Notes: generated by a model not told the origin, from the sequence alone. Positions 1 through 64,000 are shown, counted from the first letter of the stretch. The stretch: 64,000 nucleotides of DNA from Nitrosopumilus sp. (GCA_963667665.2 OY763927.2:352001-416000), one strand, 5' to 3'. Numbers and translations are program-made.

Positions 1-94
1 AATTTATGAAATTATAAAGACTAATTAGAATTACTAATCAAACAATTTCAACTAAAACTATCATTACCCCTAAATCATATGTAATAACAGACAA

Positions 95-622
95 ATGAAA
101 ACTACAAAACTTAGATGGGTAGATCTATTCATTATTGCAGCGATAATTCAGGGTGCAATAATTGCCATAATGGCTGTAGTCATTATAGCAATCCAAGTAA
201 TTAATAGCGATATTAACATAATTCAATATCTTTCATTATCTTTTGGAGGATCTGGCAAATGGTTCTTTTTTGGAGTAATATTTCATCTCATCATAATAGT
301 TGCAATAGCAGTTACTGCATTATTTTACAGTCATCTTGAAATTACTTTGAAGAAAAAATTCTCAAGAAAATCAAATGTGTTGGCTACGATTCACTTGATT
401 GGAATGAATGTTGGAGGTGCAGGATCTATGATGATAATGACATATGCAGGTTTAGCAGGCACTGGATTGCTTACAGTTTTTACTGAAGGAAAACTAGGTC
501 CAAAAGATCTTGCCATTCTAGATTCATTCATAGAACCAATTGGTGGATTTATTGCACTTTTAGCAATTGGTGTTATGTGTGGTGGTTTGGGTTTTGTGTT
601 GGCATACAGAAATAATTCATAA
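95..622 (+). CDS. Hypothetical integral membrane protein (about 4 TM helices)
   Basis: 175-aa ORF with four long hydrophobic segments. Confidence 0.75.
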   Translation: MKTTKLRWVDLFIIAAIIQGAIIAIMAVVIIAIQVINSDINIIQYLSLSFGGSGKWFFFGVIFHLIIIVAIAVTALFYSHLEITLKKKFSRKSNVLATIHLIGMNVGGAGSMMIMTYAGLAGTGLLTVFTEGKLGPKDLAILDSFIEPIGGFIALLAIGVMCGGLGFVLAYRNNS

Positions 623-755
623 AAATAGTGATAGAAAATTATGGGCCTAACTTATTGCAAAAGGTTGATTGGCAGTCGACTCTCCTGTATTTTACCTAAA
701 AAAGCATACACAGGTGGATGCATTAGTTTTTTTACGAAAGAAAAAATGAAAAAAC

Positions 756-1814
756 GTGAAAAATAGTCTGGAATCATCTGAGATCTCATCATCTGAGTGG
801 TTATCCCTAAATCAATTCCTCTACGAGATAAAGCAGATTGATTCATCATGCGTGTCTATCTATTATCCATATGGTAAGGGACAAGAAACAATATCTTTGC
901 TACAGGAAACAAAGAGAAATGAATCATTTGAAAAAATAGAATCAAAAATTGAAATTAGAATTGCCGAACTTAAAAAAAATCCGGTCTCTGTAGGCAAGTT
1001 TACAAAAACTCTGTGCATTTTTGGATGGATAAAAAATGGTAAAGTAAACATTAAAGTGATTGGCACCTCAAAAAAACTTCCATATATCTACATAGCAAGC
1101 AAAAAACCATTCATCAAACCATTCAACGATATTTTGAAAACCAATTATGATGTTTTAGTTGTTACACTTGATCAAAAATCAGCAAAAATACAGAAATTTC
1201 ATGGTAGTCAAATAATCCAAGAAGCTAAACTTAGAATTCATCTACAAGGACGACATAAAAAAGGTGGGCAAAGTCAAGGTAGATTTCTAAGAGCAAGACA
1301 AACCAAAATCCATGTTTTCTTCAAGAAAGTAGCAAACAAAGTCAGAATGATGGATTCAAATTCTGAATTACTCTTGTTGGGTGGAATTGGACCTGCAAAA
1401 ACAGAATTTTACGATGAACTTGATTCAGAGTTAGTAAAAAAATGTCGATTTGTAGAAACCTTATCTTTTTCCACTCCAAAAAATGATGTTGGTAAGAAAA
1501 TAATTCATCATTTGTATCAGCATAGACGAAAATATGTTACAGAAATTATTGAAAAATATGAAAATCTAGTCAAAGAAGGGTTAACTGCAAAAAGAAATAA
1601 TATTATTTTCAAGGCATTAGAAATTGGAGCAGTAGATACACTAATTATCTCTGCAAACTATCACACTACTCCTCAATTCAAAAATATCATGAAAATGATG
1701 GAGATGGCAAAAAACACATCAGCTAAAATAGAGTTTGCAGTTTCTCCAAAAATTATTAAAAAACTAGAAATTAATGATTCAGTTTTAGCCATACTTCGAT
1801 ATAGGGTAAAATAA
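756..1814 (+). CDS. aRF1/eRF1-like peptide release factor paralogue (eRF1 domains 2-3)
   Basis: HKKGGQSQGRFLR (GGQ motif) and GAVDTLII; no NIKS stop-recognition motif seen. Confidence 0.8.
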   Translation: MKNSLESSEISSSEWLSLNQFLYEIKQIDSSCVSIYYPYGKGQETISLLQETKRNESFEKIESKIEIRIAELKKNPVSVGKFTKTLCIFGWIKNGKVNIKVIGTSKKLPYIYIASKKPFIKPFNDILKTNYDVLVVTLDQKSAKIQKFHGSQIIQEAKLRIHLQGRHKKGGQSQGRFLRARQTKIHVFFKKVANKVRMMDSNSELLLLGGIGPAKTEFYDELDSELVKKCRFVETLSFSTPKNDVGKKIIHHLYQHRRKYVTEIIEKYENLVKEGLTAKRNNIIFKALEIGAVDTLIISANYHTTPQFKNIMKMMEMAKNTSAKIEFAVSPKIIKKLEINDSVLAILRYRVK

Positions 1815-2006
1815 TCTCATCTAACCTGAATTACGTCTAAATGGCTCTATTTCATTCATTAATCACTAGTATGATTTCTACGTCTCTATTAAATACAAAT
1901 TCTACAATTTATGATTATGACAATATTGTACATTCCTATAAGACCATCACGAAGAAATGATGACGAATATGAAGATTAATCTATTTTATTTTTAGATTTT
2001 TTATTC

Positions 2007-3776
2007 TTATCTTGATTCATCTACACAGAAAACAATTTCTGCTGAAGAACCTGCACTATCTGATACAAGGAAATTAAATGCATCTGCAATTCTTTGATTG
2101 TTTGGTTCTGAACCAGTAACTGTACCTGGAAATACTGTAAACATTCTAATTTTTGATTTTAGAACATCACTTAATTCTTGATTAACTGTAGTTGTAAATG
2201 GTCTTAGTGCTCCTCTGAAAACTTCTACCTGAGCTCTTTGTGTTCCTGAAACTTTTCTTCCAATTGGAAGGTCTGGACCAATTATCATGATTGCGCCTTT
2301 TGCATCTTTGTAAAGACGTGGATCTTTACCTCCACCTGGAACAAATTGTTCTAGTGCTCTCTGAGCTACAGTTGCTGGAGTTGAAATGAATTTTTCAACA
2401 AGTTCTTCCCATGCCGTTCTTGACAATTCAGTTAATTTTGATATTTCTGGTAATTTTCCTGTAACATGAACTACTGCTAGGATTTCACCGTGATTAGTTT
2501 TAGCAGTGTTTAGCCACTTTTCGACCTCTTCAGGATTTTTGATATCAAAAATATGGGTATGACATTTGCTACTAATGTGCTCTTGAAGTTCTTTTGGTGT
2601 AGATTCTGAAATGAAACATGCAGCTCTTCCTCCATTTTTCTCAATATGTTGTGCCAAAAATACTACTCTTTCTGCATCCACTTTATCAGTTGCATCAATG
2701 GTAAACACAACTACTTTGCCGCTAAAATCTGCTTGGTGAACTCCAGGTGTTGTAGTTCCAATATGTGGCCTTACAGGATAAAATACTCTATCTCCTGGAA
2801 CAACTTTTCCATTTAGAATTTTTGCCATTTCATCATCACACAAGTTGAGAACTGATTCTGAAACTTGTCCTTGTGATAGAAATTCTCGATTTGCTATCAT
2901 ATGTGATGTATTTTTTTGAATTTTTCCTGCAAGACTTTGAATTTGTTCTAATAACTTTGTAAATGTCTCAGTTACTTTGGCAACATCCTTTCCGTTTGCT
3001 AGTTTTTCAGCAACTTTTGCAATTCCCTCTGTATCTACTCCGTCTTTTAGTATACATTCTAACAATTCTTTACTTGCTTCTTCAACTTCAACTGGACTTA
3101 GATCTTCAAATCCAATGACTCTCATAAATTCTGAAGCTGCTTTTGGATAAACAGTCTTGTAAATTCGATCAGAATGAACTGGTCCTGGATTTGTCGCAAT
3201 AGATATGATTCCTTTGTCTGTTAATTCCCATGACATTGCCTCAGCTAGTCTGTTCTTTGCACCTTGAGATGCAGTGTATGGACTTCTAAATCTGTATGGT
3301 CTTTGTTCTAATGGTCTCTCTTCAGTAAAGAATGTTGAAATAGTAATTATCTTTCCTCCTTCTTTCATTACTTTTAGTGCTTGTACAGAGCCCCAAAATG
3401 TTCCCGTTAGGTGTATTGCAATAGTACTTTTGAATTCATCAAGTGGCGCATTTGCAAAACATGTAACAGGACCTGAAACCCCTGCATTGTTAATTATGTA
3501 ATCTATTGTAACGTTGTCATTTTTTAGTGAATCAAACATGTTATTCATTGCAGCTTCATCAGCTACATCAACTCCTGCAAAAATTGTAACTTTTGCTCCA
3601 CTGTTTACTTTGGATATGGCATCTTCTAGTTTTATTGCTGCTTCTTCTAACACTTCTTTTCTTCTTCCAAGGATAATTACACTTGCTCCATTTTCAACAA
3701 ATCTTGTAGCAATGGCTAAACCTATACCTGTCCCACTACCTGTAATTAGAGCAACTTTATCTTGAAATTTCAGCAT
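2007..3776 (-). CDS. Two-domain short-chain dehydrogenase/reductase
   Basis: KVALITGSGTGIG, INNAG, YTASQ; likely start is MLKFQDK (ATG at 3776) rather than 3881. Confidence 0.8.
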   Translation of the reverse strand: MLKFQDKVALITGSGTGIGLAIATRFVENGASVIILGRRKEVLEEAAIKLEDAISKVNSGAKVTIFAGVDVADEAAMNNMFDSLKNDNVTIDYIINNAGVSGPVTCFANAPLDEFKSTIAIHLTGTFWGSVQALKVMKEGGKIITISTFFTEERPLEQRPYRFRSPYTASQGAKNRLAEAMSWELTDKGIISIATNPGPVHSDRIYKTVYPKAASEFMRVIGFEDLSPVEVEEASKELLECILKDGVDTEGIAKVAEKLANGKDVAKVTETFTKLLEQIQSLAGKIQKNTSHMIANREFLSQGQVSESVLNLCDDEMAKILNGKVVPGDRVFYPVRPHIGTTTPGVHQADFSGKVVVFTIDATDKVDAERVVFLAQHIEKNGGRAACFISESTPKELQEHISSKCHTHIFDIKNPEEVEKWLNTAKTNHGEILAVVHVTGKLPEISKLTELSRTAWEELVEKFISTPATVAQRALEQFVPGGGKDPRLYKDAKGAIMIIGPDLPIGRKVSGTQRAQVEVFRGALRPFTTTVNQELSDVLKSKIRMFTVFPGTVTGSEPNNQRIADAFNFLVSDSAGSSAEIVFCVDESR

Positions 3777-3875
3777 AGATGGACTGTCAAACCTTTTGTG
3801 ATATTTAATTGGATTGATCCCTGGAGAAAATATTTTCTTGATATCTTTATTTGTGGGTATGACTCTTGATTTTTT

Positions 3876-4112
3876 ATGCATGATGCAGAATTAGATACAT
3901 TTGTTTCTAAAACATGGCCTGAAAAATTTAATGATATGTTAAAGGAGATCGGAGTAGATTCAGAATCAAAAGAAATTGGAACTGATGATGTTGAAAAAGA
4001 TGATTACTATAGTAGATATTTTGCTCAAACACCTAGAATGATTACTAATCGAGGATGCCTTGATGTCAAGAATTCTAACATTGATGTAATACAAATTATT
4101 CAAAAGGGATAA
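3876..4112 (+). CDS. Small hypothetical protein (start uncertain)
   Basis: 78-aa ORF ending 2 nt before the next gene. Confidence 0.55.
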   Translation: MHDAELDTFVSKTWPEKFNDMLKEIGVDSESKEIGTDDVEKDDYYSRYFAQTPRMITNRGCLDVKNSNIDVIQIIQKG

Positions 4113-4114
4113 AG

Positions 4115-4492
4115 ATGCAAGATCCAAATCCAATCCCCTGGGGTGCACAAGACCGATTTCAAGCACATTTCATTGTAAGAAAGGATGCTGGAAACGCAGT
4201 TGGAGACTATCTTGCAAAAACAATACTAACAACTAAAGGGCATTTTGGTTCAAAAACTGTTGTTAAAGTTGAATGGAATGGTCCTGGTAGTTTGGCTTCA
4301 AAACTAAATGGTGATAACGAACTAAATGAAATGATTGCAAAGCAATCGATCAAAAATGCTACTATCTATGTGGAGCCTACTGAGGAAGCAATCAGAATTA
4401 GAAGTAAATGGGATAATCATATTGCCTTTGGTATTACCAAAGAACTTTATGAAATTTATAATAAAATAGCTGGTCACATTAAAGCAATCTAA
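4115..4492 (+). CDS. Hypothetical protein
   Basis: 125-aa ORF with protein-like composition. Confidence 0.7.
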   Translation: MQDPNPIPWGAQDRFQAHFIVRKDAGNAVGDYLAKTILTTKGHFGSKTVVKVEWNGPGSLASKLNGDNELNEMIAKQSIKNATIYVEPTEEAIRIRSKWDNHIAFGITKELYEIYNKIAGHIKAI

Positions 4493-5025
4493 GCTTTCCA
4501 CCAGTCTAAAGCAAGAAAATCTACTTTGTCTTTACCTTTTGGAATTGCTAAGATGAATTGTTTTCTTACTGTTGATGCAAGTCTTCCTGCAAGAACAATC
4601 CCTGTTGATGAAATTGATTCATTTCTATTGTAAACTTGAATCAGATATGGTGCATGATCAATTCCTGGCCCTTTTTCATAGACTGCAAAGTCACATCCGA
4701 ATTTTATTCCGGGATTGATGATGTATCCTTTGTCTCTAAAATTTTTGTAAACTAGATATTTTTTATCAAAATCATGATATTCTTGTTTACAAATCTCAAT
4801 CATTTGATCAATGTTTAATTTTTGTTTTGATTTGGTAATTGTAATTTTCTTATTTTCTAAAAGGTACAGCCCTTCGATAAGATCTAAAATTAATGGAACA
4901 TCTATTTCTTCAATTTTTGGTTTTGGAATGCCTATTGGTTTTCCATAGTATCCTTGACTGAAAAGTTTACGTGAATCCTCTATATTCCAAACAATGATTC
5001 TATTTTCTATTAACTCACTTTTCAT
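4489..5025 (-). CDS. endA: tRNA-splicing endonuclease
   Basis: GIKFGCDFAVY..GPGIDHAPY, GRLASTVRK (Y/H/K catalytic triad). Confidence 0.95.
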   Translation of the reverse strand: MKSELIENRIIVWNIEDSRKLFSQGYYGKPIGIPKPKIEEIDVPLILDLIEGLYLLENKKITITKSKQKLNIDQMIEICKQEYHDFDKKYLVYKNFRDKGYIINPGIKFGCDFAVYEKGPGIDHAPYLIQVYNRNESISSTGIVLAGRLASTVRKQFILAIPKGKDKVDFLALDWWKA

Positions 5026-5124
5026 AATTCTTGGCTATCATTATGTGTATATGAATTCTTTAGTTGAATATAGTAATTTTGAAGAATTAAAAATAAAGTA
5101 AAAATGAAAAATTATGTGTTTTCT

Positions 5125-5790
5125 TTACAGGCTCAATGCTAGTAATATGAAAGAATCTGAGACTCGTTGGCATTTATCTGCCATCTCTTCTATTCCCTCT
5201 ATCACATCTTTCATCAACAACAATTCTTTTGTATTTGATATTTCGGATAGAACTTTGATTGTTGCTTGTCTATATTTGATATCAATTTCTCTCTCTATTG
5301 TTTGTGTTTCTTGAGCTAATTCAATTGCATTAGCAGTGTTTGTGTTAAGACTTCTAATGATTTCATTTAGCTTGTAAACTTCATCAACAACTAGTTCAAT
5401 TAACTTTGTGATGTCCTGGTTAAGTTTTGCACTTTTTAGTGTAGTTACTTTGACGTTTGAGAGTTTGAATGCAATACCTGTAATGTAACCTGCAATTTCA
5501 TCCATTGTGTATGCTGTATTGAGAAGATTTTCTCTATTCATGATTAATCCTCCTACGTCAGCTACTTCACGTGTAATCTTTCTTCTTAGATTTTCTACTT
5601 CTTCTTCAATAGTTGAAATTTGTTCTAGTACACCTTTGATTCCTGCCTTATCTTTTTTTAACATAAGTTCAGGTAGTGTTGCAAGTTCTCTGGCAGCGTT
5701 TAGAATTCGGTTAATTTCGTCTTGTAAAACTGCTATGGCCTTTCTTTTTGCTTGAACTTCAAGTTCTCCACTATACATAACAGAAATCAA
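5125..5790 (-). CDS. DUF47 / PhoU-like phosphate transport regulator
   Basis: IEEEVENLRR, IEREID, EEMADKC helical repeats. Confidence 0.85.
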   Translation of the reverse strand: MISVMYSGELEVQAKRKAIAVLQDEINRILNAARELATLPELMLKKDKAGIKGVLEQISTIEEEVENLRRKITREVADVGGLIMNRENLLNTAYTMDEIAGYITGIAFKLSNVKVTTLKSAKLNQDITKLIELVVDEVYKLNEIIRSLNTNTANAIELAQETQTIEREIDIKYRQATIKVLSEISNTKELLLMKDVIEGIEEMADKCQRVSDSFILLALSL

Positions 5791-5844
5791 AAATTCCTGA
5801 GGTAATTTAAATCATCTTTGATTATTGATGTTTTTTGAGCACGA

Positions 5845-7611
5845 TTATATCAAATTTTTATCATGTGCTACTTTTTTTTGACCTTTGTATAATGTAATTA
5901 CTTCTTCATTTGTTGATGCATCTTCAACTGCTTTCTCAATTCTGATCTTTCCTGTAAATTTTGGAAATCTTAAAGCAAGACCATACTCTTTTCTTATCTT
6001 GCCTCTTGCTGCTTTGTGAATTGGACTTAATGTAATTTCTGATGCTACAACTTCGATTACTAGTTCTGGTTCAAACCACACATCCGCTTCCATTTCACTA
6101 TCTATGCGAGGATTTTTCTTGATTGTAACTTTTGGATTTAAAATTTGATACAACTGGTCCAAACTTTCATCTGAAAAGCCTGTTCCTACTTTGCAAATGC
6201 TAGTGAATATGTCATCATCTTCATCATATGTTGCAAGTAGTAGTGTTCCATAGTTTCCAGTCCTTCTTCCTTTTCCAAAAAATCCTCCTATTACCACAAG
6301 ATCTAAACTATCCCCTAATTCATTTTGATACTCTCGTTTTAGCTTTAACCAATTACTTCCTCTTGAACCTGCTTGGTATGGTTTATCGAGCATCTTTAGC
6401 ATCAATCCCTCACTACCTGCATTAATGCTATTTTCAAAAAAGTCATTAACTTCATTTTCATTTTTGACTATTGTCATTGGGATATATTTTGCAAATTCAT
6501 CTTCTTTTACAATTTTTTCTAATTTTTCTCGCCTATCTTTGTAGTTTAACTCTAAGCAGCTTTTTCCATTACAGTATAAAATATCAAAAAAATTTATTGT
6601 AATTGGATACTGAGTAACTGCTTTTTCTATCTTGTATTTTCTTCTCCTATGCATTAATTCTTGAAATGGTAAAAATGCTCCCGTACTTTCTTTAATTGCA
6701 ACTGCCTCTGCTTCTAAAATTACATTCTCTGCTTGAATTGCTTTTGGAATTTTTTCTATGATATCCGGATAATAACTTGTAATGTTTTCTAAACTCCTAG
6801 AAAATAATACGACTTTGTCTCCTTCGATGTGAAGCTGAACTCTTTCTCCATCTAGCTTGTATTCAGCTGCAAAATCATTTCCCAATTTTTCAATTGCCTC
6901 TTCTTCACTTTTTACTCTGTCAGCGAGCATTGGTCTGATGGGATTAAACAAAATAATCTCAAATTTTTCAATTCCTTCGAGACCTTTTGTTGCTATAGTT
7001 TCAGCAACTTTTCCTAAATCACTTGAAACGTTATATGCGTGTTCCAAAATTTTTCTGTTATCTTTATTTCCAGAAAATGCTATTGCTAATGCATCCATTA
7101 CTGTGTTCTCTGCAATTCCTAATCTCAAAGAACCTAACAAAATCTTTAAAATGAAACTTGCCTCTAAAGGACTTGCATCATTAAGTAAACTCGAAATATA
7201 TTTTATCTTCATATCTTGTGATCGAGTTCCTTCTAACTTGGCAATTTTGAATAAAGTTTCATAAACTCTCTCGACTGTGATATCTTCTACAAGAAATGTT
7301 GTCTGTGTTTTTTGTTCTAGTATTACTGATGCCGCATGTCCAAGATCTCCTTCTTTTCTATATTCTTCTTCTATTTTCTTAACTGGAATTCCTGATGACT
7401 TTGAGATTGCTCTTATTGCAAGTTTTTCAGCAACACCTAACTCAATTCCTTCAAAATCTGGCCTTAGTTTTCCTTGTAATAGATACACAATCTTCGAAAT
7501 TACATCATGAGGTGTTTTTTCAAATAATTCTACTAGAAACTGTGTTAACTCTAATCTTTTTCTAGTTGATTCCATTTGGTTAAAAGAATCAGCTAAAACA
7601 GAAAACTCCAT
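5845..7611 (-). CDS. lig: ATP-dependent DNA ligase
   Basis: EYKLDGER, EGLMLK, WLKLK, LRFPKF motifs. Confidence 0.97.
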   Translation of the reverse strand: MEFSVLADSFNQMESTRKRLELTQFLVELFEKTPHDVISKIVYLLQGKLRPDFEGIELGVAEKLAIRAISKSSGIPVKKIEEEYRKEGDLGHAASVILEQKTQTTFLVEDITVERVYETLFKIAKLEGTRSQDMKIKYISSLLNDASPLEASFILKILLGSLRLGIAENTVMDALAIAFSGNKDNRKILEHAYNVSSDLGKVAETIATKGLEGIEKFEIILFNPIRPMLADRVKSEEEAIEKLGNDFAAEYKLDGERVQLHIEGDKVVLFSRSLENITSYYPDIIEKIPKAIQAENVILEAEAVAIKESTGAFLPFQELMHRRRKYKIEKAVTQYPITINFFDILYCNGKSCLELNYKDRREKLEKIVKEDEFAKYIPMTIVKNENEVNDFFENSINAGSEGLMLKMLDKPYQAGSRGSNWLKLKREYQNELGDSLDLVVIGGFFGKGRRTGNYGTLLLATYDEDDDIFTSICKVGTGFSDESLDQLYQILNPKVTIKKNPRIDSEMEADVWFEPELVIEVVASEITLSPIHKAARGKIRKEYGLALRFPKFTGKIRIEKAVEDASTNEEVITLYKGQKKVAHDKNLI

Positions 7612-7648
7612 TCTAATCCTCTACGTAATCCTGAATAAAAGTTTGAAA

Positions 7649-8062
7649 CTAGATGTATCTGAAAATTGTTGGTTTGTCTGATTCTGGTTGTTTAGAGACT
7701 AGTGCAAAGTTGTATAGTGGATATTCTTTTTTGTATTGTTTCATGAAACTCCAAGCAACATCATGTGTTTTGAATTCAGTTCTAATGCCGTCAATTTGAC
7801 TCTTATTTCCAAACACATCAAAAATTACCACTGAATATTGTTTTGGGCGATTATGTGGTCTTGCTTTAACTAACCAAAATAATGCAAAAACAAAAACTGA
7901 GCCTAAAATTACATACTCCCCAGCCATTTTGAAAAATGTTAAAATGATTCCTGGTATGATTTTACCAAATAAAACAACCATGAAATCTGAAAATGTAACT
8001 AATGCTAATACTGTAACCAGATAGGTCTTATAATCAAAAACTTTTTGAAAATAATTATCCAT
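7649..8062 (-). CDS. Hypothetical membrane protein
   Basis: 137 aa, two N-terminal TM segments. Confidence 0.7.
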   Translation of the reverse strand: MDNYFQKVFDYKTYLVTVLALVTFSDFMVVLFGKIIPGIILTFFKMAGEYVILGSVFVFALFWLVKARPHNRPKQYSVVIFDVFGNKSQIDGIRTEFKTHDVAWSFMKQYKKEYPLYNFALVSKQPESDKPTIFRYI

Positions 8063-8125
8063 CTATTTTTGAGAGGTCTTTTTTGATTTAACTATTTCTT
8101 AAAATTTTGATGACAAACTAAACTG

Positions 8126-9262
8126 TTAATCTGGATCTTCGTATTTCTCTTTCTTTTCGCCACGTGTGGTGTATCCATCCATTGGCTTCATCTTGCTTTC
8201 AAGAATACTCATTCTATCTTTGTAACCTTCAGCATATTCTAATTCTGATGGAACAAGAGTTGCTGGATGAATAAATCCTTGACTTCTAATTGACATTGCT
8301 TTCTTTGTTGCAATTTCTCTTATGTAATCCCAGTCTGGAGTTGAGAATCCATCAAATGGACCAGTAAACTTTCCATTATGCATACTAAACACTAGTGCCT
8401 CAACAATTGGAATACAGAAATTGATCGTTGCTGGGGAATTTAGTTTTACAGGCATTAGTGGCATGTTATGACTGCCTCTTGTGTTTCCTGCCACATAATG
8501 TGGATTATTAAATACACTTCCAACCTCTTCTGTAGCTGGAAAATTCTTTTGTGTTCTAACTAGACATATTGGATCATCTTTTCCAACATATGTTCCTGCA
8601 ATGTTATGTAGTCTATCTGTTGATGCTGCAAGAATTGGCTCTCCATCTTTAGTATTTACTGAATCAACAACATATCTTCCTGGATACATTAATGCAGCTT
8701 CAATAGTTGGTTTGTCTTGCCACAATTCAAGTTCAGCAATTGTGCCTTGTTCTACATCCATTATGTTTATCTTTACTCCACTAGCAAGTGATTTGTTTAC
8801 AATCAAACCTGTATTACTTAATGCATCTACGAACATTCTGTAAATTGGATAGTTGAATGCTCCCGGTTCTGTTTTGTCTGCTGCAAAAACTGTGAATGCT
8901 TCATTTGGTCTTTCTTCAAATTCTAATTCTGCAACGCCTGGACCCATGCCTTTGATATTTCCTGAAAATGAATCTTTTAGCAAATCTTGTCCTGCACCAT
9001 ACAGTCCTTCCTCTTTAGCAACTTCTGTTCCTGCCATGAATGCATCCCAAGCTAGTTTGTGAATTTGTTCGTTTTCCACTCCATGTGTGTGAGACATTAC
9101 AATGTGAACGTCATCCCCACAATATCCTATGTAATGATCAATTAGTAGATCTGCTGAATTTTTTACTGTATTTCTTACTGCTTCAATTAAAGCATCACTT
9201 GGTTTTGTATGTCCGCCAACTCCGCCGACATCTGCTTTGATAACTGAAACTGTAATTTTCAT
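8126..9262 (-). CDS. fbp: Bifunctional fructose-1,6-bisphosphate aldolase/phosphatase (class V FBPase)
   Basis: IKADVGG, LYGAGQDLL, DKTEPGAFN, YVGKDDP, RGSHNMPL. Confidence 0.96.
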   Translation of the reverse strand: MKITVSVIKADVGGVGGHTKPSDALIEAVRNTVKNSADLLIDHYIGYCGDDVHIVMSHTHGVENEQIHKLAWDAFMAGTEVAKEEGLYGAGQDLLKDSFSGNIKGMGPGVAELEFEERPNEAFTVFAADKTEPGAFNYPIYRMFVDALSNTGLIVNKSLASGVKINIMDVEQGTIAELELWQDKPTIEAALMYPGRYVVDSVNTKDGEPILAASTDRLHNIAGTYVGKDDPICLVRTQKNFPATEEVGSVFNNPHYVAGNTRGSHNMPLMPVKLNSPATINFCIPIVEALVFSMHNGKFTGPFDGFSTPDWDYIREIATKKAMSIRSQGFIHPATLVPSELEYAEGYKDRMSILESKMKPMDGYTTRGEKKEKYEDPD

Positions 9263-9392
9263 ATTTTCTCTTTTTACCTCTTTGATTTATGTGCTTTTGA
9301 TAAAGTATTAAGATCTAAAATAAATTGAAAAAAACTATACTTTTTTTCAAAAATTCATAACGCTAATAAATGACCTCTGAGAGGCAGTCCAT

Positions 9393-10691
9393 ATGGCAAA
9401 CAAACCCCACTTGAACATGATTGTCACAGGCCACATCGATAATGGTAAATCAACAACTATGGGACATTTCTTGATGGATCTAGGCGTTGTAGATGAAAGA
9501 ACAATTGCAGCACATGCAGTTGAATCTGAAAAGACCGGAAAAGGTGATACTTTCAAGTATGCATGGGTTATGGATAACATCAAAGATGAAAGAGAAAGAG
9601 GTATCACTATTGATCTTGCTTTCCAAAAATTTGAATCTGCAAAATACTTCTTTACATTAATTGACGCACCAGGACATAGGGATTTTATTAAAAATATGAT
9701 TACAGGCGCTTCTGAAGCAGATGCCGCCATTTTAGTACTTTCAGCAAAAGAAGGTGAAACAGACACTGCAATTGCAGCAGGTGGACAAGCAAGAGAACAT
9801 GCATTCTTACTAAAAACACTCGGTGTAAGCCAACTAATTGTTGCAATCAATAAAATGGATGCAGTTGACTATAAAGAGGACGCATTCAAAGCAGCCAAAG
9901 AAAAAGGTGAAAAATTGATAAAATCTGTAGGTTACAAATTAGAAAATGTAGCCGTTATTCCAGTTTCTGGATGGAAAGGAGACAATTTAGTTAAAAAAAC
10001 TGAGAATATGCCATGGTACTCTGGAAAGACACTCCTTGAAGCATTTGATGACTTTACAATACCAGATAAACCAACTGGTAAACCACTACGTGTCCCAATC
10101 CAAGATGTTTACACAATTACTGGTGTAGGTACAGTACCTGTCGGTAGAGTTGAAACTGGAACTATGAAAGCAGGAGAGAAAATAATTGTAATGCCTTCTG
10201 GTGCCTTGGGTGAAATCAAATCTATTGAAACTCACCATACTGAAATGCCATCTGCTGAAGCAGGTGATAACATTGGTTTCAATCTTAGAGGTATTGAGAA
10301 GAAAGACATCAAGAGAGGGGATGTACTTGGAACTCCTGATAAACCACCAATGGTTGCAAAAGAATTCAAAGCACAAATTATAGTTATTCACCATCCAACA
10401 GCAATTGCTCCTGGTTATACTCCAGTAATGCATGCACATACTACACAAGTTGCAGCAACTGTTACTGAATTTCTTCAAAAGATTAATCCAGCAACTGGAG
10501 CAGTTGAGGAAGAAAATCCAAAGTTCTTAAAAGTTGGTGATTCTGCAATTGTAAAAATTAGACCTGTACGACCAACTTGTATCGAAACTTTCCAAGACTT
10601 CCCTGAGATGGGTAGATTTGCACTCAGAGATATGGGTGCAACAATCGCAGCAGGAATAGTTAAAGAAATTACCGAAGAGTACAAACCATAG
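9393..10691 (+). CDS. tuf: Translation elongation factor EF-1alpha
   Basis: GHIDNGKST, ERERGITI, DAPGHRDF, NKMD. Confidence 0.99.
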   Translation: MANKPHLNMIVTGHIDNGKSTTMGHFLMDLGVVDERTIAAHAVESEKTGKGDTFKYAWVMDNIKDERERGITIDLAFQKFESAKYFFTLIDAPGHRDFIKNMITGASEADAAILVLSAKEGETDTAIAAGGQAREHAFLLKTLGVSQLIVAINKMDAVDYKEDAFKAAKEKGEKLIKSVGYKLENVAVIPVSGWKGDNLVKKTENMPWYSGKTLLEAFDDFTIPDKPTGKPLRVPIQDVYTITGVGTVPVGRVETGTMKAGEKIIVMPSGALGEIKSIETHHTEMPSAEAGDNIGFNLRGIEKKDIKRGDVLGTPDKPPMVAKEFKAQIIVIHHPTAIAPGYTPVMHAHTTQVAATVTEFLQKINPATGAVEEENPKFLKVGDSAIVKIRPVRPTCIETFQDFPEMGRFALRDMGATIAAGIVKEITEEYKP

Positions 10692-10700
10692 GCAATTTTC

Positions 10701-11009
10701 ATGACACAAACTGCCCGTGTAAAACTTACTTCCGTTGATTTAAAAAAATTAGATGGTGTTTGTGGCGAAATTATGGGAATTGGTAAAAAAACCGGTGTCA
10801 AAATAAAAGGTCCTACCCCACTTCCTGTCAAAAGATTACACATTGCTACTAGAAAATCTCCATGTGGTAGTGGTACTGAAACCTATGAAAAATGGGAAAT
10901 GAGAATGCATAGAAGAATAATTAACATTAACGCTGATGATAAAGCTATAAGACAACTAATGAGGCTTAAAATTCCTGATGATGTCTACATTGAATTGTCT
11001 TTGACATAA
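10701..11009 (+). CDS. rpsJ: 30S ribosomal protein S10
   Basis: KGPTPLP, TRKSPCGSG, WEMRMHRR; follows tuf. Confidence 0.98.
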   Translation: MTQTARVKLTSVDLKKLDGVCGEIMGIGKKTGVKIKGPTPLPVKRLHIATRKSPCGSGTETYEKWEMRMHRRIININADDKAIRQLMRLKIPDDVYIELSLT

Positions 11010-11035
11010 TTTGGTATCCTTAAATTACAGAAATT

Positions 11036-11257
11036 TTGATGATAAATATGGTTGACGAAAACATAGATTCTATTGAAGAAACCCCTGTAGAGGAGACTCC
11101 TGCAGAGACATTTGATGTAATTTACTCTTGTCTTAGATGTGCAACTAATGTCTCTAATGAAGAATTATCTCGCTTACCTGAAATCAAATGCATCTGTGGA
11201 TTTAGAGTATTTACCAAAGTAAGACCTCCTGTAGTAAAAACAATAAAAGCAATTTAA
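11036..11257 (+). CDS. rpoP: RNA polymerase subunit P (Rpo12)
   Basis: YSCLRC..IKCICGFRVFTKVR zinc ribbon. Confidence 0.85.
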   Translation: MMINMVDENIDSIEETPVEETPAETFDVIYSCLRCATNVSNEELSRLPEIKCICGFRVFTKVRPPVVKTIKAI

Positions 11258-11455
11258 CTATCTGTCTTTTTTATAACTGTGTTCTCTTTGTAAATGAGTT
11301 CTCATATCTTCCATGTTTGAAAAATATTTGTTACATTCTTTACAATCATATTGTAAATCTTTCCCATGAAAAATCTGTTTATGATTCATTAACTCTTCTT
11401 CTTTTGAAAATTTTTTGTCACAACTATCGCATTTAATTTTATTAAAAAATTTCAC
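11258..11455 (-). CDS. C2H2 zinc-finger protein
   Basis: Two CxxC-x12-HxxxxH fingers. Confidence 0.85.
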   Translation of the reverse strand: MKFFNKIKCDSCDKKFSKEEELMNHKQIFHGKDLQYDCKECNKYFSNMEDMRTHLQREHSYKKDR

Positions 11456-11457
11456 TT

Positions 11458-11868
11458 TTATCCAAACTCTGCTTTCTTTTCATCCCAACAAGTCCTACAG
11501 AGATGACCCTCAATCTTCCAATTTCCTTTTGCATTATATCTGAATAGTCCCATCTTTCCTCCACATAATGCACAAAAATTTTTTTTCTTAGTATGGGTTT
11601 CTTCTTTTTTGTCAAAACATTCTTTGCATAACAAACCTTCCATATCCCATTGCCATCTCGGTTCCCACAAATCTGTAATCTTTTTAGTTGTTTTACATAC
11701 TATACATGGCTGTCTTACTGTGCCTTCATAGTATTCCTTTGATTTATCAAAATGACAATCCCCACAAAGTCTACCTTGAATGTTCCATTCTTTTTTTGGT
11801 TTGTGTTTGTGAGTTAACTCCTTGTTACAAACAGCACAAAATGAAGGCTTTTTACTAAATAATCCCAT
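11458..11868 (-). CDS. Cys-rich protein with three repeated Zn-binding units
   Basis: Three CxxC...W.(I/M).G.LCxxC units. Confidence 0.75.
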   Translation of the reverse strand: MGLFSKKPSFCAVCNKELTHKHKPKKEWNIQGRLCGDCHFDKSKEYYEGTVRQPCIVCKTTKKITDLWEPRWQWDMEGLLCKECFDKKEETHTKKKNFCALCGGKMGLFRYNAKGNWKIEGHLCRTCWDEKKAEFG

Positions 11869-11925
11869 AATCTCTATGAGATTTCAAATAATTTAATCTA
11901 TTAAATGTAAATAAAAAAGAAAGGA

Positions 11926-12198
11926 TTAGAGTCTTAGTAACTCTGTTCCTCGTCTGGTTGAAATGTAGTGTCCTCCTAATTTAGGAAGTATTGTTCTGGG
12001 CATCTCTGTAAGATCAATCATGGATGTACCCTTAGCACTTGCAATTTTCAAACTCCCAAATTCGCTAAGTTTTGCTTCTTGAGCTTGTTTGAATTCCTTA
12101 CCTGCCCAATTCATAGATTTTACTGATTCTATGATAGTTTTGGTACCTTTCTCTACACTTCTGACAACTATTGTATCCACAAAGTCTATTCCTGACAT
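11926..12198 (-). CDS. Hypothetical protein
   Basis: 90-aa ORF followed by a T-rich terminator on the minus strand. Confidence 0.65.
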   Translation of the reverse strand: MSGIDFVDTIVVRSVEKGTKTIIESVKSMNWAGKEFKQAQEAKLSEFGSLKIASAKGTSMIDLTEMPRTILPKLGGHYISTRRGTELLRL

Positions 12199-12327
12199 TA
12201 CACTTCATACACAGAAAAAGTAGATATGGTCTAGTTAGCTGAGATGATAATCTTTTAGCTCAATATACAATTTCATGACCCAAGAAAACTTGCGTTAAGC
12301 AGTGAAAATAAAAATAACAAGAATCTC

Positions 12328-12450
12328 TTATTTGTTTAAGATTTTTTCAAGAGCCTGGCTTGCATTGAGCATACCGTTTCTCTTTGCAAATTCTTCGATC
12401 ATTTTGAATTGTTTTTCAGTAAAACATACTGGCATTGAACGTCTTTCCAT
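12328..12450 (-). CDS. Small ribbon-helix-helix/CopG-like protein (not in ORF track)
   Basis: Manual translation MERRSMPVCFTEKQFKMIEEFAKRNGMLNASQALEKILNK. Confidence 0.6.
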   Translation of the reverse strand: MERRSMPVCFTEKQFKMIEEFAKRNGMLNASQALEKILNK

Positions 12451-12547
12451 GAATATGATCTGTATAATTAACTAATATCTTTTGCTCTCAGAATCGGTCT
12501 CTTTTGTATAATCCCCTTTGTAAAATCATAAACTAGTCTGAGACTTA

Positions 12548-13339
12548 CTAATTGCTCAAATTAAAATATCTTATAATAAAAAAAATAATAGTACCTACAA
12601 TAACTCCAATTGTTATTAATTTTAAAATACGTTCTTTCTTTCTGATGATATGATGATCTCCGTTATCTCTTTTGAGCAATTTGTATTGTCTAGATGTTTT
12701 TATCAATGCATAGGTAACTCCTGCAGTAATTGTAGCAATAATTACTGTCTCAATAGAAATTGAATTTGTTTGGATAACAGAACCTGCAAAAACAGGTAGA
12801 ATGCCCCACGAAAACACTGTTGATATATTATTGTGAAATTTACCTCCAAACAGTTCTAGACTATATGCAAATAGAAAAAAACCTTCAACAATACCTATTG
12901 GAAAAAGCCAAGGAGAATCTAAAAATGCAAAATAAATTCCAACATAAAATGCAATACTTACAGCAAATATTGCTATAATCCCAATCTTCTTTTTTGGCAG
13001 ACTTCCCCAAGGTTTTGTTTTTCCTCCAACTGCATCAAGCAGGTGAGCTCCTACTCCTAGTGCTAAAATGTATATCACACAAATTGCAACTACTCGCTCT
13101 AATTGTAGAGGTCCTGAAATTGCTCCTAATGCGGCAAAGCAAGTAACAATACTAGTGTATGGTAAAAATAAAATTCCTATACTAATTCGAAATTTTTTAG
13201 AGCCAAATTTTGGAACAAACCATTCTGATGTTCTATCCCCTTGCAATAATCTTGTTTGGACTTTGTTGCTTATATGATCACGGAATAGACAACTGATATA
13301 ATTGATAAAATGACTGATTGGCTTGTGAACAAATATCAA
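12548..13339 (-). CDS. Multi-pass membrane protein (possibly UbiA-like); start uncertain
   Basis: About 7-8 hydrophobic segments, AHLLDAVGG. Confidence 0.6.
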   Translation of the reverse strand: MIFVHKPISHFINYISCLFRDHISNKVQTRLLQGDRTSEWFVPKFGSKKFRISIGILFLPYTSIVTCFAALGAISGPLQLERVVAICVIYILALGVGAHLLDAVGGKTKPWGSLPKKKIGIIAIFAVSIAFYVGIYFAFLDSPWLFPIGIVEGFFLFAYSLELFGGKFHNNISTVFSWGILPVFAGSVIQTNSISIETVIIATITAGVTYALIKTSRQYKLLKRDNGDHHIIRKKERILKLITIGVIVGTIIFFIIRYFNLSN

Positions 13340-13729
13340 AAATTTATCAAAAAAGGAGTCATTGAATCACTTGACAAGGTTCCTTTTCACAATAAGGCCC
13401 CAATCAAACGATTATCTATGTTGAACAAAACTTTGATTCCTCAATCAGATACCCATATTGCAGTTCACTTTGTAGATGCTTCAATAGTTCTTCCCAAATA
13501 TAGTAAATTACACAAACATGATCATGATGAAATTAATTTGATACTCTCTGAAGATTCCAGCTTAACATATGAGATTCAATTTGAAGATGAATCCTATCAA
13601 GTAACATCACCTTCAACCATATTCATTCCAAAGGGAACACGACATAGTGCACAGGCAATTTCAGGTAAGGGACTTTTTGTATGTATAATTTTATCAAATA
13701 ATGTAAATTCTTCTTCTCAAAACAATTGA
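13310..13729 (+). CDS. Cupin-fold protein
   Basis: HKHDHDE and FIPKGTRH cupin motifs. Confidence 0.8.
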   Translation: MTDWLVNKYQKFIKKGVIESLDKVPFHNKAPIKRLSMLNKTLIPQSDTHIAVHFVDASIVLPKYSKLHKHDHDEINLILSEDSSLTYEIQFEDESYQVTSPSTIFIPKGTRHSAQAISGKGLFVCIILSNNVNSSSQNN

Positions 13730-13762
13730 AACCCTAAAAAGCAAATATCTAATAATTCTAAT

Positions 13763-14017
13763 ATGAAAATAACTGAAATAGAAATTGATGATAGCCAAAC
13801 AGGCTATTGTTGGGTTCAAATATATACTGGGAATAGAAAAAAAGCAATTTTATTAAAACATCAAATTTTATCTGATCAAGCAATTCGGGAAAGACTTGAA
13901 AAAGAAATTATACAAAGCCAAAACATATCTACCAATTCCTCGACACCGATGGAAGTTACATTCCAAAGTTTTCTTACCACAAAACTCAAATTAATTCATG
14001 AAGGAGAAAACGAATGA
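13763..14017 (+). CDS. Hypothetical protein
   Basis: 84-aa ORF overlapping the next start (ATGA). Confidence 0.55.
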   Translation: MKITEIEIDDSQTGYCWVQIYTGNRKKAILLKHQILSDQAIRERLEKEIIQSQNISTNSSTPMEVTFQSFLTTKLKLIHEGENE

Positions 14018-14625
14018 CAAAGAAACGTCAGATCTTAGTTATTGGTAATAATACAAATGGCTGTACACCAAAACATGAAAAAATTGCCTACGAAGTCGGA
14101 GAAAAAATTGCAAAATCTGATTCTGTTTTAATAACTGGTGGATTGGGAGGTGTGATGAAAGCTGCATCACATGGAGCTCATGATGCAAATGGTTTGAGTA
14201 TAGGAATAATTCCTCAAGAGGATGCTACATTGGCTAATCAATTCTGTGACATTGTAATTCCAACTGGAATGGGACTTGCTCGTGATTTTTTAAATGCATT
14301 AAGTGCTGATGGAATAATAATTGTCGGTGGTGGATCTGGTACTTTGTCAGAAGTATGTGCTGCATACATGTACAAAAAACCAATGGTTGCAATCCGAAAC
14401 ATTGGTGGTTCTGTTGAACAATACATTGATGGTTTTCTTGATCACAGAAAAAATATCAAAATCATTGGAGTTGATACTCCTGAAGATGCAGTACAAACAA
14501 TTTTAGAATTAATTTCTAAATCATTCGACAAAGACACAGAATCATCTGATGCTGAAATCCTTGATGATTTTAATAAAATTAAAAGTGGTGAGGTTTCAAG
14601 AATGGCTCAAAAGAATTCTGATTAA
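14014..14625 (+). CDS. LOG-family / TIGR00725 Rossmann-fold protein
   Basis: TGGLGGVM, GGGSGTLSE. Confidence 0.9.
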   Translation: MTKKRQILVIGNNTNGCTPKHEKIAYEVGEKIAKSDSVLITGGLGGVMKAASHGAHDANGLSIGIIPQEDATLANQFCDIVIPTGMGLARDFLNALSADGIIIVGGGSGTLSEVCAAYMYKKPMVAIRNIGGSVEQYIDGFLDHRKNIKIIGVDTPEDAVQTILELISKSFDKDTESSDAEILDDFNKIKSGEVSRMAQKNSD

Positions 14626-14814
14626 TATTATATTTTGTGGTGAATTATTCCATTTTGGATCTAGAAATGTCCCCAAAATTCCCTATTCTTTATGGATTAA
14701 TTTATCGTAATGAAACTATGATTGGAAGTAAGATGAGATTTTTTGTACCTATTAGACCAAGCAGAAGATCATCTGATGAAGACGAATAAGTTGAAAATTC
14801 TCTAATTTCCCTAA

Positions 14815-15954
14815 TTATTGCATAGAGACTAGTAATGGATCTGGTCTGTAAAATTCACCATGTTCTTCAGCCAGTTTGTTTAATTCATCAACAATTTTTT
14901 TGATACCTATTTCTTTTGCTGTTTCAAACAATGGTTTTTTGAGTCCTAATCCTAATTGTGCTGCTTTTTCAATCTCATCTATGTCACTTGCTCCGTTTGA
15001 AACTAACCATGCTGCATTGTTTAGAATGTTGGCAACAATTTGAATTGGATCACATTTTGCTGCTAATTCTTCTGAAAGTGCAACTCTTTCATATTTGTCA
15101 TCTGCATATTTGTAATATCCTTCTCCAGATTTTTGTCCAAGTTTTTTTTCATCAAACATTTTTTCAACTAGAGGATGAGGATTGATTACTTTTTTGTCTC
15201 GTAAATGCATCTCTACTGTAGCTTTGTGAATTACATCCATTCCTGTAAAATCTGCCAACTCAAATATGCCCATTGGGAATCCTAATTTGAATTTGAATGC
15301 TGAATCAATCTCTTCTAGTGTTACACCTGTTCTATCTTTTAGATAACATGCTTCATGAACCATTGGTATAAACAATCTATTGATTATGAACCCTGGAACA
15401 TCTTTTCTACATATTACTGCAATTTTGTTAACTGATTTTACATACTCTTTTGTTAAATCAATTATTTCTTGTGATGTTTTCTCTCCAGGAATTATTTCTA
15501 CTAGTTTCATTAATTGTGGTGGATTGAAAAAATGAATTCCAATAAATTTTTCAGGACGTGATGTGGTATTTGCTATTTCGGTGATTGGTAATGTACTTGT
15601 ATTTGATGCAAAAACTACTTCTGGTGCTGCTGCCTTGTCTAATTCAGCATAAACTTTTTTCTTTAAATCCATAATTTCTGGAACTACTTCTATGACTAGT
15701 TCTGCATCTTTTACTGCTTCATTCAAATCTACAACGGGTGTAATTCTTGAAAAAATTGCATCGCCTTCTTCTTTTGAAATTTTTTCTTTTGAAACTAGTT
15801 TATCTATACTCCATTTTACTTTCTCCATCGCTTTATCCAAAAACCCTTGTTCAATATCACGTAACACTACATTGTATCCTGCAGTTGCTGAAACTTGAGC
15901 AATTCCGTGTCCCATAACTCCAGAACCTAAAACTGTGATGTTTTTTACTGCCAT
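14815..15954 (-). CDS. 3-hydroxyacyl-CoA (3-hydroxybutyryl-CoA) dehydrogenase
   Basis: GSGVMGHGIA, SNTSTL, GIHFFNP, PGFIINR. Confidence 0.93.
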   Translation of the reverse strand: MAVKNITVLGSGVMGHGIAQVSATAGYNVVLRDIEQGFLDKAMEKVKWSIDKLVSKEKISKEEGDAIFSRITPVVDLNEAVKDAELVIEVVPEIMDLKKKVYAELDKAAAPEVVFASNTSTLPITEIANTTSRPEKFIGIHFFNPPQLMKLVEIIPGEKTSQEIIDLTKEYVKSVNKIAVICRKDVPGFIINRLFIPMVHEACYLKDRTGVTLEEIDSAFKFKLGFPMGIFELADFTGMDVIHKATVEMHLRDKKVINPHPLVEKMFDEKKLGQKSGEGYYKYADDKYERVALSEELAAKCDPIQIVANILNNAAWLVSNGASDIDEIEKAAQLGLGLKKPLFETAKEIGIKKIVDELNKLAEEHGEFYRPDPLLVSMQ

Positions 15955-16008
15955 AGTTTTTCAAAAATTGAGCATCCTTTATAATGTATTTCAAAATATT
16001 ATCAGTTA

Positions 16009-16176
16009 ATGGGTCTGTTCAAACGCAACAAAGAGAAGGAAAACATAACAAAATGTGAAAAATGTGGCACAGAATTACATGATCCTGAACGTTTGAAAAG
16101 ACATATGAAAAAAGCACATGGAAACGTCCCTGAAAAGAAATTAGATCCAAATTCAGGTGATGGTGGCTTATGGTAA
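16009..16176 (+). CDS. Small C2H2 zinc-finger protein (not in ORF track)
   Basis: Manual translation MGLFKRNKEKENITKCEKCGTELHDPERLKRHMKKAHG... Confidence 0.7.
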   Translation: MGLFKRNKEKENITKCEKCGTELHDPERLKRHMKKAHGNVPEKKLDPNSGDGGLW

Positions 16177-16177
16177 T

Positions 16178-16456
16178 ATGGAACTTAGTTCAAGTCAAAA
16201 AACTAGTTTAGTTTTTGGAGGTGCTTTTTTAGTTGCTGGAATTATTTTATCAACTATGATTTTCCCATTTTGGCATCTAATTCGAGAAGATGTCTTTGAA
16301 GATGTGGTGATATTAACAAATGATGATGGTATTTGTTATGTTGAAACTATAGATAATGTTCCAAAGACAATCAAAGATTGTAATCTCAACCCAGGTGATA
16401 AAACAACAATCAAGTTTGGGAAGGATCTTGCGTGGGCTAGTATTGTTTCCCCCTAA
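16178..16456 (+). CDS. Membrane-anchored hypothetical protein
   Basis: MELSSSQK start 1 nt after upstream stop; one TM helix. Confidence 0.7.
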   Translation: MELSSSQKTSLVFGGAFLVAGIILSTMIFPFWHLIREDVFEDVVILTNDDGICYVETIDNVPKTIKDCNLNPGDKTTIKFGKDLAWASIVSP

Positions 16457-16491
16457 TCGATGATTTAATATTTTAAAAAATCTGATAAACA

Positions 16492-16902
16492 ATGATGGAA
16501 TGTATTTTTTGTAAAATTGTTGCAGGTGAAATTCCAGCAAAAATTCTTAAAGAAACCTCAAACTCTATCTCATTTTTAGATGCATTTCCTCTTGCAAAGG
16601 GTCATGTGCTTGTAATTTCAAAAAATCATCATCAAAAAATTCAGGATATGAGCCCTGAAGAAAATTCTGATTTATTTTCACTAGTCCATTTGATGATTTC
16701 TAAAGTTGATGCCTTAACTGGTGCAACTTTAGTTGCAGTACATAATGGGAAAGAAGCTGGGCAAGAAGTACCTCATGTTCATGTACATTTAGTTCCGCGA
16801 AGTGTAGATGATTCGGCAGGTACCATTCATAGCATGTTTGATTCTACATTGAAATTATCTGAATCAGAAATTGGAGAGCTTTACAATAAATTAAAAATTT
16901 AA
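16492..16902 (+). CDS. HIT family hydrolase
   Basis: CIFCKI, HVHVH motif. Confidence 0.95.
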   Translation: MMECIFCKIVAGEIPAKILKETSNSISFLDAFPLAKGHVLVISKNHHQKIQDMSPEENSDLFSLVHLMISKVDALTGATLVAVHNGKEAGQEVPHVHVHLVPRSVDDSAGTIHSMFDSTLKLSESEIGELYNKLKI

Positions 16903-16904
16903 TC

Positions 16905-17582
16905 TTAGTAAGGAAACAATATCTCTTTTGTATTGAGATTTTCTACTTTGATTGCTTTTGTTGGACAAGTCTGTGCAGCATTCATTATTTTGTTTATTCC
17001 TGCACCTTTTTGATTGATTACAGATGATTTAGGATTTGATCTAGTTTGTCTATTTATTTCAAAAACTCCAGGTGCTATAGTTTCACAGCTACAACAACCA
17101 ATACACAAGCTTTTATCTACATCCACGAAAAGGTTTGGCTGTTTATTTGGTTCTTTCGCTTTATCGTATTCTCCATTTCTACCGTCTGGACGTATACGCG
17201 CATTGTATTCTTTCCAGAATTTATTTTCATATTCTTTCCAAAACTCAGGATCCCCTTCCTCAACTTCACGAGTATATTTACTCCAGTCTTGTTCAGGAAT
17301 TTTGTCACCAGCTGGAGATGTCCATTTAGGTTTTCTCTTAACGTTTGTAGTATTTGATTTCTGTTGAGTATCTTCTTGATGTGCTAAATTGTCATTTTGA
17401 TTATAGTTTTTCTTTAGGAAAGTATATGCTTCAGTAATTTTTTTAAATTCAACATCCTCATTTTTATCCTTATTTTTGTCAGGATGTAATTCTAATGCAA
17501 GCTTTCTGTATGCTACCTTGATCTCATCTTGTGATGGGTTTGATTTTACATTTAGTACTTTGAGTGCTTGATATGAATTCAC
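16905..17582 (-). CDS. DnaJ-domain/ferredoxin fusion protein
   Basis: HPDKN J-domain plus CIGCCSC...CP ferredoxin. Confidence 0.92.
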
Positions 17583-17644
17583 TAAATTATAATGACTCGT
17601 AATATGTTAAAAACAATTGCATAATGTATGGCATTACAATTTGT

Positions 17645-18007
17645 CTATTCTAATAAAATTTCATCATCTGCTTTCCATGCAGGTTCAACTATGCATAAAA
17701 ATTTCAAATCAATTGAGCCTATATTTTCAATAAATTGCTTAGAATTTGGTGGAACATATGCAGAATCATCTTTTTCAAGGTGATGTGTCTCTTCATCGAT
17801 CTTTAGGTTTCCACATCCTTCCAAAATATAATATATTTCAGATGAACTAATTTTGTGAAGTTTAGATTTTCTTCCTAGACCTAGTGTGAATTGAGCAATG
17901 CTATAATTAATTCCATTTAGTGTGTTATGTGGGTGGAAATATTGTTTTATTTTGGTACCTTCATCTCCTTGAATGGAATCAATTTCAGAATTTCTTCTTA
18001 ATGACAT
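17645..18007 (-). CDS. Cupin domain protein
   Basis: SKLH..SSEIYYILEG, YVPP. Confidence 0.85.
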   Translation of the reverse strand: MSLRRNSEIDSIQGDEGTKIKQYFHPHNTLNGINYSIAQFTLGLGRKSKLHKISSSEIYYILEGCGNLKIDEETHHLEKDDSAYVPPNSKQFIENIGSIDLKFLCIVEPAWKADDEILLE

Positions 18008-18012
18008 ATTGT

Positions 18013-18468
18013 CTAAATAATTTTTGAAACTTTGGTTTTAAAATCTGATTCGTACCATGTTGTTTTGTATATTTCATTTTTTCTAGGTAGAATGTTTATT
18101 GCAATGTGGGAGAATGTTTTTTTCTTGTCAATTGAACCATGGGTATGATATGTCTTTGCTGGAATGTATACTATATCTCCTTCATTGAGGCTGATTTTTT
18201 CTGTTCTTTTTATCTTAAAGTTAGTTTTACTTGTTCCATATCTTCGAAAAATCTCAAGGCTTCCCTTACCTTTTGTTGCAATTAGCACTTGATTTCCATT
18301 ATGTGCATGAAGTTTTGTTCTAGATCCTTTCTCAAAATGTACATGATAGATGTCTTGATCTTTTGATTTTATTTTCTCTGAGAGAACCTTCATCCATGTT
18401 TTATTTGTAAACCAATCAGGATTTACTTTTCTTTTATCTCCAAATCCAAAAATATTTGATTTTTTCAT
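18013..18468 (-). CDS. Cupin domain protein
   Basis: TKLHAH, GDIVYIPAKTYHTHG. Confidence 0.88.
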   Translation of the reverse strand: MKKSNIFGFGDKRKVNPDWFTNKTWMKVLSEKIKSKDQDIYHVHFEKGSRTKLHAHNGNQVLIATKGKGSLEIFRRYGTSKTNFKIKRTEKISLNEGDIVYIPAKTYHTHGSIDKKKTFSHIAINILPRKNEIYKTTWYESDFKTKVSKII

Positions 18469-18469
18469 T

Positions 18470-18835
18470 CTAAATTCTATCCAAAATTTTCTTTTTCTTT
18501 GCTTGGAATTCTTTTTCTGTAATTACTCCATTGGTTCTTAACTTTCCAAGTTTTTTTAGTATCTCCAAATCTTCTTTGGTATTTGATGTTACATTTTTTG
18601 CAGCTGAAATTCCTTCATTAATTTTTTTAATTCCTCTTTTATGTAGAGAATCTCTTTCTTTTTTTGCTTGATTACGAAGTTCTTTGCTTGTCTTGCTAGC
18701 TTGTTTTGCAGTCATTGCTCCAAGTTCCACTGCATTATCTAACACTTCATCTGCTTTTTTTACTCCTTCTTGTAGTGCCTTGTCTGCTTTTTTTAGCAAT
18801 TTTTCAATATAGCCACCTTTTTTTGCTATTCCCAT
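18470..18835 (-). CDS. SHOCT-domain protein
   Basis: C-terminal LKKLGKLRTNGVITEKEFQAKKKKIL. Confidence 0.85.
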   Translation of the reverse strand: MGIAKKGGYIEKLLKKADKALQEGVKKADEVLDNAVELGAMTAKQASKTSKELRNQAKKERDSLHKRGIKKINEGISAAKNVTSNTKEDLEILKKLGKLRTNGVITEKEFQAKKKKILDRI

Positions 18836-18916
18836 ATTTTTTGTATGATTTCAATTCTATTATCTCTTTCTTAGTGGAATTGGTTTAATAGATGGAATCG
18901 TATACTTTGTGTAGTT

Positions 18917-19621
18917 TTGGCAAAGACTAATGATGTAAAGATAATTGTTCTAAGAAAAAAAATTGATGAAGAAGAGGCAATGGAAATTATTCAACAAAAG
19001 AAAACAATTCCATTCAAATCTCTGCTTTCACGTCCAAAAAAAGAACAAGTGCATGTTCATTCATTGAAATTAAACTACGAATGCATTTTGATGGTTTCCG
19101 GAAAATATGTAGCTGATTATTACCGAAAAGCAACTCACACTATTTCTGTAAATTATAATATTCGTGATGTGGTATTGGGTGGTGGTCTTTTTCTTGTGCG
19201 TTCTAAATCTGGATTTGCAAAGACACTTTCTGGAAAACGTGGTAAAAATAAAATTGATTTAAAATTAGAAGAGCATATTTTTATCGAAGAAGAAGATGAA
19301 TTGATTTTTGATCATCATGGGCATGAAATAAAATTCCCATTTAAATTAAATTCAAAGACTGTTGAAAATTATCCCAAACGAATTTTAGAAAAAAACCTAC
19401 AAAATATCAAAAAACCAGAAATAACTAATGATTTGGCAATTGAGAAACTTCAATCTCTACTCAAAAAACCTGTAGAAACAGATGTTCGTGATGTAACTGA
19501 AGAATTTGACTTGCGAGAAATTACTGAAGTTTATGTTCCAATCTTTGAGGCAAGACTAATTGGTCCTAAAAAGAAGGTTGGAATTATTCGTCTAGATGCA
19601 GTGCGAAAAAAGATTCTGTAA
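18917..19621 (+). CDS. Hypothetical protein
   Basis: 234-aa ORF. Confidence 0.75.
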   Translation: MAKTNDVKIIVLRKKIDEEEAMEIIQQKKTIPFKSLLSRPKKEQVHVHSLKLNYECILMVSGKYVADYYRKATHTISVNYNIRDVVLGGGLFLVRSKSGFAKTLSGKRGKNKIDLKLEEHIFIEEEDELIFDHHGHEIKFPFKLNSKTVENYPKRILEKNLQNIKKPEITNDLAIEKLQSLLKKPVETDVRDVTEEFDLREITEVYVPIFEARLIGPKKKVGIIRLDAVRKKIL

Positions 19622-19637
19622 TTTAACTAATCTAATT

Positions 19638-20459
19638 CTATAGTTTTACAAGTTTTCTGAATTGATCATTTTCATATAGTTCCTCAAAGATTTTCTCTTC
19701 TTTTGCCCATCCGCGTATTACTTTGGGACTTTTAGAGACTGCCAGTTTTAACAACTCTAATGATTCAGGATACATTCCTAATGCTGCTTTACTTCGAGAT
19801 TTTGCATAAATGACATTTACATTATCTTTGAATTTTTCAAGAATCTCATCAAACACCCTTAATGCTTTTTCATGTTGTCCTAATTCTGCTAACTGGATAC
19901 CTTTTTGAAAAAATGCATCTTGATTTTTAGGATATTTTTTACAAACATTTTGAAAACAATTTAGAGCTTCTTCATGTTTTTTCATTTTACCTAATACTAT
20001 TCCTTTGTAGACTAGAGCGTTTGGTTTTCTTGGTTCTATGGATATTGCTTTATCTAAAAATTCTATGGCTTCTTCACGTTCTTGTAATTTATCAAGCAAA
20101 ACTCCTTTGTTAAAATATGATGCTGCATTTTTTGGATCAGCCTCTATTGCTTTATCATAGCATTCTGATGCTTCTTGAATATTTCCCATCTCTGCCATTG
20201 CAATTCCTTTGTTGTTATATGCTTGAGCATCTTTTGGATTAATCTCTAATAGTTTTTCAAAACATGTTACTGCGTCAGTATATTTTTTTCTCTGATTTAG
20301 TGCCAAACCTTTGTTAAATAATGCAGAAACATTTTCAGAATCTTGCTTTAGAACCTTGTTAAATAATGCAATGGCAACTTTTGGCTGATTTTCATCCATC
20401 ATCGAAATTGCATTATACAATAAATCTTCTACATTTTCTTTTGAACCAAATAATCCCAT
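19638..20459 (-). CDS. Tetratricopeptide repeat protein
   Basis: Repeated 34-aa NKG..L...A...F/Y..A...P units. Confidence 0.92.
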   Translation of the reverse strand: MGLFGSKENVEDLLYNAISMMDENQPKVAIALFNKVLKQDSENVSALFNKGLALNQRKKYTDAVTCFEKLLEINPKDAQAYNNKGIAMAEMGNIQEASECYDKAIEADPKNAASYFNKGVLLDKLQEREEAIEFLDKAISIEPRKPNALVYKGIVLGKMKKHEEALNCFQNVCKKYPKNQDAFFQKGIQLAELGQHEKALRVFDEILEKFKDNVNVIYAKSRSKAALGMYPESLELLKLAVSKSPKVIRGWAKEEKIFEELYENDQFRKLVKL

Positions 20460-20496
20460 AATTCCTCCAAAATGATATGGCTAATGAAAGTTTGGC

Positions 20497-20616
20497 TTAT
20501 CCTAATGACTTGAATTTCTTAATTGCTTCTTTTGCCATTTCTTCTTGCTCTTTTGCTGAAGTATCAATAGGGTCCTCTGTGGCGTAATCCTCTTTTACTT
20601 CTTTTTTCTTTTCCAT
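20497..20616 (-). CDS. Small charged hypothetical protein (not in ORF track)
   Basis: Manual translation MEKKKEVKEDYATEDPIDTSAKEQEEMAKEAIKKFKSLG. Confidence 0.45.
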   Translation of the reverse strand: MEKKKEVKEDYATEDPIDTSAKEQEEMAKEAIKKFKSLG

Positions 20617-20687
20617 GCTTTTCTTGAATAGTTATTTTATAAAAATTTGAAGATAAGCTTAATTTGAATTAGAATTGAGTTTGATTA

Positions 20688-21050
20688 TTGCCAAATTCTG
20701 AAATCAAATATCTATCTGATAAGATTCATGTGCATAGGTGGCCTCAAGACAGTCCAGTTTGGGATGATTTTACACAAAAACAGATAGTTGATTCAATTAA
20801 CAAAAATCCTGAAAAAAAACAAGTTACAATTAAAGAAAAAATTATTCAAATTGAAGATTTTGAATTTACATCTCTCAAAAATATTGGAATTTCAGTACCC
20901 TTTTTCAAAGAAGAGTGTACTCTGATATTTGAAGCTCAATTTGACAAACTTTTTGCCCATGTTCATATCACTATAAAATCTGAAAATTATGTAGATGTCT
21001 TTAATGAATTAATTTCTTGGAAGAAAAATTTTGTTGAAAGATTTGGATGA
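20688..21050 (+). CDS. Hypothetical protein
   Basis: 120-aa ORF. Confidence 0.7.
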   Translation: MPNSEIKYLSDKIHVHRWPQDSPVWDDFTQKQIVDSINKNPEKKQVTIKEKIIQIEDFEFTSLKNIGISVPFFKEECTLIFEAQFDKLFAHVHITIKSENYVDVFNELISWKKNFVERFG

Positions 21051-21128
21051 TCGTTAGGTTACCTTATGGTTACTAAGTATAGAGTCTATCACTTTCCAAT
21101 TTAATTACCCCTCATTATGTGATAAGGC

Positions 21129-21977
21129 ATGTCGCAGTTAGAAAAAGTTGCAATTGTTACTGGAAGTTCCTCCGGAATTGGATATACAACTGCTTTGGAT
21201 CTTGCAAAAAATGGTTTTAAAACATATGCAACCATGCGAGATACAAACAAATCAAATAATATCTTAGCAGAAGCTACAAAAGATAATCTTCCACTAAAAG
21301 TGATACAACTTGATGTCAATGATGATTTATCCGTACAACAAGCAATTCGAGAAATACTCAAAGAAGATGAACGTATTGATGTACTAGTAAATAATGCAGG
21401 ATTTGCAATTATGGGGGCAGTAGAGGATACTTCTGTTGATGAGGCAAAAGAACAATTTGAAACAAACTTTTTTTCGCTTTATCGAATGGTACAATCTGTT
21501 TTACCTACAATGAGAAAACAAAAATCAGGAATTATAATTAACATTAGTTCTATTGCTGGGTTTTTAGGAATACCCGGAACTTCAGCTTATGTAAGCTCAA
21601 AATTTGCCATGGAGGGATTCTCCGAATGTTTAAAGGCAGAATTAGAACCATTTGGAATTAAGGTTGCAATAGTAGAACCTGGTCCAATTAAGACAAATGT
21701 TGGAAATTCTTACAAATATACAAAAAACTCTCAATTGTCTAGCTCTGCGTTTGCAGAACTTAACACAAAAGTAAAAGACATGATGACTTATGCAGTTACT
21801 GATGGTGGTAATCCTCCAGAAGTTGTATCAAAAGAAGTGTTGAATGCAGTACTTTCAAACAATCCAGATACAAGATACCCTGCAAGTCCTGAGGCAAAAT
21901 TACTCTTTGACGCACGACGTTCAAAAAATGATGCTGATTTTGAACAATTCGTAAAGGAACAATTTTCTCCAAAATAA
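21129..21977 (+). CDS. SDR family oxidoreductase
   Basis: TGSSSGIG, NNAG, YVSSK. Confidence 0.93.
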   Translation: MSQLEKVAIVTGSSSGIGYTTALDLAKNGFKTYATMRDTNKSNNILAEATKDNLPLKVIQLDVNDDLSVQQAIREILKEDERIDVLVNNAGFAIMGAVEDTSVDEAKEQFETNFFSLYRMVQSVLPTMRKQKSGIIINISSIAGFLGIPGTSAYVSSKFAMEGFSECLKAELEPFGIKVAIVEPGPIKTNVGNSYKYTKNSQLSSSAFAELNTKVKDMMTYAVTDGGNPPEVVSKEVLNAVLSNNPDTRYPASPEAKLLFDARRSKNDADFEQFVKEQFSPK

Positions 21978-22272
21978 TAGATGGTTTAAATTAGAATGTC
22001 AAGTTTAAAACAAGAAATTAAAAACGTAAAACAACTTAAAGGATATCCAGATTAAGTGAATTACTATGTGATTTAACAAAATTTTCATTTTTGCTCTTAT
22101 CCCTCTTGTTCTTTCAATTGGATTAAGTCCAGCTTTATCATTTGATTTTACTCCAGATGCGTTTGCACTAAAAGCAAAAGGTACATCTTCATCTCAATAT
22201 GGCTCTGCAAATTCTCTAGTATGTGGAGATAGATTATGTTCTGAACCAGAAAAACAAGAAATTCCTGAAGAA

Positions 22273-23118
22273 ATGATGGAAGAGAAAGTTGTGGACGATT
22301 CTATGCAAGATCAAAATGTAGTATATGATGATGGAACATTTCAGCTAGTAAAAATTGTAGAAAATATCTACAGTTTTGGTACCTCAATGGGATCTTTTTC
22401 TTTAGTTATGGTAACTGACGATGGAATTATCATTGGAGATCCTGTAAATCAAAATCATTCAGAAATTATGCTTAAAGCAATCAGAACAATAACTGATCAA
22501 CCAATCAAGTATCTGGTTTATAGTCATACTCATTGGGATCACACTAGTGGTGGTCAAGTTTTTAAAAATGAAGGTGCTACAATTCTCAGTCATATTGATG
22601 CTAGAGACTGGCTTTTAGATAATCCAAATCCAAATGTAGTAGTGGCTGATGAAGTTTGGAAAGGTAATTTTAAAGAAATTATTCTTGGTGGTAAAACACT
22701 TGAGCTTCATCACTTTGGTCCAAGTCACGGTGAAGGCATGACTGTTTTTTATTTACCTGAAGACAAAATTGTTTTCCTAGTTGATATTGTAACTCCTAAA
22801 AGACTTGGGTTTACAATAATGCCTGATTTTTCTCCAAAAGGATGGACACAAACACTAATTGAAATTGAAAAACTTGATTTTGATATTGCAATGTTTGGTC
22901 ACAAGAGAGCATTTGGTCCTGCATCAGAAGTAACTGAGGTTAGAGAATATTTGCAAGATTTACGTACTGAAATTTTTAGAATGATGCAAGATGGTGTTAA
23001 TCCAATGATGATTCCATCAACAATAGAGTTGCCAAAATATCAAGAGTGGGAATTTTATGATGAATGGTTGGGAATGAATACGTGGAGATTCATCATGGAA
23101 CCACATATGGGTTGGTAA
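22273..23118 (+). CDS. Metallo-beta-lactamase fold hydrolase; reading frame extends upstream to 22072
   Basis: SHTHWDH, HG, D, GH motifs. Confidence 0.88.
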   Translation: MMEEKVVDDSMQDQNVVYDDGTFQLVKIVENIYSFGTSMGSFSLVMVTDDGIIIGDPVNQNHSEIMLKAIRTITDQPIKYLVYSHTHWDHTSGGQVFKNEGATILSHIDARDWLLDNPNPNVVVADEVWKGNFKEIILGGKTLELHHFGPSHGEGMTVFYLPEDKIVFLVDIVTPKRLGFTIMPDFSPKGWTQTLIEIEKLDFDIAMFGHKRAFGPASEVTEVREYLQDLRTEIFRMMQDGVNPMMIPSTIELPKYQEWEFYDEWLGMNTWRFIMEPHMGW

Positions 23119-23174
23119 CTGAACTTGCATCTATTTTATCACCAAAAATATTCTAATCCTGCCGGACTTGAATT

Positions 23175-24470
23175 CTAAAAATTCTGAGATGCTAAAATCA
23201 TCTTTTTGATATCGTCTTTACTATGTGCGTTAGATATAGCACCTAGTTTTCCAGGCAAAAAGAATATTCCGTCTTGAGCAATCATCTTGAAATGATACTT
23301 TGCAAGCATTGTACCATCACATTTTGCAGCCTGTGCTGAGTTTGTAATTTCTGTATTGCCTCCTTTTAGAAAGTGAGTCATAAATAATGAGCCCTTTCCA
23401 GTTACTGCAACTTTACCATCAAATGCCTTTCTCATCTCTTTTCTTGCAAATTCTCCAAGTGAGTTAATTTTTGTATAAACTGATTTTTTTGATTTTAGAT
23501 AATTGAGTGTTGCAAATCCTGATGTCATTGATGCAGGATTGGCAGAAAATGTTCCCCCTCCAACATAGGAGCGTTCTGATTTTTTCTTTCCAGCGGTATC
23601 TGCATATTCCATAATCTCTTTTTTACCACACATCACTCCAATTGCCATTCCTCCCCCTACAATTTTTCCTAGAGTTACAATGTCAGGATCAAGTTTCATA
23701 GTTGGATAAAGACATCCATATCTAAATCTAAAACCAGTAACTATCTCATCTAAAATAAACAGAGATTTGTTTTTGTGAATAAATTCCTGAATTCCTTTTA
23801 GATATTCTGGAGTAGCTGGAATGCATCCTCCACCACCTAAAACAGGCTCAATTATTACCCCTGCTAGGCTCTTTGCATATTTTTTCAAAATCTTCAATGA
23901 ACCCTCCAAATCATTGTAAGGAATCGAAATAATTTTTTCTTCATTTACTACTCCACTGCTTTCTGATTCTGTAAATGGCCAGTTTACACTTTTCAATAAA
24001 TCTGAAGTATATCCATGCCATCCCCCATCAATTTTTGCAATCACTTTTCTACCTGTAACTGAACGAGCCAATCTTACTGCATACATTGTAGCTTCAGTTC
24101 CTGATGTTACATATCGAATTTTCTCAGCTACTGGAACTGCTTTTGAAATTAATTCTGATAGTTTTATTGTCTGCTCATTTACTGTACCATACATCCAACT
24201 TTTTTCAATCTGTTTTTTCAAAGATTCTTTGACATTTTTTGGACCATGTCCTAATATCAAACTCCAATGTCCCATCCAATAATCTGTATACTTGTTGTTA
24301 TCCACATCAACAAGATTTTTTCCTCCAGATGATTTTACAACAAATGGATATGGTTCATAAAATCTTATGTTATGACTTACTCCACGTACATGAAGTTTTA
24401 ATGACCTTGCAAACATCTTCTCAGATGTTTTTGTTTTCTTTTTGTATTGAGCTAAGTAATCCAAAACCAA
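23175..24470 (-). CDS. Class III aminotransferase, glutamate-1-semialdehyde aminomutase-like
   Basis: [31 protein letters not shown]. Confidence 0.88.
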
Positions 24471-24584
24471 CTACACAAAAATATTCCTGCCATTTTAATC
24501 CATCAAAACATGCCTACTATAGTGGAGGAGGGGTAGGGGTTAAAAATAAAAATTGAAATTTTTTCAATCGATCAGGCATAATTT

Positions 24585-24600
24585 CACGCATGGTTTATAT
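24585..24600 (+). promoter_or_regulatory. Probable rRNA operon promoter (TATA box TTTATAT)
   Basis: TTTATAT at about 24594 upstream of the structured rRNA leader. Confidence 0.5.
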
Positions 24601-24823
24601 GGATTCTGCATTCTTCAATTTCTGCATACGTAAAGCAATAGGCGGCGCTCGTGATGAAGTATGGCAATATGCCAAGTTATGATTCATGGGCCTCCATTTA
24701 CGCATACAAAATGAGGATATGATCAAAAGATCATTATCTGAAATGTGAAGATTATGTGCATCCGTCAATTCCAATATAGTACAATAATGTACTTCAATAA
24801 TAAAAAATAATCAAGTAAATCAG

Positions 24824-26294
<1,471 letters not shown>

Positions 26295-26442
26295 TAGACA
26301 AGGAAAGTGTACGGATGTACATAATCTTCACAAAATCATCGATGCAATGCATCACGAAAGTGTTGTATGAAGGATGTAGCAGACCCCTGCCAGGGGGTTT
26401 GCAATGATCGTCGTGCATAGTCGTGTAATATGTGGCTGAATT

Positions 26443-29463
<3,021 letters not shown>

Positions 29464-29533
29464 CCGTATTAGGCGAATAACCTGTACGGTGCTTATGCAC
29501 GATGATCACATATTACACGATGATTTCAATTCT

Positions 29534-29573
29534 AATTACAGAATAGGATTTCCTATTTTGTAATTTTATTTTT
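29534..29573 (+). terminator. Hairpin plus T-rich tract just inside the island left end
   Basis: AATTACAGAATAGGA / TCCTATTTTGTAATT inverted repeat. Confidence 0.5.
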
Positions 29574-29603
29574 AATGTCCCTAGCGGATGCTATGCAATC
29601 CCG

Positions 29604-30050
29604 TTGAATAAATATCACTTCAAATTAACCAACTCTGTGACTCCTAGATTGTCTGATAAAGAACTTGGATTCTTGAAAATATGTTATCACTGTTATAACG
29701 ATGGGAAAAATTTTCTTAGTACAATACGTGATATTCCAATACCAAATTTTACTGTACATGATATGATTAACTGCGAACGAAGTCTAATGCAAAAAGATTT
29801 GCTTAGTGGTTCAACAAATCGAACAAATGCTGGTGTCCATTATTCTCCCAATTCTATGACACAAAAAGGAATTAACGTTGTAAAAGAAATTTTAGGTGAT
29901 CCATTATTTGGTGATTTAGAACCTGCAATTAATACTGGTTTTAACGATAAAGGATATCGTTTTAAAAAATATGTCAAATCACATCTATTCCAAATCCTTG
30001 GATTGACTATTGGTGTTATTGGTGTGGTTGCGACGATCTTATCTATATGA
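29604..30050 (+). CDS. Hypothetical protein with C-terminal TM helix
   Basis: 148-aa ORF; start uncertain. Confidence 0.6.
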   Translation: MNKYHFKLTNSVTPRLSDKELGFLKICYHCYNDGKNFLSTIRDIPIPNFTVHDMINCERSLMQKDLLSGSTNRTNAGVHYSPNSMTQKGINVVKEILGDPLFGDLEPAINTGFNDKGYRFKKYVKSHLFQILGLTIGVIGVVATILSI

Positions 30051-30070
30051 TTCTATTATGAGTTGGATTT

Positions 30071-30379
30071 TTGATACTAAATGGAAAAAAACTAGACGAA
30101 ATGAAGAATCTGGAATCTGGAATCTGGCCATTAAAACCTGCATCCAAAGAACCCCCAAAACCTACTACTTCCCAATTAATCTACATGGTAGTATTATCTT
30201 CCGTTGTAATTCTTGTTGGTAGTGCCATGTTAGGTTCTAAACAATTTGTGGAAACTGGATGGATCCTTATTGGGTTAGGGATTATTGGTGAAATTACAAT
30301 TGTTTTAAGCGCTCATAATGAATTGAGAAATTTAGATAAAAGAATACGAAAATTAGAGAATGAATCTGACAAAAAATAA
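30071..30379 (+). CDS. Small two-TM hypothetical protein
   Basis: 102-aa ORF, two hydrophobic helices and a coiled-coil tail. Confidence 0.6.
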   Translation: MILNGKKLDEMKNLESGIWPLKPASKEPPKPTTSQLIYMVVLSSVVILVGSAMLGSKQFVETGWILIGLGIIGEITIVLSAHNELRNLDKRIRKLENESDKK

Positions 30380-30512
30380 AACATATTCTAAGATCAATTT
30401 AATTAGTTTAATTTTTTATGTTAAGTGGGTATTCAGTATCATTTTTCGAGTGATATAGTCTTCGTGGGCTCGAATACCCTTTTTTGATTTGAATAATTTT
30501 TAATCATAGACT

Positions 30513-30746
30513 CTAGATCTTTTCTTTGACCATATGAAGAATGAGTTTTTCGTTTACAACATCTACTATCACTCGATACATTCCAACCCTGAATTTGTAA
30601 AATGGTGAACTTGTCAGACGTTCAAGATATGAAAATGGGTTTTTTTCTACCTCGCTTGTCTTTAAGAGGATTCTTTTTGCATCGTCTTTTGGAAGTTTAG
30701 ATAGTTTTTTTTCTGCCTTTTTAGACCAAACAGCAGTCCATTTCAT
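30513..30746 (-). CDS. relE: RelE/ParE family toxin (C-terminus looks shortened)
   Basis: AEKKLSKL, YKFRVGMYRVIVDV; lacks the usual GHRxxxY tail. Confidence 0.85.
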   Translation of the reverse strand: MKWTAVWSKKAEKKLSKLPKDDAKRILLKTSEVEKNPFSYLERLTSSPFYKFRVGMYRVIVDVVNEKLILHMVKEKI

Positions 30747-30982
30747 ATACCATATTTCTTCTTAAGGTCATCATTTGTGATGTATTTACCATTTTTAAAA
30801 TCATTAATTGATTGTTCTATTTCTAGAATGTCTTTCTTAGATAATAATTCGGAATCATCTTCATTTAGTGTATTTACCATACGATTAATCATGGCCTCAA
30901 AGGATTCACTAGGATGGTTTTTCATAGTACTCCACGTTTCTTTTGAGTTTTTAGAAACTTGAATGGATGTCATTAATTCCAT
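30743..30982 (-). CDS. Cognate antitoxin
   Basis: TSIQVSK..ESFEAMINRM..EQSINDFKNGKYIT; ATGA overlap with the toxin. Confidence 0.8.
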   Translation of the reverse strand: MELMTSIQVSKNSKETWSTMKNHPSESFEAMINRMVNTLNEDDSELLSKKDILEIEQSINDFKNGKYITNDDLKKKYGI

Positions 30983-31057
30983 AGTTTGCTATAGAATACT
31001 ATAGTATATAAACATTATACGCAAAGTTTAAGCCAATATGTTTAATAATCACTATGT

Positions 31058-31357
31058 GTGTATGTGATTATGTCACAAAATGACGAAGTGAAAATTGAGA
31101 ACAAGACAATTCGTATCCCAGCTGCGATGTACTACAAAGCAGTAGAAATTACAGGTATGTTGTCTGCAATTGCCGGTTACAACTATTCTCTATCAGAAAT
31201 AGTATCAGAAATGATCACAATGTGTCATACTTCATGGTATCCGCAACTAACTGGAACCATACAAGATGAGAAAGCACGAGCAACCATGAGAGCAGATCTT
31301 CAGAAAAATCTTGAATTCAAAGAAGGGTTAGACAAGACTCTCAAGATTAGAAAATAG
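31058..31357 (+). CDS. Hypothetical protein, possibly DNA-binding (RHH-like)
   Basis: KTIRIPAAMY..SLSEIVSEM; divergent from the TA operon. Confidence 0.6.
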   Translation: MYVIMSQNDEVKIENKTIRIPAAMYYKAVEITGMLSAIAGYNYSLSEIVSEMITMCHTSWYPQLTGTIQDEKARATMRADLQKNLEFKEGLDKTLKIRK

Positions 31358-31573
31358 TACGGCAAAATAATTTGGCACAGGAACTCCGTGAGACAATATC
31401 TTCCAAATCGGTGGAATCCAGAAGATATTGCCCCTCTATGTCAATTATACCGATATACTATTCCTAATCCTTTCCAACTAAAAAATATTCAGATGATTAA
31501 TTTTCATATTATATGCTACAAGAATTCCATACTTTCAGTGTAAGACATGGAATAGTTATCTGTGTTTTACAGA

Positions 31574-32932
31574 TCATTTTTTTTCATATTCAATTTCATA
31601 TAAGATTAGACCTGATGTAAAAGAAGTTAGATTATGTGCCATGTTAGATGCATCTCTCAAAAGTTCATGACCAATATTTTCTGTTGCGTGTTGAATACGA
31701 TTTCTTACATCAACGACAGCATTAACATAAGGTTCACGTCTTTCTTTGTCTTTAAGATATTCTAGCTGCTCAAAGATTTTTCCCAGTTGCTTTCTAGCAC
31801 TAATATTATTTCCTTGCACTCGAAATTTCTCAACAAAATTCTTTTCATCACTATCTAGTTTCTTTAGTAAATTATTGAAAAATGAAGTATAATCTTCATC
31901 AGACATTAGTTTCTTTTTAAAATTATAATTATAATAAAACATTAATGATTGATATAGATTTTCAAATCTGTTAATTGGAGAAAGATTTTCCTTTATTTCA
32001 TTCTCAAAAAATTTATCGAAAAAGTCAGGCATTTTTTCATATTTTTTAATCCAATTTTGTAAGATTCTTTCAAAAATAAATGGATTATAAAGGTATGAAA
32101 ATTTTTCTCCAGATTCAAGTTTCTTTGCATGCTTAAATCGTCTTTGAAATAAGAACAAAGACAATATGGACTCGGATGGTGAATCACCTTCTTGTCTATC
32201 CATATGACAGTAAATGTTCTCTTCTATAACGTATCTTCCTTGTAAAAACATAAAAAAATATTTGATAATCTTATTCAATCTCAAATACTCTGCATGTGGA
32301 AATGATTTTCCATCTTTACTTACTATTCCAAAAGTCACGGTCTGTTCTAATGAAATATCAAAATTACCTTGTGTACTACCATAGGAACCTATGTTGCGAA
32401 TTTCTATTTCAAAATCAAAGGATTCGTTCAATGAGCCCTTGATATTAGGAAATTTTTTCAATAGAACGTTATCATCTTTTTTATCTTCATGATTTAGAGT
32501 TGCAAACACAGTTGGTTTGTTTAACCATTCACGAAAATTCGAATAAACAAATCTGACTTTGTTAAATACTAATTTTTCATAATCTGTGATTTGCTTGTCA
32601 CCTAATACAGCTTCAACTGCGAATGTAGAAGTTCTTGTAATCCCATCACGATTACCGCTAAACATACTTTCCTGAGGAACCAGATTTACAAGGGTACACG
32701 AATATGGTTGTCCGTCAACTATTCCTGTTAATATAGAAAATGCTTCATGATCATGTTTGAATGGGAGATTTTTTAAAGTCAAAAAAAGCCCGTTGTTTGG
32801 ATCATATGAAAATGAACCTCTATAACCTTCATTTTCTATGAAAAACTCACCTGTTTTTGTAAATGATTTGGATAATTTCATTGACATTGTTTTTACATAT
32901 CTAAATTTAATATTAATTGAATTATTATTCAA
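31574..32932 (-). CDS. ApeA-like HEPN-domain protein (putative antiviral RNase)
   Basis: C-terminal RNRIQH (Rx4H); ApeA-NTD-like N-terminus (G.F, CTL, FVYSNFREW). Confidence 0.75.
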   Translation of the reverse strand: MNNNSINIKFRYVKTMSMKLSKSFTKTGEFFIENEGYRGSFSYDPNNGLFLTLKNLPFKHDHEAFSILTGIVDGQPYSCTLVNLVPQESMFSGNRDGITRTSTFAVEAVLGDKQITDYEKLVFNKVRFVYSNFREWLNKPTVFATLNHEDKKDDNVLLKKFPNIKGSLNESFDFEIEIRNIGSYGSTQGNFDISLEQTVTFGIVSKDGKSFPHAEYLRLNKIIKYFFMFLQGRYVIEENIYCHMDRQEGDSPSESILSLFLFQRRFKHAKKLESGEKFSYLYNPFIFERILQNWIKKYEKMPDFFDKFFENEIKENLSPINRFENLYQSLMFYYNYNFKKKLMSDEDYTSFFNNLLKKLDSDEKNFVEKFRVQGNNISARKQLGKIFEQLEYLKDKERREPYVNAVVDVRNRIQHATENIGHELLRDASNMAHNLTSFTSGLILYEIEYEKK

Positions 32933-33011
32933 TCTTTACTGAACCCCAAAACACCGACAAATACGCCATATTTTTCGTCTAAAACATCATTAATTGCTAT
33001 GCTTAATCAAA

Positions 33012-33090
33012 ATTGAACTTCAGTAAATATTGAACTTCAGTAAATATTGAACTTCAGTAAATATTGAACTTCAGTAAATATTGAACTTCA
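33012..33090 (+). repeat. 17-bp tandem repeat, 4.6 copies
   Basis: (ATTGAACTTCAGTAAAT)x4 plus ATTGAACTTCA. Confidence 0.95.
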
Positions 33091-33272
33091 ATGATTATTG
33101 AAGATAATAATAATAATTAATGTAAATTAATCACAAATAGATCGAACTCACGAAACCGAAGGTAACTGTGATTAAGGACCTGAGAATGGTTCTTAATCTT
33201 TTTAGTTTATTATGATTTTTGGTGCTGTGTCATTGATGGGACATTTTCTTCGTGTTTTCAAGTGGGACATTG

Positions 33273-34184
33273 TTAATCTCGTCCTTTCCACCATCTTCTA
33301 AATAACAATGAGAAAATTGCTCCTGATGGGATTCCTACTATGGTTCCAATACTAATTGTAGGTGCTAAGTAAACATCTCCTATCCATAAACCAGCATTTG
33401 ACCCCCACTCAAAATGAGTTCTAGGTCTAAGTAGTAAAGAAACTGTTTCTGATTCTTCTTTTTCTTTACCTGCATCATCAGTATACTGAACGATTATTGT
33501 AAACGGAATGAATTGTTCATAATCAACATCACCTTGTCCTAAAGTAACAAGTTGGGCACGAATTGATATTGGTGTATCTTTTGGAATTGATGAAAAGGTA
33601 TGCTGTTTTTCTCCTCTGAATATTATTTCTTCTGGAGGTATAATTTGCACAGTTACATCTCGGATATTGGTTCCCTGTCCTTCAATTTCAACAACAAATG
33701 GAAATTCAGCATCAGTGAAAATGGAATCTGGAGTTATGGTTCGTATCACTAATTGTGGTTGATCTGTAACAATGATTGGTATTATTGTATTGTAAAAAAT
33801 GGGGCTGTCTTTCCCACTAGTGAAATTTAAATTGAAAAATTGTTTACCTTGTGTTGCATTATTTGGCACAATAAAGTCAAATGTTTCTCCATAGTATCCA
33901 TCAGGTGCTAATCTGTGAATATCTATTCTATTTTTATCAACAGGAATGAATGATTTTTGCCCATCTATTGTAATAACAATATTTTCTTTTTCAGCAGATG
34001 AAGATGTATTTTTTACAACAAAAGATACTGTGAATTTGTCACCTAAAACAACCGTTACTGGATATGTGATTGTTGCATAACCATACCTTTCAAATTCAAT
34101 ACTAGTAGTCTTACCATAGGCAAAACTTGGAATGAATAGAATACATACTATGACAATTATTATGATTGTTTTATGTTTGAACAT
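33273..34184 (-). CDS. COG1361-like S-layer/Ig-fold surface protein
   Basis: Signal peptide from MFKHK, beta-rich body, C-terminal TM plus RRWWK. Confidence 0.65.
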   Translation of the reverse strand: MFKHKTIIIIVIVCILFIPSFAYGKTTSIEFERYGYATITYPVTVVLGDKFTVSFVVKNTSSSAEKENIVITIDGQKSFIPVDKNRIDIHRLAPDGYYGETFDFIVPNNATQGKQFFNLNFTSGKDSPIFYNTIIPIIVTDQPQLVIRTITPDSIFTDAEFPFVVEIEGQGTNIRDVTVQIIPPEEIIFRGEKQHTFSSIPKDTPISIRAQLVTLGQGDVDYEQFIPFTIIVQYTDDAGKEKEESETVSLLLRPRTHFEWGSNAGLWIGDVYLAPTISIGTIVGIPSGAIFSLLFRRWWKGRD

Positions 34185-34461
34185 TTTCTTTGATATTTTG
34201 TAGATTTTTGAATTAAGGTTTTCCATTTATTATTTCCTTGAATCTCAATACCACATAACTCTGCTGGTGTTTTTCCATTTAATCCCATGTGATGTCTTAC
34301 GTAGTTGTGGTAAATCTGACATCCCTCAAAGATCATGGAATCTTTTGTTTTTACTCCTCGCATTACTTACTCGCAAACGGTTGTTTTTTAGCCAATAACC
34401 TATTTTTCAACCATTCTGGGCATGTTATTTTTGGTGTTTCAACCTCTTGCTTCATGTCCAT
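34160..34461 (-). pseudogene. Internally deleted IS6-like DDE transposase (N-terminal stub plus C-terminal tail)
   Basis: MDMKQEVETPKITCPE stub joined out of frame to MRGVK...IYHNYVRHHMGLNGKTPAE...NKWKTLIQ, homologous to the transposase tail at 51772-51960. Confidence 0.85.
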
Positions 34462-34597
34462 GAGCCTTTGTTGAGCCTGTGATATAGAGACAATATCCCC
34501 GTATTCGACACATAGTCAATACGGAGATTATGCACGATGATCATATATTACACGACTAATCCTTTTTTACCCTAAACTATGTTTTGATTGTGAATTT

Positions 34598-34810
34598 TTG
34601 AAAAACCGTGTGGAATATTGTAAAGTAGGGGATGATAAATGCCCAGATAGAACAGCAGACGACCCAGAGATTGTAAAGTTTGCCAAAGATAATAATTTGA
34701 TTATAGTCACTAAAGACATCAAGATGATTAATGAGTGTAAATTTGAAAGTGTGAAATATATAACAATTAATGATTTAGACTTTGCCAAGAAGATAATAAA
34801 TTATAATTCT
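34598..34810 (+). pseudogene. PIN-like (DUF5615-type) fragment ending at an IS end
   Basis: ADDPEIVKFAKDNNLIIVTKD motif; frame runs into the TIR at 34811. Confidence 0.6.
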
Positions 34811-34862
34811 GGTTCTGTAACGTTATGGGGATATAGAATGAAATATGGATCTTCTAAGGATT
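34811..34862 (+). repeat. Orphan IS6-type terminal repeat
   Basis: GGTTCTGTAACGTTATGGGGATATAGAATGAAATATGGATCTTCTAAGGATT, related to the end at 51718. Confidence 0.85.
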
Positions 34863-35006
34863 GAAAATTTGGCTCTGTCAAACCTGCAGTTGATAAAATA
34901 GATGTAAAGAATCGGTTGATTTAGGTTTGAGCGATACCGTATAATTTCAATAGGTTATACTACAATAATCATGCGTGGAGTGGAAATTTGTATGAATTTA
35001 TCAGAA

Positions 35007-35040
35007 GGTTCTGTAACGTTATGGGGATATAGAATGAAAT
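35007..35040 (+). repeat. Second orphan IS6-type terminal repeat, direct orientation
   Basis: 34-bp identity to 34811-34844. Confidence 0.85.
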
Positions 35041-35047
35041 GTGAATT

Positions 35048-35506
35048 TTATTTGGATTCTATATTTCTAAGGGTTGTTTGAATACCAAAATCTTTCTTTG
35101 ATTTTGGGGCCTTAACAAAATCTTCCAATGAAGGAAGTTTTGGCACAATTCCATTAAAATAATCCAATATGGAATAAATCTGTAATTTGGGATATTTTTC
35201 TCCCAATGGGGTTTCAAATATTCCTGCTTTTGCAGCTGCTTCTTTCATCTTTCTTGTAGGTTCTCTAAGACAAATAAACACGCCAAGTTCTGCCTTTTCA
35301 CTATCCATAGTTCCAATTAAATCTCTAACCATTCCAGGATTAAGACTATCTCCACCTTTTACAGATACTATAATCTTGGCATCAATTCTATTACCATTCT
35401 TGTCTTTTCCCAACTGGATGAATCCCCTGCCATCAACACCTTTGTCTCCAACCTGTTTTCTGTTTGGCAATACGTTTGGAATCAGTGTTACCGCCCATGC
35501 CTCAAA
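35048..35506 (-). pseudogene. C-terminal Mrr-like restriction endonuclease domain of a truncated R-M gene
   Basis: GDKGVDG, IIVSVKGG, VRDLIG..AELGVFI; 5' part missing. Confidence 0.75.
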
Positions 35507-36452
35507 CATGGTCTACAACACTGTCGACTCGCCAAATCTCTCAAGTGTTACTGACATGTCCTACATGTTCTCGCACTCCTCCTTCAACGGCGACCTCTCC
35601 AACTGGAATGTCTCATCAGTAACTGACATGTACTACATGTTCTATGGCTCACCCCTCTACGGCGGCATCTCCGGCTGGGACGTCTCATCAGCAACCGACA
35701 TGTCCTACATATTCCTTCACTCACAATTCACCGGCGATCTCTCCGGCTGAGATGTCTCATCAGCAACCGACATGTCCTACATGTTCAGTGACTCACCCTT
35801 CAACGGTAATCTAGGCAACTGGTACATCACACTTGACAACGCGTCAATTGCCGGAATCCCGGGGACGGTCGGAAACATCGCAGCGCAGAACGAGTTCATT
35901 GCAACTCAAGTGTTCACATACGGTATTGGATCCGGTGGCGGCTCGGAACACTTTGGCATAAACGGCACCGAATTGATCCTGATGACTGCTCCTGATGACA
36001 GTCCGGCAACCGTCAACATAACCTCCATCACTGGCGCCAGGGACTTTGGCACATCCAATTCTTGCATATTTGAGATAACTTTCACGCCAATCGCCACCCT
36101 AGACAATATTGCCCCCAGGATTGCATCAATCGAGAGAAGCAGCCCCATAGCCCAAATCACAGACAGCCAGACGCTGATCTACCGTGCGACCTTCAGCGAG
36201 GACGTGATGGGAGTAAATACATCTGACTTTGAATTATCCTCTGACAGTACTGGAGGCAGCGGTACCGGTCCTGTTACCGGCATCTCAGGCTCAGGTAGCG
36301 TATACTATGTGGCAGTCTCTGCTATACGAGACGGGACATACAACATTGATCTGATATCGCCAGGCCACGGCATTGCAGATGCAGCTGGCAACCCTCTGAC
36401 CAATACTTTACCTGTAGGTGCAGACCGCACATACACCGTTACCACCCCCTAA
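35499..36452 (+). pseudogene. DUF285/BspA-type repeat surface protein, 5'-truncated, internal TGA at 35748
   Basis: FNGDLSNWNVSSVTDMxYMF repeats; TGA where Trp is expected; C-terminal module homologous to the giant-gene modules. Confidence 0.85.
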
Positions 36453-36831
36453 TCGACTACATAGTGCAGGTACACCTCGTCCCCACAGATGCAGATCACA
36501 CGAGACTGTCACCACTGCCATTGCAGACAATGCGCTCCTCCAAGACTACATCAACTTATCTGCAATACTACCATCTCTGACGATGCCAAGACTGTATGTT
36601 GCATTCTGCGGGGCAGGACACCTACATAACACTGATCGCTGTGTGCCTACATACCAATTCCTCTATCCGCTTTGACACTATCATGGGACAGGACAGAGTC
36701 GGCCGTATTCACACCAGTTACTGGCTCTCAAAATGTTGCCCTGAAGAACGTCTTCTGGCCATCGGTGATAACACGAAGAACTGTCTCCGATAACTTGACA
36801 AAACCGGCAAACAGACAAATTTTTTAAATGG

Positions 36832-37182
36832 ATGCTGACAGACATGGTGATGTCTGACAACCTTCAAAAAAGAGCTGCCAAGATGCTGTTGCAGGGTGCA
36901 GCACTGCTTGCAGAACCATGTCCGTACTGCAAGGGGGTCAGGGTAATGAGCAAGGGATATGCGTTGTGCGTCAGCTGTGGCAGCAAGCCTGAAAAAAAGA
37001 CTGTCCCGGCAACGAATTTTGATGATTCTTCTCTGAAAGACATCTTACAGCAAAAGATCAAGTCCCTCTCAAAGGAACTGGAATCTGAATCCGATCATAA
37101 AAAACAGCAGGACATTCTAAAAATGATAAACTCCCTGCTCGATACTGCAAACAAGGTTCAGGACAACTCCCATGCCAATTAA
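36832..37182 (+). CDS. Sjogren syndrome/scleroderma autoantigen p27 family Zn-finger protein
   Basis: AAKMLLQGAALLAEPCPYC...CVSC. Confidence 0.85.
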   Translation: MLTDMVMSDNLQKRAAKMLLQGAALLAEPCPYCKGVRVMSKGYALCVSCGSKPEKKTVPATNFDDSSLKDILQQKIKSLSKELESESDHKKQQDILKMINSLLDTANKVQDNSHAN

Positions 37183-37629
37183 TAGGGCAACACCTGTTCT
37201 ATGATGATGATGACGTCCCTGCAGTAAGGATGTTTTAAGGCGTGCAAAAGCATTTTGGTTAAAACAACGACTGATGTTTTACCGTCATCGACTTTTTGTA
37301 ATTGTTGTCTTTACTGTCTTTCGTGTTTTTATCACGTTTTTTGCTCATCGGGTTGGCGCGAGATCCGTGCTCTTTAATCTTTTCGTTGCTTTTGAATTAA
37401 AAATTTGAACAACGCCACATGGCAGCACAAGGGCAAAGGAGACGATGACGCAGACGCAAATTTCTTTTCATGCATAACGACATGAAAGAACAAGAAACTG
37501 GATTAATTGGCAGAGATTGCAAAATACACCTAAAAATGAGTAAAACCATGTGAGCACTTTTGAAAATTATATTGGATTGTGCACAGAACCCAACGGTAGA
37601 GGCGACCAAGCACTTTTCGTGGTCACAGT

Positions 37630-37733
37630 GTGTCTTGCCTAACACTTGTTGCTTTCTCCAACATCGTCCCACCAAAGAAACATGTGTATGTATCATGGGC
37701 GTGTCTTGCCTAACACTTGATTGCTTCTTCCAA
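37630..37733. repeat. Two degenerate ~33-bp direct repeats with a 39-bp spacer (possible CRISPR relic)
   Basis: GTGTCTTGCCTAACACTTG(-/A)TTGCTT(TC/CT)TCCAA at 37630 and 37701. Confidence 0.6.
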
Positions 37734-37907
37734 TCTTGGGATGTCGCCTGTCAGAGTTATGTTTCTTCTGCCTGTCATATTTTCGTCTAGATCGCCATGC
37801 GCGTCCGCATTATCTGTTGCTATGATCATGCGGCGGTTACGTAATTTGCCATATTCGCATATCGCGTTAGCCAATTCTAAATATCTTTGATCGTCTCTGT
37901 CCTTGAA

Positions 37908-38931
37908 TGTGTTATATAGAAATTAATTCCGCTAGTCATTGACATCCTCTTCCATCCATACGGTTGCTCTTTCTGATCCCTTCTGGCATCTTTTTTGCTA
38001 TGGGGTGCCATCAACGGGGTTTGACCATTCCTGATGTCCAGTGAAAAGTGCGTTCTTTGCTCGTTGTAAAACTTCATGAATTCCTCTACACTATCAAAGT
38101 GCACAAACTCACTTTCAAGCGTTCCAAAGAACCGCTTGAGATTTCCATTGGTCTGGGGGCGGTATGTCTTGGCAGTTATCGGCACGATGTTGTTGGCAAC
38201 GTTTCTCTTCAAACGCGGTGAGCATCCGTCGTCTTTTCGGACATCCAAGCTTTCCTCCTGCAAAGCACTGCCGTTGTCAGAGCATCGGGACAGGTGCATG
38301 GTGTACTGGGATATGGCCTGACGCAGCATCGATGCGGCATTCTCAGACGTTGCGTTCTGGAACACGCTGGCCCCTGTAACGCACCTGGATACATCATCCA
38401 AAAACACTATCAGGTTGAGCCTTTTCAGGTGTGAATCCTTTATCAGGTGCCAGTCCACATGCCACATCGCATTGGAGTACCTGCACGCATACTGCACCTA
38501 CTTACATTTCCTTGATTTTGCAGGGAATGAGACGATCAGTCAGTTGGACTTTATTATCTGGTATATGCGCCGATGACATGTATGGGCCCGAGTTCTTTGC
38601 GATCTGTAGCACACATGCAACCCAAAGCGTGTACATCCGGCATCGCTTTTACTTCTTCAGGTGACAAGATTGACTGGCAGTCCTGGCTTCCTGCAAGTGG
38701 CTCTTGCCGTCATCCCTGCACTCCATCCACAACCGCCAGACGTGCCTAGGTAACTCCAATCTCCTTTGCCACCGTTCTGGCGTCCTTGCCTTGCTCCAAC
38801 TGTCAGATGGCGTATCGTGTGGATCTGTCTGTCAGTTTTGGTTTCATAGTCTCCTCTGATCTGTGCAGTCTAAAGTAGTCTGTCAGCACACGCTTGATTA
38901 CGTTATGGCGACATGATTTCAATACAACACA
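37908..38931 (-). mobile_element. IS481-family element with a degraded transposase
   Basis: WHVDW..DDVSR, SDNG, PQTNGNLKRFF integrase core; HTH start at 38847 with stops; imperfect TIRs TGTGTTATATAGAAATTA / TGTGTTGTATTGAAATCA. Confidence 0.8.
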
Positions 38932-39193
38932 ATTGCAACGTGTATGATCAGGTTTGCGCCTGAGAATTGACAAAAGCATCTATAAAATTAGGCTGCGATC
39001 ATTTTAGACTGCATTTATGCGTAAAAAGCATGGCAAATCTGATATGTAAATTCTACGCGAGGAGGTTAAGCAATACATACATATATTTAATAACGAAAAT
39101 TGCAATTGTGAAGATTGATGACTTTTACGCATATATTTTTCAATATTTTGCGCACAAGTTGTTCTGTACCTCCGACATTATCCTCCGAAGAAG

Positions 39194-42100
39194 ATGACGG
39201 TCCTGCTGGCAGCAACGCTGGTAGTCATGCTGGTCATGACGCTTGTGGTAACAGGTGGAGGGGCAGTACTGCACGCAGGCGAGCCCTTGCAGGTGTCTGC
39301 GCTGAACCCAGAGCTGTACCAGCCGGCCGGCACCCCCTGGCCGATTCTGGATCTGGCTACATCTGCGTTGCTGCCAGGATACGCGTTTGCGCAGGTTTCA
39401 GGCAGTGCGCCTCCGACCTTTGATTCATCCGAACTTTACAGTGATACAGGAGTGCTAACAATTATCTTTTCAGAAACAATAGATGTAACACCTACAACAA
39501 ACGTTGTTCCGACCAAGATCCACATAAGAGAGTCAGGCAGTTACACAGGCGGTATAACATTGAGTGCAGGCGAGCTTGGCACTACTGCTGCTGATGGCAC
39601 CGCAATCTCATTTACCCTGACTGCATCACACCGCGCAACAGTTGTAGGACTGGCCACGCCGAAACTGACAATCGAACCTGGAGCGGTACGGGACACGTCT
39701 GGCAACACTATTGAAGGCACGTTTGATATCTCCACTGCCGTTTTTGTTGATTACACTTTAATCAGATCATGGGAATCTCTTCCATCAGGCATGGCATTCT
39801 CAAATGACGGTACCAAGATGTTTGTAGTAGGTACTAGCGGAGACGACATAGACGAATACACGCTGTCTGCTGCCTTTGATGTCTCCACCCTCAGCTTTGT
39901 CAATTCCACCTCCATCTTAAACCAGACCTCTTCTCCATCAGGCATGGCATTCTCAAATGACGGTCTCAAGATGTTTGTAACAGGCTTTAATAATAAAAAC
40001 ATAAACGAATACGCACTGTCTACCGCCTTTGATGCCTCCACCCGCGAATTTGTCCGTGCCAAATTAGTCCAAGTACAGGAAAAGAATCCAACAGGCATGG
40101 CATTTTCAAGTGACGGCCTCAAGATGTTTGTAGTAGGTACTCGCAGCGACGCCATACACGAATACACAATGCCTGCCCCCTTTGATATCTACCGTCGCGA
40201 TTTTGTCCATACCATCTCTGTCGCAACATGGGAAGGTGCTCCACAAGATGTAGCATTCTCAAATGACGGCCTCAAGATGTTTGTAATAGGTAATAGCAAA
40301 GGCGCCATGATAAACGAATATGCACTGTCTACCGCCTTTGATGTCTCCACTGCCGCCCATGCTGGCTCCTTATCCGTCTCATCAGAGGAGACTAGTCCAC
40401 AAGGCATGGCATTCTCAAATGACGGCGCCAAGATGTTTGTAGTGGGTACTAGCGGAGACGACATAAACGAATACACGCTAAACTCCGTCTATCCCATTAC
40501 GGTGACAACCACCAGCGCCACTACCCCCACACTTGCATCAATTCAGCGATATAACCCTGCGACCCAGAATACGAACAGCCAGACACTGATATACAAGGTG
40601 ACCTTTAGCGAAAATGTTACTGGGGTGGATGTATCTGACTTTGCCCTGTCTTCTGACAGTACTGGGGGAACAGGCGGCGGTACCGGCATCTCAGGTTCAG
40701 GTGATGTGTATTATGTAACGGTCTCTGTCACGCAGGACGGGACATACAACCTTGATCTTGTTTCATCAGGTCACGGCATCACCGACGCCGCAGCCAACCC
40801 GCTGATAAACACAACCCCCACCACCGGAATAGACCAGACATACACAGTCAGAATCATACCTCCAGACAACACCGTCCCCACGCTTGTATCAATCCAGAGG
40901 AGCAGTCCTGCCGTCGAAAATACCGGTAGCCAGACATTGGTATATGAAGTGACCTTCAGCGAGGATGTTACTGGGGTGGATGCATCTGATTTTGCCCTGT
41001 CGCCTGGAAGTATTGGAGGGGTAGGAAGCACCAATACTGGCAGCAGCTCTGGACAGTTCATGCAAACGCGATCACCTGCCCTTGCCATACCTGACACGGA
41101 CACAGTCTCTGACACCATCACAGTATCAAATTCCGGGACCGCCACCTCTGTTTACGTCGCAGTGGACATCACGCATGCACACATCGGCGATCTCAAGATA
41201 GACCTCATCGCCCCTGACGGCACTACCAGAACGTTGCACAACTATGAAGGTGGACATGCAAAAGCCATAGACCAGACATACACCCTGTCCTTTGCCGATG
41301 TCTCAATTGCAGGCACTTGGACCCTGCGAATACATGATGGTTTTAATGTCTATCACGGTGTCCTGAACAACTGGACGCTTACGGTCAATTATGGTGATGC
41401 TGCCACCATCCCTGTCACCGGCATATCAGGTTCAGGTGATGTGTACTATGTGACAGTCTTTGCATCAACTAATGGGATATACAACCTTGATCTTGTTTCA
41501 TCAGGTCACGGCATCGCAGATACTGCAAGCAACCCGCTGACCGACACGGATCCCACCGGGGCAGACCAGACATACACTGTCAGCATCACGGTTATAGATA
41601 CCATCTACCCAAGACTTGAGTCAATTGAGCGGTACAATCCCGCATCCCAAAACACGACCAGCCAGACGCTGATCTACATGGCAACCTTCAGCGAGAATGT
41701 CACAGGGGTGGATGCATCTGACTTTATTTTGTCTCCTGACAGTGCCGGGGGAACAGGCGGCGGTAGCAGCCCTGTTACTGAGGTCTCAGGTTCAGATGAT
41801 GTGTACTTTGTGACAGTCTTTGCATCAACTAATGGGATATACAACCTTGATCTTATCTCATCAGGTCACGGCATCGCAGATACTGCAAGCAACCCGCTGA
41901 CCGACACGGATCCCACCGGGGCAGACCAGACATACACTGTCAGCATCACGGTTATAGATACCATCTACCCAAGACTTGAGTCAATTGAGCGGTACAATCC
42001 CGCATCCCAAAACACGACCAGCCAGACGCTGATCTACATGGCAACCTTCAGCGAGAATGTCACAGGGGTGGATGCATCTGACTTTATTTTGTCTCCTGAC

Positions 42101-45100
42101 AGTGCCGGGGGAACAGGCGGCGGTAGCAGCCCTGTTACTGAGGTCTCAGGTTCAGGTGATGTGTACTTTGTGACAGTCTTTGCATCAACTAATGGGATAT
42201 ACAACCTTGATCTTATCTCATCAGGTCACGGCATCGCAGATACTGCAAGCAACCCGCTGACCGACACGGATCCCACCGGGGCAGACCAGACATACACTGT
42301 CAGCATCACGGTTATAGATACCATCTACCCAAGACTTGAGTCAATTGAGCGGTACAATCCCGCATCCCAAAACACGACCAGCCAGACGCTGATCTACATG
42401 GCAACCTTCAGCGAGAATGTCACAGGGGTGGATGCATCTGACTTTATTTTGTCTCCTGACAGTGCCGGGGGAACAGGCGGCGGTAGCAGCCCTGTTACTG
42501 AGGTCTCAGGTTCAGGTGATGTGTACTTTGTGACAGTCTTTGCATCAACTAATGGGATATACAACCTTGATCTTATCTCATCAGGTCACGGCATCGCAGA
42601 TACTGCAAGCAACCCGCTGACCGACACGGATCCCACCGGGGCAGACCAGACATACACTGTCAGCATCACGGTTATAGATACCATCTACCCAAGACTTGAG
42701 TCAATTGAGCGGTACAATCCCGCATCCCAAAACACGACCAGCCAGACGCTGATCTACATGGCAACCTTCAGCGAGAATGTCACAGGGGTGGATGCATCTG
42801 ACTTTATTTTGTCTCCTGACAGTGCCGGGGGAACAGGCGGCGGTAGCAGCCCTGTTACTGAGGTCTCAGGTTCAGATGATGTGTACTTTGTGACAGTCTT
42901 TGCATCAACTAATGGGATATACAACCTTGATCTTATCTCATCAGGTCACGGCATCGCAGATACTGCAAGCAACCCGCTGACCGACACGGATCCCACCGGG
43001 GCAGACCAGACATACACTGTCAGCATCACGGTTATAGATACCATCTACCCAAGACTTGAGTCAATTGAGCGGTACAATCCCGCATCCCAAAACACGACCA
43101 GCCAGACGCTGATCTACATGGCAACCTTCAGCGAGAATGTCACAGGGGTGGATGCATCTGACTTTATTTTGTCTCCTGACAGTGCCGGGGGAACAGGCGG
43201 CGGTAGCAGCCCTGTTACTGAGGTCTCAGGTTCAGGTGATGTGTACTATGTGACAGTCTTTGCATCAACTAATGGGATATACAACCTTGATCTTATCTCA
43301 TCAGGTCACGGCATCGCAGATACTGCAAGCAACCCGCTGACCGACACGGATCCCACCGGGGCAGACCAGACATACACTGTCAGTACCACGGTTATAGATA
43401 CCATCTACCCAAGACTTGAGTCAATTGAGCGGTACAATCCCGCATCCCAAAACACGACCAGCCAGACGCTGATCTACATGGCAACCTTCAGCGAGAATGT
43501 CACAGGGGTGGATGCATCTGACTTTATTTTGTCTCCTGACAGTGCCGGGGGAACAGGCGGCGGTAGCAGCCCTGTTACTGAGGTCTCAGGTTCAGGTGAT
43601 GTGTACTTTGTGACAGTCTTTGCATCAACTAATGGGATATACAACCTTGATCTTATCTCATCAGGTCACGGCATCGCAGATACTGCAAGCAACCCGCTGA
43701 CCGACACGGATCCCACCGGGGCAGACCAGACATACACTGTCAGCATCACGGTTATAGATACCATCTACCCAAGACTTGAGTCAATTGAGCGGTACAATCC
43801 CGCATCCCAAAACACGACCAGCCAGACGCTGATCTACATGGCAACCTTCAGCGAGAATGTCACAGGGGTGGATGCATCTGACTTTATTTTGTCTCCTGAC
43901 AGTGCCGGGGGAACAGGCGGCGGTAGCAGCCCTGTTACTGAGGTCTCAGGTTCAGGTGATGTGTACTTTGTGACAGTCTTTGCATCAACTAATGGGATAT
44001 ACAACCTTGATCTTATCTCATCAGGTCACGGCATCGCAGATACTGCAAGCAACCCGCTGACCGACACGGATCCCACCGGGGCAGACCAGACATACACTGT
44101 CAGCATCACGGTTATAGATACCATCTACCCAAGACTTGAGTCAATTGAGCGGTACAATCCCGCATCCCAAAACACGACCAGCCAGACGCTGATCTACATG
44201 GCAACCTTCAGCGAGAATGTCACAGGGGTGGATGCATCTGACTTTATTTTGTCTCCTGACAGTGCCGGGGGAACAGGCGGCGGTAGCAGCCCTGTTACTG
44301 AGGTCTCAGGTTCAGGTGATGTGTACTTTGTGACAGTCTTTGCATCAACTAATGGGATATACAACCTTGATCTTATCTCATCAGGTCACGGCATCGCAGA
44401 TACTGCAAGCAACCCGCTGACCGACACGGATCCCACCGGGGCAGACCAGACATACACTGTCAGCATCACGGTTATAGATACCATCTACCCAAGACTTGAG
44501 TCAATTGAGCGGTACAATCCCGCATCCCAAAACACGACCAGCCAGACGCTGATCTACATGGCAACCTTCAGCGAGAATGTCACAGGGGTGGATGCATCTG
44601 ACTTTATTTTGTCTCCTGACAGTGCCGGGGGAGGGAACACCTCTGCCTCCACCGGACAGTTCACGCATACAAGATCCCCCAACCTTACCATACCTGACCT
44701 TGCAACTGTATCTGATACCATCACAGTCTCCAGTTCTGGAACTGTCGCCTCCGTCTCAGTTACAGTAGACATCACGCATAACTACATCGGCGATCTCAAG
44801 ATAGACCTCATTGCACCTGACGGCACTACCAGAACGTTGCACGACCGTGAAGGCGGCACTGCGAACAACATATACAAGACGTACACCCTGCCCTTTGGAA
44901 GCGTACCGATCTCAGGCGTCTGGACACTGCAGATAAACGACAACTATGATGTCGATTCCGGAGTCCTGAACAGCTGGACGCTTACGGTCAATTATGCTGA
45001 TGCTGCCACCATCCCTGTCACCGGCATATCAGGTTCAGATGATGTGTACTATGTGACAGTCTTTGCATCAACTAATGGGATATACAACCTTGATCTTATC

Positions 45101-48100
45101 TCATCAGGTCACGGCATCGCAGATACTGCAAGCAACCCGCTGACCGACACGGATCCCACCGGGGCAGACCAGACATACACTGTCAGTACCACGGTTATAG
45201 ATACCATCTACCCAAGACTTGAGTCAATTGAGCGGTACAATCCCGCATCCCAAAACACGACCAGCCAGACGCTGATCTACATGGCAACCTTCAGCGAGAA
45301 TGTCACAGGGGTGGATGCATCTGACTTTATTTTGTCTCCTGACAGTGCCGGGGGAGGGAACACCTCTGCCTCCACCGGACAGTTCACGCATACAAGATCC
45401 CCCAACCTTACCATACCTGACCTTGCAACTGTATCTGATACCATCACAGTCTCCAGTTCTGGAACTGTCGCCTCCGTCTCAGTTACAGTAGACATCACGC
45501 ATAACTACATCGGCGATCTCAAGATAGACCTCATTGCACCTGACGGCACTACCAGAACGTTGCACGACCGTGAAGGCGGCACTGCGAACAACATATACAA
45601 GACGTACACCCTGCCCTTTGGAAGCGTACCGATCTCAGGCGTCTGGACACTGCAGATAAACGACAACTATGATGTCGATTCCGGAGTCCTGAACAGCTGG
45701 ACACTTACCATCGGTTACGGGACTACTCTCAGCCCTGTCACTGACGTCTCAGGTTCAGATGATGTGTACTTTGTGACAGTCTTTGCATCAACTAATGGGA
45801 TATACAACCTTGATCTTATCTCATCAGGTCACGGCATCGCAGATACTGCAAGCAACCCGCTGACCGACACGGATCCCACCGGGGCAGACCAGACATACAC
45901 TGTCAGCATCACGGTTATAGATACCATCTACCCAAGACTTGAGTCAATTGAGCGGTACAATCCCGCATCCCAAAACACGACCAGCCAGACGCTGATCTAC
46001 ATGGCAACCTTCAGCGAGAATGTCACAGGGGTGGATGCATCTGACTTTATTTTGTCTCCTGACAGTGCCGGGGGAACAGGCGGCGGTAGCAGCCCTGTTA
46101 CTGAGGTCTCAGGTTCAGATGATGTGTACTTTGTGACAGTCTTTGCATCAACTAATGGGATATACAACCTTGATCTTATCTCATCAGGTCACGGCATCGC
46201 AGATACTGCAAGCAACCCGCTGACCGACACGGATCCCACCGGGGCAGACCAGACATACACTGTCAGCATCACGGTTATAGATACCATCTACCCAAGACTT
46301 GAGTCAATTGAGCGGTACAATCCCGCATCCCAAAACACGACCAGCCAGACGCTGATCTACATGGCAACCTTCAGCGAGAATGTCACAGGGGTGGATGCAT
46401 CTGACTTTATTTTGTCTCCTGACAGTGCCGGGGGAGGGAACACCTCTGCCTCCACCGGACAGTTCACGCATACAAGATCCCCCAACCTTACCATACCTGA
46501 CCTTGCAACTGTATCTGATACCATCACAGTCCCTGATTCTGAAACTGCCACATCCGTCTCAGTTACAGTAGACATCACGCATAACTACATCGGCGATCTC
46601 AAGATAGACCTCATTGCACCTGATGGCACTTCAATAACACTACACGACAATTCTGGCGGCAGCACCGACAACATAGACCAGCCGTACGCCCCGTTATTTG
46701 GAAGCATCCCCATCTCAGGTGTCTGGACCCTGCAGATACACGATAACTATGACGCCGATCCCGGGGTTCTGAACAGCTGGACACTTACCATCAATTACGG
46801 CGATACTGCCACAACTGTCAGCTCCGTTACTGACATCTCAGGTTCAGGTGATGTGTACTATGTGACAGTCTTTGCATCAACTAATGGGATATACAACCTT
46901 GATCTTATCTCATCAGGTCACGGCATCGCAGATACTGCAAGCAACCCGCTGACCGACACGGATCCCACCGGGGCAGACCAGACATACACTGTCAGCATCA
47001 CGGTTATAGATACCATCTACCCAAGACTTGAGTCAATTGAGCGGTACAATCCCGCATCCCAAAACACGACCAGCCAGACGCTGATCTACATGGCAACCTT
47101 CAGCGAGAATGTCACAGGGGTGGATGCATCTGACTTTATTTTGTCTCCTGACAGTGCCGGGGGAACAGGCGGCGGTAGCAGCCCTGTTACTGAGGTCTCA
47201 GGTTCAGGTGATGTGTACTTTGTGACAGTCTTTGCATCAACTAATGGGATATACAACCTTGATCTTATCTCATCAGGTCACGGCATCGCAGATACTGCAA
47301 GCAACCCGCTGACCGACACGGATCCCACCGGGGCAGACCAGACATACACTGTCAGCATCACGGTTATAGATACCATCTACCCAAGACTTGAGTCAATTGA
47401 GCGGTACAATCCCGCATCCCAAAACACGACCAGCCAGACGCTGATCTACATGGCAACCTTCAGCGAGAATGTCACAGGGGTGGATGCATCTGACTTTATT
47501 TTGTCTCCTGACAGTGCCGGGGGAACAGGCGGCGGTAGCAGCCCTGTTACTGAGGTCTCAGGTTCAGATGATGTGTACTTTGTGACAGTCTTTGCATCAA
47601 CTAATGGGATATACAACCTTGATCTTATCTCATCAGGTCACGGCATCGCAGATACTGCAAGCAACCCGCTGACCGACACGGATCCCACCGGGGCAGACCA
47701 GACATACACGTCAGCATCACGGTTATAGATACCATCTACCCAAGACTTGAGTCAATTGAGCGGTACAATCCCGCATCCCAAAACACGACCAGCCAGACGC
47801 TGATCTACATGGCAACCTTCAGCGAGAATGTCACAGGGGTGGATGCATCTGACTTTATTTTGTCTCCTGACAGTGCCGGGGGAACAGGCGGCGGTAGCAG
47901 CCCTGTTACTGACGTCTCAGGTTCAGATGATGTGTACTTTGTGACAGTCTTTGCATCAACTAATGGGATATACAACCTTGATCTTATCTCATCAGGTCAC
48001 GGCATCGCAGATACTGCAAGCAACCCGCTGACCGACACGGATCCCACCGGGGCAGACCAGACATACACTGTCAGCATCACGGTTATAGATACCATCTACC

Positions 48101-50241
48101 CAAGACTTGAGTCAATTGAGCGGTACAATCCCGCATCCCAAAACACGACCAGCCAGACGCTGATCTACATGGCAACCTTCAGCGAGAATGTCACAGGGGT
48201 GGATGCATCTGACTTTATTTTGTCTCCTGACAGCACCTGGGGAGGGAACACCTCTGCCTCCACCGGACAGTTCACGCATACAAGATCCCCCAACCTTACC
48301 ATACCTGACCTTGCAACTGTATCTGATACCATCACAGTCTCCAGTTCTGGAACTGTCGCCTCCGTCTCAGTTACAGTAGACATCACGCATAACTACATCG
48401 GCGATCTCAAGATAGACCTCATTGCACCTGACGGCACTACCAGAACGTTGCACGACCGTGAAGGCGGCACTGCGAACAACATATACAAGACGTACACCCT
48501 GCCCTTTGGAAGCGTACCGATCTCAGGCGTCTGGACACTGCAGATAAACGACAACTATGATGTCGATTCCGGAGTCCTGAACAGCTGGACACTTACCATC
48601 GGTTACGGGACTACTCTCAGCCCTGTCACTGACGTCTCAGGTTCAGATGATGTGTACTTTGTGACAGTCTTTGCATCAACTAATGGGATATACAACCTTG
48701 ATCTTATCTCATCAGGTCACGGCATCGCAGATACTGCAAGCAACCCGCTGACCGACACGGATCCCACCGGGGCAGACCAGACATACACTGTCAGCATCAC
48801 GGTTATAGATACCATCTACCCAAGACTTGAGTCAATTGAGCGGTACAATCCCGCATCCCAAAACACGACCAGCCAGACGCTGATCTACATGGCAACCTTC
48901 AGCGAGAATGTCACAGGGGTGGATGCATCTGACTTTATTTTGTCTCCTGACAGCACCTGGGGAGGGAACACCTCTGCCTCCACCGGACAGTTCACGCATA
49001 CAAGATCCCCCAACCTTACCATACCTGACCTTGCAACTGTATCTGATACCATCACAGTCTCCAGTTCTGGAACTGTCGCCTCCGTCTCAGTTACAGTAGA
49101 CATCACGCATAACTACATCGGCGATCTCAAGATAGACCTCATTGCACCTGACGGCACTACCAGAACGTTGCACGACCGTGAAGGCGGCACTGCGAACAAC
49201 ATATACAAGACGTACACCCTGCCCTTTGGAAGCGTACCGATCTCAGGCGTCTGGACACTGCAGATAAACGACAACTATGATGTCGATTCCGGAGTCCTGA
49301 ACAGCTGGACGCTTACGGTCAATTATGCTGATGCTGCCACCATCCCTGTCACCGGCATATCAGGTTCAGATGATGTGTACTATGTGACAGTCTTTGCATC
49401 AACTAATGGGATATACAACCTTGATCTTATCTCATCAGGTCACGGCATCGCAGATACTGCAAGCAACCCGCTGACCGACACGGATCCCACCGGGGCAGAC
49501 CAGACATACACTGTCAGCATCACGGTTATAGATACCATCTACCCAAGACTTGAGTCAATTGAGCGGTACAATCCCGCATCCCAAAACACGACCAGCCAGA
49601 CGCTGATCTACATGGCAACCTTCAGCGAGAATGTCACAGGGGTGGATGCATCTGACTTTATTTTGTCTCCTGACAGCACCTGGGGAGGGAACACCTCTGC
49701 CTCCACCGGACAGTTCACGCATACAAGATCCCCCAACCTTACCATACCTGACCTTGCAACTGTATCTGATACCATCACAGTCTCCAGTTCTGGAACTGTC
49801 GCCTCCGTCTCAGTTACAGTAGACATCACGCATAACTACATCGGCGATCTCAAGATAGACCTCATTGCACCTGACGGCACTACCAGAACGTTGCACGACC
49901 GTAAAGGCGGCACTGCGAACAACATATACAAGACGTACACCCTGCCCTTTGGAAGCGTACCGATCTCAGGCGTCTGGACACTGCAGATAAACGACAACTA
50001 TGATGTCGATTCCGGAGTCCTGAACAGCTGGACACTTACCATCGGTTACGGGACTACTCTCAGCCCTGTCACTGAGGTCTCAGGTTCAGGTGATGTGTAC
50101 TATGTGACAGTCTCTGCATTACAGGACGGGATATACAACCTTGATCTTATCTCATCAGGTCACGGCATCGCAGATACTGCAAGCAACCCGCTGACCGACA
50201 CGGATCCCACCGGGGCAGACCAGACATATACTGTGAGCTAG
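39194..50241 (+). CDS. Giant repetitive surface protein (about 3,680 aa if the frameshift at ~47709 is corrected): signal/TM, beta-propeller repeats, ~20 Ig-like modules, 7 proprotein-convertase P-domains
   Basis: ORFs 39194-47728 and 47809-50241 joined by a 1-nt deletion; GMAFSNDGxKMFV repeats; VDITH.YIGDL.IDL.APDG...G.WTL...G.LNSW P-domain motif. Confidence 0.85.
41461..50235 (+). repeat. Near-perfect 360-bp tandem modules (18 copies, 6 with a ~360-bp P-domain insert)
   Basis: GTTATAGATACCATCTACCC recurs at 41591, 41951, 42311 ... 49525. Confidence 0.95.
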
Positions 50242-50301
50242 TTTGTTGCATAACCTGCCACAGTTCTGATCTGATCGTGTAGCATCTCAGCTATACTTTC
50301 A

Positions 50302-51371
50302 TCATGCCATTGAGATCACCCTCTGAGTTATGTCTATGAACTGGTTGTAGCGCTGGATCTTCAGCGCTATCTCTTGAATAATGTTATCCATTGTTTTTGC
50401 CATTACCGAACTTCCAAATATCCTCTTAAACGCCGAGAAGAATATCTCCACCTGCCATCGTGGACCATATTCTGCGTGTTTTTTCCACTCATTTTGGTTT
50501 TCCGTACGTTCCTTGATGTCCATGTCGTGAAATTTGGCGAGGTTTGTAATGCCGCCACCCAGCTGGTCAAGCGCTGCAATGCCGCGTTCTCGACTGACCC
50601 CTTTTGCCTTGTATTCTGCATTGCGTCTTATTTTGATGATGGGTGTAATGCCATACTCTTTACACGTCTGAAAATTCTCCCGGCTGTCATATCCTGCATC
50701 AGCCCTGATCTCAATCCTGACAGGTTCCGGCGGTGGCCCGGTGCCTGCTTCCATGACTGCTGCGCGCCGTACATCCGGATCGATGCCCATGCTCTTTAGC
50801 GCCTGTCTTATCAGGGGTTCAAACTGCGGGGAGTCGCCAATCGTCTCATCTGTTACCGTAAATCCCAGCACCCGCATGGTATCTTGCTCTATCATAACAC
50901 TGAGTCTTATGAAGCCTGACTTGGTTCTTATCTTGTATTTGTATCGAATGTAGTCGCCCTTGGCAGATGGAGACATGCCGGTGCTGTCTATGATCATCTG
51001 CAATATACTGCCTTTACCCTTGATGGTTATGGTTCTGTCTGTAATGGATGCATCAAGGCTCTTCGTTCTTCTCCACAAGGTAACATGATCAGGTGCATTT
51101 TCCTCGCCCAGAGCAGCTATTGCCATTCCTTTTGCACATCTAAGTGCAATGCCCAACTGCAGACGTATTCCGATTATGGCCATCACCAGGCACTCTGAAT
51201 AGACGAATGGATGACCGTTTTTACCTGCATTCATCTGTTTGAGTTCTTCATCCATTTTGTCGGGAAGAGCCAATGTATCATCTTTCCCCGTTCCACATAC
51301 CTTGCATCATTTTGCGCATGGCTCATATGTAACCGCGACTTTTGTTTGGTTCTGGCACCATCGTGCGTCAT
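50302..51371 (-). pseudogene. IS5-family transposase, frameshifted near the 5' end
   Basis: IDSTG, ADAGYD, RWQVEIFFSAFK; upstream frame MTHDG..YVERG..KW joins DEELKQMN by a frameshift near 51253; candidate end TTTGTTGCATAA at 50242. Confidence 0.85.
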
Positions 51372-51506
51372 GTCTGTTCACCTCTGGAATGTGACATACA
51401 ACTAATTTCGATTAACTTGATGGAGAAAAGAAACTCACAAGTAACGTTAAATTGCCTTATCTAATTACTAAAATATATTAAATAAAAAATTTTTAAAATA
51501 TATTTA

Positions 51507-51650
51507 TTATTTAATTCCACGTTTTAGCATGTCATTTATTACTCTTGAATAACTGCATGTATTATTTTCTTCCCTAATGATTTTTGATTGGATTATACGA
51601 AGTTTTTTATCTAGGTCACTATCTATCATTATGGTAACTCTTTTTGCCAT
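51507..51650 (-). CDS. Small ribbon-helix-helix protein (not in ORF track)
   Basis: Manual translation MAKRVTIMIDSDLDKKLRIIQSKIIREENNTCSYSRVINDMLKRGIK. Confidence 0.65.
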   Translation of the reverse strand: MAKRVTIMIDSDLDKKLRIIQSKIIREENNTCSYSRVINDMLKRGIK

Positions 51651-51771
51651 GTTATTATAATATGATGTTTTTATTTAAGTATTTGGTGTAATTGATCATT
51701 TAATACTCTGTCAAAAAGGTTCTGTAACATCTTCGAGGGAAACATGAAATACAGATCTTCTAAGGATTCGT

Positions 51772-53247
51772 TTATTCTGTAGCCTTGTTTAATGAGGCAT
51801 TTTGTATGATGGTTTTCCATTTATTTTTTCCATCAATTTCAATCATTGAGGCTTCGGCTGGAGTTCTACCTTTTAGAGCTCCATGTTTTTTTGTGAAATT
51901 ATAGTAGACTCTCATTCCATCTAAAATTGGAGTATCCATCTTTTTGAGACCTCTGAAAACCTTTTCACGATCTCTAATTTCACCATTAAGGCGTTCCATC
52001 TTGTTGTTGTTCATATCACCCTTTAGGTGAATATGTCTGATATGGTTAGTTTTCTTGCCAAACACTTTCTTTGATGACTTCATGTAAGCTGGCAATCCGT
52101 CAGTTATGAAATTTCTGGGATTCTTTCCAGCTTGTTTCTTGGTTAATTCTAGTAAATTATCTGCATTGTGTTGAAACTTTGTTGTCGCCATATCACTAGC
52201 TAGCCAAAATCTACTATCATCATCCATTGAAGCAAACAGATAACATTGTTTGCCATTTACCTTAATCCATACCTCATCAGCCCTGAACCAGTCGCCAACT
52301 CTTGGAACTATACCATTGAGATAAACAAAAGTTAGTTTGGAATAATCTGTTTTCATATATGCTTCTGCAACCCATTCATCTTCTGCTGTTACTTTATGTA
52401 GTACACATTCCTCTGGAATTTCCTTTCGTTCACGATAATTCTCAATCCATTTATCTTTAATCTCTTTCCATTTACCATGCTTGTCTATTCTGCCTTCATG
52501 TTTTGTTTTTTCAAATTCGTCATTCTTCCAAAACCCAAACCATGTAGATTTTTTTGAATCATGTGGTACTTTGGCACGAAAAACCATGATGCATGTGATT
52601 ATTCCAACTGGATTAAATAATTCGTTAGGCATACTCATTACCGCTTCCAATGTATGTTTTTTTAACAAATCCTCCTTTTGCGGAGTTGGAGTAGTGGCAC
52701 AACTAACAGGAACAATTGCTACCACCATCCCATTCTTTTCTATACTGTCAAGACAATTAGATATAAAATTCAATTCATGTAATCCTTCACCTTTTTGAGA
52801 ATATGGTGGATTAAGAAAACCTACAGTGCACTTGTGTTTTTCAAGTATTGTGCCAGTCATGGAAAAGCAGTTTTTTTGATATATGTGTGTTTTACCGTCT
52901 CCCCTCAATATCATATTGGCACATGCCAAAGCAAACATGTTTGACTGTTGTTCTATTCCTATCAATTGAGTTTCTTTGATGCCTTTCTTTTTAGATTCAT
53001 CATTTCCAGCTTCATCAGTCATTTTTTTCATGGCACTAATTAAAAAACTGGCTGTTCCACAACAATTATCAAATACAACATCGTCTTTGTCTATATTTGC
53101 AATATCGACAAACAATTCGGTTATGTGTTTGGGAGTAATGACAATTCCTAACCCTTTCTTGTCTCCACCAGTATATCTTAAAAATTCTCCATAGAACTGA
53201 CCAAGTATGTCGATTGATCCGTTAGAATCAGCAAAGGGTAAAAACAT
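51772..53247 (-). CDS. Chimeric ORF: N6-adenine DNA methyltransferase fused in frame to an IS6 DDE catalytic domain
   Basis: FDNCCGTASFL and NPPY, then after ~52325 RADEVW, ITDG, NNNKMERLNGEIR. Confidence 0.85.
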   Translation of the reverse strand: MFLPFADSNGSIDILGQFYGEFLRYTGGDKKGLGIVITPKHITELFVDIANIDKDDVVFDNCCGTASFLISAMKKMTDEAGNDESKKKGIKETQLIGIEQQSNMFALACANMILRGDGKTHIYQKNCFSMTGTILEKHKCTVGFLNPPYSQKGEGLHELNFISNCLDSIEKNGMVVAIVPVSCATTPTPQKEDLLKKHTLEAVMSMPNELFNPVGIITCIMVFRAKVPHDSKKSTWFGFWKNDEFEKTKHEGRIDKHGKWKEIKDKWIENYRERKEIPEECVLHKVTAEDEWVAEAYMKTDYSKLTFVYLNGIVPRVGDWFRADEVWIKVNGKQCYLFASMDDDSRFWLASDMATTKFQHNADNLLELTKKQAGKNPRNFITDGLPAYMKSSKKVFGKKTNHIRHIHLKGDMNNNKMERLNGEIRDREKVFRGLKKMDTPILDGMRVYYNFTKKHGALKGRTPAEASMIEIDGKNKWKTIIQNASLNKATE

Positions 53248-54157
53248 TAATCTCTATATCATGAATCAAACTATGTAGAAGATGAATTGATTTTCTATCA
53301 TTATCTTTTTCTTTAGTCAATTCAGGATGTACTTTGATAAACTGGTATGGATATAGTATAGTTTCCATTTTGTTTTCATCTAATTTTCCAGCAATCAACA
53401 CCTCTTTGATTGTAGTTACCAATAATGTTGCAAGACTTTTTGATGTCTTTTTCTTTGAATAACTTGCTCTGAAACTATCATCCGTCAAAGCTATCAAAAT
53501 ACCGCTTATCAAGAGAGGTTTTTCTGGTTCACTTAATTTTACATTGTCTCTTAAATCATTGTAAAGTTTTTTTGAATATTTCATCAATTTTGAAATATCA
53601 TTTTTCTCTTTTTCAGGGTCTTTTTTGTAAAGTGAAACATAATCTTCAAATTCACGAATGTCTTTATCTAGTTTATCAATTATTTTTTTAGATTTTAATT
53701 GTAAGAATGTAGATACTTTTAATTCAGATTTATTTTGTCCACTTGCTGCAATAGAGATCATCAAATTCCTTTGCCAAATATTCTGAATAAAGTAAAACCC
53801 CATCAACTGCATAATCTTTTGGTTTGTCTCTATTCTTACTTTCATGTTTTTTTGTATCTGCCTTGCACTCTATAATTATTATAAGGTCAGGTATCTCATC
53901 AAACGTAACAATAAATTCAGGACTCCCCCCCCAAACCGCTTTTTGAAGCATTTTTCAACAATTTTTTAATTCTTGGATTCTGCGACTGTTGTTCTTCTAT
54001 GGTTACTTTGGAATATTTTTTTTTGATTTGCCTTTAGAATATCACGCACAATATCTTCAGTAATTCTTTCATTCAATTTTGAATTATCTGAAAATTGATC
54101 TTTAAGATCAAGGGATTTTTTTGATAGCTTTTTAGTCAAAATTTCTAAAGCAACCAT
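53228..54157 (-). pseudogene. Frameshifted N-terminal endonuclease part of a BcgI-alpha-like R-M enzyme
   Basis: Fragments NERITEDIVR, PEFIV..IIIECKAD, AVDGVLLY, SEPEKPLLISG in three ORFs. Confidence 0.75.
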
Positions 54158-54333
54158 TAGAGTATCTTACCTCGTAGGCAGATCAAGTGTTTGATTTGAA
54201 TAGTGCTGACTGTGGGTTTAGACTCAGCAGTATTTTTTGAATTTGGAAAAGATTTGTATTTCATGCTTCCCTCGAAGATGTTACAGAACCGTCAAAAAGA
54301 TCATTTTTATACTAACTAATTCCTGTTAATTTT

Positions 54334-55581
54334 ATGAATAAGTACATTATTTTTTCAGTTGTGGTGGCAGTCGTATTGGTGTCTGTTAGTACTTATTTTC
54401 TATTAATTGATTCAAAAAATATGGATACTCAACTAGTTACATCTGAAACATCGCTACCCTTAACTGTCAATATAGGTGTATTATTGCCTATCACTGGAGT
54501 CATGTCTAGTCATGGACAAGATAGCAATATTGCAACTCAATTTGCAGCTAAAAACTTTAATCAGTATTTAGAATCAGTTGGTGCTACATGGCGGGTAAAT
54601 CTAGTTATGGAAGATTCACAAACTGATCCTGTAATTGCATTAGAAAAACTTCAATCTTTAAACTCCAAGGGCATCAAACTTGTTTTAGGACCCGATTCAA
54701 GTGCAGAAGTTAAAAGCATAAAGTCTTATGTTGATTCTAATGATATGTTAGTGCTTAGTCCTTCTTCAACCGCCCCAAACCTTGCCATTGATGATAATAT
54801 TTTTAGATTAATCCCTGATGACACTAAACAAAGTGTAGTTATTGCTAAAATGCTGGATCATTATGGAATTAAAGTTGTAATTCCAATATACAGGGGTGAT
54901 GTATGGGGTGATGGCCTCTATGAGTCTACAAAATTATCATTTGAGGCCAAAGATGGTATAGTTGATTCAGGCATTCGTTATTCTACTGAAAGTACTGTCT
55001 TTTCCACAGAAGTAAAGCTGTTATCAGATAGTGTATCAAAGTATTCTCAGGATTATAGTACTGATCAAATTGCAGTTTTGTTGATAGGCTTTACAGAATC
55101 TGTACACATTTTAAATTCTGCAAGTTCATATGATGAACTTAACAATGTAAGATGGTTTGGTGCAGATGGCACCACAAATGATGTTAATATATCTAATGAT
55201 AGAATAGCCTCAGAGTTTGCCCAGTCTACTAACTTTACTTCAACTCAGTTCTCTCCATCTAAAAATGAAACCTTTGAGCTGGTTCAAAATCATATAATTG
55301 ACACGGTAGGTTCACCACCTAGTAGTTATGTCTATTCATCATATGATAGCCTGTGGGTGTTGGGTCTGACAATACATCATACAAACTCTATTGATACTAG
55401 TATCTTAAAACAAAACATACCTGAAATTGCATCAAATCATATTGGTGCTATTGGGCAGATAAATTTTAACGAGTATGGTGATTTGTCAGTAGCTGATTAC
55501 GAACTTTGGTCTATTGTTGATGGTAAATGGATTCGTAGTGGACACTATAATGCTTTTACCGATACTCTAGAATTGTTTTGA
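54334..55581 (+). CDS. Branched-chain amino acid ABC transporter substrate-binding protein (LivK-like)
   Basis: IGVLLPITG, SPSSTAP, FRLIPDD, YDSLW; N-terminal TM anchor. Confidence 0.9.
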   Translation: MNKYIIFSVVVAVVLVSVSTYFLLIDSKNMDTQLVTSETSLPLTVNIGVLLPITGVMSSHGQDSNIATQFAAKNFNQYLESVGATWRVNLVMEDSQTDPVIALEKLQSLNSKGIKLVLGPDSSAEVKSIKSYVDSNDMLVLSPSSTAPNLAIDDNIFRLIPDDTKQSVVIAKMLDHYGIKVVIPIYRGDVWGDGLYESTKLSFEAKDGIVDSGIRYSTESTVFSTEVKLLSDSVSKYSQDYSTDQIAVLLIGFTESVHILNSASSYDELNNVRWFGADGTTNDVNISNDRIASEFAQSTNFTSTQFSPSKNETFELVQNHIIDTVGSPPSSYVYSSYDSLWVLGLTIHHTNSIDTSILKQNIPEIASNHIGAIGQINFNEYGDLSVADYELWSIVDGKWIRSGHYNAFTDTLELF

Positions 55582-55931
55582 CACTTAGAATATCTGAGAT
55601 ACAAAAACAATTTGGTGGTAATATTATACTGGACAAAATATCAACTAGTTTTTTACCAAATCGTATTAATCTACTAATTGGTGCAAATGGTTCAGGAAAA
55701 ACAACTCTGATCAACATCATATCTGGATTATTTGGGGCAGATAAAGGGAATATATTTTTCAAAGATTACAACATAACTAATTACAGTTCAGATAAGATTT
55801 TTCTTTTGGGTATAACTAGAACTTTTCAAACACCCCGTCTTTTTGCAAATCTTTCAGTTTTAGAAAATATGTTGCTAGCCTCTACTGAAATTGATGAGTC
55901 TTTTAGTTCTTCGTTATTTGGTATAAATTAG
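55578..55931 (+). pseudogene. Truncated LivG-like ABC ATPase
   Basis: GANGSGKTT, RTFQTPRLF; no signature motif or Walker B. Confidence 0.85.
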
Positions 55932-56085
55932 AAAAAACAACAAAAAAAGTAGAATAGATAAATCTGGAGAAATCAGAATTAATGTTATTGCAACACAAGA
56001 CGAAGTACCTGAGGGGTTGCGTTTATTATTAAACATAATGAGGGATTCCATAAATGGGTCTACTGACCAAACCAAAAAGACATAA
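55927..56085 (+). pseudogene. C-terminal fragment of a DUF2589-like protein
   Basis: Manual translation SRIDKSGEIRINVIATQDEVPEGLRLLLNIM. Confidence 0.5.
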
Positions 56086-56950
56086 GCTAGTTGATCTGAT
56101 AGGCAGCACATCCAAAGCCATATCTGATTCGTATGCTCACACTACAAAATCTGCTCTAGAGTATATTGATGAGAGTCTTGAAAATAAAAATCCCAAGACA
56201 CTTGATTTTAGTATAGGTGGAAAAGATTTTCATTTTCCCATAATTTCATTATACCCTCCACCTGCCCTTACAGTAAAAAAAGCAACTGTCACAATAAAAA
56301 CATCTATTGTTGATATTGAAAATGGTGAAATAATTACAGAAGAACATGATGCAACCTTTGCTATATCCAAAGTACCATGTAATGCTGCAAGTAATACAGC
56401 ACAGTGTACTGAGTTGTCAATTAGTGATGTATTGTTTAGAGAGGCAATGTATGATGAGCCATTCCTTATAGAGGCAATTGATATGAAACGTAAATCAACA
56501 ACACACTTCATGAATGAGGGCTTGTTAATTACTGGCGACTCTCTAAATGATCCTCCTATAACTGAGCTTTCAAAGAAAATCTCATCACAGTCTGGTTTTA
56601 TTGTCTATGAATTAACCAGAACTGATAAGATAAATAACATATGGACTGACCAGTTCGGGTACACTTGGAGTGAATCCAACCCTGGAAACTGGTTCTATGT
56701 AGATGGACCTAAACCAATCGTTTCAAGTGCATGTACTAATACAAACAATAGATACTGTGATGTCTTTGCAGATAAAATCAAATGGCATACTGATAATATG
56801 GAAAAGATGAGGGATTCTATCTATGGTGATATTTACACAATTGCAGAGTTTGATGACTTGGATGATCCTGTCACATTAATAGAAACACCTGGTAACTCTA
56901 GGACTCAGTTCCTGGAGGATAATGGAATGTCTTGGGTTCGTACTGGATAA
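56054..56950 (+). CDS. Probable chimera: DUF2589-like N-terminus joined to an unrelated C-terminus
   Basis: LVDLIG..FPIISLYPPPALTVKKATV resembles DUF2589; character changes near 56350. Confidence 0.5.
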   Translation: MGLLTKPKRHKLVDLIGSTSKAISDSYAHTTKSALEYIDESLENKNPKTLDFSIGGKDFHFPIISLYPPPALTVKKATVTIKTSIVDIENGEIITEEHDATFAISKVPCNAASNTAQCTELSISDVLFREAMYDEPFLIEAIDMKRKSTTHFMNEGLLITGDSLNDPPITELSKKISSQSGFIVYELTRTDKINNIWTDQFGYTWSESNPGNWFYVDGPKPIVSSACTNTNNRYCDVFADKIKWHTDNMEKMRDSIYGDIYTIAEFDDLDDPVTLIETPGNSRTQFLEDNGMSWVRTG

Positions 56951-57545
56951 ATATAAAAAATTATAATCTTATTGAATAGTAGAGGCTCAGCTTACATAAC
57001 TAAACTATTATACTGTGATTAAAACAATAATGGTAGAAGGCTCAGATATGATTCAAATCATATTCGATGATCGAATCAAAATGTCACGGCTTCATCATCG
57101 CCTTCTATTTTTTCATAATATTTTATTAATATCTACTGTTAATCAAACCTTCAATTTTATCTATCTGAGTGCGTTCATGTGGACTTTATTCAACTAGAAT
57201 TAAAACGCTTTTGACTATGGTCTTTTTTTGTAGAATAACATCCAAAGATTGCACTCGATTTCGTTTAGTGTATAAAAATTAATGGATGTGCCTTTTTGCT
57301 TGTAATAATTAAGAATTTTATAATTGATTTTTACCAGAAAACATTTTTATAATTAATAAAAATATAATTAATTCTATTAAATAACATCGTACTAAAAAAA
57401 GATTTCAAATTATTGCGTTTCATAAAATAATTATATTTTATTACTTGTTAATATTTAAAATGATGATTGATTAATATATTCTTTGTCTACGATCGTAACG
57501 TAACCTAATAAATAAATACTCTATTATTTTAACACAATTCTAATA

Positions 57546-58274
57546 GTGATGCTAAAAAATATTTTTCTAGTCTTATTGGTAGTTATAGTGTCACTTACTA
57601 CAAATCATGTATATGGACAGTCTATGAATTCTCAACTTACTCCGACAGATGTAAGTAATCCACCAACTAATCTAATCTCACAATTATTTTTGGGTGATAT
57701 TATTTTATCTTGGAGTTCCCCTACCAATTATCATACTGCATATGATATACAACGCTACAACACTACTGATAGTGTTTGGGTTACTATTGGCACAACAACT
57801 GATGCATCATTTATTATAACAAGTGATAGTAACGATGGGGCTGATACAATTATTGATACAAACAAATATCGTACTATTATTGATAGTGGAACTTCAATAC
57901 TTGAAACAAATGAGATATCTATTCCTCCAATAAGTAGAGTAGCTCCACATGGCATTACTTCTGTGTTAAGTATTGGGCATCAAAGAACAGTATCTACTGC
58001 AGATGAAGAAACACCATACTATACTTCTAATCTTGTGGGTAGTAATACTGTATCATATATCAAAAGTGAGACTACTGTTGAGAGAGGTCATGTTTCATCT
58101 GGGATAGATTCACATCCCTATATTTACATTGATGGTCAATATCATTCATATGCTAATTGTCATTCTGATATTGGATCACCTTCAAATGGTACATTTCCAT
58201 TTTTTTCATTTGACCATATGGTATCTTTTCTTTTTCTTTCATTGGAGGTGATGCAAAAATTTCTTCTGAGATAA
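57546..58274 (+). pseudogene. Secreted fibronectin-III-like protein, 3'-truncated
   Basis: Signal peptide, PPTNL..LSWSSP..YDIQR..W; tail reads antisense into a small minus-strand signal-peptide ORF starting near 58332. Confidence 0.55.
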
Positions 58275-58597
58275 TTGTAAATCCAAATGTTAGTAGTAAC
58301 ATTGACATAAGAACTGCAGTATACTTTTTCATTTCCTTATCTTGTTATTTTTCAAAATTGTTCTTAAGTTAATGTTAGTTGAAAATATTACACAACTTGT
58401 ATTTTTTCCCATTTTTGGGATTTGACATAAATTTTGCTTATTGTTCTTCAAATTCAATGTCATTTTGCAGTTCTTCTGGCAGTCCTACCCACCACTCTTT
58501 ATTGTTATCAGACATACTATCCAAAAAAGATCAAATGTTGCTAATAGATCTGTTGGTTAAATCTTTAAAGTAGTTGTTCAACAAAATCTGACAAAAT

Positions 58598-59071
58598 CTA
58601 ATCTTTCGAATAACTGATATCTGATGTGTCATCTGAAATCTTAATTTTTACAACAAGTGTATCTCCTAATTTGTTAAACACTCTCTGACGTTTCTCATTA
58701 GTTAGAATCCAGCCTAGAAGTACATCTACTGGAAGTAAAAATGCTTTTCCAAAACTACCAATAATGACTCCTTTCAAGCTAGGACTGTTTCCAGATATAT
58801 TAGTCACCTTCAAATTTAGAATTTTCTTCCCAATTGTTTGACCTGTTTTATACTCTAAGATTATCCAATATGCAAAAAATAAGAGACTTGTTGGAATGTA
58901 TTGTGTGCTTTTTGCCAAAATTGCATCTTCATCATAATCTATTGTTCCAAATGATGCAAAAATTATGGATGTTGAAATTATTGAAATTATTATAAAATCA
59001 ATTAACCAAGCAAGGAATCTATCTGTCCATTTTGCAAGAATTATTTTTGAAGATACCCCTGAATCACTCAT
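58598..59071 (-). CDS. RDD family protein
   Basis: RFLAWLID, GQTIGKKILNLKV, QRVFNKLGDT. Confidence 0.92.
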   Translation of the reverse strand: MSDSGVSSKIILAKWTDRFLAWLIDFIIISIISTSIIFASFGTIDYDEDAILAKSTQYIPTSLLFFAYWIILEYKTGQTIGKKILNLKVTNISGNSPSLKGVIIGSFGKAFLLPVDVLLGWILTNEKRQRVFNKLGDTLVVKIKISDDTSDISYSKD

Positions 59072-59194
59072 GAGATTATTGATGATTTCAAATTAATAAA
59101 ATGTGTTATGGATGACAGGTTGTTATAATTAATCAACCCACTTCTAAACTTCAATACTCTTAAGTTCATACAAAATTTAGATAATTATCATACA

Positions 59195-60064
59195 ATGTCA
59201 AAATCAACTACAATAATCCCCATCCTAGTCGCACTAGTTGCAATTGTTACCCCATCTCTCACTTTTGTGGATTCTATCAATCCATTTTCAGCCCCAAATA
59301 TTGAATATTACATAGAACCTAAAGCAGAAAATTATCTATTAACTTTGAAAAATTCAGGAAACACTCAAGCTACAAATGTAACTGCCATACTTACATCTGA
59401 AAAATCTATTTTTGAGTCTAATTAAACAAGGATAGCATTTAGTTCGATAGACTTTGAAAATTTGATTATAACCAATACAACATTAAACATGGAAATTCCA
59501 AAATTCCCACCAGGTGATGGTTCAAGAATTAAAATTGAATTTCCTCAAATGGACGGTACTACAGCTGAATCTATGAAGTTTCAGCTCAAGACATATTTTG
59601 TATATGATCAAGGCAGCAACTCACAAAATGTGGTTTTCAGTTTCGCTACTATGCTAGGAATTATTCTAGGAGTAGAAATACCTGCAATCTTTATTTTTGG
59701 TTCTTACTATCATTCTCGAAAGAGCACCATGAAAATGGTTAAAGAGTTATTACAAATTAGATATCGGTTAGTAAATAGTATCCAAAATAATAATTTATCA
59801 AAAATAAACCTTAAACCTATAATAACAAAATATTATAAAAGAACGGCATTAGCAAATCATTCTTTGATACAAGAATATACTACAATGTTAGATTTTGAGC
59901 AATTATTAGAAGAAAGAAACAATATGCAAGGAGTAAATTACCAATTCAAAAATAAATCATGTTTATCAAAATTAGATAGCATACTGAATCAAACCAATTG
60001 GTCTGCCCATTACGAAATACAAACTATTTTCAGAATAATGTTTTTTAGAATTAGATACAAATAA
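59195..60064 (+). pseudogene. Membrane protein split by an in-frame TAA at 59423
   Basis: ORFs 59195-59425 and 59462-60064 are in the same frame with an open stretch between them. Confidence 0.65.
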
Positions 60065-60275
60065 GATAATAATTAGATTCTAAGTCTTTTTTCAATAAAA
60101 AACAGATAATCTAAAATGTCTTCATAATTTTGAATGTATATTGTCAGATGGATAGAATCAATTATTTTCTTATGAGCAGACAAGACATTCTTACTGAAAA
60201 AGAAATTAAAAACATTGTAAAAGATTTGAAAGGTCACGTAACTACATAATTTCAAAACTGATTTTTCTATATGAT

Positions 60276-60725
60276 TTATCTGAACATATTCTCGGTAGCT
60301 TCATTCACTTTTGGAACTTTTAATGATTGGTCTGCTCCACGGAATAATTCTGCTAATTCCTGTAATACAAAGAATCCATCAATAACTGTATCAAATAACA
60401 TTTGTGGAGAAAAATTTTGTTGAATTAAAAATTTGAATCCTTCTACTGCCGTAAAATCTTCCGCTATCATCGGAGTAAAATTTCGTTCTCTAAGTGGTTT
60501 AGAAAATAGTTTATTGATTTCGATTTTTTCTGCATCAGGTTTGGCTTTGTAATCTCCCTTGAGGCTTGTCCCTACTCCAACAGAAGCTATTATTCTTAAC
60601 ATATCGAATTTAGGAAGATATTCTACGAATACTACAAAATTATCTGCTTCAAAAGGTCTAATTTTTATTGCAAATTTTACATCTTCATTTTTAGACCCAA
60701 ATTCCTCTACACGTAGTATTTCCAA
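60276..60725 (-). CDS. Hypothetical protein (start uncertain)
   Basis: 149-aa ORF; frame open upstream to about 60770. Confidence 0.6.
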   Translation of the reverse strand: MEILRVEEFGSKNEDVKFAIKIRPFEADNFVVFVEYLPKFDMLRIIASVGVGTSLKGDYKAKPDAEKIEINKLFSKPLRERNFTPMIAEDFTAVEGFKFLIQQNFSPQMLFDTVIDGFFVLQELAELFRGADQSLKVPKVNEATENMFR

Positions 60726-61038
60726 AGTCTTCAGGATTTTTTTCTTAAGTTTGAGTACGTCAGTTAAGTAAAAATATAATACCCGTCATCACCATAAAAG
60801 ACTATGGTTACAATACCAAAAAAAGTCACTTTTGGGGATCTTGTCATAGAACAGGATGAAGATGTATTACGTATCCAAGAATTATTTAGAAAATAGATAT
60901 TTTCTCAAGACAAACCATTCAATTTTGGCATAATTTGTTTTATTATTTACAACATTTTGTATGAAGTAAAATGTGTTACTCATTAGCTAACGCCAATTGC
61001 AATACAGTTGCTTTATCTATGTATGAGAATTATAATCC

Positions 61039-61170
61039 ATGAAAGCAAAATTTGCGACATCTTGTATATCTTGTGGTGATAATATTCAGCCTGGAAAAGA
61101 AATTGTCAAAAATAATGATGAAAAATGGGTTCACAAGCATTGTGCTGATGATTCAGAAGAATTACCCTAA
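61039..61170 (+). CDS. Small Zn-binding protein (not in ORF track)
   Basis: Manual translation MKAKFATSCISCGDNIQPGKEIVKNNDEKWVHKHCADDSEELP (CxxC...HxxC). Confidence 0.65.
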   Translation: MKAKFATSCISCGDNIQPGKEIVKNNDEKWVHKHCADDSEELP

Positions 61171-61199
61171 AAATTAATAGCCTCCTATTTCAAATAAAT

Positions 61200-62045
61200 T
61201 TGAAATTATTTTTGGTCTCAATAAATCCACTTGATGTATTTCTATGGACTCTTCGTCGAAACGAAAAAGATGTTGTAAATCTTTACAATGCATTATCTCC
61301 AGTAATGCAACTTGCAACTGGAGGATCTATGCTGAATTTTGGATATTGGGATAATGAAAATTCTGATCCAATTTCTGCTCAAAACAATCTGTGTTCTAAT
61401 TTTGCAAAAATGGCTGAACTAGAAACTGCTAAAACTATAATTGATGTTGGAAGTGGATTATCGGCCCCTGCAATTTTTTGGAGAAATAATTTTGAAAACT
61501 TGTCAATTTATTGTGTAAATATCAATCATTCTCAACTTCTTTATTCAGGTAGTCAAAAAAATATAGAATTCATAAACTCGTCTTCTACAAAATTACCTTT
61601 CTCTAAACATTCTATTGACCGTGTTTTGGCATTAGAATCCGCACAACACTTCAAACCAATTTCAGAATTTATCTCTGAATCAAAAAGAGTGTTATCTGAT
61701 TCTGGATTACTTGTTTTGGCAATTCCTGTTACTGTAAATACATCATCAATTTCAAAATTAGGAATTTTAAAATTTACCTGGTCATCTGAACATTATAGTT
61801 TAGAACAGATTCGTAAGGTAGTTACTTTAGGTGGGTTTACAATTTCTGAAGAAAAACTAATTGGTTCTTCTGTTTATGATCCTTTGGCTGATTATTATCT
61901 TCAAAAAAGAAACCAATTGAAAGAATTAATCTCACAACAATACCCATCATATGTTGAATCTCTTCTTTTCAAATCAATTCAAAAAATGAAAAAAGCATCA
62001 AAAGAGAAAATAATTGATTATGTGTTATTAAAATGCCATTTGTAG
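61200..62045 (+). CDS. Class I SAM-dependent methyltransferase
   Basis: LNFGYW, IDVGSG, LESAQHF. Confidence 0.9.
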   Translation: MKLFLVSINPLDVFLWTLRRNEKDVVNLYNALSPVMQLATGGSMLNFGYWDNENSDPISAQNNLCSNFAKMAELETAKTIIDVGSGLSAPAIFWRNNFENLSIYCVNINHSQLLYSGSQKNIEFINSSSTKLPFSKHSIDRVLALESAQHFKPISEFISESKRVLSDSGLLVLAIPVTVNTSSISKLGILKFTWSSEHYSLEQIRKVVTLGGFTISEEKLIGSSVYDPLADYYLQKRNQLKELISQQYPSYVESLLFKSIQKMKKASKEKIIDYVLLKCHL

Positions 62046-62104
62046 TGAAATTCTTAAAATCCATAGGCTAGGTTTTTATTTTTGACGTCATAACTGAGTT
62101 TATC

Positions 62105-62494
62105 GTGTCAAATCTAGATGTTACTTTGAAGTTGTATGCTAAAAAATGTACTAGTCTTCTTGGAGAATCTGAAATCCGATTTGCAGGAATTATTAACAAA
62201 GATGGTAAACTTGTAGCTGGTGGATTTAAAGAAGGAATTACTCCTTATGAAAACGATGAGACTAAACTACAGTCCTTTTTTGAGTTTGTTTCAAAAGTAT
62301 CTATTCGAAAAGAACTCGATGAAAGCTTAGGGCCGATTAATTATCTTGCTGCTAGGCGAGACAAGGCAGTTTTAGTAAGTTTTCCATTTCCTATCACACA
62401 AATTCTACTGCTGATATCTGCAGAACCTACTGTCAACATTGAAAGTTTGGCTAAAAAAGTTGTTGAAATATTCACCGATGTCAATCAATTCTAA
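62105..62494 (+). CDS. Thaumarchaeal roadblock-like protein (DUF6659-like)
   Basis: IRFAGIINKDGKLVAGG, LGPINY..RRDK. Confidence 0.75.
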   Translation: MSNLDVTLKLYAKKCTSLLGESEIRFAGIINKDGKLVAGGFKEGITPYENDETKLQSFFEFVSKVSIRKELDESLGPINYLAARRDKAVLVSFPFPITQILLLISAEPTVNIESLAKKVVEIFTDVNQF

Positions 62495-62545
62495 TTGAAC
62501 AATCTGACGAATTATTTAATAATGCCAAAAATTGATTTTTAGAAC

Positions 62546-63595
62546 ATGACTCGTTATTTCGCAATAATTTTCTTATTAGTGTTAATCCCTTTGAGTTTTT
62601 CTTTAGCATTTGGAAGTGTAGACGATTTCACAACTGACAAATCTCTCTATTATGAAGGCGACACACTGCATGTTTCTGGAACTGTTTCTTCTGAACTTGA
62701 TTCGCCTAATGTAACTATAGTAATTTTTAATCCTGGTAAATCTACATTCGTAACTCTTGGATCCGCCATTGCTAATTCTGATGGTAGTTTTTCATCTACT
62801 CTTCTGGTTGGCGGACCTACTTGGTCTACTTATGGATTCTATCCTATACAAGTAACATCTGAAGGGAGCAGTATGGAAAAATCTATAGAATACAGAGAAT
62901 CTTCCACAACTACACCCAAATCAACACCTGAACCCGGCTCTGCTCCTGAATCTATTTCTGAACCAACACCTGAACCCGGTTCTACTACTGAATCTATTTC
63001 TGAACCAACACCTACACAGTTTTCTACTTTTACCACATTAAAATTTCAAATTTCAAATTTTCCCTCCTTTGATAAATCCCCACAATACTATATTGATAGA
63101 TACAATGATGAATCTAGTTACAAGTCTTGGTTTGATTCACAGTTTCCTCTTAATTCCGTTGATGATGTAGTGGGTTACAAGTCAACTCCACTTGATGGTT
63201 TCCCATCTCTTGATAAATCCCCACAATATTATATTGATAGATACAATGATGAATCTAGTTACAAGTCTTGGTTTGATTCACAGTTTCCAGATATTTCTAT
63301 ATATAATATTTTAGGATATGAAAATCCTGTTCCTACACCAACCTGGATTAAAATTGATGCTAAATTATGGGCAACTGGTGATATAGATAATTCTGATTTT
63401 ACAACCGGAATAGAATTTATGTTAGAAAATAATATTATTATGATTTCTGACATTCCTACCGAAACTTCAGATAATGAAATTCCAGCTTGGGTTCGAAATA
63501 ATGCATTATGGTGGTCTCAGGATTTAGTTTCAGAATATGAATTTGTAAACTCTTTGAAATTTCTTATTCAGGACGGAATAATTTCAGTTAATTAA
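62546..63595 (+). CDS. Secreted/surface protein with thaumarchaeal IPxWxxNNAxWW C-terminal domain and internal duplications
   Basis: Signal peptide, PEPGS..ESISEPT x2, FPS.DKSPQYYIDRYNDESSYKSWFDSQFP x2, IPAWVRNNALWW. Confidence 0.85.
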   Translation: MTRYFAIIFLLVLIPLSFSLAFGSVDDFTTDKSLYYEGDTLHVSGTVSSELDSPNVTIVIFNPGKSTFVTLGSAIANSDGSFSSTLLVGGPTWSTYGFYPIQVTSEGSSMEKSIEYRESSTTTPKSTPEPGSAPESISEPTPEPGSTTESISEPTPTQFSTFTTLKFQISNFPSFDKSPQYYIDRYNDESSYKSWFDSQFPLNSVDDVVGYKSTPLDGFPSLDKSPQYYIDRYNDESSYKSWFDSQFPDISIYNILGYENPVPTPTWIKIDAKLWATGDIDNSDFTTGIEFMLENNIIMISDIPTETSDNEIPAWVRNNALWWSQDLVSEYEFVNSLKFLIQDGIISVN

Positions 63596-63647
63596 ATTTC
63601 AATTTGAACAAATAGTTTTAATTTGATATTGATTTACATTCATTAAA

Positions 63648-64000
63648 TTGAAAGCAACATTTGGCGCTGGGTGTTTTTGGCATGTCGAGGATTTACTTAG
63701 TAAAACCAAGGGTGTCAAATCTACCAAAGTTGGATATATTGGAGGCCAACTTCCTAATCCAACATATGAAGAGGTATGCACAGACAAAACAGGGCATGCT
63801 GAGGCTGTAGAGGTAGAGTATGATCCAGATGAGATATCTTATGAAGTACTTCTTGATGTATTTTGGAATAATCACAATCCCACAACATTGAATCGTCAAG
63901 GGCCTGATGTGGGAATTCAGTATCGCTCAGCAATTTTTTATCATAATGATGAACAAAAAGAAATTGCTGAAAAATCAAAACAAACAATTGAAAAATCTGG
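63648..64000 (+). CDS. msrA: Peptide methionine sulfoxide reductase MsrA (runs off the window end)
   Basis: Manual translation (TTG)[13 protein letters not shown]...[27 protein letters not shown]. Confidence 0.95.

What the first reader, a model, noticed from the sequence alone, without database searches (positions are those of the whole stretch)
29493..34555. Defence island inserted into the 23S rRNA 3' processing stem, with a 28-bp duplication and a DDE enzyme in the integrase position
Seen: a 28-bp direct repeat (1 mismatch) bounds 5 kb. The right copy continues CTA...TTTTTT, which extends the pairing with the spacer arm TAGTCGTG and looks like the displaced native trailer and terminator. 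The left copy keeps the processing stem, and a new hairpin follows it. The only recombinase relic is an IS6-like DDE transposase starting ~67 bp inside the right repeat; no TIRs and no tyrosine/serine recombinase are visible. Cargo is a RelE-type TA pair, an ApeA-like HEPN protein and a surface protein. Established: IS6 elements use TIRs and 8-bp duplications, while att-like repeats usually go with tyrosine integrases at tRNA genes. Inference: possibly an undescribed class of TIR-less, site-specific DDE elements using the conserved rRNA trailer as a safe harbour.
Basis: partly seen in the sequence, partly recalled or inferred. Interest (0 to 1): 0.85.

Follow-up and report, generated by a model that had tools for sequence, protein, structure and literature searches.

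The report
Duplicated 23S trailer flanking accessory genes
Two unequal copies of the short sequence that follows the 23S rRNA gene bracket 5 kb of toxin-antitoxin, defence and surface genes in a Nitrosopumilus genome, but the transposase next to the second copy is only a broken remnant of an ordinary insertion sequence and not the enzyme that put the genes there.

Summary
The repeat is real and longer than reported. It is 86 nt (29435-29520 vs 34470-34555), 77% identical, and 27/28 identical in the processing-stem arm.

Public contigs from three studies run through the right copy, so that copy is not an artefact.

The 5 kb is the rRNA-proximal part of a 29-kb variable region. The first gene conserved in relatives (RDD) lies 0.3-8 kb after 23S there, but 29 kb here.

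The DDE "enzyme" is only the last ~60 codons of an IS6-type transposase.
- Intact relatives have long GGTTCTG... inverted ends and 8-bp duplications.
- None of their other copies sits beside an rRNA trailer.

One distant congener (G154) has the same toxin-antitoxin module between two trailers and no DDE piece. Its outer trailer is of the genus's other sequence type.

Best reading: a toxin-antitoxin module carrying its own trailer copy recombined with the host trailer. The ApeA-like gene, the surface gene and the IS debris were added later. No integrase is present, and the mechanism is inferred.

The proposed new class of TIR-less, site-specific DDE elements is not supported.

The parts
26404..26440 (+). 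5' leader arm of the 23S processing stem. It is identical over its last ~32 nt in 6 of the 7 relatives read and differs at one base in G153 and in G002; one further difference lies at its 5' edge in G002. Both trailer types are covered.
26441..29439 (+). 23S rRNA gene
   Evidence: Rfam RF02540, 2675 bits
29435..29520 (+). Left trailer copy, contiguous with 23S. It comprises ATAGAGACA (29449-29457), a hairpin (29460-29492) and the 28-nt processing-stem arm (29493-29520). An RNA contig joins 29452 to leader position 26429, the junction of a circular pre-23S.
29521..29603 (+). Distal trailer module: TGATTTCA, a hairpin, ATTTTTAA and a small hairpin TAGCGGATGCTA. It is 92% identical to G154 over 97 nt (29496-29592), ~80% to G014, and absent from sister G153.
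29604..30379 (+). Two ORFs (148 and 102 aa) with no family match. The start region of the first is conserved in G076 but is not open there.
30513..30982 (-). Type II toxin-antitoxin pair: ParE/RelE-type toxin (30513-30746) and antitoxin (30743-30982), overlapping by 4 nt. It is single-copy in this genome and 82% identical in DNA to a pair at the same place in G154.
31019..34380 (.). Segment absent from the G154 version of the module. It holds a 99-aa ORF, the ApeA-like HEPN gene (31574-32932, -), 17-nt tandem repeats (32992-33119), a 317-aa membrane-anchored protein (33273-34226, -) and the IS6 relic. Contigs in two studies join 31018 to 34530 and so skip it.
34160..34372 (-). C-terminal relic (about residues 309-369) of an IS6-type SWIM/zinc-ribbon/DDE transposase. 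It has no ends and no catalytic domain.
34381..34469 (.). Spacer that is shared, together with the first 18 nt of the right trailer copy, only with G154 (74% over 34381-34488). It is not derived from the transposase or from 23S.
34470..34570 (+). Right trailer copy: a degenerate 23S-end piece, ATAGAGACA (34484-34492), a hairpin and the 28-nt arm (34528-34555, one mismatch at 34544), then CTAATCCTTTTTTAC.
34811..35066 (+). Two solo IS6-type terminal repeats (34811-34870 and 35007-35066), both starting GGTTCTGTAACG.
51718..54290 (.). Complete IS6-type unit in the same variable region. It has 43-nt inverted ends and the 8-bp target duplication GTCAAAAA, and carries an N6-methylase::DDE fusion ORF.
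58223..59071 (-). Right limit of the variable region. Sequence conserved with relatives resumes at 58223 (G153) or ~58440 (others). The RDD-family gene is at 58598-59071.

Best explanation
The stretch is the rRNA-proximal part of a 29-kb variable region downstream of the single rRNA operon.

It is bracketed by two homologous but non-identical 23S 3' trailers. The left one is attached to 23S and serves as the processing-stem arm.

Proposed origin (inferred): a small toxin-antitoxin module that carried its own copy of a Nitrosopumilus 23S trailer entered by a single crossover (Campbell-type recombination) with the host trailer. In this genome the crossover fell within the 28-nt arm, the only near-identical stretch. 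That would leave two hybrid trailers:
- left: the host's proximal part followed by the incoming distal part (TGATTTCA, hairpin, TAGCGG hairpin);
- right: the incoming proximal part followed by the host's own T-rich end.

The recombination was most likely homologous, or catalysed by an enzyme encoded elsewhere, because the module has no recombinase.

The ApeA-like HEPN gene, the surface-protein gene and the IS6 fragment were inserted afterwards between the toxin-antitoxin promoter and the spacer. IS6-type elements then kept remodelling the neighbourhood.

Shown: the anatomy, the homologies, the state of the DDE gene and the structure in G154.
Inferred: the order of events and the recombination mechanism.
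For: REPEAT. The 86-nt repeat has 27/28 identity in the arm against 39/58 elsewhere. This is the same pattern seen between trailers of different species: the arm is kept in all 9 genomes with this trailer type, while the hairpins differ.

DISTAL PARTS.
- The left distal part is 92% identical to G154, whereas flanking core genes are 74-75% identical. It is absent from sister G153.
- The right copy ends as the single trailers of G152, G141 and G076 do and pairs better with the leader.

G154. It carries 23S, then a trailer of this genome's type, then the same toxin-antitoxin pair (82% in DNA), then the same spacer, then a complete trailer of the genus's majority type. That outer trailer is 81-87% identical over ~100 nt to the native trailers of six of the genomes compared.

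SECOND TRAILER COPIES ARE RARE. At kb scale they were found only in G000 and G154 among 401 family genomes, 150 of which carry the motif. G014 has a partial one.

THE SEGMENT 31019-34380 IS EXTRA. It is missing from G154, and contigs of two studies skip 31019-34529.

NO RECOMBINASE IN THE WINDOW. None of the 16 tyrosine-recombinase matches in the genome lies in the window, and there is no resolvase or Cas1 match anywhere.

THE RIGHT COPY IS REAL. It is bridged by contigs of three studies.
Against: - No circular or free form of the module was found. The two trailer cores are absent from 2.9 million viral contigs, and the one metagenome scan gave only a chance hit.
- No empty-site allele of this species was seen.
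- The repeat has different extents in the three genomes (86 nt here, whole trailers of different type in G154, 146 nt in G014). One fixed crossover site therefore does not explain all cases, and extra recombination steps must be assumed for G154.
- The two hairpins are about equally like the sister's (31/38 vs 33/43), so which proximal part is native is undecided.
- The higher identity of the toxin-antitoxin pair to G154 (82% vs 74-75%) is modest and could reflect constraint.
- The left junction (29440-30485) had no DNA contig laid on it, so adjacency there rests on the assembly and on the parallel in G154.
Confidence: 0.5

Rival explanations
1. A site-specific integrative element whose recombinase (tyrosine integrase or similar) has been lost, or acts in trans, uses the 28-nt processing-stem arm as its att core. 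This would be analogous to islands that target the 3' ends of tRNA genes and bring a replacement end.
For: - The architecture resembles attL/attR, with a near-identical 28-nt core and dissimilar outer arms.
- The incoming copy replaces the arm, so 23S processing is preserved.
- The genome has 16 tyrosine-recombinase matches elsewhere that could act in trans.
- Identity between the G000 and G154 left copies begins at the core.
Against: - There is no recombinase gene in either version of the module.
- G154's outer copy is a whole trailer of another type with no shared 28-mer, and G014's repeat has other limits.
- Only 2-3 of 401 genomes show a second copy.
- No attP-bearing virus or plasmid contig was found.
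- Among 68 mapped thaumarchaeal integration sites in PMC6563490, none is described at an rRNA gene, and 'rRNA' occurs 0 times in the main text. Supplements were not seen.
Confidence: 0.2
2. One reading: the IS6-like DDE protein is the integrase of an undescribed TIR-less, site-specific element that targets the rRNA trailer.
For: - A DDE-family remnant lies about 100 nt from the right trailer copy.
- There are no inverted ends between 29440 and 34810.
Against: - Only residues ~309-369 remain and the catalytic domain is missing.
- Homology to IS copies stops at 34372. The ORF that starts at 34461 is unrelated and in another frame.
- Intact relatives have GGTTCTG... TIRs and 8-bp duplications.
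- The other 9 family matches in this genome are not beside a trailer core. In the other 30 genus genomes with homologues, no hit that can be placed lies beside the rRNA operon.
- G154's version lacks the remnant.
Confidence: 0.03
3. The trailer was duplicated in place in an ancestor by slippage or unequal exchange. Genes then accumulated between the copies, and the arm was kept similar by gene conversion or selection. The resemblance to G154 reflects vertical descent with loss elsewhere.
For: - Trailers in this genus often carry local tandem duplications. Four of 151 genomes have two arm copies 87-92 nt apart, and several have 42-nt units in tandem.
- The two hairpins resemble each other (30/44) and the sister's.
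Against: - G154's outer copy belongs to the other trailer type, which a local duplication cannot give.
- The left distal part is far more similar to G154 (92%) than the core genes are (74-75%), and it is missing in the sister.
- Vertical descent would need losses in nearly all of the 151 genus genomes.
Confidence: 0.12
4. The second copy, or the placement of the 5 kb next to 23S, is an assembly artefact.
For: - rRNA operons are often misassembled.
- No DNA contig was laid on 29200-30485.
Against: - Contigs from three studies run through 33061-34559/34623, across the relic, the spacer and the right copy.
- 14 runs hold half or more of the stretch's words.
- The chromosome-level genome G154 has the same order: 23S, trailer, toxin-antitoxin, second trailer.
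Confidence: 0.03

Closest known systems
Genomic islands integrated at the 3' ends of tRNA/tmRNA genes by tyrosine integrases (attL/attR)
   Same: - Direct repeats derived from a stable-RNA locus bracket accessory genes (toxin-antitoxin, defence).
- The incoming copy replaces the displaced part, so the RNA stays functional.
- The displaced native end lies at the far side.
   Different: - The target is the transcribed 3' trailer of 23S rRNA, outside the mature RNA.
- There is no integrase in or next to the module.
- The extent of the repeat differs between genomes.
- The phenomenon is very rare (2-3 of 401 genomes).
IS6 family insertion sequences (IS26/IS257 type; the family hallmarks are recalled, not taken from a call)
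   Same: - The relic is homologous to proteins with the IS240-type DDE domain.
- Intact relatives end in GGTTCTG... inverted repeats and make 8-bp duplications.
   Different: - The copy in the finding is only a ~60-codon tail without ends.
- The intact archaeal relatives carry N-terminal SWIM and zinc-ribbon parts, long (43-56 nt) ends and passenger genes.
Campbell-type or homology-facilitated insertion of foreign DNA anchored on a conserved sequence (mechanism recalled)
   Same: - There are two hybrid copies of the homologous segment around the inserted DNA.
- The crossover lies in the most conserved stretch.
- No dedicated recombinase is needed.
   Different: - No donor circle or donor strain has been observed.
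- The means of DNA transfer in these archaea is unknown.
Hypervariable regions next to rRNA genes in streamlined marine microbes (for example SAR11 HVR2 between 23S and 5S; recalled)
   Same: A strain-variable block of surface, defence and mobile-element genes sits at a fixed place beside the rRNA genes. The place is conserved across the genus while the content differs.
   Different: - This case is in an archaeon.
- The block lies downstream of the whole operon.
- Part of it is bracketed by duplicated trailers.

Membership tests
IS6-family insertion sequence (for the DDE remnant) | DDE transposase with an IS240-type catalytic domain | tested here: not met
   The remnant has no Pfam hit and aligns only to residues ~309-369, beyond the DDE domain. 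Its full-length homologues in the genome do hit PF13610.
IS6-family insertion sequence (for the DDE remnant) | Terminal inverted repeats (GGTTCTG... type) at both ends | tested here: not met
   There is no GGTTCTGT on either strand between 29440 and 34810. Intact relatives have them.
IS6-family insertion sequence (for the DDE remnant) | 8-bp target-site duplication | tested here: not met
   There are no ends, so there is no duplication at the remnant. It is met for the window's IS at 51718-54290 (GTCAAAAA) and for one G157 copy (AAATTAAC).
Integrase-mediated integrative island | Direct repeats (attL/attR) at the borders | tested here: met
   86-nt repeat with a 27/28 core.
Integrase-mediated integrative island | Tyrosine or serine recombinase or Cas1-type integrase encoded at one border | tested here: not met
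   Pfam scans of 28 ORFs between 29.6 and 62.0 kb found none; smaller ORFs were not scanned. Six-frame searches of the whole genome place no PF00589, PF00239 or PF01867 match in the window. G154's module holds only the toxin-antitoxin pair.
Integrase-mediated integrative island | Empty site in close relatives, and the same core in independent insertions | tested here: inconclusive
   Sister G153 has a single trailer but different downstream DNA. G154 and G014 have repeats with other limits.
Type II toxin-antitoxin pair, ParE/RelE with RelB/ParD | Small toxin of the ParE/RelE fold preceded by an overlapping antitoxin gene | tested here: met
   The toxin matches PF05016 at 28.9 bits (cut-off 23). 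The genes overlap by 4 nt. The antitoxin has only a weak match to NF050811 (22.4 bits, cut-off 60).
ApeA-like HEPN defence protein (PADLOC PDC-S58 / Cas13-ApeA) | Sequence match over the protein, including the HEPN region | tested here: met
   PDC-S58 at E 6e-18 over residues 24-448; Cas13-ApeA at E 6e-16 over residues 287-426. Catalytic residues and activity were not tested.
Archaeal 23S processing stem | Leader and trailer pair, and cleavage followed by ligation gives a circular pre-rRNA | tested here: met
   Predicted leader-trailer duplex. One RNA contig joins 29452 to 26429. This rests on a single run and a single contig.

The most novel reading that the evidence does not exclude
A small integrase-less module, stabilised by its toxin-antitoxin pair, carries a surrogate 23S processing-stem arm. 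It moves between Nitrosopumilus lineages by recombining with the host's rRNA trailer and replaces the arm each time. The rRNA trailer would then act as a safe harbour and as an entry point where further defence and surface genes accumulate.
Probability: 0.2. Interest if true: 0.65.

Novelty: new variant of a known kind. Interest (0 to 1): 0.35.

Why it matters
If the trailer really serves as a recombination anchor, it would add rRNA 3' trailers to the short list of stable-RNA sites where archaeal accessory DNA enters. It would also help explain why the place just downstream of the single rRNA operon is variable across the genus.

The case shows in addition that a recombinase relic beside a repeat can be incidental debris.

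As it stands it concerns two or three genomes and has no demonstrated mechanism, so its weight is modest.

Tried and rejected
EXCISION AND EMPTY SITE IN READS. The four runs laid gave no DNA contig over 29200-30485. A joint from the left to the right arm could therefore be neither seen nor excluded.

FREE FORMS.
- Neither arm type was found in viral contigs.
- The spacer's 21-mer hit one unrelated GC-rich metagenome contig.
- The scan of all species genomes returned only the 8 genomes already known.

SPACER 34381-34469.
- It has no significant similarity to the 23S 3' end or to the transposase.
- Its 32-codon ORF found nothing in 151 genomes, with the best foreign E-value 0.075.

OTHER NEGATIVE SEARCHES.
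- Rfam at E<=1 over 29430-35100 gave no match, and no tRNA was found in the window.
- Inverted repeats around three intact transposase genes of this genome were not clearly above chance. Their copies are too diverged (67-81%) to define ends. The ends were defined instead from G157 and from the window's own IS.
- The last 1400 nt of 23S do not resolve which relatives are closest.
- The hairpin comparison does not show which proximal part is native.
- Earlier findings of this scan: none on this genome.

Full report
WHAT IS THERE

The window holds one rRNA operon: 16S at 24824-26294 and 23S at 26441-29439.

The reported 28-bp repeat is the best-kept end of a longer direct repeat.
- It spans 29435-29520 and 34470-34555, 86 nt at 77% identity.
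- Identity is 39 of 58 in the first part and 27 of 28 in the last 28 nt.
- There is no third copy in the 1.89-Mb genome.

Each copy consists of:
- a short piece resembling the last bases of 23S;
- the motif ATAGAGACA;
- a hairpin;
- the arm TTATGCACGATGATCA(C/T)ATATTACACGA.

The arm is complementary to the leader upstream of 23S. The leader's last ~32 nt are identical in 6 of the 7 relatives read; G153 and G002 each differ there at one base, and G002 differs once more at the arm's 5' edge.

One RNA contig of a public run reads from 23S to 29452 and then continues with leader sequence from 26429. This is the junction expected of a circular pre-23S made by cleavage in the processing stem. That such circles are usual in archaea is recalled, not taken from a call.

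THE REPEAT IS NOT AN ARTEFACT ON ITS RIGHT SIDE
- 20 public runs of 9 studies hold the stretch or part of it, and 14 of them hold half of its words or more.
- Contigs of three studies run through 33061-34559 or 33061-34623, across the transposase relic, the spacer and the right copy.
- No DNA contig was laid on 29200-30485, so the left junction rests on the assembly and on the parallel in G154.

THE 5 KB IS PART OF A LARGER VARIABLE REGION

In relatives, the first conserved genes after 23S are an RDD-family gene and a methyltransferase gene. They lie about 0.3 to 8 kb from 23S. Here they lie at 58598-59071 and 61200-62045. Conserved sequence resumes at 58223 against G153 and near 58440 against other relatives.

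Between 34.6 and 58 kb lie:
- a DUF5615 fragment and an Mrr-like fragment;
- an rve fragment and an IS4/IS5-type transposase gene;
- two giant proteins with P-domains;
- transporter pieces;
- an N6-methylase::DDE fusion ORF.

- A ParE/RelE-type toxin with an overlapping antitoxin gene.
- A 452-aa protein matching PADLOC PDC-S58 and Cas13-ApeA.
- A 317-aa protein with hydrophobic ends and no family.

THE DDE GENE IS DEBRIS

The 67-codon ORF at 34160-34363 aligns with residues ~309-369 of ~373-aa proteins. Those proteins have SWIM, zinc-ribbon and IS240-type DDE parts. This genome has 10 matches to that family.
- DNA homology to such genes in 30 of 150 other genus genomes stops at 34372.

Intact relatives are ordinary IS6-type elements.
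- G157 has two 2829-bp copies (99.97% identical) with ~56-nt inverted ends starting GGTTCTG. One copy has the 8-bp duplication AAATTAAC.
- The window's own unit at 51718-54290 has 43-nt ends and the duplication GTCAAAAA.
- Two solo ends of this kind lie at 34811 and 35007.
- No other copy placed in this or other genomes lies beside a trailer arm.

COMPARATIVE EVIDENCE ON THE TRAILERS

The genus has two trailer types.
- Ninety-seven of 151 genomes have the majority type.
- Nine of 151, this genome among them, have the type seen here, with a species-specific hairpin before the arm. A scan of all species genomes found no others.

Across 401 genomes of the family, 150 carry the motif. A second copy at kb distance occurs only here and in G154. 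Other double counts are overlapping matches within one trailer, or look like chance matches far from the operon. G014 has a partial second copy of 146 nt at 83% on another contig.

G154 is no closer to this genome than most of the genus: its flanking genes are 74-75% identical in DNA and about 70% in protein. After its 23S it carries, in order:
- a trailer of this genome's type, whose distal part is 92% identical to 29496-29592;
- the same toxin-antitoxin pair, at 82% identity;
- a segment homologous to 34381-34488;
- directly after that, a complete trailer of the majority type, 81-87% identical over ~100 nt to the native trailers of G008, G003, G002, G009, G001, G007 and G011.

G154 has no ApeA-like gene, no surface gene and no DDE piece there.

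The sister genome G153 (flanking proteins 88-92% identical) has one trailer that ends ACACGAC followed by a T-rich run. The right copy here ends in a similar way. G153 lacks the distal module that follows the left copy.

INTERPRETATION

The arm is kept and the rest diverged. Trailers of different species look like this, so the two copies probably spent most of their divergence as working trailers of different lineages. The distribution of foreign-like and host-like parts points the same way:
- left distal part: like G154;
- right distal part: like the single trailers of relatives;
- the spacer and the junction before ATAGAGAC: shared with G154.

This fits a single crossover between a trailer carried by an incoming toxin-antitoxin module and the host trailer.

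The three genomes differ in the limits of the repeat, and no recombinase is present. I therefore favour homology-driven recombination, or an enzyme acting in trans, over a dedicated site-specific system. This step is inferred.

The segment 31019-34380 is a later addition. It is missing in G154, and contigs of two studies join 31018 to 34530 at depths equal to or above the main form. Only 30 letters lie on the shorter side of that joint, so it is a hint and not proof.

WHAT REMAINS OPEN
- Which proximal part is native.
- Whether the module still moves.
- Why three transposase fragments break at nearly the same residue: the relic here, a stand-alone C-terminal ORF in G004, and a degenerate fragment fused to the toxin-antitoxin promoter in G004.

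LITERATURE
- In PMC6563490 I read passages found by term search. They report 68 mapped thaumarchaeal integration sites: 39 in tRNA genes, 15 intergenic and 14 in the 3' parts of protein genes. The word rRNA does not occur in the main text. Its supplements were closed.
- A search for islands at rRNA operons (listing only) gave nothing on trailers.

VERDICT

The headline inference of a new class of TIR-less site-specific DDE elements is not supported. What is left is a rare, integrase-less, trailer-bracketed module at a variable site next to the rRNA operon.

Noticed in passing
window 29452 joined to 26429 (RNA run X18): One metatranscriptome contig reads from the 23S 3' end to 13 nt past it and continues with the 5' leader 12 nt before 23S. 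This is the junction of a circular pre-23S rRNA. It places the cleavage at CATAG|AGACA, inside the motif conserved across 14 genera.
   Followed up: partly
window 29583-29598; trailers of relatives (L005-L020): A small hairpin (TAGC-GNNA-GCTA type, with compensating changes and GNRA-like loops) follows the 23S trailer in both trailer types. In several genomes it is repeated in tandem 42-nt units. Its function is unknown.
   Followed up: partly
window 30428-30484; G076 contig (L084, oriented 2324-2381): A 57-nt structured element (8-bp closing stem GGGTATTC/GAATACCC, then a T-tract) lies downstream of the toxin gene. It is 88% identical to a sequence just after a tRNA gene 1.5 kb downstream of 23S in G076. 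It has no Rfam match.
   Followed up: partly
window 34160-34372; G004 contigs (L216, L217): Three independent transposase fragments break at nearly the same residue (~309-315). They are the relic here, a stand-alone C-terminal ORF with its own start in G004, and a degenerate fragment ending there that is fused to the promoter of the same toxin-antitoxin pair in G004. The coincidence is unexplained.
   Followed up: partly
window 51718-54290: A complete IS6-type unit whose transposase ORF is fused in frame to the N-terminal two thirds of an N6-adenine DNA methylase (491 aa). It has 43-nt inverted ends and an 8-bp duplication.
   Followed up: partly
window 31018/34530 and 33259/34266 (runs X1, X5, X9): Public contigs show forms that skip 3511 nt (in two studies, at depth equal to or above the main form) and 1006 nt. 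These are strain-level structural variants, or other IS copies, in the same samples.
   Followed up: no
window 32992-33119 and 35539-35806: There are six tandem 17-nt units between the ApeA-like gene and the surface gene. There are also three 72-nt repeat units inside broken ORFs of a repeat protein.
   Followed up: no
window 34595-34777 and genome C1:888092-888274: The start of the DUF5615 (PIN-like) fragment just right of the second trailer has a 99% identical 183-nt copy 500 kb away. The IS end at 35005-35100 has a 100% identical copy at C1:289237-289332.
   Followed up: no
G157 loci L214/L215: The intact IS6-type element of G157 (2.8 kb) carries three passenger ORFs besides the transposase. 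One of them is a 213-aa protein with an N-terminal hydrophobic segment placed after the transposase gene, an arrangement reminiscent of the relic followed by the surface gene here.
   Followed up: no
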